From the human T2T-CHM13v2.0 reference genome, Homo sapiens, in assembly GCF_009914755.1 (NCBI RefSeq), contig NC_060932.1: a DNA stretch of 64,000 nucleotides. One strand, given 5' to 3'. Positions 1 to 64,000 of the stretch are shown one piece after another; the stretch's first letter is position 1; each line of letters starts with the position of its first letter. Position numbers and translations under genes: made by a program. A model generated the notes under the pieces. That model was not told where the DNA came from and searched no databases. It saw only the letters and a program-made list of their open reading frames with translations.

Positions 1-3000
1 AAGCCTGGTGCTTTCCTTTCTCTTTTCTTTTTTTTTACATATGAGCAAAGTGGCCTTGGAGACTGTACTTACAGGTGCCCATAGCTGACTGTGCATAGCA
101 GAAGAATGTGAATTCATACACCTCTGTCTGTCTTTCACCCCACCACATACATGCTGGTTCTCTTCCATCACATACTGCACTGCACTCCTCACACTGCAAC
201 TTAGAAGATAAACAAAAGTGGGTGTCAAATAAACAAAGTCCCATCTCTGGAATTAGGAGACAGGCATTTGGATTCCAAAATCAACTGTTTTCTAGGTAAA
301 TACACCTGAACAAGTCATTTAACGTTTCCATTTTTTCACGTACAAACTGAGACCAGATGATCTTGAATCTATTTTCTTAATGCTGCCAAGAGCCTATGAT
401 TTGGCCAGACAAAGCATTCTATGTGGATCAGAGGCATAAATGGACAAGCCCTGCTAATATCAAGAAGAGGGTTTTCCCCTAAAAAAAAAAAAAAAATCAG
501 AAAACGTAGAAGAACATCAAGAAGTTGATTATTCAGGCTGTCTTTTGCATAAAGAGACTAGGAGTGGGCAGGTCATTCTCTGTCCCTGTTGACATAGATA
601 CTGTCGGTGGACTGTCTTGACACACAGTGTGCCGGTCCCAAATCTGCCTTGATGCTGAGGACATTTTTGTTATCTGACAGATACATCTTGAGTGAAGTCT
701 AGGAAGAAATGTTATCTATGTAACGACAGGACTAGACCACAGATTTGATGGTAGGAAAACTAGGAAGGGAAGCATCAAATAGGATACCCAGATTTCAGAC
801 AAGAATGATGGGAAAATGATGGTGACATGAATAGAGAAAGGAAGAGTGGTGAGAGAAGACCAAGAGTTTGGTTTCAGATATTTGAGTGCTACTGATCAGC
901 AGATCATCCTGGAGAAGTCTTAAGCAGTTCAAGGTCAAAATTTAGTACTCAGGGTCCATTTATCCATAAAGACGTAAAAGCTCTTACAACTTAATGTCTG
1001 TAATTTACCATCTTACAAAATGAAAGTAGGCTTCAAACTAGTAAACTGAATTCCAGAACATACACCAAGCTATGTGCCCCCTGTATATCCAGATCTACCC
1101 AGGTACTGGTCTGTATTTTACCCACGTTGGTAGACTCATTCCTCTCACTCAACCTCCTAACCCCTTGATCACCTAAAAAGGAGAAGTCAGAGTACATAAA
1201 TCTTGTAGCTTTGGGGGCTTATGCAACTTCAGTGGTTTTTAAGCTCATCATGCTGTGGGAATTCTCAGATGATCTCCCAGCCCAGTGACCCTCCGGAAAA
1301 TGGCATAATCCTAGGATGAGAGAAGCAACATATGAAAATCAGCAGATTTTCAGAACAAAACTGACCATGTGGGTTTGTGGCCAAATTACACTTGAGCATA
1401 TCGACCCAGCAGGCATAGGATAATTCCACCCACCAGCCTCCGCACAGAGACTGCAGAAGTGCAAAGGAAAAATGGCTTCAGTGAGGGAGGAATGGACGTG
1501 CTCCAATAGATGAATGAGTGAAGGTAGCACTCACAAACTAGAGAAAATGCCCACGCACCTCTTCCCAGCCCACCCTTATATCCACACCAGCCCCCAAATA
1601 CACACACTCACCCATCTGATCATGTCACTTGATCCAGATAGAAGACTTGAGCAGGGGTGGGGCTAGGCTCCGGGCTTATAGGAAGGAACCAGAAAAATAC
1701 AGACTGTGTTTTATTTTTGTCATGCTAACTCCAGAGTATTCCCCAGATTGGCGTGAACTGACGAATCCACAAGAAAAATCATATATGTGAGAAAAATGTG
1801 TTCCAGTTCCAGCTCTTTGGTTTACTAGCTGTGACACATTTCTTGGAGCCTATTTTCTTATCTCTAAAATGGGAACAACAATACTGGCCTTACAGTGTCA
1901 ACTGGAGGATTAAAGCAAATCTACATAAAGTGTCTCAAACATGATTGACCTTTCTATATATTGCTCCTAGCTGGAGTTCTCCACCTAATGATATCACAAT
2001 GTCGTCTCCACTGTGGCTTCTTCAGAACAGAGGTTAAGTAACATTTGTTTCTAATTTTCCAATGATGACCACACTGTCTAGCATACTGTAAGAGAAAATG
2101 GGATAGCATTTGCTTTGAACTGTAGAAGGACTCTATACTTAGTCACTTTTACATTCTGAAAAAGAAACAACCCTTCATTGACAATCAGAAACTTATCTGA
2201 CAATATTCAGATTTAAACTTTTTAACTTCCAGCCCTTCACCCTGGGGCCTATGGGAAAAACCCACAGCTCCCAGCCCAACATATTAATCATTATAGGACT
2301 CCAAGGAATGGTAACTGACTGTTTGACTGAATGAATAAATGAGCGAGTGAATTAAAAAACAATTATGTGAGGCAGTTTATTAAGATGAAATTGACAAAAA
2401 TCACGGAGTGATTTGAGCAGTGAGGTGGCTCAAATTACAAATAACCATGTTTTGGAACAATTTTTATTTTAGTGACCTAATTGGTACAAGGCAAAGAAAG
2501 GCTTTAGGCACTAGAAAAAAAATGAGGTAATTTTTAAATTGTAAGAACTACAAGTTATCCCAAAATATGATGAACAATGACCAAAAGTGAAACCAGAGGA
2601 ATAGTACATGAAAGGAAATAATTATCTTCTTATAAACTAGATGGAAAAGAATGGGATAAATAATAATGTTTCAGGATCTTTCATTAGGTTCCAAGGAGAA
2701 AGGTATCAACGTTTCTGGGGGTAAATTTTCTACATTGTGATTTTTAATGAGGTATTTAGTTAGCATTACCCCAAGAGATACTCCTGTATTTTTAGCAGCC
2801 TTTTATTCACCCACTTAAGAAAATGCTTCTTTTTAATTCAAATGTAGACTTCTCCTCTTAAAATAGTTTTTTAGAGCAAGATAATTTTCATCTACCTAGA
2901 ACCGTTTTGTTACCATTACGCCTAGAGTCAATTAATCTTTCAAAGGCCTTTTCTGCATCCTCAGACTCCACATTTTCCTTTATCAATTGAAGCAGAGCAA

Positions 3001-3027
3001 ATCAGGAGCTAAGAAAAAGTAGGACCC

Positions 3028-3377
<350 letters not shown>

Positions 3378-6300
3378 TCAAATCTCTTTTACATTAAGGT
3401 AGCTTTAAAATGCTTTCACCAATATGGCTCACAAAAGCATCGTCACTGGCAAAGAATCTGAGTGCTTCCAAATCACTTTAGAAATACAAAATGTGATGTA
3501 AATGCTTAATTAGAAAAAGTTACATGTGACACAGTTGCTATTTTTACTACCTGTCTATCAAGAGCCCACGCAGATTTGTCTAAAATAGCAGAGTTACAGG
3601 CCAAGAAGAAATCAGTCAAGATATCAAATGCTGCACTTTGATTTCAGAGGCAATGCGTGATTGGAACCCATTACGACTGTCCTTGACACTCAGGAATGAG
3701 GCAGATTCCTTGAGAGAAACCACTAGTTTTTAAGGCGTCCCCTCTTAGTCTTCCTCTGAAAACTGAGGTTCAAGCTGTCCACAATGGTCCCTAGCAAACA
3801 TCAACACTCACCAAAGTACTTCCTCCTTTTTTCTCTTCCTCTGTGCAAACCAGCTTAGAGTAGATACAATGCATGATTTCAACTCCAGCTCAGCAGCAAG
3901 GGAAAATCAAAAGGGCAATCGATGTAATTGATGGGTGCCTGTAATGCCCAGCTTGTGGTATATACAACACCTCAAGATAAGCAAATCCAAAAGGTCAAAG
4001 TCAACTGTTTTCCACATATTGATTGGAAAAGATCAATTACTTTCCAGTTTACCATCTGGTCACCAAACATTAATTGGCCATTGACTATGTAAATGAAATG
4101 CAGAAATGCATAATTATCCCCGTGATTGTTTCTAGTTAAAATGTATTTTATAAAGGTGATGTGGCTGTATACAGCCTTCATAATACAGGGGACAAGCAGA
4201 AATATGGAGAGAATCCAGAAGTGCCATTGTCAACAATTAATTCTAGTGCAAGCCACATACCTGGAGGGCCACAATTCCAGGCTCTTGCCAGCTTGTTTTT
4301 AGACTACCTGACCTACACTTCGGGACTTAGGAAAGAGTTCCCAAGTGATATCATAGAGAAGTCTGATCAGGACATCAGGAATCCAAAATCTAAACTTAAG
4401 CAAACCTAACCATGTTATTAATAAAAAACAAGGAAAAGGGTCAAAACCCTCTGTTTCCTCTGAGTCTAGGAAATCACAGCTCTAATGTGCTCTTTGATTT
4501 TGTTTAATTCGATATGTCTATTTATAAGACGTGTACATTGCATGTTATTTTTATACCCAGTGAGAAGAGGAAAGTGGAAAAGGATAAAGCAGCAGTAAGA
4601 AGAGGTCCTTGCCTTTAAAGAGCCTAAAGTTTAATTGCAGGAACAAGATTTCTTTGCATATGCAATATAAAACAATACGAGCTGGGATAATTACCAAATC
4701 ACATGATGCCAACTACATGCTGGGAGAACTTAAGAGGAGAGAGGAGGCAATGAAGTCTTCCTGAGAAAGCAGAAATGGAGCTGTGGTCTAGTGGGTAGAA
4801 TCTGGATAGGGGGTGAGTAATGGATGAAACATTCAAGAAGAACAGAGTGCCATAATATCGGAATTCTAAGCATGCCCTCTGGCCCAATCAATTCATTAAA
4901 ATCTCATTTTCTGAACCCAGATATAGTGGACGCATTTCCAACTAGAACCCCAAGATGACCACACAGTACAAAACAGGCCACCTCCCCACCAGGATCAGTA
5001 CACAAAAGAAGAATAAGCTTCTTTGTTCTTTTAGCCACTGTAATATTGGGTCTCTCGTTAATCAGCTTAGCCTTTTTACCCAACTAATGCAAGATCTCAC
5101 TTAGTCTTTGAAAAAGCAGTTTCATTTAAGTAGAATAGATATCATCTCCCATTAGGCAGATGAGCAAACTAAGGCCAAGGGAAGTTCAAGGTCACGGAAC
5201 CTTCTGATGCTGTCCTGTTCACTGATTCCCAGAGTCTTAGTCTTTGCCTTTGGTAACTTTGTCACTTCTTATTTCTGACATTGTGAACAGAAGAACCATT
5301 TAGATTTAAGTGTTGATGGAAATTTGACAGGGTTGAATTTCACATTTCAAATATAGAATCCTGAACCTAGATTTTAAATTAGCTGCACATAGCAAGTGGT
5401 TTTCATAATTATTGGTATTACACATTTGTTACCACTGCAAAATTTAAAGGAGCACGAAAGATGTAATTGCAACACACAGTTCTGGAACCCAGGGCAGAAA
5501 TGTTTGGCATTGGGGGTAATTTACACCTATAATGTAATTAAACAGGAGGTAATTTGCATCCAGATTTGCACGTTACTGTATTTTTTTCTGATTATAAAAA
5601 TAAAATAAAAAAAAACTCTGGCAAGCACAGGAGGTTTTGGAGTGTTCTGACAATTAGTATTTTAGACAAATGACATGAGGAAGAGGACTTTCTAATCCTT
5701 CTGGATCCTTAGCAATTTGCCAAAAAAAAATAAGCTGTCTGTCAGATATTTTAACATGAAACATGTTGTGAAAAATAACTATTTTCCCTCCACACTATTT
5801 TTGCTAAAATGTATTTATTGTTTCTCTCTGATTCTCATCTATTGATAGGATCTGCCTATAAATAAAAAACATGAAAGGCATAAACCTAAGCATTCAAAAT
5901 GGATAAGAATCTAAGTGTTATATTAGCAAGAAAATTAGGATTTAGGTTATCAAAAAATTCATAGATTATACCAAATGCTTGTTACGGTATAATCTGTTGT
6001 CTATATCTTTTTGCAACTTCAGCTTTGTGCTTTGCCAGATCTGTCACTTGTGTCACTGAGACAAAAGAGTTCATCTATATTCAAGGCTAAATGCAGATTC
6101 AGGGTAACATGATCTGTTCACTTTAAGGCAACACGTAGCTCCTACAAAAGAAAGAATCTGCAACCTGGCAACTTTCTATCTCATTATGTATGTCCATATG
6201 CAAAAAATTGAGTGCAGGGGAAAGAAGGGGTGTCCTGTTAGATACATGCACATACTCGGTCTTATGCAAAAATAATTTTTTTCCTCTTATCTTGATATTG

Positions 6301-6815
6301 AACTGTGTGCCTAAAATCAAGCACCCAATAACACTGTGGCTGAATAGGTCTCTAATTATCTTCATTCTAACATTTTTGTTGCCAAACCTGGTGAGCTAAA
6401 GCACATCAATTTCCTTCTCTTTTACCCTAGGTAAATTCTTATCTCTCTGACAAGTCTTTAAACTCTTCATGAAAAGGTTATGTGATATACGTCTCGTTAG
6501 CACATGAAAACCTACCACACGCCCAGAGCGATGCCAACCACTATAGGGGAGGTTTATGAGCATCATAATTATAATAATAATAACTACTGTTTATCTGGCA
6601 CTGTCAAAGGCACTAGCAGTTTATACACACTATTTAACCCCCAAAACCACATTATGAAATAGGTACTATTATTATTGCTGTTTCACAAATTAAGAAAATG
6701 AAGTTTGGAGTGGTTTAGACACAACAGAGTAACAAGACAACAGCACCAACGGGCTTGCAATCTAGCTAGGAATCTAAGACCAACTGGGGTAAGAAAATCA
6801 TTGAAAAGTACTGTA

Positions 6816-7201
<386 letters not shown>

Positions 7202-7400
7202 TATATAACTAGGCCCTACACTGTATGCAGTACACAGAGTGGAGAGTAGTGCCTTTCTCTATAGTCAAGGAAATTCAATCACCTGGAAGATTCTTTCCTT
7301 GGTTGCTTCATAGGCATCACAGGTTTGGCATACATAAATTCCAGCATCCAGCCTCAACCCCTAGACTTGGTTTTTCTCCTGTACTTTATATTTTGGGGGA

Positions 7401-7822
7401 TGTATTAGGCTGAAAAATGGCCCCTCTCTAAAGGTGTTCACATCCATTCCCCACACTACATGAATATGTCACTTTGCATGGCAAAGGAGACTTCTCAGAT
7501 GTGATTAAGATAAGAATCCTGTTATGGGCCAAATTGTGTCCACACCCAAATTCATATGCTGAAGCCCTAACCCCCAGTACCTCTGAATATGTATAGGGCC
7601 TTTAAGGAGGTGGTTAAACTAAAATGAGGTCCTTAGGATATGCCCTAATCCAATGACTAGGTTCCTTATAAGAAGAGAAAATTATGATGCAGGCACATTG
7701 CAGGAAGACCATGTGAAGACACAGGGAGAGGACGGCACCTACACAACCTAAGGAGGCCTCAGAAGAAATCAATCCTGCTGACACCTTGATCTCAGATTTC
7801 CAGCCTCCAGAACTGTAAAAAA

Positions 7823-7857
<35 letters not shown>

Positions 7858-8278
7858 ACTTCTGTTGTTTAAGCCACTGAGTCTGTTATGGCAGCCCTAG
7901 CAAATTAATATAGATTATCAGGGGGCCAGTGTCATCACAAGGGTCTTAGAGAAGGCAGGGGGGTCAGAGTGAGAGACGGGCATGTGAGATGGAGCAGAGG
8001 TCAGTGAGGCAAGAAGATGCTGCGTTGCTGGTTTGGAAAACAGAGGAACGGGCCATGAGCTAAAGAATGCACGTGGCCCCTAGAAACCAGAGAAGATAAG
8101 GCGGGGGATTCCCTCCCAGAGCCCCCGGAAGGAACGCAGCCTGCCCGCTCCTTGGTTTCAGCCCACTGAGACCAATTTTAGACGTCTCACCTCCAGAACT
8201 GTAAGAGAATTAATGTGTGTTCTGTTAAGCTAGCAGGTTTGTGGCAGCTTGTTACAGCAGAAACAGGAAATAAATGCA
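7401..8278 (+). mobile_element. MaLR LTR (MLT1D-like) interrupted by an MLT1B-like LTR at ~7520-7912
   Basis: Two sets of MLT1 5' and 3' termini, nested; (TAAA)n expansion at ~7821-7858. Confidence 0.7.
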
Positions 8279-8399
8279 GGGGATGGCATCGCCGTCTCCC
8301 TCTGCCCCCAAGCCCTTCCATTCCACTCTAGTAGTACCTGCCTCTTCTCATCCACCTTTCTTAATTTGCATCTTCCTCTAATCTCATCTGGATTCCTGC

Positions 8400-9230
8400 C
8401 ATAGTCTCCAAGTTTATTTTCCACCTTCTGATCCCTTTCACCCACCAAAGTATTCCACTCGCCTCTGCCAAAGTGATTTTTCTAACAAACCAGTCTGACC
8501 AGATCACTATCCCTCTTAAATACTCAACTGCCTCTAATCAGCTATGAGATGAATGCAAAGGTCTGGTCATGACACAGGAAGCCCCCTATGGCCTCTCCTC
8601 TTCTTCCCTCTCCAGCCTGGTCTCCATGTTCTCTGTCTTGTCAACCTTGGCTAAATGCTTCCTTTCTCTCCTGAGCTACACGTCCCCCGCTTCTTTCCAG
8701 CCTGGACTCTGTGTCTCATGCGTTCCAGCCTGTACTACATAACCCCGTCCCTCTATTCTGGTATGCTCCCTGCTATTTCAGTCACTTGCAGGTTTTTGAT
8801 GACACTGTGCCTGCCCTCCCCTCCTCTTCTTCCCTATACAATTCCTGCTTATGCCCCAAAACTTACCTTAGATGCTGTCTGCTCCAGAAAGCTCTCACAG
8901 AGGGTCCTCCTCTCTTACCAATTGGTTTACTCGCCCATCCTCTGTGCTCTCATGACACGTGTTGTTTACCTCTAGCTATGTTAGGGACAGTTCCCTCGAG
9001 GTAACTAGGTCTTTACTTGCCTGAATCCTCCAGTAGACTGTGTCCATCCAAGCTAAGATCCTGCCTTTCATGTTTCCCCAGTGGCCAGCACAGTGCCTGA
9101 TACTGAAGACATTGTTTGTTGAATGAAAGTTTTAGGGGGAAAAAGATAGAACTTCATTTACTCATTTGCACAACAAATATTTATTGGGCACTCACTATCA
9201 GTAAAACACTGTGGGATGTACAAATATAGG
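8400..9230. mobile_element. Degenerate L2 fragments
   Basis: L2 3'-end motifs cagcacagtgcctga...tgttgaatgaa and cattt...caacaaatatttattg. Confidence 0.55.
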
Positions 9231-10599
9231 TAAGACTGCAGTTAGAATTTTGTGGTCAGTGTTGAGACATTATCTAAATGACCAGCAGGTGGTAGTACCC
9301 AACTAGACCACAGGCAATCAAGTTCAGGGACTGAGAGGAGGAATGCATGGGTCAAAAACAGGGAAGGGTAACTAGAGGTTTCCTAAGACCCGGTCGTGGA
9401 AGCATGCAAGAGACTGGCTAGCCAGAAGGAGAAGAGTTTCGCTAATATGATATAGGGTCTTCACTAAACTTCAAATGGCTTGGTGGTAACATGAGTGTAC
9501 CTTGTGCAAGAAAGTACACAAGTGTCTCACCCTTTAGAGTTTCCAAAAGTGCAGGTTTCCAAGGTATATAGAGCATGAGAGAAGGGGCCACAGATATTAC
9601 CAAGAGGCAAGAGAAAACACAACAAATTGTATGAAATGAGTCACGTTGGCTGAGGAAGGATTTTTATCACTAGGCATTCATTCCTTAATAATTTTAGGTA
9701 ATCTAGATCCAGACAGAAGCTGCTTGCTGCCATGACTAGTATAGCATAGATGTTTCTTTTCAAGGCCAACTTTTGCTCTGGAAAAATGAGAAACGGTTCT
9801 CTTCTTTGACCCTATCTGATAAAGTAGAAACCAACGCAGATTTATACAAATGAAAATAAGGTTGAGTCAGAGCACTTTGTCCCATAAATAACAAAAATGG
9901 ATGAAGGCTGACTGGTCTCTAGGCAACCTATGTAAGTACAGTCACATAACCCTGATTTTAGTATATAAAATAGATGATCAAGAGATTCACTTAAAATTAT
10001 TCACGTCTGGCTCCTCACTATTTTAATAGATTTTAAAAGCTGCTTCCTTGCCAACAATCCTATTGTAAACCTTCGCTGCTGAAGATTGTGGGCCAAGCTT
10101 TTTCTTCTGCCAAGATTCAAAAGCTTGTTATTGGATCTCTCAAAGTAGATTTAGTTTAAAGAGTCTGACATCTACGAAAAATTGTGAATACATGATTAAA
10201 AGATTGTCTTTTCAACTGTGTATAAATATATACATAAATGTAAATAAATGATATAATGATAAATTAATGTATAGTACAAATTAAAAATCTCCCAAAAACC
10301 AAACCAAAAGTGAATATAAATGTGAATGATAAATATATACCAGAAAAAATAATAGCTACATGATTAGAGATATCATCCATAGAGCATGGACTAGCCGAAT
10401 GAATTTTATGTACTTCAAATTACATAGAAAATTAATTTAGAATATGATATAACAAAGACAAGTAATTCAATGTTTTTATTCTTAATGTCTTTAATAAAGT
10501 CAGAAACGATGAAATAATGTTTAGCTGAAAAAATACAGAAATGTTTTATTTTTATATAAATAGTAAAAATGCAGCAAAAGAATGTATAGTGGCCCTTGA

Positions 10600-10898
<299 letters not shown>

Positions 10899-10999
10899 TG
10901 GCCCTTTAATCTTTTTAATATGACCTAGCAGTTCAACAATTAGCTTTTAAATGAGATTTTTAACGTGGGTATGGCCTACTGATGATCATGCTGAGGACT

Positions 11000-11420
11000 G
11001 TCCTCCAGAGTCAGAGTCTCCTAAATTCCTGTCTTCATTCCACCACCTCCAAGCTGTGTGTGGTACTTAACCTCCCTGTGCCTCTGTGCTCAATTGCACT
11101 TTCCACAAAAGTGTCATCTCAAAGGGTTGTGAAGATGATTAAATGAGAGAACTCTGTAAAGTTTTGGCACAGTGCCAAGCATCTAGTGAGTAGTTAATAA
11201 ATACCAGTTATTTTTATTGATATGACTATGATCCGCCTACTTTTATTTTTCATGCTCATTGAGACTGGATTTTATATTCTACTAAAGAAACTTGTTCTAA
11301 TGTTGGCATGGGTGTCAGAAGATATGAGTTCTGGCCTAGGCTCCACTGCTTTCCAGATGTGTGACCTTGGACAAATCAGCAATTTAATCAACTCTAAAAT
11401 GGAAATAATAATTTGTGCAC
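11000..11420 (+). mobile_element. Two MIR fragments (~11000-11200, ~11320-11420)
   Basis: MIR core-like motifs (tgtgtgaccttggacaa, gttgtgaagatgattaaatgaga). Confidence 0.55.
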
Positions 11421-14400
11421 AGCTCAGATGAGAATACATTGTTTTGTTTTGCTTTGCTTCTTTGATATAAAGCATTGTCCAAATGTAAAAGTCTGATGGT
11501 GGTGGTGATGATGATGGCTTGGGATTTAGGGTACTACTAAGTGTAAAAGAACACAGTATTTAGGCCTGACTAGACCACATTACAAGTTATTACAAGTTAC
11601 CACCTCCAGCTGTCACACCACCGCCCTCAGCTTCATGATGACATTCCTCTCAATAACCAAAGAGAGAGACAGGCAGGCAGAAAAGAGACAGAAATTAATA
11701 TCAGTCCTGATTAGGCTTTCTCGATCTACTATTGTTATTAATTATTGCTATTATTATTTTATCATTCTTGATCTAAAGAGTCTTTCCAAATCTTTTTTAA
11801 GAGAAAAATTCAAGTTAAATACCGAGCTACAGTCCAGCTCTCATGGCAAACAGGACCATGTTCTTTCCTCTAAAGATAGCACACTACTTATTCAGATATA
11901 TTTACTTTACAAAACAGGGCATGGGATTATATAAACAGAAAGATCCTATTTATATTTAAGTTACAGAGAAAAAGACTAGAAGAAAATACTTAAATTATTG
12001 TCTCTCTCCATTTTGCAAATTTCTACACTCCATATATATATAAATTTTAACCAAAAAAGTGAGTTAAGTATTCTAAAATAGATGCTCTTCTTAATAAGCT
12101 AAGTGACAAGACAGAGCTATGACAGTGAGCCCATTTTCAAAGGATTATGAAAGAATATTGATTTTCAAATTTGCAGAGATTGAAAAAAAATCACCCAGTC
12201 CTGGGACAATGAGACTGAATTATTAGGTGGGGCTTCTTTGTGACTTTCTGTTCCCAGGTTTAGCTCTTTTCAGAAATTTGGTCCAAAGATCATTGATCTG
12301 CTCTAGTTTTACGAAGCTCATTTTAATTAAGAGTTTCTAATAAAAGAATTATGTCTCTTGCTAAGTCAGGCCTTGGTAAGCTTGGGATAAAATATGTCAT
12401 AAATATTTCATAGCTGCACTGGTGCAGTTACGTGCAAGGCAGGGTTTTCAAAATTCAAGTGCATATCATCAACATCTGTTGCTGCTTTATAGGTAAAGCT
12501 AATGGGTTCAGTTAAAAACATGCTGAAAATTAATACAGGAGTACTCTTTTATTATGCATCTACTGAACTTTATTTTTAGAGTCACTTTTACCAAGGCTCT
12601 ATTAAGTACTTTTTTAAAATTCTAAATCTTTCTCCCCTGGCTTTCACAGAAAGGATTCACAGTGGAGAGGTGAAAGCATTACACAGCAAAAAAATCAGCA
12701 AGCTATGTTAAAGCCAAAAGCTAAATTTTCCCCCACCACACACATGAAATTTCCAGATATAGAATTTTAAAACTGATTAATTTAACATTTGGAATATAAT
12801 AAAGATTAAATGTTTTAAGTTTTGTAAATACTTCAATTAACTTCATCATAACAGTAACTGACAAATAGAAGGCAATATTCAAAGAATAAAATATTTGGCA
12901 AGGGAAACAAACACCATTTCAGTGGCCTAATGACAGAAAAGGAACACTGTGGTCTAGATGGATTTGTTTTGATCAAAGACAATAGGGACATACATATACA
13001 TCCCAATTTCCCTGACAAGAAACAGTCTTTCTCCCCTGAGAATATTTTTATTTTGCTTTCAACTCTTGACAACAACAAAATCAAAAGTCAACACTGCTTT
13101 TAAAGTTTGACATCCTGAGGATCAAGTAGAAATATGTAATATAGCTTCCTTTTTCTTGTGTTCCTGCTTCGGCAGACTAAGTCCCTAGCTTCCTACATCA
13201 ACAACCCCTTAAACAATTAGCAGAGGACAGGTTATAAATAATTATTATGAGTTCTAGAACCAGATCCCAGGCAAACGGATTAAGTTCAAGACACAATAGG
13301 TTGAAAGAAAGTACAGATCATCTCATCTTGGATGGATTCAGCCTACCAATTTGAAAGTGACGTTGTCCATCTGGAGTATCTTTCTTGCTATCCAGTTCCT
13401 ACATCCCATCCTCCTTGCATTTTTTTATATCCAAAAATGCTATTTAAAAGAAGAAATGTAAGGAAATAGGGAAAGATGGGAGAAAATGCCTAACTCCTTA
13501 TTTTTTATCTTTATTTTATGACCCAGTAAATATACCACCTTTGCAAATGATATTTTCCCAGTATTAGATGACACCCTACAAAACCTGACAGTGGCTATCA
13601 TCTCTTAGCTGCAAAGTTAACATTTTCACTTTCCCTACTGAAGGAACATATAGATTGGAGCATGCCTTGTATTTCTCTATAAAGTGATTCAAAACAGACT
13701 GTAGCTTATGAAACAATTCAGAGATAATTTCATTTAAAATGTCTTACATCTAAATCATATGAGAAACTTTTCTATTTAGAATAAATTACAAAAGTATCGT
13801 AGTCAAACTTAATTCCATGAATGCAGTGTGGTTAATCCGGGTGAGTTGCCATGATTGTTTTCTCTCTTTTTAATATTTTGAGAAGATTTCATAGCCTTAG
13901 TGTTCTTAGGGTTTAAAAAAATGCAAAAGCATTTCTTTCTGTGAAAACTATTAAGATGGTAAATATTCTTCAAAACTATGAGACAAAAAGGGAAAAACAT
14001 CTTTTATAGCTTTTTAAAAAAAGTTTTCATACTAAATTTACTGATGGGTATAACCTTCAAATCACCTTTAGGAAGAGTAGTTAAAGTGGAAGAGTTTAAT
14101 ATAAAAGAAAACATTTTGCTAAATGTGAAACTGGATCCATCATTTTTTAAGCCATGGGAACTGTTTTTTCTTAATAAAACAACTGTTTTAATTCTTTGCA
14201 TTATCCTGTAGTGCCCAGATTGAACAATATATCATGTGACATTGAAGTTACAATTTTAAGTTATAGGCACTAGATGTAGCCTGAGTAACTGACTTATTTT
14301 GTTTGTACGCAACACTTTCCTCCTTCTGTAACCAGCTGGAAGCTGAACAATTTCTCAGCTACTTCAGATACAAGGCAAAACTGGGTAATTGTGAAGTTAG

Positions 14401-15979
14401 ACATGTGTTTCCTTGTAAATGTCTCTCTGCAGAGTCATCTCGTTTCCAAAGCCCTAAAGAAAATTAACAGCAGAAGGCTGCCGGTTAACCATGTACTCTC
14501 ATTGCAGAGTTTGCAGTGAATGTGCACCATGAAATTGCCAAGGATTTTTATATATTTCAATAAAAGCAGAAAGTAATAAGCAACAAAGGCAAAATTACTG
14601 CATAATTAGCATTTGGCCTTATCTAGATGGTATCCTGCTGAGTCCAGCCTGACATCCGCAATACTTTACAGAAGGCAGGGAATTTTCTTTCTCCTTGCCT
14701 TTATTTATCTACATAAAACCAGAAAATCCTGTTTTTACAGTATTCACAAGTCAGTCCCCTCATTCCATCATCTGTCTCTCTCAACAACTCAAGACATGGA
14801 TGGGCTCTGCTTGCCTAAGGTCTCTCAGCAAACTAGAACATCCTTCTCCTACATGGCCTGCGATACTGCAGTTTCATATTAATAAACCAAAAGTAACTCC
14901 CAAAATTAGCACCTCCTGTTTAAAACATTATTTCTATTTTAATACAGATGGGCCAAGGGAGCTGATAAAAATAAAAAATAAAACCTCTAGAAACCCACCC
15001 CTTTCCTGATTACTTACTGATGAATATGATCCTGTCTTTTAATAAAACAGGGACTTAAGGAAACATGCTGTGAAAAGAAGCTATTTCGGTCTGGAGTCCC
15101 TACTTTTTATAAGCAGTAGTTTCTTCTCACCCATAGCAAGCGTTGCACATTCAGTCACTTGTACCTGTGGCCCCAGCGCTGTTGTTAGTTCTGCAATCTC
15201 TTCTTCACTTTATCTTGTAGTATTCTGAACTTTTTTAACCTGAATTACCCCCAAAGCACTACCCAAAATAAAGGGACATTTTAACAGGAGTACACCAGAC
15301 AGCAAGAAGTCTGTGTAGAGTTCTTGTTTGCATAAACATGTTTAATGATATAGAAAATCTATTCCAAATCAATCATTAAAATCTAAAGCGAAAAATATAT
15401 TACATTTTAAATGAAGGGAAAACATCTGATTTTATTCAAGGTTGTGGTGACTCTGTTCCGCAACTTTTAAATCAATTTAAAGTTAATTCAGGTGCCTTTT
15501 CAATCATTGCAGTTACACATAGGGAATACTGAACCGAAAGATGACAAGGCAATTGTCTGTGTCCAAACTTAAGAAAAACTATATTTCCCTGGACTTTTCA
15601 TCCCAACAGATTTCAAATTCTCCTTTCCAAGGAGTATTTGACCTTCACATTTCAGGCCCTGTATCTCTTCATTTCCTATACCACCATATGTTAGAAAACT
15701 CAAACTGGGCTACAAGTATATATTTCTGTTAACTGACTTTAATGAATTTTGGTTGTTTTCAAAATCTGCGATCTGTCCATTGTGCCAACCCTGCATTGCA
15801 GGGAAGTCTTAGCCTGTGATTCCAGCTTCGCTCCTGCAAAGATAGTCACTACAGGCAGGTTTAAATTGTATTTACTCGGAGAGAAGAGGGGGAAGGGAAC
15901 CCCCTGCCCCCTGCCAACCTGACAGGCCAGGCTGGGTGACAAGCCCCCCGGGTGGCTGCACCTCCCACTCGCCGACCTG

Positions 15980-16000
15980 GGCGCTGTCCTTGGTGCTGCC
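15980..16000 (-). promoter_or_regulatory. RE1/NRSE (REST binding site) ~0.9 kb upstream of NEFM
   Basis: Minus strand reads GGCAGCACCAAGGACAGCGCC, 18/21 to canonical TTCAGCACCACGGACAGCGCC, with correct 2-bp spacer and both cores intact. Confidence 0.88.
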
Positions 16001-16744
16001 GGCGCCATAGCGAGCACAAGCGCCTTACCTTCTGCCCCTGCGGAAGCTGCGGACGTCCCCCAAACGTTAAAAACGCCATATCCCACTTTTTATACAAATA
16101 ACTACCCCGGCCTGTTCTCTTTGTCCCCTTCCCGAAGCCTTCAGGCAGACCGTTCCGCAAAGTCTTTTTTTTTGTTTTGTTTTGTCTTCTAGACCCAGCT
16201 CCTCGGCGCTCATCTCCAGCTGCTTTAAGACAAGGGGTGGGGGAAGGGGAGGGAGGCAAGAAAAGATGAGGGTGGGGGAGGGGAAAAGAGGGAATGCAAG
16301 GGGAAGGAGGGAGGAGACGGGGAGAAGGAAAGATTGGAAGAAAAGGATCTCCGAGGAAGGGGCTGAGAGAAGGGCAGGGTGAACTGGACTAAAGGCCAGA
16401 GTAGGAAGGAGAAGAGGGGCCAAAAAAGAAGGGGATGAAATTAAGCACAGAAGATGGGTAAAGAAAAAAGTATCAGGGAAAGGGCAAAATAAGAGAAAGC
16501 CTTGAGGATAAGAGGGTAGAAGGCTAAAGAACAAGGGGACCACGGGGTCGGGGAAGCGCTGCCTGAACGGCGGGACAGTGACAAAGAAAGGGCGCTGGCG
16601 ATATTCGCACCAAGGGTGCGAAACGCAATCGGGAGGTGAGAAATGGAAAGAAGGCGAATGCCCGGCTACAAGTAGCCTGGGACTGAAAGGGGACCTGGGG
16701 GAGGGGCTGGGCCCAGGGCAGAAAAGTCCAGGTTCCCATGCGGC

Positions 16745-16920
16745 CTGGGCCCACGTGGAGCGGGCGCTGAATCACCGTTCAGCCGCCCCCCTCCCCTCCT
16801 CCCCGACCGGTGCCCGCAGTCCCCGCCTCCTCGGCCGCCGCCTCCACGGGGCGGGGCCCTGGCCCGGGACCAGCGCCGCGGCTATAAATGGGCTGCGGCG
16901 AGGCCGGCAGAACGCTGTGA
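16745..16920 (+). promoter_or_regulatory. NEFM: NEFM core promoter: TATAAA 16883-16888, GC box 16848-16856, E-box CACGTG 16752-16757, AP-1-like TGAATCA 16768-16774
   Basis: Motifs read directly; the TATA box lies ~60 bp upstream of the ATG inside a CpG island. Confidence 0.85.
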
Positions 16921-16946
16921 CAGCCACACGCCCCAAGGCCTCCAAG

Positions 16947-18026
16947 ATGAGCTACACGTTGGACTCGCTGGGCAACCCGTCCGCCTACCGGCGGGTAACC
17001 GAGACCCGCTCGAGCTTCAGCCGCGTCAGCGGCTCCCCGTCCAGTGGCTTCCGCTCGCAGTCGTGGTCCCGCGGCTCGCCCAGCACCGTGTCCTCCTCCT
17101 ATAAGCGCAGCATGCTCGCCCCGCGCCTCGCTTACAGCTCGGCCATGCTCAGCTCCGCCGAGAGCAGCCTTGACTTCAGCCAGTCCTCGTCCCTGCTCAA
17201 CGGCGGCTCCGGACCCGGCGGCGACTACAAGCTGTCCCGCTCCAACGAGAAGGAGCAGCTGCAGGGGCTGAACGACCGCTTTGCCGGCTACATAGAGAAG
17301 GTGCACTACCTGGAGCAGCAGAATAAGGAGATTGAGGCGGAGATCCAGGCGCTGCGGCAGAAGCAGGCCTCGCACGCCCAGCTGGGCGACGCGTACGACC
17401 AGGAGATCCGCGAGCTGCGCGCCACCCTGGAGATGGTGAACCACGAGAAGGCTCAGGTGCAGCTGGACTCGGACCACCTGGAGGAAGACATCCACCGGCT
17501 CAAGGAGCGCTTTGAGGAGGAGGCGCGGTTGCGCGACGACACTGAGGCGGCCATCCGCGCGCTGCGCAAAGACATCGAGGAGGCGTCGCTGGTCAAGGTG
17601 GAGCTGGACAAGAAGGTGCAGTCGCTGCAGGATGAGGTGGCCTTCCTGCGGAGCAACCACGAGGAGGAGGTGGCCGACCTTCTGGCCCAGATCCAGGCAT
17701 CGCACATCACGGTGGAGCGCAAAGACTACCTGAAGACAGACATCTCGACGGCGCTGAAGGAAATCCGCTCCCAGCTCGAAAGCCACTCAGACCAGAATAT
17801 GCACCAGGCCGAAGAGTGGTTCAAATGCCGCTACGCCAAGCTCACCGAGGCGGCCGAGCAGAACAAGGAGGCCATCCGCTCCGCCAAGGAAGAGATCGCC
17901 GAGTACCGGCGCCAGCTGCAGTCCAAGAGCATCGAGCTAGAGTCGGTGCGCGGCACCAAGGAGTCCCTGGAGCGGCAGCTCAGCGACATCGAGGAGCGCC
18001 ACAACCACGACCTCAGCAGCTACCAG
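16947..18026 (+). CDS. NEFM: Neurofilament medium polypeptide, coding exon 1 (head + rod, codons 1-360)
   Basis: ATG at 16947 ([17 protein letters not shown]...), IF rod start motif [15 protein letters not shown], ends TACCAG|gtagga. 1080 bp, phase 0. Confidence 0.99.
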
Positions 18027-18757
18027 GTAGGAACCGCGGCTGCGCGGCCAGCCTGCGCCAGCGCCAGCGCCGCGCGCCCCCGACACTTGGGCTCGTGCCC
18101 AGGCGCCCTCTCCGCCGCGCTCCCTGGTGGCCGCTCGCTAGAGCACGCGCGCCGCAGACCTAGGGTATTTGCGGATCAGCGTCCTCGCCCATCTCATCCT
18201 CCACACTCCGCCCCCACCCACCTGCCCCAGCTGCTAAGGGTCTTGACCTTTTTCAGAAACGTGCATCTTTTCCAGTTCTAATTTTGCACGCTTGCACGTT
18301 TAAAGCAGGAGGGATGAATTCGGTAGTGGATAAATCAGCAACTTTAGGATAGCTTATGCAGAAACGCGTGTATTCTCTACTTTTCCGGCAGTGATCGGAA
18401 GAGCTCTCAAAATTGGCTTCAGCCCAAAGGGCTCAGATGGGAATGGCCAGGTCAGCCATGGAGTTTCCCCATGCATGTTTGTGTCCTGTTGAGACGTGTT
18501 CTAAGTCCACTGGTCTCCGTGCGTGATGTGCCCAGGAAGTGTCCTATTGTCTTACTGATCTTGTATGTTCATTTGAGAATCGCTTAGATTTAAAAGAAAA
18601 AGGGGGTGGGACGGGGGGCTGGGAGTCAGGTGTCAGCGAGGTTTGCAGAAGTGGAGGGAGACGGGAGGAGGCCAGGGGGAAGGGGTAGCAAGTGGTTTGC
18701 GAAGGAAGTTGCTGTTTGCAAGGATGAGTCTGGGGAGATTCTCTGTGTCTGTTTCAG

Positions 18758-18882
18758 GACACCATCCAGCAGCTGGAAAATGAGCTTCGGGGCACAAAGT
18801 GGGAAATGGCTCGTCATTTGCGCGAATACCAGGACCTCCTCAACGTCAAGATGGCTCTGGATATAGAAATCGCTGCGTACAG
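18758..18882 (+). CDS. NEFM: NEFM coding exon 2 (end of coil 2B)
   Basis: Acceptor gtttcag|GAC, donor TACAG|gtacga. 125 bp encoding ...[20 protein letters not shown], the IF consensus. Confidence 0.99.
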
Positions 18883-20213
18883 GTACGATGCTTACTACGT
18901 GCGTGGCCGGAACACTAACCGCAGTGCAGAGGCTGTTCCGGCAGAGCTTCCACCACTTAAGTTAAAGCAGGCAGGGTGCAGGCATCAACTCAGCACCTGG
19001 TTATCTTGCTTACTTAAAAAGAAATTATTCTAAAGAATTGCAAGTGTAGTTTTATCTCTTTTTATGCAGCTTTAAAAGAATGAATACTAGTAGAAACAAA
19101 AGGTTTTTGAATTACACAAAGGAGGTGCAGATTAATCTCAATGCACATGCTTAAACTTTTTATGGAAAAATGTTTTCAAATGCTGGAAGCATGAACAGAG
19201 TTTTGGTTTCTAATATTTCATCTAGTGGTTTCAGCTTTTCAAATGTATAATGTCAAGGACAAACACCAGGACGTTCTATTTCTCTGTTTCTCTGTTATAT
19301 AGCTTACTATTGCCATCATCTGGCTGAGAATAGATATAGAATGATAGAATATAGATATAGTTCTTTTATATATGTAGATAATTTATATGTATTATATTTT
19401 ATGCTAGACTGTAGTATAAATTATATCAATATATCATGTATGATATTAATCTAGATCTATAGATACACATATGTGCATATGCATATAAATCTAGATATAT
19501 AGACACAAATATATATGATCGTTTTATAGATAGTGAGATAGGTTATAGGTCTATTAACTGAAGTGACCTTGCTGTTGACTAAGCGCAAAGGACAAAATCG
19601 TTGATTAAAATTTTTCTGCTACCAATAAGGTAGTTATAATATAACGAGAATAAATTGCATTTACAGAGCTATCTCTCTTTTCAGGAAAGCTGAATAACTA
19701 CATTAAATAGACACTTTATGATAAAAATTATCAACAAATTTATAACTCGATACACCTGAAAATCTAAACGTTTAAGAAAGTGACTACTCTCAGAAAGGCT
19801 GTTTGGCTTTGGAGTTTGGGGGCGTTTTGTTTATGGCTTCTTGTTTTTTTGTTTTTGTTTTTGTTTTTTGCTATTTGGCCACTAACAAGTTTTTCAGCAT
19901 ATTCATGTTGTACCTAATGGATCTCTACTGCAGGGCCAAGACTTAGTAGCTGGGTGTGGTTAGTGGACTATTGGGCAAGGTTAGTCATTGTAGGGGGCAA
20001 CTGTCTGGCAGTCCAGGAGAATCTTTCTCTGTCACTGAGTATAATGTAATATGCCAGTAAGTGATAGCAGGTATTATAGTGAATTCATAGAATATTCTAC
20101 TTATGTAATTCTATTTATTCAAAGGTAGCTACCACAATACCCAGAATGTAATGAAGCTCAGAAGGCCTAGTGAAATTTTTACTATGTCTTATGTTCTTGG
20201 ATTTTCTCCTTAG

Positions 20214-21759
20214 AAAACTCCTGGAGGGTGAAGAGACTAGATTTAGCACATTTGCAGGAAGCATCACTGGGCCACTGTATACACACCGACCCCCAATCAC
20301 AATATCCAGTAAGATTCAGAAAACCAAGGTGGAAGCTCCCAAGCTTAAGGTCCAACACAAATTTGTCGAGGAGATCATAGAGGAAACCAAAGTGGAGGAT
20401 GAGAAGTCAGAAATGGAAGAGGCCCTGACAGCCATTACAGAGGAATTGGCCGTTTCCATGAAGGAAGAGAAGAAAGAAGCAGCAGAAGAAAAGGAAGAGG
20501 AACCCGAAGCTGAAGAAGAAGAAGTAGCTGCCAAAAAGTCTCCAGTGAAAGCAACTGCACCTGAAGTTAAAGAAGAGGAAGGGGAAAAGGAGGAAGAAGA
20601 AGGCCAGGAAGAAGAGGAGGAAGAAGATGAGGGAGCTAAGTCAGACCAAGCCGAAGAGGGAGGATCCGAGAAGGAAGGCTCTAGTGAAAAAGAGGAAGGT
20701 GAGCAGGAAGAAGGAGAAACAGAAGCTGAAGCTGAAGGAGAGGAAGCCGAAGCTAAAGAGGAAAAGAAAGTGGAGGAAAAGAGTGAGGAAGTGGCTACCA
20801 AGGAGGAGCTGGTGGCAGATGCCAAGGTGGAAAAGCCAGAAAAAGCCAAGTCTCCTGTGCCAAAATCACCAGTGGAAGAGAAAGGCAAGTCTCCTGTGCC
20901 CAAGTCACCAGTGGAAGAGAAAGGCAAGTCTCCTGTGCCCAAGTCACCAGTGGAAGAGAAAGGCAAGTCTCCTGTGCCGAAATCACCAGTGGAAGAGAAA
21001 GGCAAGTCTCCTGTGTCAAAATCACCAGTGGAAGAGAAAGCCAAATCTCCTGTGCCAAAATCACCAGTGGAAGAGGCAAAGTCAAAAGCAGAAGTGGGGA
21101 AAGGTGAACAGAAAGAGGAAGAAGAAAAGGAAGTCAAGGAAGCTCCCAAGGAAGAGAAGGTAGAGAAAAAGGAAGAGAAACCAAAGGATGTGCCAGAGAA
21201 GAAGAAAGCTGAGTCCCCTGTAAAGGAGGAAGCTGTGGCAGAGGTGGTCACCATCACCAAATCGGTAAAGGTGCACTTGGAGAAAGAGACCAAAGAAGAG
21301 GGGAAGCCACTGCAGCAGGAGAAAGAGAAGGAGAAAGCGGGAGGAGAGGGAGGAAGTGAGGAGGAAGGGAGTGATAAAGGTGCCAAGGGATCCAGGAAGG
21401 AAGACATAGCTGTCAATGGGGAGGTAGAAGGAAAAGAGGAGGTAGAGCAGGAGACCAAGGAAAAAGGCAGTGGGAGGGAAGAGGAGAAAGGCGTTGTCAC
21501 CAATGGCCTAGACTTGAGCCCAGCAGATGAAAAGAAGGGGGGTGATAAAAGTGAGGAGAAAGTGGTGGTGACCAAAACGGTAGAAAAAATCACCAGTGAG
21601 GGGGGAGATGGTGCTACCAAATACATCACTAAATCTGTAACCGTCACTCAAAAGGTTGAAGAGCATGAAGAGACCTTTGAGGAGAAACTAGTGTCTACTA
21701 AAAAGGTAGAAAAAGTCACTTCACACGCCATAGTAAAGGAAGTCACCCAGAGTGACTAA
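20214..21759 (+). CDS. NEFM: NEFM coding exon 3 (KLLEGEE, Glu-rich tail, KSP repeats, stop)
   Basis: Acceptor ctccttag|A AAA CTC, TAA at 21757-21759. 1080+125+1546 = 2751 nt = 916 aa + stop. Confidence 0.99.
20848..21081 (+). repeat. NEFM: Coding minisatellite: 6 x 39 bp encoding [13 protein letters not shown] (KSP phosphorylation repeats)
   Basis: Unit AAGTCTCCTGTGCC(A/C/G)AA(A/G)TCACCAGTGGAAGAGAAAGGC repeated six times; units 5-6 slightly diverged. Confidence 0.97.
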
Positions 21760-22056
21760 GATTTGAGTCCATTGCAAAAGGTTAAGCCATATGACAATTT
21801 CAAAATGCATGTGATTGGCAGCTTCAAAACAGAACGGGTTCTCCCATGGGGGCTCCAGACATTGTATTTTACTTTGTGCAATATGAGGGGACTGCATGCA
21901 AGCTCAGGGTGCTCCCTCCTCAGTCTTTGGGGGATTCAAATGCATGATATTGTATGTACCTGGGAAATTTGCCGATTTCCTAAGCTGTTGGAAGGGGGTC
22001 ACTTAAGGGGGGATGTCTTGAGATGTATTATGCAAAGTACCAACTGAGCCAAAAAC

Positions 22057-22062
22057 AATAAA
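22057..22062 (+). terminator. NEFM: NEFM proximal polyadenylation signal AATAAA
   Basis: AATAAA ~300 nt after the stop. Confidence 0.65.
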
Positions 22063-22222
22063 CGAAACACAGAACTCAGCCTTAAGAAAGCTATATATGA
22101 ATAATTATGTTTACCTCACTGGTGCATTTAAAATGGACTTTTGTTCATGGGAGAACCTCGTTGACATGCACAGTTTGCAATCTTATGTTGATCGATGTTA
22201 AACGTCACAGCAGTACTTGCTC

Positions 22223-22228
22223 AATAAA
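22223..22228 (+). terminator. NEFM: NEFM distal polyadenylation signal AATAAA
   Basis: AATAAA followed by a T-rich downstream element (22261-22300). Confidence 0.8.
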
Positions 22229-22271
22229 GGTCATATTGGAAACATAGTCAATTGCTGAGTCTTATGTCATT

Positions 22272-22400
22272 TCTCTTTTTCTAATTTTTATTTATTTATT
22301 TTTATTTAGAGATGGGGTCTTGCTATGTGGCCTCAAGCAGTCCTCCCACCTCAGCCACCCAAAGTGCTGGGATTACAGGCATGAGCCACCACGCCCAGCC
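22272..22400 (-). mobile_element. Truncated Alu/FLAM
   Basis: Left-monomer sequence with T-rich tail just downstream of the NEFM poly(A) site. Confidence 0.8.
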
Positions 22401-24177
22401 TGTTATGCCATTTCAAAGTGAAATCTCCACTACCTGAAGCTTTCTTGCCCTGAAATAGATTATTGGGGGGAATCATAAGTAAACTGCACATCTTATTGCT
22501 ATTTCCCTGACAGCAATTACTTGGAAAACGTAATTGCTGAAGATATTTTCAGGTGTCAACATCTTCACCGAGCCCGGTCTTCATCCCAAAATTTTAAAAT
22601 CATATTTTTGAAATAAAAATAAAAGCATCAGATACAAATAGGAATCTGGTGGGATAGAAATCTTCAGTGTTTGTTTCTATCCCAAAACAGAACTCAGAAC
22701 CTCTAGGTAAGAGGACCAATAAAGGAGGGGTTCATAACTTGTGCCTTGGAGTTGGGACAGAGACAGAGGAGCTCATGGCATTTATGACGATGTGTCCAGT
22801 GGGGACAGGGCTGACATCACTAACACTCCTACCCGGAACTATCCAGCCTCAGAGGCATGCCTCCTGTGCACAAACACACACATACACATTGTCTGCATCA
22901 CTAATGCTTGATTTGACTGACAGAGATTTACACCTTTAGTATTTTACTAATTGTGGAAAATGATATAAAAAATAAATAAAATACCCTACCTGAGAAAAGA
23001 AAAATGAGATTCTGTGACATAGGCAATAAGTGTTTTTAAATAAAAAGACATGATCTTGACCAAGGAAATACTATCATCCCCTTTTCAAAACTTGTTTTAG
23101 GCCTTGAAGACCATTAATATATTAATTAGCACATTATCCTGTCCAAGTCCATGTTTTTTCATTAATAGGATCAGCTCAATAATACAATCCTTGATATATT
23201 TTCAATGACTTTTTCAAGATAACTCCAATTTTAATGCCTAAACATACCCAGGAAGCTAATTGTTAACGGCAGTTTTTATTGTTTCCCAATCATTAGCCAT
23301 TTGCCAATCCTCACAATTTTGGCTACATCTGAGTATTATCTGTACAATTATGTATTCAGATTTCTTTCTTTAAAACAATTTATGTTTTAAGTTAAGATGT
23401 TAATTTTTCTGAAGCAAAAATATCCATGACACGCAAAGTGACACAGGATTATTTAAATATAATCAGCAAAAAAAAAAAAAACTGATCTAGTGATACAGAA
23501 TTAAAAAATAAAAAAGAGCATATTGGAAGGACACAGGGTAACTCCTAGAGTGAAAACATCAGCAGAGGAGTCAGGGGTTGGGAGAGAGGAGCTCGGACAG
23601 CCCCAGGGTCAGAGGTCGCAGGAATCATCACGCAGTCACAGGGCGGATTAAACTGAAAACTCTGTGACACTTCATTGGAATTCCAGGAACAGAGCATCAT
23701 CTATTTGCCACACACCTTTGCTAGCAAAGAGGAGCACCTTGATTGATAGTCTCACCCAAACTGACTCCAATGACAGCACTGCAGCTCTTCACAGAAAAGT
23801 CTGGGAGCTGTTATCAGAAGTAGGAATGGAGGCTGGAGTTATGTGATACGATCTATGTGAATTTTTTAAATGCCCATTAAATATACAATCATTACTATAA
23901 AAATACTCATTTGCACCTAAAATCATCTCACTTACCAGCACTGGACCCTGGGGCTTAGAAGACTTTCTTTTTTGGTAGCATATATTGTTTAAAAATGACA
24001 GGATCAATCAGCAAAACTCTCCAACGCAGGCACCAGAAACTTAACTCTTCAGCTCTAACTTTGTTTTCAACCACTTCATTTTCTTTCCTAAGAAGGTAAG
24101 ACATTCAATAATATTGCCACATATTCCATAAAAAAAAATCACTATTTTCTATTCTTTAAAAATGACAGAACACCTCT

Positions 24178-24310
24178 GGCTGCAGTGGCACAGGCCAATA
24201 GTCACAGCTGTTCCAGAGGCTGAGACATGAGGATCACTCAAGCCCAGGAGTTCGAGTCCAGCCCTGGCAAAGTAGTGGGAACCCATCTCTAAAATAAATA
24301 AATAAATAGA
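24178..24310 (+). mobile_element. FLAM (Alu monomer)
   Basis: Single diverged monomer with (TAAA)n tail. Confidence 0.75.
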
Positions 24311-24753
24311 ACAACATACCTTTAATAACCCATGCAAGTATTTCTAAGTCAATCAATTGCCTGGTTGATTAATTAATTCAATAAATGTTTATTGAGGACT
24401 AGAGCTTGGAGATACAATGGTCTTCTCTTATAAAATTACTTACTTTGTTGTCACTGCCAGCCATCACACTATTATTGAAAGAGAAAGCAATTTGAAATTC
24501 ATGTGTCCAAATATGTTCAGTGACAGGGAGAAACTACATTTAAACTAAGCACAAATCTCCACGTGTTTAGGATATAAGAGTACCTTTCCTCTGATGACAA
24601 TTGGTCTCTGGGCACAATGACATCAAGCCATTGAAAAACAGAATTTCTACCTTGCCAGTAGACTGTCTTGGAGACACTATTTTATTTTAAATATTGTGAG
24701 GATTATCAAAGTTCATTTATTCTCAATCTTAAAACATATAAGAACAGATTTTT

Positions 24754-25130
<377 letters not shown>

Positions 25131-25157
25131 TCATAGGAAAGGTCCAGAGTATGTACT

Positions 25158-25490
25158 CTTTTTTATTTATTTATTTTATTTTTTATTTTATTTTATTTTT
25201 TTTTGACAGGCTCTCACTCTGTCACCCAGACTGGAGTTCAGTGGCATGATCATGGTTCACTGCAGCCTGGAGCATCTGGGCTCAGGTGATCCTCCCACCT
25301 CAGCCTCCTGAGTAGCTGAGACTACAGGCACATGCCACCCTGCCCAGCTAACTATTTTTGTGGGGTTTTTTTGTAGAGATAAGTTTCGTGATGTTTCCCA
25401 GGCTGGTCTCAAACCCCTGGACTCAGGCAATCTGCCCATTTCAGCCTCCCGAAGTGCTGGGATTATAGATGTGAACCACCATGCCCAGCC
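25158..25490 (-). mobile_element. AluJ
   Basis: Diverged reverse Alu with (TTTTA)n tail. Confidence 0.9.
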
Positions 25491-26568
25491 CAAAGCATAC
25501 ACTCTTAACCTCAGTCCTGTAGTAATCCTCAAATCTATCCACTGTGGCCACCTCCATTTATAAGGATGTTAAGCTAGGGTCATTTCTTTCTTTTAAAATT
25601 GAAAAAAAAGAAAACAGAGGAATACTATAAATCATTCATTTAATATACTTGCATATCTCTTTACATTTAAAAAAAGATACAATATCACTTCTCTATGGCA
25701 CTGTGTTTGCATCTTGAGGAAAAGAATAAATACTCAAATGCAAAATAAGTGGTGATTCTTTCTATCTCAACAGCTTGCAAGTGCCAAACAATTTTCTCAT
25801 AGTAACTTTCATGTTCAATAGACAGAGTTATTTCTAGTGCATTTCCTTCTATTGCCAGTCAGTGCAGACAGAAACAGTATTAAAACATTAGGATATTCAT
25901 TTCCACAACAAATAGGTTGGTTGTTCCAGTTTAGAACAAGTTATTTTTTTCCTAGTGTTTTATATAATTTGCCCAAAGGGAACCAGGAGCTATTTTTAAG
26001 TGAATTATTCTATTAGATCTGCCTAAAATTTGTCTATTTTTAGGGCTCCTCAACCCTTAGAGCTTGGCAAAAATAACAGACGAGAGTTCAAGTCCCGGGC
26101 TGTAGACAGCAAAATTGTGTGTCTTGGGTCCATTATATTTACCCTCTAAGCCTTCACCTCCCTATCTGTAAAACAGGGCTGCCGAGGTGATGGGGTGTTA
26201 CCTATGAAAATGTTCCACACTGTAACAGGCATTTGGTAGCCAATCAAAACCATTTGTTAAAGATAATGAATTTTAAATTGGATCACAGCTATAGGTACAG
26301 AATTTTTAATTTAAAGAGTAGAAATTAACTGGTACCTTAATTTTCTTATATATAATTTCAATACAGATTGCAATGATGAGTTTACCAAAATAAGTACACA
26401 ATATGAATATAAATATACTCATGTGCACATATATTTCTTCATCAGTGTACACATAATTTCATTACCCATATAGAGAATTTGGGTGGAAAATCGCTGCATT
26501 TTTCATTGCATTAATCTATATAGGCTGCTTAGACACTCAAGAATCCATCTACATAATCATGGGGCTTA

Positions 26569-26893
<325 letters not shown>

Positions 26894-27906
26894 TTAAAAC
26901 CATATTAAGAGTAAGAGAGAGAAATATTTTTGTGCTAGGCCTCTGAAGACATGAAATTCCCAGATCCATGCTAACTGTGTTCAACACCATAATGCAGGGC
27001 TTTCAGGATTCTCTTTGACTTATTTGAGGTATTTTGAAAAGTTACCACATCATATCTTCAATAAGGTATTCATTTTAGGTAATGCTCCTTAAATCATTCC
27101 CTAACTCTAATTAGCGTTCTTATCTTAGAAGAGAACAGAGTTGAAAAAAAATTAACAGCCGACTACATAAAAAGGCTTTTTTTTAAGCTTATGAAAAGCA
27201 TAATCATTCTAAAGGGCTAAGTAGGAAGGACCACTTACATAGGCCCATGCTATAGTCTTGTTTTGTATGTGGGTGGGTGAGGTGGGTAGTGGGAGGAGAA
27301 CAGAAAATCAAGGGCCCCAGAATTCGAGTGACAACATTGTGTCCAGAAGGCAAACACCGGGAATTTTTGATTCTGCATTGAGATCACAAGATCACAAGTC
27401 AGGGGCCAACTTCAAGTATCATAGGTTCTACTTTTGGTGTTCTCACATTCCTAAGAGAGTAAACCCTGACAACAAAAAGAGATAAGGACTGAAAAGGGCT
27501 CCTTTTCCTATTGGTTCTCAAATTTCAAATAAATTTCCGTGAGGAGGGTAAAATTACTGGTTTGCATTAGTGCTTTGGAATATGCTTAATTGTAATTGCT
27601 CATCATCTCTTCTGGAAAATCACAGATTAGTTGAAACCACGGAGTATAGCACAAAGAGCCTTCTTTGCCCTGGGATCTAGAAGGTTGGGCCCTCTATGCA
27701 AGTGACAACACCTCCACACCTCCCATTTTAACTTGGAAAATTCAAGTGTATGTTGAATTCTGTGATGATGCGTTTATATCTTCCTCGATTCATATGTCAA
27801 AAACTTACTCTTATCCAAAAACAGTAATTCAGCTTAAGGAGAATTTGCACTTAAAATACTGTGTGCTAACATTTGGAAGAACAAAAAGTTAAAAGTTATT
27901 AACTTT

Positions 27907-28211
<305 letters not shown>

Positions 28212-28447
28212 CTATGTAAGTATATAATGTATGAATATCAGCAAGAGAAATAGAAAACTGACCTCCCTCTTCCCCAGATTTCTTTCTAACTATGGCTGCC
28301 TAGTTACTTCTGAACTGGACTTCTCAGTGGCCCCAAATAAAATTACAAATATAAGACACAGAATAACAATGTCTGACAAATAGTAGGCACTTAATTAGTG
28401 GTAAATTTTCATTGCCGTCATTAATATTCGTTTTAAAAGTAATAACT

Positions 28448-28828
<381 letters not shown>

Positions 28829-29194
28829 TTAAACCTGTAGCAAAGCTTCAAGAAGTAGAAGAGTAGATACCTTCGCACTAAACTTTACTTACTATATATA
28901 TGCTACTCAGAATCATAAAACCCTAAAGGTTGAATTAGCTGATAATATTTAACCCACATTTCTTATGCCTAAAAAGCAGCTGCCTAACCTATAATTGAAT
29001 ATCTACAGTGACAGGGAAGTTACTTTGCTGCAAGCCATCCCAACAGATAACTTGGACTGTTTGCAGTCCAACTTCTTTACATTGTTCTAATCTCTGATCC
29101 CCTGTAACGTTCACCCACTGATGCAAATTCCAGGGAGTCATATAAATCCTACTTCCCTTTTCCCCAGAATGGACTTTCAGAGAGATGAAGGTAG

Positions 29195-29559
29195 CATAGT
29201 GTGGATATTTGTCCCTTCCAAATCTCATGATAGGAGGTGTTTGGGTCATGGGGGCGGAACCTTCATGAATAACTTGGTGCTGTCCTTGCCACAGTGAGTG
29301 AGTTCTCATGAGATCTGGTTGTTTAAAAATGTGTGGCATCTCCCACCTCACTCTCTTGCTCGAGAACTCTCACGTAATATATTGGCTCCCCGTTGCCTTC
29401 TGCCATGATTGTAAGCTTCCTGAAACCTCAGCAGAAGCAGATGCCAGCACAAATGCTGCTTATACAGCCTGCAGAACTGTTAGCCAATTAAACCATTTTT
29501 CTTCATAAATTACCCAGCCTCGGATATTCCTTTAGAGTAACGCAAATGGACTAAAACAG
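29195..29559 (+). mobile_element. MaLR LTR (MST-like)
   Basis: agtgagtgagttctcatgagatctggtt; ccatgattgtaagcttcctga; ccaattaaacc. Confidence 0.8.
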
Positions 29560-30879
29560 ATGGCCATGTCCAAATCCAAGCAGCTCATAGCAGTAGTGAC
29601 CATTGTTGAGTTTACTACCTACCAGGTACTCTTCTAAGCACATCACCTGTAATTAATCCATGATTTCTCATAACAAACATACATGCAGGTATTATTTTTA
29701 ACACCATTTTTTTGCAGAAGTTTGGGCATAATAAACCCAGGCTTTTTTTATATCAAACCCATGACTTTTCTACTTTATACTTTAATAGACAAAACTGCAA
29801 ACATATGTAACTACACGTGTTCACCCTTGGAATGAACCTTCTACCTGTTGAGCCGAGCCAGTCTCAAGTAGTCCCCATTCTCCAGTTTTTCATTTATGTC
29901 AAAATTAACTGATCTGGGGAAGTGTTACTTTAAAACTTATTGCTATATAGATGGCAGGAATTTTAAACTCAACAATGAGTTACCCTAGGTTACAGTCTAG
30001 GTTTCACTAATCTGTGCCTGGATATATAACACTATTTTGTGGTATCTTCTTTACAAAATAAAATAAATTAAAATTCTGATTGGCGCATGAGCTATTTCAT
30101 GTCTCTATTTTTCCATTTCTCAGATTCTCAGATTCTTAAGTAGACAATGCCCTAACAAATAAGTTTTTCTTCTAGTAGTTATTCACCTATAACACATAAC
30201 CAGTTTCATGGGGAGCAGCAACATGTATCTGCCTATCGCCTTTGATTGACACTTTGTTCTTCAGCGATAGCAACGAAGGAAGTATTTAGGCTGGATTAAA
30301 GTGATTAAGCATCAAGAGAAATTATTTCTATGCATCAGCAATTAGACAGGTTTGGACAGTTCTAATAAAGAATGCCTTGAATGTCACATGTTAGAAATTT
30401 GGACAAATTTGTATGGCACTTTCACATCCTACGCACTGTCATCTGTTACTATCATAGTTTGAGATTAAATTTCCTTTGCTGGGCATTGTTGATTATGAAG
30501 CTTAATAATCACCATGTTCCTGGGAAAGCAGTTGACCATGTCCACCCACTGAGTTCATTCCCTTGGCATATTCGAATGAATATTACCATTAGAAGGAAAT
30601 CGTGTGTCCATGACATTTGCAGAGCTAATGCCGATCTCCATTCTTCATCAGCCACCCATTAAATATGCCATAAATGATTCTAAAGTAACACTTTCTCATT
30701 GGCAATTAGCAAACTGCTTTGCCAATTCTTTGTCAGGAATTTGCTTACAGGATTTGCTCAAGAAAACACATGAATTTCAAAATCACCATCGAGACATATG
30801 AAAAAGTAAGGCCAAGGAAGGAAAAGTGAATGAAGTCACCCAAAGTATATGCTTCCTCCTCAACTTTGGTGGACAGAAG

Positions 30880-32619
30880 TGTTAGGGGAAAAGGAGCACA
30901 TGAGAGCCAGGGTGCCATCATTTGAAAATCAACTCCATCTTAAAACTAGCAAGGCACATTCCTCACCAGTCACAACCCATGGTCATAAGATGTTTATGGC
31001 TAAGGAAGCAGCTTAGTCATGACAGCAAGGACAAACTTCTGTGACAGCAGAATGTCCAGATGTACCAATACTGATGGCAGCAGTGAGCCATCTGCCATCA
31101 CACTGGCCACTACAGGGAGGGCGCAGGAGGAGGCAGACAGCACCCTCCCCCCAGCAGCTTCTGCCCTGGGGCCGCTGAGATAGGGCCAGGCCAGGTCACG
31201 TGCCTGGTGAGGGGGAGCTTTCCAGGTGCAACTGCAGCCACCCCAGTCACAGCTGCAGCCCAGGCACCCCTATTCTCTTGGGAGCCAGGAGCACACAGAA
31301 ACCCCACCCCCCACCCTGCGTAGGTGCAGCCACCCAAACCAAGGCTGCAGACCCAGGCCTCCCTGCACTCTTGCACTTGCAGGCTTGGAAGTGACTGTTC
31401 CTGCTGCCTGGCCTCTCCCTGGCACGCGCTTCAATCTCGGACCAGAGTTGGGGCCAAACCCAGGTGCTGTCACAACCTGGCTGTGTATGCACATGCTTGG
31501 GGAAGTGTTGACATGCCAGCCTCCTGCCATCTTGGCCCCCTCCAGACTTTGGGTGCTGATCAGCTGAGGAGCATGAGAGGGGAAGCTGAGGGGAGCTGAG
31601 GGCAGCTAGGTGCTGCCCTGCAGGTGTCCCTTGGTGCAATAGATGGTTGTGGGAGGCAGACAGGCTCCTGGGTGGAAGTGGGTAGATCCCCAATGAAGCC
31701 TCACCTTCAGGCTAGGGCACGCCTGAAGCCTGGAGGCTGGGCTGCCAGTCCTGTAGAAAGGAGGGGGAACTCATGGTGCTTTATCCTAGGCCCACTCGTG
31801 GCTGCCCATGGACCAATTAGCATGCACTTCCCCTCTCTGAGGCCTGTAAAAGCCGCAGGCTCAGCCAGAACAGAGCAAAGGACAGGACAACCAGCTGCAA
31901 AGAGGAGTTAACCTCCCCAGGACCTCCTCTCTGCTGAGAGCTGCAGACCAAACAGGACCACCTGCCTGCAGAGAGGAACCACCCACTCCAGGGCCTCCCC
32001 TCTGCTGAGAGCTGAACACTGAATCAGATGACCAGCCTACAGACAGGAGCTGCCCCCTGTGTGTCTCCTCTGAGCTGTTCTAACACTCAATAAAGCTTCT
32101 CTTTGTCTTGCTCACCCTCTACTTGTAAGCATACCTCATTCTTCCTGTACACAAGATAAGAACTCAGGCAAAGGTGCCTCCAGCCACAGATGTTTCTGGC
32201 CAGAAAAGTGATACACTAAAGATCCCATAACTTTAAAGATAAAGTTATGTGATACACTATCACATAACAGTGTGTGCTTTTATGATAGCTATAGTCATGC
32301 TTTGATGTACTTACTCACTAAAATGCCAAGTAAAACTTTCTTTAAGTCAACAAAGTAATAAATGTTGTCATGCTCTCAGTCCACCTAAACATAGACATAG
32401 CTTACTTTTACATAGATAAGACCCCTACATAAGGAGAGTTTAAAACAAAGATGGCATATTCCTCCTCTTGCTTTCTGAGGATGGCCTACTCTGTTACTGA
32501 GCAGCTTCAATAAACTCTGTCTTCTCACTGTACTCAAGGACTTGCCCTTAATTCCTTTCTGCATGAGAGCCAAGAACTCTCTCTTGGGGTCTGGATTGGA
32601 ATCCCTTTTTCTGGCAACA
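30880..32619 (+). mobile_element. ERV1 (MER4-group; MER66/MER41-like) solo LTR interrupted by a MER52 LTR
   Basis: TG...CA termini; 3' end ccaagaactctctcttggggtctggatt...ggcaaca; 4-bp flanks gaag/gatg. Confidence 0.7.
31072..32231 (+). mobile_element. MER52-type LTR
   Basis: Starts tgatggcagcagtg, GC-rich body, repeated cctcctctctgctgagagctg units, AATAAA at ~32089. Confidence 0.8.
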
Positions 32620-33218
32620 GATGTGAACAAGATATTGCTTGGGAGAAATGAAAGATTTGTCAAAGAATGAGAATAGTTAACAACATTAAAGACATGTACC
32701 TTGCCCACATTAACAGCCTATAACTCCATGTGTTATCAGAAAAGAAAAACATAAATATTCACTGCCAAGCTAATATATATTTCAGGGCTTGGCATGCCAT
32801 ATCATGATACCATTCAAGATACTGTCAAGGAACACCAATGTCCACATTCCATCAGTACAATATCCCTACCCCTCTTGCTGTCCATGACAGCAGGGCCACT
32901 AACTGGAATGCTGTCTCTCCACAGAGACCCCCAACCTCCAGCCTGTCATTACAAAGGATGGGTCTAAAATGTCACATTTAGAACCACTGAAAACTTGAAA
33001 CTTTTTTCCATTTCCATCCCTCTTAGTGTCATTAATCAAACAGAGCCTCTTTCATATTATTTACTTGGCTGTTCCTCAAATCTCTTCAGACAACCAAAAC
33101 AATCTAGAAAGTACAGTGTAGCTTTTAAGAACACAGATTTTGATGTCCAATTAGATCTTGGTTCAAGTTCCAGTTTTAAACTTCCTAGTGGACTTAGCAT
33201 GTTAGGGGCCAGTCAAGG

Positions 33219-33286
33219 GGAGGAGAAGGAGGAAGAGGAGGAGGAGGAGGAAGAGGAGGAGGACAAAGAGGAGGAGGAGGAGGAGG
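33219..33286 (+). repeat. (GAG)n-rich low complexity tract
   Basis: Direct inspection. Confidence 0.9.
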
Positions 33287-33375
33287 TGAAAGAACATTCT
33301 AAGAGCTCCAGAGAGAATGGAATGTAATACAAGGAAATATACCACAAGTTAAGGGAAAGGTAAGAAGCAAATTCA

Positions 33376-33717
33376 ACTCTAGTCAGTGTGGGCTGCCATA
33401 ACAAAATATAGACTTGGTGACTTAAATGACAGAAAGCTCTGGGTGATAGCACAGTCAGTTTCTGGTGAGGGCTCTCTCCCTGGCTTGCAGAGGGCCACCT
33501 TCTCATCATGTCCTCACATGACAGAGCAAGAGTGAGCTCTCCAGTGTCTCTTTTTATAAAGACACTAATCCAATCAGATCAGGGTCCTACCCTTAAAGCT
33601 CATTTAGCCTTATTTACTTCCTTAAAGGCCCTATATCGAAATACAGTAACATTGGGAGCTTAGGGCTTCAACATATGAATTTGGGGTGGGGGAGAGGGAA
33701 CAGTTCAGTTCATCACA
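33376..33717 (-). mobile_element. MaLR LTR (MLT1A-like)
   Basis: ggctgccataacaaaat ... tctggtgagggctctct ... ttcaacatatgaatttgggg. Confidence 0.7.
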
Positions 33718-34323
33718 GGGGATAATGGGGCAACTCAGAAATTAGCAATGGAAAAAAGCCATTATCACCTCTGGGGTTGCAGCACACAAGAAGTAGATGT
33801 TGCTACCAGAGACCAGAACCCAGGATCATCCAGAGGGAGCTAGAATTATGGCAGCAGGGGCAGCCTGGTGAGAACTGAGACCATGGAGGGGAGAGGTGTC
33901 CAAGGGAAGTCATACTCAAGAACTCAAGCAGGAAAAGGAGACACTACCTCTGCTGGACGTGGGGCCTGAAAGAAAGGTGGGGAGGTGATGGTGGCAGGTA
34001 TTCTCTGATTTGTCCCTCCTCCCTTTTCTACCCTTTCTCTGGTTCCTCCCATGACCCAGTAGCATATGCAATCTAATCAAGAAGGGAGCCTGAACTATGC
34101 AACTCCTGTGATAAAGAGTAGAGCAGGGTCAGTGTGAGAAATTGAGCTGAGAACAAGCATTGAAAGATGACTGGCACACTCACCATGTGACTTTAGGCGA
34201 CTCATCCTACTTTTCTTCACATCCCTTTTCTCATCTGAAACATGGGGCCAATAAAAGATAATTTGATCACTGTTAAATCAAGTTTAGCCTAAAGCTGCCT
34301 CTTGGAATATTTTAAGTTTGGCC

Positions 34324-35086
<763 letters not shown>

Positions 35087-36693
35087 GGCCTAAAGGTCTA
35101 CAGTCTGTTTATACCTGCACTTGTTAGAGTTCTGTACATCATGAACTATAACAAGTGGAGGTATAAGCAGACTGTAGCCTACACTTTTGCCAATCACCAA
35201 GTTGGGCCAATGAAATGTAACCCACTGTTTAAACCATATTCAAATAAGGCAAATGTTGAGCTGTAACCAGTCCGGCTGTTTCTGCACCTCACTTCCATTT
35301 TCTGTACATCACTTTCCTTTTTCTGTCCATAAATCTTCTTCTACCACCTGGGTGCACTGGAGTCTCTGAGCCTACTTTGGCTTAAGAGGCTGCCCAATTC
35401 ATGAATCGTTCATTGCTCAATAAACTCCTTTAAGTTTAATTCAGGTAAAGTTTTTCTTTTATCAGCATTAGGAATAAAATTATTTGGAAGCTCTTAGGGC
35501 AGTGTCAGTTCTCTAGTAGATGGTAGGCACTAAATAAATGCTGCTTATTATTAGTTAGGGAACTTTTATTTTAGCTAGTTTCAGGAAAAATCCAAATATT
35601 GGTTTGAACCAAGCTGTCTAGCTGTTTATAAAGGGAAGCTTCTGGGAAGGTTAAAACAACTTCTGAGTGTCCACTCATGCTTCCTTTCTGCTCTCTACTT
35701 CTTTTTCCCTCGTTACCTCCTTCCATCAGAGGCTCATTTTTTCCTCTCACCCACAAGTCCCTTCTTGTGCAAAAGTTCCAAGATTCTGTACCTGTGTGCC
35801 TGTGTATGATAATCAAGATGGTTAATCAATGGATTGATAATGAATGGATTTTTAATCCATTTAGACATTTTCCCCAGCTGCATCCTTAGACCCAGGGAAT
35901 GCATACGCACTCTGTGTAGATATCTTCTTTATGGAATGGCTCACCTTGCTCAGGACTGAAGGTCTTAGCAGATGTCCCTTAATAACGAAAGACAAATAAT
36001 GGACACTAGAAGACCCTCAGCTTATGATCCCTCCACATGAACTGCTCTGCCAAAAGGAAGGTCATACTATTCTACCAAGGCCATATCCTTCCCTACGAGG
36101 AAGAGACAGTGTGGGGAAGATGGCAAATGTGAATGGATCTCAAGCACTCTGCTTCTCAGTTTCTAGAAAAATTGCACATTGCAGACAAAAAGAGGCCAAA
36201 AGTAGCGATCTCCAGGAGGAGGCTAGGGCTATTCTCTGCTTTAATCAAGGCAAGAGCATCTATCCAGCTTGTAGAACAAGAACAGTGATGGGCATCAGAT
36301 GCAAATGCAGTGAGTAATCAATTAGGACACAGCTGAGTGACCACAAACAGGAAGTCCTCAGGAAACTGATTCAAAATCCAGTTTTTAGCCACTCAAGGAA
36401 AGTCTCAATAAGGAATTGTTTCAGGACAAATGTGCCAGGAAAGACAGAATCTTGTCGGAATTAGTAATAGCTTTTTATTCCAGGCCTCTCTCCTGAAGAG
36501 TTGAACATGAGCACATCAAACATGTTTGCCCAATGAGAACTGACTGTGTCCAAAAAAAAGACAGAAGATCAGAAAGTATGGCAGTTGTATATCCGTATGG
36601 CAATATAACATCCATCTCCACAGCAATGCCAATAACTAAAACACCTAAAACTCATATATTTTTCTCCAGTTTAGAAAGTAGCTTCAGATACAT

Positions 36694-37061
36694 TGATATG
36701 GTTTGGCTGTGTACCCACCCAAATCTCATCTTGAATTGTAACTGCCACAATTCCCACATGTTGTGGGGGGATCCCAGTGGGAGGCAATTGAAATATGGGG
36801 GTGGATCTTTCCTGCACTGTTCTCATGATAGTGAATGAATCTCACAAGATCTGATGGTTTTAAAAATGGGAGTTTCCCTGCACAAGCTCTCTCTTTGCCT
36901 GCTGCCATCCATGTAAGATGTGACTTGCTCCTCCTTGCTTTCTGCCATGATTGTGAGGCCTCCCCAGCCATGTGGAACTGTAAGTCCATTAAACCTCTTT
37001 CTTTTGTAAATTGCCTAGTCTCAGGTATGTCTTTATCAGCTGCATGAAAACAGACTGATAC
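36694..37061 (+). mobile_element. THE1 LTR
   Basis: tgatatggtttggctgtgt...cagactgataca. Confidence 0.9.
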
Positions 37062-37628
37062 ATACATCATCCTGTTCAAATCTTAGAGTATGTCAGACAG
37101 ATATTGTGCTCTCTGTTTTCAATCTGCAGACGCAGAAGCTGAGAGAAGTGATTAACTTCTATCAGAAGAAAGTTACCAGTAGGACCTACCATATGCATTA
37201 CTGGGGCATTTTTTTTAAGAAAATATATTTTACTTTTTAATTTCTAAGTGTAACAAATATTTGCTGTAGAATAATAGCTTTGTGTTTGCCCATATTCCTG
37301 CCACCTTAGATAACTGTTATATTTCAGCATATGTCTTTCTGATATTTCCATATGCACAAATTTGATATGGCTGTGATCATTTCTGATAATTTCATTTAGT
37401 AACTCATTTGAAGACCATGCTACCAGTGCATAATTAACAGATATTTATTGAGCATCCAGTTTCTGCAGGAGAAATACCAGCTATAGGAATGAGGGAGCTG
37501 GTATTTGACTCATCCCACTTAAATCTGAGTCAGCATGAGCAATCTGTGGTGGAATTTTTTAGGGGTTCACAAATTTGCATTAGACAAAATAAATATCAGA
37601 GGCAAAGGTCAAGATGTAAGCAAGATAA

Positions 37629-38034
37629 TGATATAGTTGGGATATTCATCCCCCCAAATCTCATGTTGAAATGCAATTCCCAATGTCAGAGGTGAGGCCT
37701 GGTGGGAGGTGTTTGAGTCATGGGGGCAGGATCTCTCATGGCTTGGTGCTGTTCTCATGATAGCGAGTGAGTTCTCATGAGATACAGTTGTTAAAACATG
37801 TGGCATCTCCCCCCACACCACCTTCTGTCTTTTGCTCCCACTACAGCCATGTGAAACACCTGCTCCCCCTTCATCTTCCACCATGATTGAAAGTTTCCTT
37901 AGGCCTCACCAGAAGCAGTGCTGACACTATGCTTCCTCTACAGCCTGCAGAACCATGAGCCAAATAAACTTATTTTCTTATAAGTTGACCAGTTTCAAGT
38001 ATTTCTTTATAGCACAACAAGAATGGCCTAATAC
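37629..38034 (+). mobile_element. MST LTR
   Basis: tgatatagttgggatatt...ggcctaataca. Confidence 0.85.
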
Positions 38035-38784
38035 AGATAGGTTTGAGAAAAAAATTCAAGATAAAGAGCAAATTTAGAGACCAAGGGAGGATCAGGAGAG
38101 TCAGGAATCTTACCAGAATTAAAGAAGGAAGCCTAAAGGAAAAGAACTAACAATTTATTTGGCAGGAAAAACATAACCCAACAAAGAGCCAAAAAGTCCA
38201 TTCACATCCTGGGTAGCCTTGGGCCCATCCTTTCACAGATCCTCAGAATCCAGAGGCTGGAAGAGACATGATTGTGCTTGGCCCTTTCTTGAAAACCACA
38301 CTACCAATGCATAATCAACAGTTTATTGAGCATCCAGAGTATGCAGGAGACATACCAGCTATAGGAGTGAAATAGGAATAAGTAAATAGTTAATGTTTGC
38401 CACATTATTTATTAAGTAAGTCTCAGGAACCAGGCTAAACATCTTACATGTGTTCTCTGGTTTGTATCATGTTGTTTAATTTTGTCATCATAACCACACT
38501 ATGAAATAGAAAGCATAAAATCCCTTCCAACAAAGAAACTGAGATTAGGAGAGTTAAATAAATTATCCAATGTCACAGGAGTATCAAAGAAAAAACTCAA
38601 ATCACTTATCTCTGACACATGATCTCAACCCCCAACTATGCTGCTGTCCTTAAAGGACATCGAGCTTAGTCCAACCCTTCAGATCATTAGGTTCATTTTA
38701 TAACATAGTACCAATACTGGAAAACCCCCAGTGTCTACTATCATCCAGGGAGGTCCATTCTGTCTTTGGATGGCTCTGAATTCA

Positions 38785-39660
38785 TCAATTTATTCATTTA
38801 ACAAGTATTGGTAAGCACAAAAATTGCATGAGAGAGGCATAGCTCAAGGCTCTGGCAATATAGCAGTGAACAAATTAAGTCCCTGCCTTTGCGGAATTTA
38901 TATTCCTGTACAAGAACGTAGGAAAAAAGCAAAAGAAAAATATAAAGGATTCAGAGGGTGATAATTGTTTTGGATAAAAAAAGATAAAAAGATTAGGAAG
39001 GGTTGAACGGGGAGAAAAGGGTTGGTCTTTCATAAAGGAGAGTTAAGCTCTAATAAACATATAGATTATTTATGAACCATATATATGCAGATGTCTATGA
39101 AAGATACATGGATATATATGAGAGAATCTATTCCAGTCAGAAAGAGTAAGTACAAAAGCCCTAAGGCAAAAATTCTATTGGCAAGTTATAGAATAACATC
39201 TAGGCCAGGTTCGTAGGAAGGAAATGAACAAGAGGGAAGCCAGGCCAGTGATAAGAGGGGCTCAGTCATGGAGAACCTTGTAGGCCACAGTACATACAAG
39301 GCTTTGGAGGGTTCTTAGCAAAAAAGTGACACTGATAAATTTGGGAAGAAGCACTCTAGTTACTCTGTTGAGTGTCTACTGGGGGACAGGAAGAGTTGAG
39401 GATGATAGGGTTAGTTATGAAGCTATGGCAATAATCTAGGTAAGAGATTTTGGTGTCTAGGACCAATTGGCGATTAAGAGAACTACTAGGCAGCGTTTTG
39501 AGCATATTTTGAAAGTGAGGGCCATGAGATTTACTGGTGATGTGTAGAGAGTAAGAGAAAAGAGAAACCAAACAAAGGTGAACCAGAATGTGTGTTCTGG
39601 AGAAGAAAAAGGATGGAGTTTCCATCTATTGATGTGAAAATGAGTGAGACATCTTTAGAA
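38785..39660. mobile_element. Degenerate L2
   Basis: ttcatttaacaagtattg start and L2-like purine-rich body. Confidence 0.5.
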
Positions 39661-40591
39661 GTGGACAGGGTTAAGGAAGAGGAAGGGAAACCCAGACAGT
39701 GGCTTTGCCATGAGAAGTTGACTGCCCATGAGACATTAAAGTGGAGACGGCATCTCAAGAGAGACCAGTTGCCATCGGCCCTGTGCTTCTTATTCCACCT
39801 GTAAAATGTGTGGAATACATGTCCTCCCAATTCTCTGCATTGTGGGAAAGGATGACAGTGCTTCTAAAAGCAAAACACACCATCAAACCCAAACCTGATG
39901 ATGGTGATAATTTTTATTATCCCTGAAATTAAAATCTCAACTGTGAAGAACAAAAGGAATTGACAGATGGGGAATTGGGACCCATATGGATAGTAGGTTG
40001 GGACAGAAGAGAAAACAAGCTTGACTGCATAGGTGTAAAATGAATGTGTTTGCTTTAACAGTGTAATGTGACCTTGGAGATGATGTATTGGGCTGCTGGC
40101 CCATGTGATTTTCGAGTCTTTCAAAGTAATTATCTTATTTTGATGCTTCACAATCAGATTATTCCTAGTCCGAAAAATCTGCTTTTATTCCTTAGGAATT
40201 ATGACTAGCAATTTGATTGCTCAAGGAAGAAATGGTTGGCTTTATTTCATGATGCTTTAGTCTTGTTCAATGACATGCCCCACGTGTGTGTCTTGAGAGA
40301 AGGGAATTCTTACAACAGGCAGAGCTCCAAGCTTGGTGTCACTGGAGTGACAGCTCCATCCTTTCCAAGATCACCCAGTGCATGGACTCAACTCATCCTC
40401 CTCACTCTCCATCCTAGAATGTCAGGATTCTTCTACAGGAAACAGCACAAAATGAATCCCAATGTGTGAAGTCCAATGTATTTAACCAGTTGATTGAATT
40501 GAAAATCAAATAGTTAAACACAGCTCGACTATTTCCAAAGCAAGCATCCATTAAAAAGAAGAAAATTTCAAGTGATTTCTTGAACTGAGTA

Positions 40592-40893
40592 TTTTGTTGT
40601 TGTTGTTGTTGAGATGGAGTTTCACTCTTGTTGCCCAGGCTGGAGTGCAATGGTGCAATCTCGGCTCACTGCAACCTCTGCCTCCCAGGCTAAGCGACCC
40701 TCCTGCCTCAGCCTCCCAAGTACCTGGGATTACAGGCGTGCACCACCATGCCTGGCTAATTTTGCATTTTCAGTAGAGACAGGATTTCACTATGTTGGTT
40801 AGGCTGGTCTCAAATTCCTGACCTCAAGTGGTCAACCTGCTTCAGCCCCCACAAAGTGCTGGGATTACAGGTGTGAGCCACTGTACCCAGCCT
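40592..40893 (-). mobile_element. Alu (AluSp/Sq-like)
   Basis: gagtttcactcttgttgcccagg diagnostic; (TTG)n tail. Confidence 0.92.
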
Positions 40894-40972
40894 GAGCACT
40901 TCTTTTACATGAACAATTCATTGTTGATCTGAAGAGCAAAAAAAAAAAAAAAAAAAAGACGAGGCTCACAGC

Positions 40973-41349
40973 TGATACAGTTTGGCTGTGTTCCCACCCA
41001 AATCTCATCTTGAACTGTAGTTCCCATAATCCCCACATGTCATGGGTGGGACCCACTGAGAAGTAATTGAATCATGGGGGCAGTTATCCCCATGCTGCTG
41101 TTCTCATGATAGTGAGTGAGTTCTCATGAGATCTGATGGTTTTAAAAGGGGTTTTTCCCCCTTTTTCTCGGCACTTCCCCTTGCTGCCACCATGTGAAGA
41201 AGAACATGTTTGCTTCCCCTTGCACCACGATTGCAAGTTTATTGAGGCCTCCCCAGCCCTGAGGAACTGAGTCAATTAAACCTATTTCCTTTATAAATTA
41301 CCCTGTGTCCGGTATGTCTTTATTAGCAGCATGAGAATGGACTAATACA
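40973..41349 (+). mobile_element. THE1 LTR
   Basis: tgatacagtttggctgtg...ggactaataca. Confidence 0.9.
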
Positions 41350-41463
41350 ACAATACTCAGAATTTTTCTGATTTGTACATTTACTTCCAAGTCAATAAGT
41401 GACCCTTGATGGAACTATTTCATGGAGTGGCTACCAAATTATCAGTAATAAAGCCTAAAATTC

Positions 41464-41605
41464 AAGAAAGAAATAAAGAAACACAGAAAGATAGGATAGA
41501 AAGAAAGGAAGAAAAAGAAAGAAGGAAAGAAAGAGAGAGAGAGAGGAAAGGAAGGAGGAAGGGACAAAGGAAGGAAGGAAGGACAAAAAGAAAGAAAGAG
41601 AAGGA

Positions 41606-41657
<52 letters not shown>

Positions 41658-41778
41658 AAAAGAAAGAAAGAAATAAATGGAGGGAGGGAGGGAAAGGAAA
41701 AGAGAGAGAAAGAGATAGAGGGAAGGGAAAGAGAGAGAGAGAGAGATAGGGAAGGAGGGCAGAAGGGAGGGAGGGAAA
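41464..41778 (+). repeat. Complex polypurine microsatellite (GAAA)n/(GA)n/(GGAA)n
   Basis: ~310 bp nearly all purine; pure (GAAA)n core at ~41603-41658. Confidence 0.95.
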
Positions 41779-43010
41779 GTTCCATGTTAAATGGTACAGA
41801 CCACCCATTGTTATACCAATGTCATTGTAACTGAACAAGACTATCTTTCACTACACAGTCTACTTGATCTTGGCCACCAAAGAAAGAGCAGGAATAATAA
41901 TATCATTTCTTGGGAGGCAGTGCTGCCTAGTGCAGGGAAAACGCACTGAGTTTTGGAATCTAATCCCAACTCTGTTATTACCAATTACATCATATTTGGT
42001 AAACCACTTTACCGTCCCCCCTGCCCTGATTCTCAATGTCCTCATATGTAAAACAAAAAAATATTTCTTAAGTAGCTTCTATAATTTTTGAATTCTCTAA
42101 TTCTATGGCACTATGCATTCATGGAGAACTTTCTTATAAGGGCTTAGAGTGTTGAGGGAGAGAACTTTAAAACACTATTGAGATTTATATCTCCTGCCAC
42201 ACATCTGCCTCAAATGTAACATAGACAAAATCTGACCTTTGATGTCCGCCGCCCCCCAACTCTGCAACTCCCACAACCTGTTACATCCTCTGTTTTCCCA
42301 TTGTGTTACATGGAAACATCATTCTCTCATTCTCTCAGATCAAAAACTTTGTAGTCATCCTTGACTCTGCTCATTCTCCCATTTCCAATCTTCCAGGAAA
42401 TTCCAGTGGCTTTGCCTTCAAATACATGCAGAGTCCTACAATAACCCGCCTTACCCACCACAATCACCCAATAATAAATCACCATTATTTCTCACTTCCA
42501 TTTAAGTCAGTAGCCTTGTAATTGGCCTTCCAGCCTCCGCAACTTATCCTCAACACAGCAGCCAGAGTGATCTTTTAAAAATATAAGTCACTTCTTGCCA
42601 CAGCATGGCTAGAAACCCTCCCAGGGCTTCCCATGGTGTTCAATCTCCCATATAGTAAAATCCAAAGCCTTCGCCAAGCCTGTAAGGCCCCATCTGATCT
42701 ACTCATTTCCTCCCTGACCTCATCTCCCCTCACTTCTCACCATGTCTATTTTGTTCTGGCCACACCAGTCTCTTCATTCTTATTCCGGCACATTAAGCAT
42801 GCTCCCACTTCAGAGTCCCCGGGCTGGACTTAACCCATTGTCTGCACAGCTTTCCTCCTCCCTTGTTCCAGGTCTCTGTCCAAATGTCAACACAGAAAGC
42901 TTCCCTGACCAACCAAGGCATAATTGAACCTTCCTGCCAACTCAATCCCATTTACCAAACTTCATTTTTCATTATAACCCATAGCCCATATCACCTAACA
43001 TAGCATATGC

Positions 43011-43015
43011 GTGTG

Positions 43016-43048
<33 letters not shown>

Positions 43049-43247
43049 ACTTGAGACAGGGTCTCACTCTGTTACCTAGACTGGAGTGCAGTGGTGCAAT
43101 CATAGCTCACTGCAGCCTCGACCTCCCCAGCTCCAGTGATCCTCCCAACTCAGCCTCTTGAGTAGCTGGGATCACACAGGCATGCAATATTACACCTGGC
43201 CCATTTTTTGAATTTTTTTAGAGATGGGGTATCATTATGTTGCCAGC
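43011..43247 (-). mobile_element. Partial AluJ with (TG)n-converted tail
   Basis: (TG)n 43011-43048 followed by a reverse Alu right monomer. Confidence 0.85.
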
Positions 43248-43395
43248 ATATATTTTTTAAAAAATCATCTGCCACTGTGAAAACAGAAAATTAGTATTGT
43301 AAATGCTGCATCCCAAGGGCCTAAAGATGGTATCTGGCCCATAATAGGTACTCAGAAAGTATGTCATGAATGAATGAATGAATGAATGAATGAAT

Positions 43396-44121
43396 TGTAA
43401 AATAAAAATAAAATCCAACTCCCCCCACCTTCAGCAGATTAAAAGGAACCCTCTTGGCCAAGGAGATCCCAGAAAACCTTTAAGTTTCCCAGCCATGAAG
43501 AGACGGGAGGTTGGTCATGCCTCATTATGCCGTCTTTCTTATTAATCTTTACCAGATTATTTCTTAACAATTAAACAGAAACTGGTCCTGGAGAAACAAA
43601 GAATGGAAGCTTTGCTCCATCCTTGATGTCAGCCAATTGCCAGATAGATACCACAGCCCAACTCCCCTCCCTTCTTGTGGTTTTGACACAGCAGGTAACT
43701 GGTTTCACCATGCATTCCTTTCAGATAAAATTCTCCTTTCCATGGACTGGTTTACAGATGCTGTGCACAAGACACTCTGTGTCCTTTGCTTTACCTTTTC
43801 ACTTATAGAGCCTAATTTTAATGCATTTAAATGTCTCCACTTCACAGTGAACATGGGACATGCATAACATGCATGTTTGCTTACAACATATGTTCGCGAT
43901 CCTCTATTCATGAATATTCATAGCTCCTCCTGTAACCTGATGAATATTATATTACATTCAACCCATTTAGCATAACACTCCTGTCCCACCCTTGCTCTGG
44001 CAGAGTGCCTGCTTTTAGTCTGCACAGGAGGCTCCACTTCCCAGCCTGCAAGTTGCAACTTTTTTTAAGAAATAAAACTCTACTTTGCAAATTTATGGAC
44101 GTTGTAATTTTTAAGTCTACA
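43396..44121 (+). mobile_element. MER39-type ERV1 LTR
   Basis: tgtaaaataaaaataaaat...ctcttggccaagg start; AATAAA near 44071; inserted next to an L2 (TGAA)n tail. Confidence 0.7.
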
Positions 44122-44857
44122 GCAAGGATGTTATACGTTTACTGGCATTACTGGCAGATATAGCCTACAGTAAGCCTCCAAACCTGGCATTCAGCTCCAG
44201 AGAAAGCGTTCATGTTAAAGCTGACAAAACTGACCACCTCGTGAGCTCTCAGGCCCTGAGCTCTCCTTCGCATCTTGTCTTCTCCTTCCTAGGCTTGTGC
44301 CTTCAAAGCACCAGGTCTGCTTGGTCCTGGGGCCAGGCTAACGCTCTCCCTGGGATAGATACAGGGTCCAGAGAAATATCTGGTGCTTGTTTTCCAACCA
44401 TCGCCACCCCAACCTGGGGGGAAGGCAGAGCTAATATTATACAGGTGAAAGTTGCTTGAGGAGATGAGTGAGGCCTGTCTTACGAAAGTAACTGGCAAGG
44501 AGCTTTACAGACGGCAACATGAAGCCAGATAGGATTTGCACCCGGCGGGTGAGGAAAACATTGCCCTGCCCGTGAATGTACATTTTCACTTGGGTTCTGT
44601 CCTACCCCACCCCTCGCCCCCATGAGTTTACACTTCTCCCACACGGGGCTTGGACAGCCTCAGCAGGTCAAGCGGCTGAGGGTCCTGGAACATCTTGTGC
44701 CCAATGGCCTGACCTCAGCAGGCGTCCAAATGGAAGCCAAGTGCTGACCCTCAAGGGTCTACAAAAGTTCCTTTATCAAACTCTACCCAGGATAGTGAGG
44801 GGATGTTTAGAAGACGGACAGGAATGAGCTTTTCCCTTGGCCAGGCCTTCCCCTTGC

Positions 44858-45162
44858 TTATTACTTATTACTTATTATTATTAATAATATAGGATCTTGC
44901 TCTGTTATCCAGGCTAGAGTACAATGGCTCTGTTATAACTCTCTGCAGCCTCAACCTCCTGGGTTCTATGAATCCTTCTGCCTCGGCCTCCCAAGTAGCA
45001 GGGACTACAGGCGCCACTACACCCGGCTAATTTTTATTTTTTTTGTAGAGACCGGGTCTGCTATGTTGCTCAGGGTGCTCTGGAGCTCCTGGGCTTAAGC
45101 GACCTTCCCTCCTTCGCCTCCCAACGCTCTGGGATTACACGTGTTAACCACCGCGCCAGCCC
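44858..45162 (-). mobile_element. AluJ (CpG-retaining)
   Basis: Diverged reverse Alu with (TTA)n tail. Confidence 0.88.
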
Positions 45163-45303
45163 TGCCCTTAGCTTATAAGGGAAAGGGAGAAGCTGCTCCT
45201 CTTCTCGCCTCTCTTCTGTTACAAAAAGCAACCTGCTGCCTCCTCTGCCTCCCTTCTCCACTCCCCAGTGTAAGAGTGAGCTGCAGATAAGCGTTATGTT
45301 TAC

Positions 45304-45460
45304 CAGGTCGTCTCACACTTAATGTGCACAGGAATCGCCTGGGTGTCCGGTTAAAATGCAGATTCCGGTTGGGTGGGAGCCCTGGCGGGGGAGGAGGGGG
45401 TCCAAACTGCATTTCCAACCAGCGGCGAAGGATGCAAAGGCCGCTTGTCCACACTCCACC
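45304..45460. mobile_element. MER5A-like hAT-Charlie DNA transposon remnant
   Basis: gaatcgcctggg...ttaaaatgcagattc...tgcatttccaac pattern. Confidence 0.55.
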
Positions 45461-46333
45461 CAGGAATCCGTAGGAGGCCCCGCCCCGCCTCCCGGTGGCC
45501 TGGTGCTGGGCCGCCCTCCCCCTCTTCCTTCCTCCCCAGCCTCCTAGCCCCTCCTCCTTCCTCCCCAACCTCCTACCCCCTCCTTCTTCCTCCTTACCCC
45601 TCCTCCCTCCTCCTCCTCCCTCCTTTCTGCCCACCTCCCTCCCCTTCTCCTTCCCCTGTCTTCCCCATCCCCACCGCAGCCTCGCCGCACCCTCGGAGTC
45701 CAGCTTCTTCACATTAAACTCAGACTCCAGAGCGGCTGGGGCGTGGCTCTCGGGGCCAGGCCTCGATGAGGAGGGGCACCGTCCAGAATGACTGCGGATG
45801 CCCCCTTCCCAGCCCCATGTTGGAGTCTGGGGTCCCAGAACGGGCCGGCTCTGGAGGAGACACCTCTAGGCTCCCCGAGTAGGGCAGGCGGCAGAAGTTC
45901 CCTAAGAGGACACCCTCACACCACGATGCCCACCTCCCGACCCCCGCGCTGCCCACTCAGTCCTCTGGCCGCTGGGTTTCTGGCCGCAGATCTCGCTGCC
46001 GCCTCCTCCGGGCGCGGCCACCTGGAGAAAGATCCAGCAAAACCCTGATTCCCGGCGCCTCCTCCCTCCCCTGCCCCTGTCCATCTCCAATGGCGGAGCT
46101 TTCTGCAAAGCCGCGTGGCTCTACCAGCTCTAAAGTATTTCAAAAGTCTTGGAACTTGTTCGTTTGCGGGATGGGGGTCTCAATAGTTAAGGAATTGGAA
46201 GCTGCAGCATTTTGCACCTTAGGGGGAGGGGCGGGATCTCTTACTGCAGGGGCTGTGGAGGCTGCACCCCGCACAGGTTTTGCCCCCGGGGGGCATCCTG
46301 GGGTCGTGCCCACCCACTAAGGAGACTGGAGCG

Positions 46334-46642
<309 letters not shown>

Positions 46643-47113
46643 GGAGAAGCTTCTTAAGCTCCTGTCTCAGCCCTGGTCGTCCCTCCCCAGCCCAGAGCTC
46701 CTCCTCCCCCGACCACATGTGCATCCAGTCTGCCGGCGGAAAGAAACAAAGAGAGCAGGTGTGACCAGCGGCGATGCGAGCGTGGGTGGCGCCCGGGCAG
46801 AGCTGCAGGTGCAGGAACCCAAGGGGGCGGCTCCGGGCAACAGCGGTGATCGCGACAGTGAAACCAGAAAAAGTAGTATCTGGCCATTTTGATTTTTCAA
46901 AGCCTTTTATCTCAGCTCATTAGATTCTCACGGGTTTAGGGAGGCGTGTTTAGGTTACTTTAAAAAATATATATTCGAATGATCCGTATGTTCAGTGTAA
47001 ACCTAAATACGCTCGGATGCGCTCCGCCCTGTCCAGGAGCACAACCCAGCCCCTCCAGAGAGACCCCCAGAGCTGGTAGTCACGAGGCTCAGGGAAGATA
47101 GAAATAGGGGCTG

Positions 47114-47551
<438 letters not shown>

Positions 47552-47629
47552 TTACAGGTCTGCCCTGGGAAGGCAGGAAAGCCACAGACAGGCTTTCATC
47601 ACCTCGGGAAACCTGCTGCCACTGGGTGA

Positions 47630-47919
<290 letters not shown>

Positions 47920-48583
47920 TGAAAGGAAGTATTTTTCTACTCATTTTGCTTAAATTATGCATAAACTTGAGCACAGTGTTGTTTCCTAAGCCGGCTGGAG
48001 AGAGCCGCTGGGCTCTAAAAGCACCTGGGCTTCTACTCCCTGAACAATAAGATGACTGTCTGGCCCCTCTTATACAAAAACAAGCTAAGGGCATGGTGTC
48101 TAAACAACACACACTCACCGGTGCACACACCCCAACACATCAGGTTGCTTGCTTTGGCTGAGGAGGGACCGCTTGTTTCAGGGCTGTGTGCCACCCCAGG
48201 AAAACTGCACCCGTGCTGTAAATGCTGAAAACAACTTCCACTCACTCCTGTCTGCAGGCTTCAGCTGACTTCTCAGAAGTCACACTTGTCTTTTCCAGTT
48301 TTCACTGCTCAGGTGGGAGTAGGAGGACCTGAGGGCAGGTGTCAGTGTTCAGAGGGGAAATCGAGAACAAGCTGTGTCCCAGGTGCTCCTATTAAGTCAC
48401 AGTGGCCCTTTGGGGATTTGGTTCACACTCAGAAGTCACTTCCACAGACACACTCAAGGGGAAGCCACTCTCTGGTTAAGTGTCCCATAACCAGAGTCCT
48501 GGGTTCACACTGGGATCCTGCTGACCATAGGGGCCAATTGACAAACCCATTGGGGAAGGTGCTGCATTTTACTTTCACCCTTG

Positions 48584-48903
<320 letters not shown>

Positions 48904-49555
48904 TTAAACTCTGAATGATTTGCGGCTTCCAGGTGAGATTCTCGCTCACACATATTCTCCTTTGTGTGCATCTAGGATGGGGAGGAGGAGAAAGAAAGAA
49001 AGCTAGCCTCTCTCTGTCTCTGTGTGTGTGTGTGTGTGTGTTAAAAAGATTGAGTTTTCCAGTGAATAAATGATTCAAAACAAACTAACAAATCAGAACA
49101 AGCAGATCATTCCTGCCTCACAGCTAGAGCTGATTAGGTAAAACATAGATAGAGTTTTAAATATAGGGTTTCTGTCTTTGCTGGTGGGGTAGATACACAG
49201 CAAAAGGGAGCATTAATTTTGCTACATCAAAGCATCCCGCTAGTTGCTATTTGTCTTTTTTCTAATGATCATGTCAGGAAACAGCCTATATTCCACATGA
49301 ACATATAAGGATGTGGGATGGTTATAAATTGAAAAGACATTTACCTAAGAGTAAAAGGATTAGTGACCACCATTACACAAATGAAAGTGTCTTTAATAGC
49401 TATAAGAAGCCTGAACCTCATCTGCAGAATCTCATGTTTTTTGTTTTATCATTTTATATTAAGACTACTTGTAATTAACATAAATTATTGTTTATTAAAA
49501 ATCTCCCATTTGAAATCATGTGCAAAAGTAAAGTATTTTTAAAAATTAGTTGTTT

Positions 49556-49750
49556 AAGCTTCCTGAGTAGCTAAGACTACAGACATGTGCCACCATGCCC
49601 AACTAATTGTTTTTTTAAAAAAAATATTTTTTGTAGACAGGGTCTCACTATGTTGCCCAGGCTGGTCTCAAATTTTTGGCTTCAAGCAACCTTCTTACCT
49701 CAGTCTCCCAAAGTGCTGGAGTTACATGCATGAGCCATCATGCCAGGCCC
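49556..49750 (-). mobile_element. Partial AluJ
   Basis: Left monomer plus part of the right monomer. Confidence 0.8.
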
Positions 49751-50272
49751 TAAAAATAAATTTAAGATGTCAACTGGGATGCATTTGATCTCCCAACAAA
49801 ACAATAAACAGTTTTATTTTTCTGTCACAATTTACCTTGTCACATATTAGCTGCCACCATACTTATTCCAATTAGCTAGAGTAATATACATTTCATTTAA
49901 AATGAATGAATGCAGGAAGTAAAGCTCTTAAAATATAGCTATCACCTTTTATAGAATAGAAATATGGGATTACACATCAGGTGCTATTAGAATGTACATG
50001 ATATCTCGTGAATACACAAACCCACTGAGGGAATTATTAAAGAAACACTTCACTAGAAGGGTAAACATGAAGACATACATTGAATATTTATTGCCATGCT
50101 ATCTAGAATTTTTATGAACATGTTTTTAAACTTAAATTGGGACACACATAACAGATAAGAATGAGTATACTGGTGAAATTAGAGCAGAAGAATATTTAAA
50201 ACTGGAATTATTTCAGAATCTGTGAAATGCATGCCTGTTTTTCATAAAAGAAATATCCACATGCCTAGCTAT

Positions 50273-50789
50273 CTGTGGTAGCCTCTAATGATCTCCCCTT
50301 CTTGCTATTTGCCCTTGATATATGCCCTTGTGTAGATCTCTCCCACACTGAATCAGGCAGACTAGTCTCTGTGACCAACAGTACACAGTGTTAGTGATGG
50401 TGTGTGACTTTCAAGCCTTGGTCATAGGAGACATTGCAACTTCTGCCTTGGTTTCTTGGAAGCCTTGCTCTGGGGAGGTCCAGCTACCATATTGTAAGGA
50501 TACTCAAGCAGCTCCTTGGAGAGGCCCACATGGAGAAGAAATTGACAGCCAAGTTGATAAGTCTCTGTGAAAGGCATCCTACATCCCTAATCAAGGCCTT
50601 CAGTTAATAGTACCCTCAGTCAGTCATCTTCTGACTGCAAGTCCATCAGCAGCCAAGAGCCAGAAAATCCCAACGGGGCCACTCCAAAATTACTGACCTG
50701 CAGAAACTAAGAAAGAATGAGTAATTGAGGTGTTCAAAGCCACTTAGCTTTGGAATGATTTGTTATGCAGCAACAAATAACTAATACAT
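50273..50789 (+). mobile_element. MaLR LTR (MLT1E/F-like)
   Basis: ggagaggcccacatggaga; ends ttgttatgcagcaacaaataactaataca. Confidence 0.7.
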
Positions 50790-52689
50790 ACTACATATTA
50801 ACATGTTGAAATATTATGTTATCAAAAGATACTGTTTACAACTTTCCTTCTTCATTCATTTATTCTGTCAGTGAGAAATACCTTAAGAATTTCTTGAATC
50901 ATACCATGTAGTGCCATGTCTAATGCCACTGCCTATTCTTATCTGGACTAAAAGTCTCTTAGTCTCTTACTTTGATTCTTGTTTTTCTAGAGTCTATTCT
51001 CCACACAAGAGTCAGAGTGGTCTTTATAAAGCGTAAAAGATAATATCACCCCTCCCCTGAGTAACCTCTTCAAAAGTTTCTAATTGCACAAGGAATAAAA
51101 TCTAAATTCTTTGGCCTACAAGCCCATGCATAACCAGGCCTTTGCCTGCCTTTCTCAGCCCTATCTTCTACTCTCATTAATAATCTCATTTGTGTTTCAT
51201 TCATACGACTGAGCAATGAGTTTAATGCAAGTTTCTGGGTTCAAAGAAGCCAAGGTTGCTGTACTTACAGTTCCTGCCACCTGGAGCACTCATACCCTAT
51301 ACCCTTACATGCCTGGCTCTGATCAAAGATTATCTACTTGTTACCTGTTTACTTGTTCACGGTCTGTTTACACACACACACACATGCACACGCAAATACA
51401 CACCATTATTAAGTCCCCAAAAGCAGGAATATTTTCTGCTTTATTCCTTGTACCTTGAACAGCATCTGGCATTTAGCGAATGATTAATTTTGTGGAATGA
51501 ATGGATGATCAGCGTCAAAATATACATAAATAGGAGCAAGAACTAAAACAGAACATATAAATGAAAATAACTGGGTTTAAATGGAGGAAATGTGTTTTCT
51601 TTTCAAATTTGTTTTTAATACCATTGTTATATTATTTTTTAAATCCTCATACGCAAATAATTACCTATGTTGAAGTAGAATTAAAAGATTGGTTTAAAAA
51701 ACTATAGTTACTTTCTGGGGCTGCTAAGGGTTTTTTTTTTCTTCTCACGTTGCCTTATCTTTTGACACTCTAGTTCTTATTTAAGACTCTTCACTGGGAA
51801 TTTTCTAGAAGACCTTAAACTAGAAATGGTCCTCACTGCCTAGCTTGTATAACTCACTGCACTTCACTCTGCTGGACATTTTCCTAAGAAATAAATATTC
51901 TGAATTCTCCACCGGGAGCCCCTTGCAAATGAATCACGGCTGAACAAGTTCTGACATCTCACTCTGTCCCCAAAAGAGAAAGAAGAAATTCTCTATGCTG
52001 TTCATGTTTATGGAAACTTCTCACAAGTATTAAAGCTTTGCCATTCCAGAAACATATGCCCACTCAACCCAACATGCTTTGTCGGGTGTTGTGAAGGGAA
52101 ACAAGGACATTTATTTATTTATTCAGTCAATCTTTATTCCTCTCCCCTCCCAAAATGATTTGAAATTGCTTGCAGTAAGAAGACTTGCAAGAAGAAGGAA
52201 GAGGAAAAGGAAGAAGAAGACAAAAAAAAAAAAAAAAAAAAAAGAAGGGCAAACAGTGAAGGGAGGAAAAGAAGGAGAAGAAAAACTTGAGGACTACTAA
52301 AATGTCAACAGAACTAGAAAATAGTATCCAGATAGAAGAATAACATCATGAGAACCAGCATCTTGAATGCTGGTGATCCTTGAAGGTAAATGTCAAACTC
52401 ATCTCTGCTTATAAGACTTGACTCCTGCCTTCTGAAAGCTTCTATTAGCAGAGGAACTAAGATATGGACATAAGTCATCAAAGGGGTGAAAGAAAACCTT
52501 GATCCTAACTGCAGTGGAACACTGTGAGTGTATATGTGGCTCTTGAACGGTACACGACTGCCTTGTAAGGATTCTGACTATTGTGTGAACTCCCCAACCA
52601 CTGTCACAAAACATGCCTGTGGAAACATACTCTGATGCCACAAGTGTACCTTATAAGCTGGACCACAAAGGAGATGCAGTGAGGTGGGT

Positions 52690-53035
52690 GAGTCTGAGTC
52701 TCAGCCCTGCCACCAACCAGCTACATGACCTTCGTCGACTCACTTAACCTTAGTTTCTTATCTGTAAAATGGGGATTATAGGCTGCTCGCAGTGGCTCAC
52801 ACCCGTAATCCCAGCACTTCAGGAGGCCAAGGTAGGCAGATCACCTGAACCCAGGAGTTCAAGACCAACCTGGGCAATGTAGTGAGGCCCTGTCACTATT
52901 TTTAAAAAATACAAATAACTTTTAAAATAATAATAACATAGGGAATTATAATCATAGTGGACTCAGAATGTTGTTGCATGTAAGGAAATGAGTTAATGCA
53001 GAAAATGTACTTAGAACAGCATCATGGGACATAGT
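52690..53035 (+). mobile_element. MIR interrupted by a FLAM/Alu monomer (52781-52910)
   Basis: atctgtaaaatggggattata then ggctg...cacacccgtaatcccagcact; MIR resumes after ~52940. Confidence 0.7.
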
Positions 53036-53504
53036 AACCCCCTCCAACAGCACTGGAATCTCCATATGGGTAAAAAAGTGACGAATTTAATTGCTTACCA
53101 ATTTGAGCAGTTAAATTGCTAGCAATGAAACTTCACACTAAGTTTAGCAATTCCCTTTAGGGGGTGGATTTTTAGTGAGGACATGAGTATCATATGTGTG
53201 TTTTCCATTCAGCCATTTAGCCTGGACTTCTAAAATAAAGCAGTAAGGGTATTTCAGGAGATTTTGAATTATGAATCTAGAATGGATCTGAAATGTCCAC
53301 CACTGAACCCTTGTGTAGATAAGCAAATTGAGGTTGGGCAGGAATGGCCAATGTTCCATAATAGTGCAAAGCTAGGACCCAGGATGGACTCTTGATTCTT
53401 GGTTCTTTGCTCTTTCTACAAGAAGGTATGGACTAGACTGGGACTTATTATTGAACACTCTTGACTTGCCAGTCATCTTGAAGGCATTTTAATCAATGGG
53501 GAAA

Positions 53505-54400
53505 GTCACTCATTAAATAAATATCCACTGTGCTTCTACTATGGCAGGAACTATGCTGGATACTGGGGCTAAATTAATGAGCAACAGAGATCTGATTCTA
53601 ATACTTGTAAAGATCCCACTGTAATGGGGGAGGCAGACATTCATCAACTGATCACACAAATAGATGCTAATGGCAAGAATCAAAAAGCCTACAAAGTCTT
53701 ATGTACATATTTCAAAGAATTTGACCCACTAGAAGAGGTCAAGGGAGGCTTCCTTTAGAAAATGACATTTAAGCCTAAATCTGAAGGGTCAGTAGGAACC
53801 GGCTGGGCAAGGCTGAGGGAAGGAGAGAAAAGATGAGTGCTCCAGAAAAAGGAATCACCAAAAATCCTGTGACAGATGGGAGAACAGAATACCAGGGTGA
53901 CAGGAGTGCTGGAAGTGGAGGGAAAGGGCTGTACAATGGGATGAGGTTAGAGAACTAGGCAGGAGTCAGCACTAGGCAGGCCTTGAAGATCACATTTGAG
54001 ATTTTGGTTTTCATATTAAAAGTGGGAAACTATTAGAGGGTTCTATTCAGGGAGATGCCAAGATCAAAATTTTCTTTTTAAAAGATTAGCCTGCTGTAGG
54101 GTGCTAATTGAAGGAGACCAAGAGTAGGCCCTGGGAGAAGGGTTAGAGTGGTGGCAGTATAAATTGAAAGATGTGGAAGGATTTAAGACATTGAAAGATA
54201 TGGAAGGATCTAAGACATGGAGGTGTTCTCACTATAACTCTGTGATAGGTTAGTCTAGAGGGGCAGAGGAGAGGTAATGGGAGGTAGGATGTCATTTAAG
54301 GAGTCCATTTAATGGAATCAGATGATTATAGAGAGGGGATCATTCATTAGGAGAGGGAATACTGAAAGAGAACTGCAGGTTAAAAGGGGCACTGACCACA
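53505..54400. mobile_element. Degenerate L2
   Basis: cactcattaaataaatat...ctatgctggatactgggg L2 3'-end pattern. Confidence 0.55.
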
Positions 54401-54459
54401 GTACCAAATTTGGGGAAATGTTAAAAAAGACTTTAAGCTCAATTTAGGTTTTTTACTAT

Positions 54460-54465
54460 TTTATT
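54460..54465 (-). terminator. NEFL: NEFL distal poly(A) signal (long 3'UTR isoform)
   Basis: tttatt on the plus strand ~1.83 kb past the stop, just before an L2-derived region. Implies a ~3.6 kb mRNA, consistent with the known long isoform. Confidence 0.7.
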
Positions 54466-55470
54466 ATGGCACACAGGATAGAGGATGGTACAGTTTTCTT
54501 ACTTCAACCAAGTAATTCTCAAAGCATCCAGCTATTTCCATTTGGCTAAAGTTACTTTTTGCACATAGCTTGCATCTGTTTGAGACTTACCATGTACATC
54601 AACCCAGGTCTAGTAAGCAGAAATGTGAAAAGTTTTGTTTCTGAGGAGACGCCTCATCTTTACAGAAGCCAATACACTGAGAGCCTTCATAGTTCCAATC
54701 CATTACCATCATGGCAAGGAAGCACTTTACCTATTTGCATAGCAACATATATTTAACTAGAAATAGGTGGTACAAAGGGATTAAGTAACTTTAAATGGAG
54801 ACCACTTTGGTTTCAGGTTAAATTAATAACTTATAGAGATCGTCTAAAAAACAAATATTGAATGAAATTAGCTGACAAAGCAATTGTTTCAGAACAAAGG
54901 CAGAATAGCAGATAGTAATATCATCTATATTTATTCCACATCAAATGCAAGAGCGTTCTTAACTTTACGACAGAAAGGATACATGGGGCGTGTATTTGAT
55001 GCAATGTCCAACCAGTCAAGCTATCATTGAAATCCAAATATTTCCCAGTAGAGACATGCAGAGCAATGTCAATGTAACATACAAGCATATTACCTCCCCC
55101 CTTAAGTGACTCATAATTTCATTACTTGTGTCTGTAGCTTTTAAAGGTTTAAAAATGTGTAGCATTAAGTGGTATTTACTTGAGGCAACAGAATTACGCT
55201 TAACAACACACTAAATCATGAGCTCAGGATTGCAGGCAACATGTTTGCAGTGGAGTGGCAAATAACCTTTGGTAGTTTTAATCCCTTCTCCTGAAATTAT
55301 ATATAGATAAAAAATTATTCCTTCTTATTGTACCATGTTCTCAGGTTTTAACCTCCTCCCATGATATTTAGACTATATTTTAAAATGCAGTTATAGGGAT
55401 GAATGTATGGGATTCATATTCTATCCATATTGCATTGTGACATATCAGTTTGAAATGACCTATTTATCAT

Positions 55471-55508
55471 GGTTCCATAGTGTAATGGTTAGCACTCTAG
55501 ACTCTGAA
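55471..55508 (+). pseudogene. Tailless retropseudogene of the tRNA-Gln(CTG) 5' half, antisense within the NEFL 3'UTR
   Basis: GGTTCCATAGTGTAATGGTTAGCACTCTAGACTCTGAA is 36/38 identical to tRNA-Gln-CTG nt 1-38 (anticodon CTG at 55504-55506). Flanked by direct repeats 55451-55470 / 55505-55524 (18/20). Confidence 0.9.
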
Positions 55509-55880
55509 ATGACCTGTTTACCATAAAGAGTGTATCTGTCAAGTAATTTCAGAATTGCTCCCTAGAAAGCCATCCCAAAACCTAACACAACACGTGTTAT
55601 GAGGCAAAGTGTATTGTTATTTATAGACTTTCTCATTTACTCATGTTTATTATCAGTAAAATTTTTGTGGGGAGAGATTTCACAAGTAATCATGACATAA
55701 CTGTATCCCTCAGAATTTCCAATTGAAGGAAGAAAAAAAAGTATTGGTAATTGTTAAAATTTCAACTTTTTAAAAAATTGGAGGTCAATAGTCCACTGGT
55801 ATATACTTTATATTGGTGCCATCTTTAAGGTATTTTAATTAAGTAACAACCACAGCAAAAAATACATCATTCGGTATAAC

Positions 55881-55897
55881 TTTATTTACTATTTATT
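55881..55897 (-). terminator. NEFL: NEFL proximal poly(A) signals (tandem AATAAA at 55892-55897 and 55881-55886)
   Basis: Two tttatt on the plus strand ~400 nt past the stop, consistent with the known short NEFL mRNA. Confidence 0.75.
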
Positions 55898-56297
55898 GCA
55901 CATAACTCAGGGTCTTTAATTGCTAACCACCGAAGGTTCAAAGGACTATTTTTCCATGAAGTTTAACATTAACATTAGTGAATTCATTTACTCATGTGGT
56001 GTTTTTTATTGTAAACATCTGAATGATTCACATTGCCGTAGATCCTGAACTCATAAGCGTGGACCATGCACAGGCTGGCAGCAAGCCAGAAAGCCACTCT
56101 GCAAGCAAACAGATACTCTGCATAAAGAGGAAATTCATAGCACAACATTGAATGTCCAACCTAAGTCATCTCAGAATTATACATATATTGACTTTTTAAT
56201 TCACATAGAATCTGGAACTCAACTGGTTGGTTGGTTGGTGATGGGGTTGACCTGATTTCGGGAGAATTATTCCTGAAATAATTAAGGAAATGGGGGT

Positions 56298-56531
<234 letters not shown>

Positions 56532-56907
56532 TCAGAATGCTACCAAAACCTCCCAGCTCCACTCTCTCCAAAAGCACATGTAACAGACAAAGCTTGCCAT
56601 GAATAATTTGCCACTGAACACATATTTAAATCGAATGAGATCACTTCTAGGTATGGGAAGCTCTGCTCCTCTCCAAGACTTAACCTCAATATTTCTTTCA
56701 TTATGTGTCTGGTATCTATTTTTGTTCTTTAGGACACCAACCTGCTGTGTTAAATGATTATATTAAAAAATGAAAATTTTGACCAATCACCTCATTCAGA
56801 GTAGATGCCTTAGGAAAGTTTTGCTAAACAAACAGAAAATTTATTTATGATTCTAATGTCATATATGAATAAATGAGCAAGGCTTCATTTGTCTTATCCA
56901 CCTCCTA

Positions 56908-57507
<600 letters not shown>

Positions 57508-57667
57508 TTATATATCTAAATACCCTCTTCTTGGAAGAAGCCAAAAACTAACACTTCATTATTTCAAAAGGACTATTATTGAAGGTTTCTGATCCAACAT
57601 AACTTTAAATGGGATCTGATTTTCTTCCTAAGGTTTAATGGCTGCTGTCTTTGCCCCTCTATTTTCA

Positions 57668-57844
<177 letters not shown>

Positions 57845-58855
57845 CTATTATTTTACTGTAGTGTAGTTGCAAAGGCCTAGTTTCGATTAAAATCAAGGTG
57901 CACACCTTTGATAAAATCTCTCCTAGAATAACTTCCTGTATCTTTTGAAAAACCTTCATGCCTAAAATACCCAAGTTCATGAAGCCTGAGATGAAAAAAA
58001 AGATGGACGAAAATTCTGTTCTTCTGTTTCTTTACTTAATACTGTTTAATGATCATCATAAAATGCATGCAAACAGACTAAGTTGATAGAAAAACTGTGT
58101 CTCTCATTCACTGATTAACTCTTCTTTAGCTGGGTTACATGCCAGGAAACTAATGCCTTTCTTTATGAGAAGAAAATAGCCAGATGTAAACAAAAAAAAG
58201 AAAAAAATTATTTTCTATGAAATATTTCCTATGTATCTAAATTATTTTTTCTACTCCCCAGAAGAAGAAAAAAATTTCTACTCCCCAGAAGATGGAGATG
58301 TTTTAAAATGGAGATCTTTTTAAAATTGTATTTTTTCTACTCCCCAGAAGATGGAGATGTTTAAACAGAAATGTTGTAGAAGATTTTACACATAAAGAAA
58401 AAAAGAAAAAAAAAAAGGTAAAAGGAAATGGTTTACTATGAACATCACTAGTTAACTACCTAAAACAATGTTGACTATTTTCCTGTCTACCTACTAAATA
58501 AAGGAAGGGAGTGGTTGGTAAAACTAGTCATAAAGCATGCTGGTCACAGTAATCCTTCAGAATTAATTGAGAGTTGTTCACTCTACTATTTATTAACTAG
58601 ATGATCCGATAGTTGCTGCAAAGTAACTTGTGGTTAATGCAGGTCAGTAGAGAGCTGATCTCACTGCAGGCCGGAGGCAACGCCCAATTCCCACGTCTTC
58701 CCCTCCCCCACCCAACAAGGGCTGGGCAGCTTTAATGCGGAACGCCGGTGCAGCAGCACGGAGCACACTCCCAGACTACAGTGGCGCCCGCACTCACGCC
58801 CTTCAAGTGCCCCACCCCTCCCACACAGTGGCCAAGGAGCCAAGCCCTATCCCTA

Positions 58856-60124
<1,269 letters not shown>

Positions 60125-60125
60125 C

Positions 60126-60154
60126 TATTTATACGCCGGGAGGCTCCTGACGCA
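60126..60154 (-). promoter_or_regulatory. NEFL: NEFL core promoter: TATAAATA 60126-60133; CRE/AP-1-like TGACGCA 60148-60154
   Basis: Plus strand tatttata ~120 bp upstream of the ATG, within a CpG island. Confidence 0.85.
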
Positions 60155-60731
60155 GCCTGCGATCGATCACGGCACGCCGTCCAGTGGGGGCAGCGCGCTG
60201 CTGCAGCCAAGGCGAGGATTCTGCGCAAAAGGGAAGGCGGGGTCGAGCTACGGCCCGAGGAGCTGCGGCGGTCGTCCTTTCCACTTTGCTCAGAGGGCCC
60301 TGATTTTCTCTGAGATCCCATGCCCCCTCACTCATTTCCCTTCTGTACTCACTCACGCAGCCCCTCCCGTCCTGCATCGCCCAGACCCCGTGACACTTGG
60401 ATCCTTAAGTTGCCCCCAAAACAGGTTCTTGCTCCCTTTTGACACCCTAGTTTTCTGTATCCCGTCACCTCGCAGACACCCTGTCCCCCCAACTCGCCCT
60501 TTTCCCACCAGGAACCTCCTTAATTTTTTCCCTTGGTGTTTACGGTGATGGTGCGGCTAGGGAATTTTAGATACAAATAAATAGGCTAGGTTATGTGTAT
60601 GCAGTATGTATGGAGAAGAGTTTTAATTTCTTTCTAGCTTTCTGGCACTTTCTGCAATTCATCTTCCTTTCTCCTGATTATTTTTCTTTTTCTTTAATGA
60701 GCTGCTTAACACATAGGGAATTTGCGCGCGA

Positions 60732-60769
60732 GTGCGCGCGCGCGCGCGCGCACACACACACACACACAC
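60732..60769. repeat. Compound (CG)n(CA)n microsatellite, Z-DNA-prone
   Basis: 38 bp of uninterrupted purine-pyrimidine alternation. Confidence 0.95.
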
Positions 60770-63471
60770 TCGTGAAACTGCGGCACTACTGCAGGTATTG
60801 GTTTAGCATTTTTAAACCTTTACAGCAGTTAATCCGCCTGTTAGTGTTTCTAGATTTTCACATTTCTTAACTGAGAATGAAGCCGCAGATGGCTTTAACG
60901 TGTTGCAGTGTGTGGGTGGTGGAGGGCAGAGAAAGAGTTGGAAACACAGAGACTGACTTGCTGAGGCAGCCGCGCGCTCCGCAGCCGGGAGCTTCAAGCT
61001 GCCTGGATCCTCACCAAGCTAAATTCCTGCTTGCTACCACCAACCGCAGCACATTTAAAGTCCGCTTTCCTCTTTTTACACATGTGTAGCACACGACCTG
61101 ATGATTTCGATAAGCCTTGCAGTTGGCTGATTTTCAGGGAAGCCGCTGCGGCCAGCCCTGAGCGCTGGGTGTGGTCTCTGGGGAGGAGAACTCGGCACCC
61201 AGGCTTCTTCAGGAACGGATAGAAAATAGCCATAGCCGCGTGACTCTTCCCCCGATACAATGTAATAACCCGAAAACAGATGCAGTCAGGAATGCATGGA
61301 TTTCCTTCAGGAAGCACCCAGATGCTTGAAACTGGCGCACGCGGTAGCGCACGTGGATACAACCCTACGGTTTGCAGGGCATTTTCACACGCATGATGTT
61401 AGGAGTCCCCCAGGTTTCATGGAGGGATTGCAGAGATTTACACGAAACACCTAAGATTTATCTGAGCAAGCATTTAGTTTTTGTTTTATTTGTATATCGC
61501 AGCATTTGATGTGCAACTTATGTTTTTTTTAAGAGGCAAACTGAGGGGGAATATGGTAACTGTTTTCAAATAGAGAAGCCGGAATGGCTTCCCCTGTGAT
61601 ACTTGGAGGGTGAAGTATTTGCAGTGGTGCAGTTGCTTCTGGAGACATTTCACTCCTCTCCCGAGGAAAGGATGGGGTGAGGCTTATCCTCAGAGGCCCT
61701 TTCTCATCCCCCCCCCAAAAAAAATACCTGTGATTGTGATAGCCCACCGTCCTCATGATAGACTGCAGCAGATAACTTTCCTCGGGTTTCTAAACAATGT
61801 CTGTTGTCGCAAATAATGCAAATTCACAAATATTGAAATTAGTAGTTTAAATCTATCAAGACTAAGTGATCTCAGAGGACCATCCATGCCCAAATATTCT
61901 AGATTTCAAGCCTAAGGTCATGAGGCTGTCCTGAATATTGTTTGTCCCTGGCAGGTTTGGTAGGGTACTTACTCTGTTGACTTTTCATAGCCTAGCTATC
62001 CTTGGTCTTTTCACTCATGAAATTCAAGGGTGGAATAGGCTTCTCTGGAGGCGGAGGGTGGAACAAGGACCCAGATAAGCCATAGAGTTGTCTCCTCTCA
62101 ATTACCCATATGTAGATGAAGCGTGGCAGAATGGATTATTTTGTTAACCTGCTCCCTGCAAACCTCATTGTTCCACACTCAGTGTGTGTGAGTCTGCATA
62201 AAACACACTCTCAGGTATTTATGAATTCGTTTCCTTTGTGCCAGCTGTCTTTCCCCGGAGTTTCAGGTCACCCTCAGATCTTAAGTCCATCAGCGTTTTT
62301 TTTCTTTCTTTCTTTTTTTTTTTTTCTTTTTTTCCGCGGCTCCTCCCTGAAGCCTTTGACTGCAGAGGAGGCTGCCCAGAAAGGAGAGGGGCAGCGGGTG
62401 CTGCAGAGGGATGCTTCAGAGAGAAGAAACCATTGGGGCACCTGCTGCCTGCCGTCCCCTGGGTAGCTGGAAAAAAGAGGAACACAGGAGCAAAGGGTGA
62501 GAATGGGACCCTTTCCTGTGCTGAACCCGGCCCACAGAGTGGGGGAAGGGGCAGATCCACCGCGTTTAGGCTTATCGATCTCTGGTCTTTTTAAATATCT
62601 CCTGGCCTGGCCACCTCATACTCCACGACAGCCTTGCTTTGCAGGACTCCCGAATCCAGCCGGGGTCTGAGTTTTGGTTACTCTATCTTCAGCCTTCCTC
62701 TGCCAGGTGCCTGCCTCTTCTTTAATATTCTGTCCAGTCATCCTCCTTTTTGAATCCTCTTTCCAGCATTTTGCTCTAAAAGCACACATGGCATTGCTTT
62801 GTGTGGCAAAGCAAAGTGAGCAACTTTAGAAAACCTATTTAGGTAGAATATATATATTGACTTTTTCTTTCCCTCACCATAAATGTTTCTGATTAGTGCT
62901 GTTTGTAGTAGAGTCGCAGTCTCTTTAGAAGGAGGCTTTTGAGTCTTGTCACACCCTTATGCATTTATTCCCCTTTAAACATATTCTCTGCAAACCTGAA
63001 CTTGGTTGAGGGCTATCAACAAAACATGCTCCTGGGAGATTAAAAATATGGAAGTATGTTGATGACCCCTTTAACAGAATTCCTACCACTCTGGTTATCC
63101 CTAATACTTCTGTAACCCTCCAAAGAACTGTCCCAGGTCATTTAGTTAAAAAGCAAATATCTTCACAGTAATAATAAAAAAAAAAACATAAGGCATAACT
63201 CTTAGAACCACTGAAAACATTCTACTTCTTCTCCAGTGCCAGCAGAGCCTGAAAGTTTCAGATAGATGGGACCTGGCGACTGATGACTTTTCATTTTATT
63301 ATTCTAAAGCCATCTGAGAAAGCAGGAAGTTCTGTATTGGCATGTGTTTTTGAAAAGGTCAGCTTTAGGGTAGGGCCCATGAAAAGCCTCAGTCCAAGAA
63401 TCAAAAAAGTCAAGTTCTCCTACCACCAATAAGCTCTGGCAGAAGTCCTAGGATAGAACAGCGGATGAGTC

Positions 63472-63798
63472 GGCCGGGCGCAGTGGCTCATGCCTGTAAT
63501 CCCAGCACTTGGGGAGGTCGAGGCGGGTAGATCACAAGGTCAGGAGTTCGAGACCAGCCTGGCCAATATGGTGAAAACCCGTCTCTACTAAAAATACAAA
63601 AAAATTAGCCGGGTGTGGTGGCACATGCCTTCAATCCCAGCTACTCAGGAGACTGAGGCAGCAGAACTGCTTGAATCTGGGAGGTGGGGTTGCAGTGAGC
63701 TGAGATCGCGCCACTGCACTCCAGCCTGGGTGACAGAGTGAGACTGCATCTCAAAAAAAAAAAAAAAAAAAAAAAAAAGAAGAAGAAAGAAAAGAAAA
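63472..63798 (+). mobile_element. Alu (AluSg-like)
   Basis: Full-length Alu, poly(A); TSD-like agaacagc(g/a)gat...gagtc. Confidence 0.95.
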
Positions 63799-64000
63799 AG
63801 AACAGCAGATCAGCAGATGAGTCTCCATCCATCTCACCACCAGGTAGATACATCAGTGTCACCAAAGCTGGCATCAGTACATGGATGCAAGGAAACCCAG
63901 TAAATAAATGCATGCAAGATACCTGCTATATGACAGGCATTTGCTATCTTGTATTGAATAATGACAAGATCACCTGGAGATGGTCACTATTATTCAGAGC

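What the first reader, a model, noticed from the sequence alone, without database searches (positions are those of the whole stretch)
55451..55524. Retroposed tRNA-Gln(CTG) 5' half sits antisense in the long-isoform-specific NEFL 3'UTR: a built-in target site for tRNA halves?
Seen: 38 nt matching tRNA-Gln-CTG nt 1-38 (2 G>A mismatches, at nt 9 and 29). It starts exactly at the tRNA 5' end, stops in the anticodon loop and has no poly(A). It is flanked by a 20-bp duplication whose first bases (TGAA) overlap the tRNA 3' end, at an L1-endonuclease-like ttt/gaaa site. It lies between the proximal (55881-55897) and distal (54460) poly(A) signals, on the strand opposite NEFL. Established: this is the architecture of L1-mediated tailless retropseudogenes. 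Angiogenin cuts anticodon loops to give 5' tRNA halves, and tRNA-Gln G9 is m1G-modified by TRMT10A, whose loss promotes tRNA-Gln fragmentation. Inference: only the long NEFL mRNA carries ~34-38 nt fully pairable with 5'-tiRNA-Gln(CTG), since both mismatches become G:U pairs. That could allow stress-dependent, isoform-selective control of NEFL, or sponging of the half. The nt-9 mismatch could be a fossil reverse-transcriptase misread of m1G9. The A box is present but there is no B box, so independent Pol III transcription is unlikely.
Basis: partly seen in the sequence, partly recalled or inferred. Interest (0 to 1): 0.8.

Follow-up and report, generated by a model that had tools for sequence, protein, structure and literature searches.

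The report
Catalogued tRNA-Gln retrocopy in NEFL 3'UTR
The long 3'UTR of the neurofilament light gene carries, in antisense, a 38-base retroposed copy of the front half of a glutamine tRNA; it is real but is an already catalogued and probably neutral LINE-1 by-product, and its proposed role as a docking site for tRNA halves is untested.

Summary
Window 55471-55508 (+) matches nt 1-38 of this genome's own tRNA-Gln-CTG genes at 36 of 38 positions (G>A at nt 9 and nt 29). It starts at G1, ends in the anticodon loop and has no A-tail. It is flanked by an 18/20 duplication (55451-55470 / 55505-55524) whose first four bases overlap tRNA nt 35-38. It lies antisense in the NEFL 3'UTR, between the proximal and distal AATAAA signals.

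The element is not new. Noll et al. 2015 list it as a tailless retropseudogene (hg19 chr8:24809496-24809533), one of 71 Gln-derived rows. These copies arise from LINE-1 target-primed reverse transcription that starts inside RNA loops, so no angiogenin-cut half is required.

The idea of a tRNA-half target site rests only on complementarity, which any antisense copy has. I found no paper supporting it and could not test conservation.

Among 38 Gln copies with target-site duplications, nt 9 is the main mismatch hot spot (12/38). It is mismatched in 9 of 10 copies that start at the mature 5' end, against 3 of 28 with extra 5' bases and 0 of 27 gene copies. That fits LINE-1 reverse transcriptase misreading m1G9.

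The parts
55471..55508 (+). Retrocopy of tRNA-Gln-CTG nt 1-38 (acceptor 5' strand, D arm, 5' anticodon stem and loop). G>A at nt 9 (55479) and nt 29 (55499). Antisense to NEFL.
   Evidence: Alignment to the genome's own tRNA-Gln-CTG genes. Listed in Noll 2015 Table S2.
55451..55470 (.). Upstream copy of the target-site duplication. It abuts tRNA nt 1.
   Evidence: the repeat finder family D1, 18/20 identity. Automated duplication search found a 0-nt gap to G1.
55505..55524 (.). Downstream copy of the target-site duplication. Its first 4 bases (55505-55508, TGAA) are shared with tRNA nt 35-38, giving the priming microhomology.
55449..55457 (.). Reconstructed L1-endonuclease-like target TT/TGAAATG. 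It matches 7 of 9 positions of the tailless consensus TT/WAAAAWW.
   Evidence: Sequence. Consensus from Noll 2015 Results.
55881..55897 (-). Two tandem AATAAA hexamers (55897-55892 and 55886-55881) forming the proximal NEFL poly(A) signal, upstream of the element in the mRNA.
   Evidence: Use of a proximal and a distal site in human neurons: Zeng 2025 passages.
54460..54465 (-). Distal AATAAA, 17 nt before the annotated mRNA end at 54443.
   Evidence: and the hub annotation.
54443..56297 (-). NEFL 3'UTR (1855 nt). The antisense tRNA segment starts at UTR position 790.
   Evidence: Hub annotation. Position computed.

Best explanation
The element is a tailless retropseudogene of mature tRNA-Gln-CTG.

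Inferred mechanism, following Noll 2015. LINE-1 endonuclease nicked the bottom strand of the ancestral NEFL 3'UTR at a TT/TGAAA-type site. The freed 3' end paired with the UGAA of the anticodon loop (nt 35-38) of a 5'-processed, m1G9-bearing tRNA-Gln-CTG. The LINE-1 reverse transcriptase then copied the RNA to its 5' end. It inserted a wrong base opposite m1G9, which gives the A now seen at nt 9. Second-strand repair produced the 20-bp duplication.

Substitution load points to an insertion tens of millions of years ago, probably in the primate lineage. Since then the copy appears to have drifted as neutral 3'UTR sequence. It has no demonstrated effect on NEFL.

Shown here: identity to the tRNA, the duplication, the microhomology, the position, the catalogue entry, and the family-wide nt-9 hot spot. 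Inferred: the priming mechanism, the age and the neutrality.
For: - Match of 36/38 to the genome's own tRNA-Gln-CTG genes, starting at G1.
- Duplication of 18/20 with a 4-nt overlap on the tRNA.
- Noll 2015 Table S2 has the row 'chr8 24809496 24809533 chr15.trna7-GlnCTG' among 71 Gln rows.
- That paper's Results say tailless copies are primed internally at loops and A-rich stretches, and that target sites are complementary to the retained 3' end.
- Family survey. Of 48 fetched loci, 38 have a recognisable duplication and an alignable 5' end. Twelve of the 38 end at nt 38, like this one, and 13 of 38 end at nt 43.
- Three of 13 leader-bearing (pre-tRNA-derived) copies also end at nt 37-38. This argues for internal priming rather than a cytoplasmic angiogenin product.
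- Substitution load is 3-4 events over 77-78 site-lineages, or 3.9-5.1% (95% interval 0.8-13%). The rate in the body (1-2 of 38) is no lower than in the duplication (2 differences in 20 bp).
- No paper links NEFL with tRNA fragments.
Against: - Neutrality could not be tested directly. No other mammalian genome is available in these tools, so presence/absence and constraint across primates are unknown. The element is also not among the rows of Noll's dated set: the string '24809' occurs only twice in the supplement, as the start and end of the Table S2 row.
- With 1-2 substitutions in 38 nt, neutral drift and constraint cannot be told apart.
- Both body changes happen to preserve pairing as G:U.
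[quoted passage not shown] The region specific to the long isoform could therefore hold repressive elements, although nothing points to this one.
- Identifying the catalogue row with this element rests on chromosome, order, 38-nt length, parent type and its being the only Gln copy in that part of chr8, plus my recalled hg19 position of NEFL.
Confidence: 0.85

Rival explanations
1. The antisense copy acts as a target or sponge for 5' tRNA-Gln halves (tiRNA) or shorter 5' tRFs. This would give stress-dependent control of the long NEFL isoform, through angiogenin or loss of TRMT10A.
For: - A continuous duplex is predicted: -64 to -66 kcal/mol for a 34-35-nt half, and a net -40 kcal/mol after paying for self-structure within a 198-nt context.
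- The site is present only in the long isoform.
- The distal site is used in human neurons, and a shift towards it accompanies lower NF-L.
- tRNA-Gln-CTG carries TRMT10A-dependent m1G9.
Against: - Complementarity follows automatically from the insertion and carries no information about function.
- At least 38 sister copies exist in this survey and 71 are catalogued.
- There is no sign of constraint.
- The 38-nt site is predicted to be mostly base-paired locally. The chance that any 8-mer within it is unpaired is at most 0.11, and the stretch opposite tRF nt 1-8 sits at the 67th percentile of the UTR.
- Native halves carry m1G9, which cannot pair (Vilardo 2020 section: N1-methylation interferes with canonical pairing).
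- Fragmentation of tRNA-Gln after TRMT10A loss was not seen in HAP1 cells.
- No literature link was found.
Confidence: 0.05
2. Same retroposition, but the template was an angiogenin-type 5' tRNA half ending in the anticodon loop, rather than a full-length tRNA primed internally.
For: - The copy ends at nt 38, inside the loop where angiogenin cuts.
- It starts at the mature 5' end and bears the nt-9 change expected of a modified, mature tRNA.
Against: - There is a 4-nt microhomology between the loop and the target site.
- A second common end point at nt 43, outside the loop, is seen in 13 of 38 copies.
- Leader-bearing copies end at nt 37-38 too.
- For 5S rRNA and U2, Noll 2015 found no evidence for truncated RNA intermediates and concluded internal priming 'by default'.
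Confidence: 0.1
3. Chance similarity, or a DNA-level fragment of a tRNA gene, rather than a retrocopy.
For: ARAGORN and the Rfam gathering threshold do not call a tRNA here.
Against: - 36/38 identity starting exactly at nt 1.
- 0 hits for the reversed control pattern against 51 real hits.
- A flanking 18/20 duplication.
- No tRNA gene flank is retained.
Confidence: 0.01

Closest known systems
Tailless retropseudogenes (Schmitz et al. 2004; Noll et al. 2015, Genome Biol Evol, PMC5322556)
   Same: All defining features are met: a small-RNA copy starting at the RNA's 5' end, 3' truncation in a loop, no A-tail, a target-site duplication, and a target complementary to the retained 3' end. The element itself is a row of their Table S2.
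   Different: Nothing structural. The catalogue gives coordinates only. It does not mention the NEFL 3'UTR context or the nt-9 pattern: 'modif', 'anticodon' and 'misincorp' occur 0 times in its main text. Schmitz 2004 could not be read.
Reverse-transcriptase error signature of m1G9 in tRNA sequencing (Vilardo et al. 2020, PMC7293042; Behrens et al. 2021, PMC8062790)
   Same: The same tRNA and position. Gln-CTG shows a TRMT10A-dependent error signature at G9, and that signature is very low in reads that still carry leader or trailer. The genomic copies mirror this: 9/10 against 3/28.
   Different: Here the enzyme would be LINE-1 ORF2p acting in the germ line, with the record kept in DNA. The base spectrum is even (3 A, 3 C, 3 T among the 9). 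This is an inference from 38 copies, not an assay.
Argonaute-loaded tRFs with miRNA-like targets (Kumar 2014, PMC4203973; Kuscu 2018, PMC6049499; titles and abstract openings seen in the listing)
   Same: A tRNA fragment pairs with an mRNA 3'UTR to repress it.
   Different: Those cases involve 18-22-nt tRFs with seed-type pairing and have experimental support. Here there is a 34-38-nt full antisense match with no experimental support.
3' tRFs targeting the primer-binding sites of LTR retrotransposons
   Same: The complementarity arises from the history of retroelement replication, not from selection for a target site.
   Different: A different part of the tRNA (3' end), a different target (retroviral PBS), and demonstrated activity.

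Membership tests
Tailless retropseudogene (L1-mediated) | Copy of a small RNA beginning at the RNA's own 5' end | tested here: met
   Starts at G1, and the upstream duplication abuts it with a 0-nt gap.
Tailless retropseudogene (L1-mediated) | 3' truncation in a loop or single-stranded region, with no oligo(A) tail | tested here: met
   Ends at nt 38 of the anticodon loop. The next bases are the duplication, not an A-run.
Tailless retropseudogene (L1-mediated) | Flanking target-site duplication | tested here: met
   20 bp, 18/20 identical.
Tailless retropseudogene (L1-mediated) | Target site complementary to the terminal 2-18 nt of the retained RNA | tested here: met
   4 nt (TGAA) shared between tRNA nt 35-38 and the start of the duplication. 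Criterion taken.
Tailless retropseudogene (L1-mediated) | L1-type target consensus TT/WAAAAWW | tested here: met
   TT/TGAAATG matches 7 of 9 positions. The match is approximate.
Tailless retropseudogene (L1-mediated) | Listed in the published human catalogue | tested here: met
   Table S2 row chr8 24809496-24809533, parent chr15.trna7-GlnCTG. The mapping to the window is inferred (see the Against line).
Functional tRNA gene / Pol III unit | Cloverleaf with A and B boxes | tested here: not met
   ARAGORN finds 0 genes. Rfam tRNA scores 12.2 bits against a cut-off of 29, truncated at model position 39. Nothing beyond nt 38 is tRNA-like.
Functional small-RNA target site | Base complementarity to an expressed small RNA | tested here: met
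   A continuous duplex with two G:U pairs is predicted. This is automatic for an antisense copy.
Functional small-RNA target site | Evolutionary constraint on the site | not testable with these tools
   No other mammalian genomes are held. The substitution load of 3.9-5.1% is no lower in the body than in the duplication.
Functional small-RNA target site | Physical interaction or a regulatory effect | not testable with these tools
   No paper with NEFL plus tRNA fragments and CLASH. All 10 listed papers have 0 occurrences of NEFL. Only 2 general reviews hold NEFL, tRNA-derived, UTR and angiogenin together.

The most novel reading that the evidence does not exclude
A primate-specific accident of LINE-1 activity gave the long NEFL mRNA a near-perfect 34-38-nt antisense site for 5' tRNA-Gln halves and tRFs. 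In stressed or TRMT10A-deficient neurons, unmethylated Gln halves would pair there and lower, or be soaked up by, one of the most abundant neuronal mRNAs. That would tie angiogenin and tRNA-modification defects to neurofilament expression. A separate and much more likely reading concerns the family as a whole: tailless tRNA retrocopies are a genomic fossil record of m1G9, showing near-complete and apparently random misincorporation by the LINE-1 reverse transcriptase, and showing that methylation follows 5' processing. My estimate for that second reading is about 0.7.
Probability: 0.05. Interest if true: 0.75.

Novelty: already known. Interest (0 to 1): 0.25.

Why it matters
NEFL mRNA level and 3'UTR isoform choice matter in ALS/FTD and for the NF-L biomarker (Zeng 2025). 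Any isoform-specific regulatory element would therefore be of interest. This element, however, is an ordinary, already catalogued LINE-1 by-product with no evidence of function, so it should not be treated as a lead without a simple deletion or conservation test.

The useful by-product is methodological. Retroposed tRNA copies seem to preserve a modification-dependent reverse-transcription error at nt 9. That could be used to study how LINE-1 reverse transcriptase handles modified templates, and which tRNA maturation states it captures.

Tried and rejected
- ARAGORN on 54000-57000 found no tRNA.
- Rfam at a permissive E-value gave only chance-level hits: adapt33_1, MIR7696 and mir-7957 at E 3.4-6.3, and a sub-threshold truncated tRNA hit.
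- Schmitz 2004 (PMC524414) is not held. Its content is known only through Noll 2015.
- A negative control with a tRNA that has an unmethylated G9 (Gly) could not be run.
- Control families whose genes I already held:
  - Cys-GCA (A9, unmodified): 1 of 31 dispersed hits is mismatched at nt 9. Compare 6 of 27 for Gln under the same type of search (Fisher P 0.04). The 31 were classed as dispersed by location only, out of 58 hits, without checking flanks.
  - Asp-GTC (m1A9): 0 of 6 dispersed hits out of 37. This does not support generality, or it is uninformative, because a pattern covering nt 1-36 cannot see copies that stop at nt 10.
  - iMet (m1G9): 1 of 2 dispersed hits out of 11. Too few to use.
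- nt 29, the element's other mismatch, is not a hot spot: 3 of 38.
- Inverted repeat I1 (55503-55516 / 55540-55553, 14 nt, 86%) was judged to be chance.
- Literature searches that found no link: retropseudogenes + m1G, 0 papers; pseudogenes + tRNA modification + misincorporation + retrotransposition + LINE-1, 0 papers; one listed papers with at least 3 of retropseudogene / m1G / misincorporation / tRNA, all with 0 occurrences of 'retropseudogene'.

Full report
**What is there**

Window 55471-55508 on the plus strand reads as the first 38 nt of tRNA-Gln-CTG. I did not rely on memory for the reference.
- A 19-nt core of the element was searched in the window's own genome and gave 16 hits, against 0 for the reversed control.
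- ARAGORN identified bona fide tRNA-Gln-CTG genes among those loci.
- The alignment shows the window copy equals their nt 1-38 except G>A at nt 9 and nt 29. Similarity stops after nt 38.
- The nt 1-38 pattern with up to 3 mismatches has 51 genomic hits and 0 control hits.
- A 20-bp direct repeat (55451-55470 / 55505-55524, 18/20) brackets the copy. Its first four bases are also tRNA nt 35-38, and its upstream copy abuts G1.
- There is no A-tail.
- ARAGORN calls no tRNA here. The Rfam tRNA model gives only 12.2 bits and is 3'-truncated.
- On the NEFL (minus) strand, AATAAA hexamers lie at 55897-55892 and 55886-55881 and at 54465-54460.

The element therefore sits in the part of the 3'UTR that only the long mRNA contains, in antisense.

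**It is already catalogued**

Noll et al. 2015 (PMC5322556) extracted 2,402 'perfect' human tailless retropseudogenes (abstract). Supplementary file 2, Table S2 (hg19; build stated in the passages) contains the row 'chr8 24809496 24809533 chr15.trna7-GlnCTG'. It is 38 nt long, assigned to the canonical Gln-CTG gene type, and is the first of six chr8 Gln rows.

In the present genome the window copy is the only Gln copy in that part of chr8. The offset also fits my recalled hg19 position of NEFL. I therefore take the row to be this element; that identification is an inference.

Parts 7 and 8 of the file list 71 Gln-derived rows. The string '24809' occurs only twice in the supplements, as the start and end of that row. 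The element is therefore not among the 406 insertions that the authors could date on the primate tree.

**How it arose**

The Results of Noll 2015 describe these copies as LINE-1 target-primed reverse transcription that is primed internally at loops or A-rich single-stranded stretches. The target sites are complementary to the retained 3' end, and the consensus target is TT/WAAAAWW. The authors found no evidence, for 5S rRNA and U2, that pre-cut RNAs are the templates.

The reconstructed NEFL site, TT/TGAAATG, matches 7 of 9 consensus positions.

My own survey agrees. I fetched 48 loci. These are all non-cluster hits to tRNA nt 10-38 with up to 3 mismatches, plus the window copy itself. I kept 38 that have a recognisable duplication and an alignable 5' end. 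The ten dropped were:
- L054, L084 and L086: duplication of 6 matched bases or fewer.
- L088: a 26-nt gap.
- L087 and L091: 5' end not alignable.
- L060, L073 and L077: gene-like or full-length.
- L094: a pseudoautosomal duplicate of L092.

Of the 38, 12 end at nt 38 and 13 at nt 43. Copies ending at nt 38 share (C)TGAA with their duplication.

Thirteen copies carry 4-9 extra 5' bases that resemble the leader upstream of chr1-type genes. I judged this by eye, using L073 as the model. Three of those thirteen still end at nt 37-38.

A full-length tRNA or pre-tRNA primed on the GAA of the anticodon loop explains these ends. An angiogenin-made half is possible for the NEFL copy but is not needed.

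**The nt-9 change**

- Across the 38 copies, nt 9 is mismatched in 12 (6 A, 3 C, 3 T). That is the highest count of any position except nt 20, which varies among the source genes. The next highest are nt 2 (8) and nt 4 (7).
- Against a uniform spread over the 24 positions that are invariant in genes, the binomial P is 4e-5, or 1e-3 after correction.
- None of 27 full-length gene-like copies differs at nt 9.
- Split by the automated measure of extra 5' bases, 9 of 10 copies whose duplication lies within 0-2 nt of G1 are mismatched, against 3 of 28 with 3 or more extra bases (Fisher P 1.2e-5).
- Two of the ten (L076, L081) have poorly matching first bases and might be 5'-truncated. If they are moved to the other class, the counts become 7/8 against 5/30.
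- If the dropped rows are counted as well, 13 of 47 unique loci are mismatched at nt 9.

Vilardo et al. 2020 (PMC7293042, section 18 part 1) show a TRMT10A-dependent error signature at G9 of Gln-CTG. They describe 'random nucleotide incorporation', and they report that the signature is very low in reads still carrying leader or trailer. This means methylation follows end processing. The genomic copies show the same pattern.

The NEFL copy starts exactly at G1, so its A at nt 9 is most likely an insertion-time error, not a later mutation.

Controls were limited:
- Cys-GCA (A9, unmodified): 1 of 31 dispersed hits mismatched at nt 9.
- Asp-GTC (m1A9): 0 of 6. This does not support generality, or it is uninformative.
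- iMet: 1 of 2.
- A G9-unmethylated control could not be run.

I found no paper describing this pattern. Schmitz 2004 could not be read.

**Age and selection**

I counted 2 differences in the duplication and 1-2 in the body. That gives 3-4 events over 77-78 site-lineages, or 3.9-5.1% (95% interval 0.8-13%).

This suggests an insertion tens of millions of years old. It is compatible with the anthropoid burst, in which 258 of the 406 datable tailless copies fall. The conversion from divergence to time rests on primate substitution rates that I recall, not on any tool result. The body is no better preserved than the duplication, but the numbers are too small to exclude constraint.

**Function**

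The long NEFL mRNA can form a continuous duplex with a 34-35-nt Gln half (-64 to -66 kcal/mol). The net gain is about -40 kcal/mol within a 198-nt context. This holds for any antisense copy and ignores modifications, and m1G9 cannot pair.

Local folding predicts that the site is mostly paired. The chance of any 8-mer being unpaired is at most 0.11.

Zeng et al. 2025 (PMC12586192, passages) show that human stem-cell-derived neurons use both the proximal and the most distal NEFL sites. TDP-43 knock-down shifts use to the distal site and lowers RNA and protein. The isoform premise is therefore sound, but nothing singles out this element.

No paper connects NEFL with tRNA fragments:
- Two general reviews hold NEFL, tRNA-derived, UTR and angiogenin together.
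- All 10 listed CLASH/tRF papers have 0 NEFL occurrences.
- None of the 19 papers that print the Gln core sequence names NEFL or neurofilament in its title or abstract opening.

Vilardo 2020 did not see Gln fragmentation in TRMT10A-knock-out HAP1 cells. The report of fragmentation in other cells is known to me only through their citation.

**Verdict**

This is a real, well-described and already catalogued tailless retropseudogene, most likely neutral (0.85). The target-site hypothesis is not excluded but has no support beyond built-in complementarity (about 0.05). The most useful new result is the family-wide nt-9 pattern.

Noticed in passing
Loci L047-L093 (own genome); the window copy is L074: Among 38 tRNA-Gln tailless copies, nt 9 is mismatched in 12. 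The split is 9 of 10 copies that start at the mature 5' end against 3 of 28 with extra 5' bases, and 0 of 27 gene copies. The nine are 3 A, 3 C and 3 T. This looks like near-random insertion by the LINE-1 reverse transcriptase opposite m1G9.
   Followed up: yes
L047, L049, L051, L053, L056, L058, L061, L067, L068, L069, L075, L079, L083: Thirteen copies with G or A at nt 20 (the chr1-cluster gene type) carry a 4-9-nt 5' extension. It ends in TGA or TGG and resembles the sequence upstream of a chr1-type gene (L073). Unprocessed pre-tRNAs were therefore templates. Most of these copies end at nt 43 rather than nt 38.
   Followed up: partly
L076, L078, L088: Three independent copies share a double change at nt 8-9 (TG to CA). 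No full-length gene seen here has it. The cause is unknown: a neighbour effect of the misread, or an unsampled source gene.
   Followed up: no
L047-L093, nt 1-2 and nt 29-30: nt 2 (8 of 38) and nt 1 (4 of 38) are also often mismatched, which suggests untidy 5' ends of the cDNA. nt 30 has 4 mismatches, 3 of them transversions, and nt 29 has 3. No modification is known to me at those positions.
   Followed up: no
G000 chr8:136094770-136094805: One of only two dispersed initiator-tRNA-Met copies also has G9>T. This agrees with m1G9, but n = 2.
   Followed up: no
G000 chr1:160577933-160733103: Twenty-two tRNA-Asp-GTC 5' halves on the minus strand are spaced about 7.4 kb apart. This is a large tandem array of a tRNA-bearing repeat unit in this assembly.
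   Followed up: no
window 55881-55897, minus strand: The proximal NEFL poly(A) signal is a tandem pair of AATAAA hexamers 5 nt apart, followed by a T/GT-rich stretch.
   Followed up: partly
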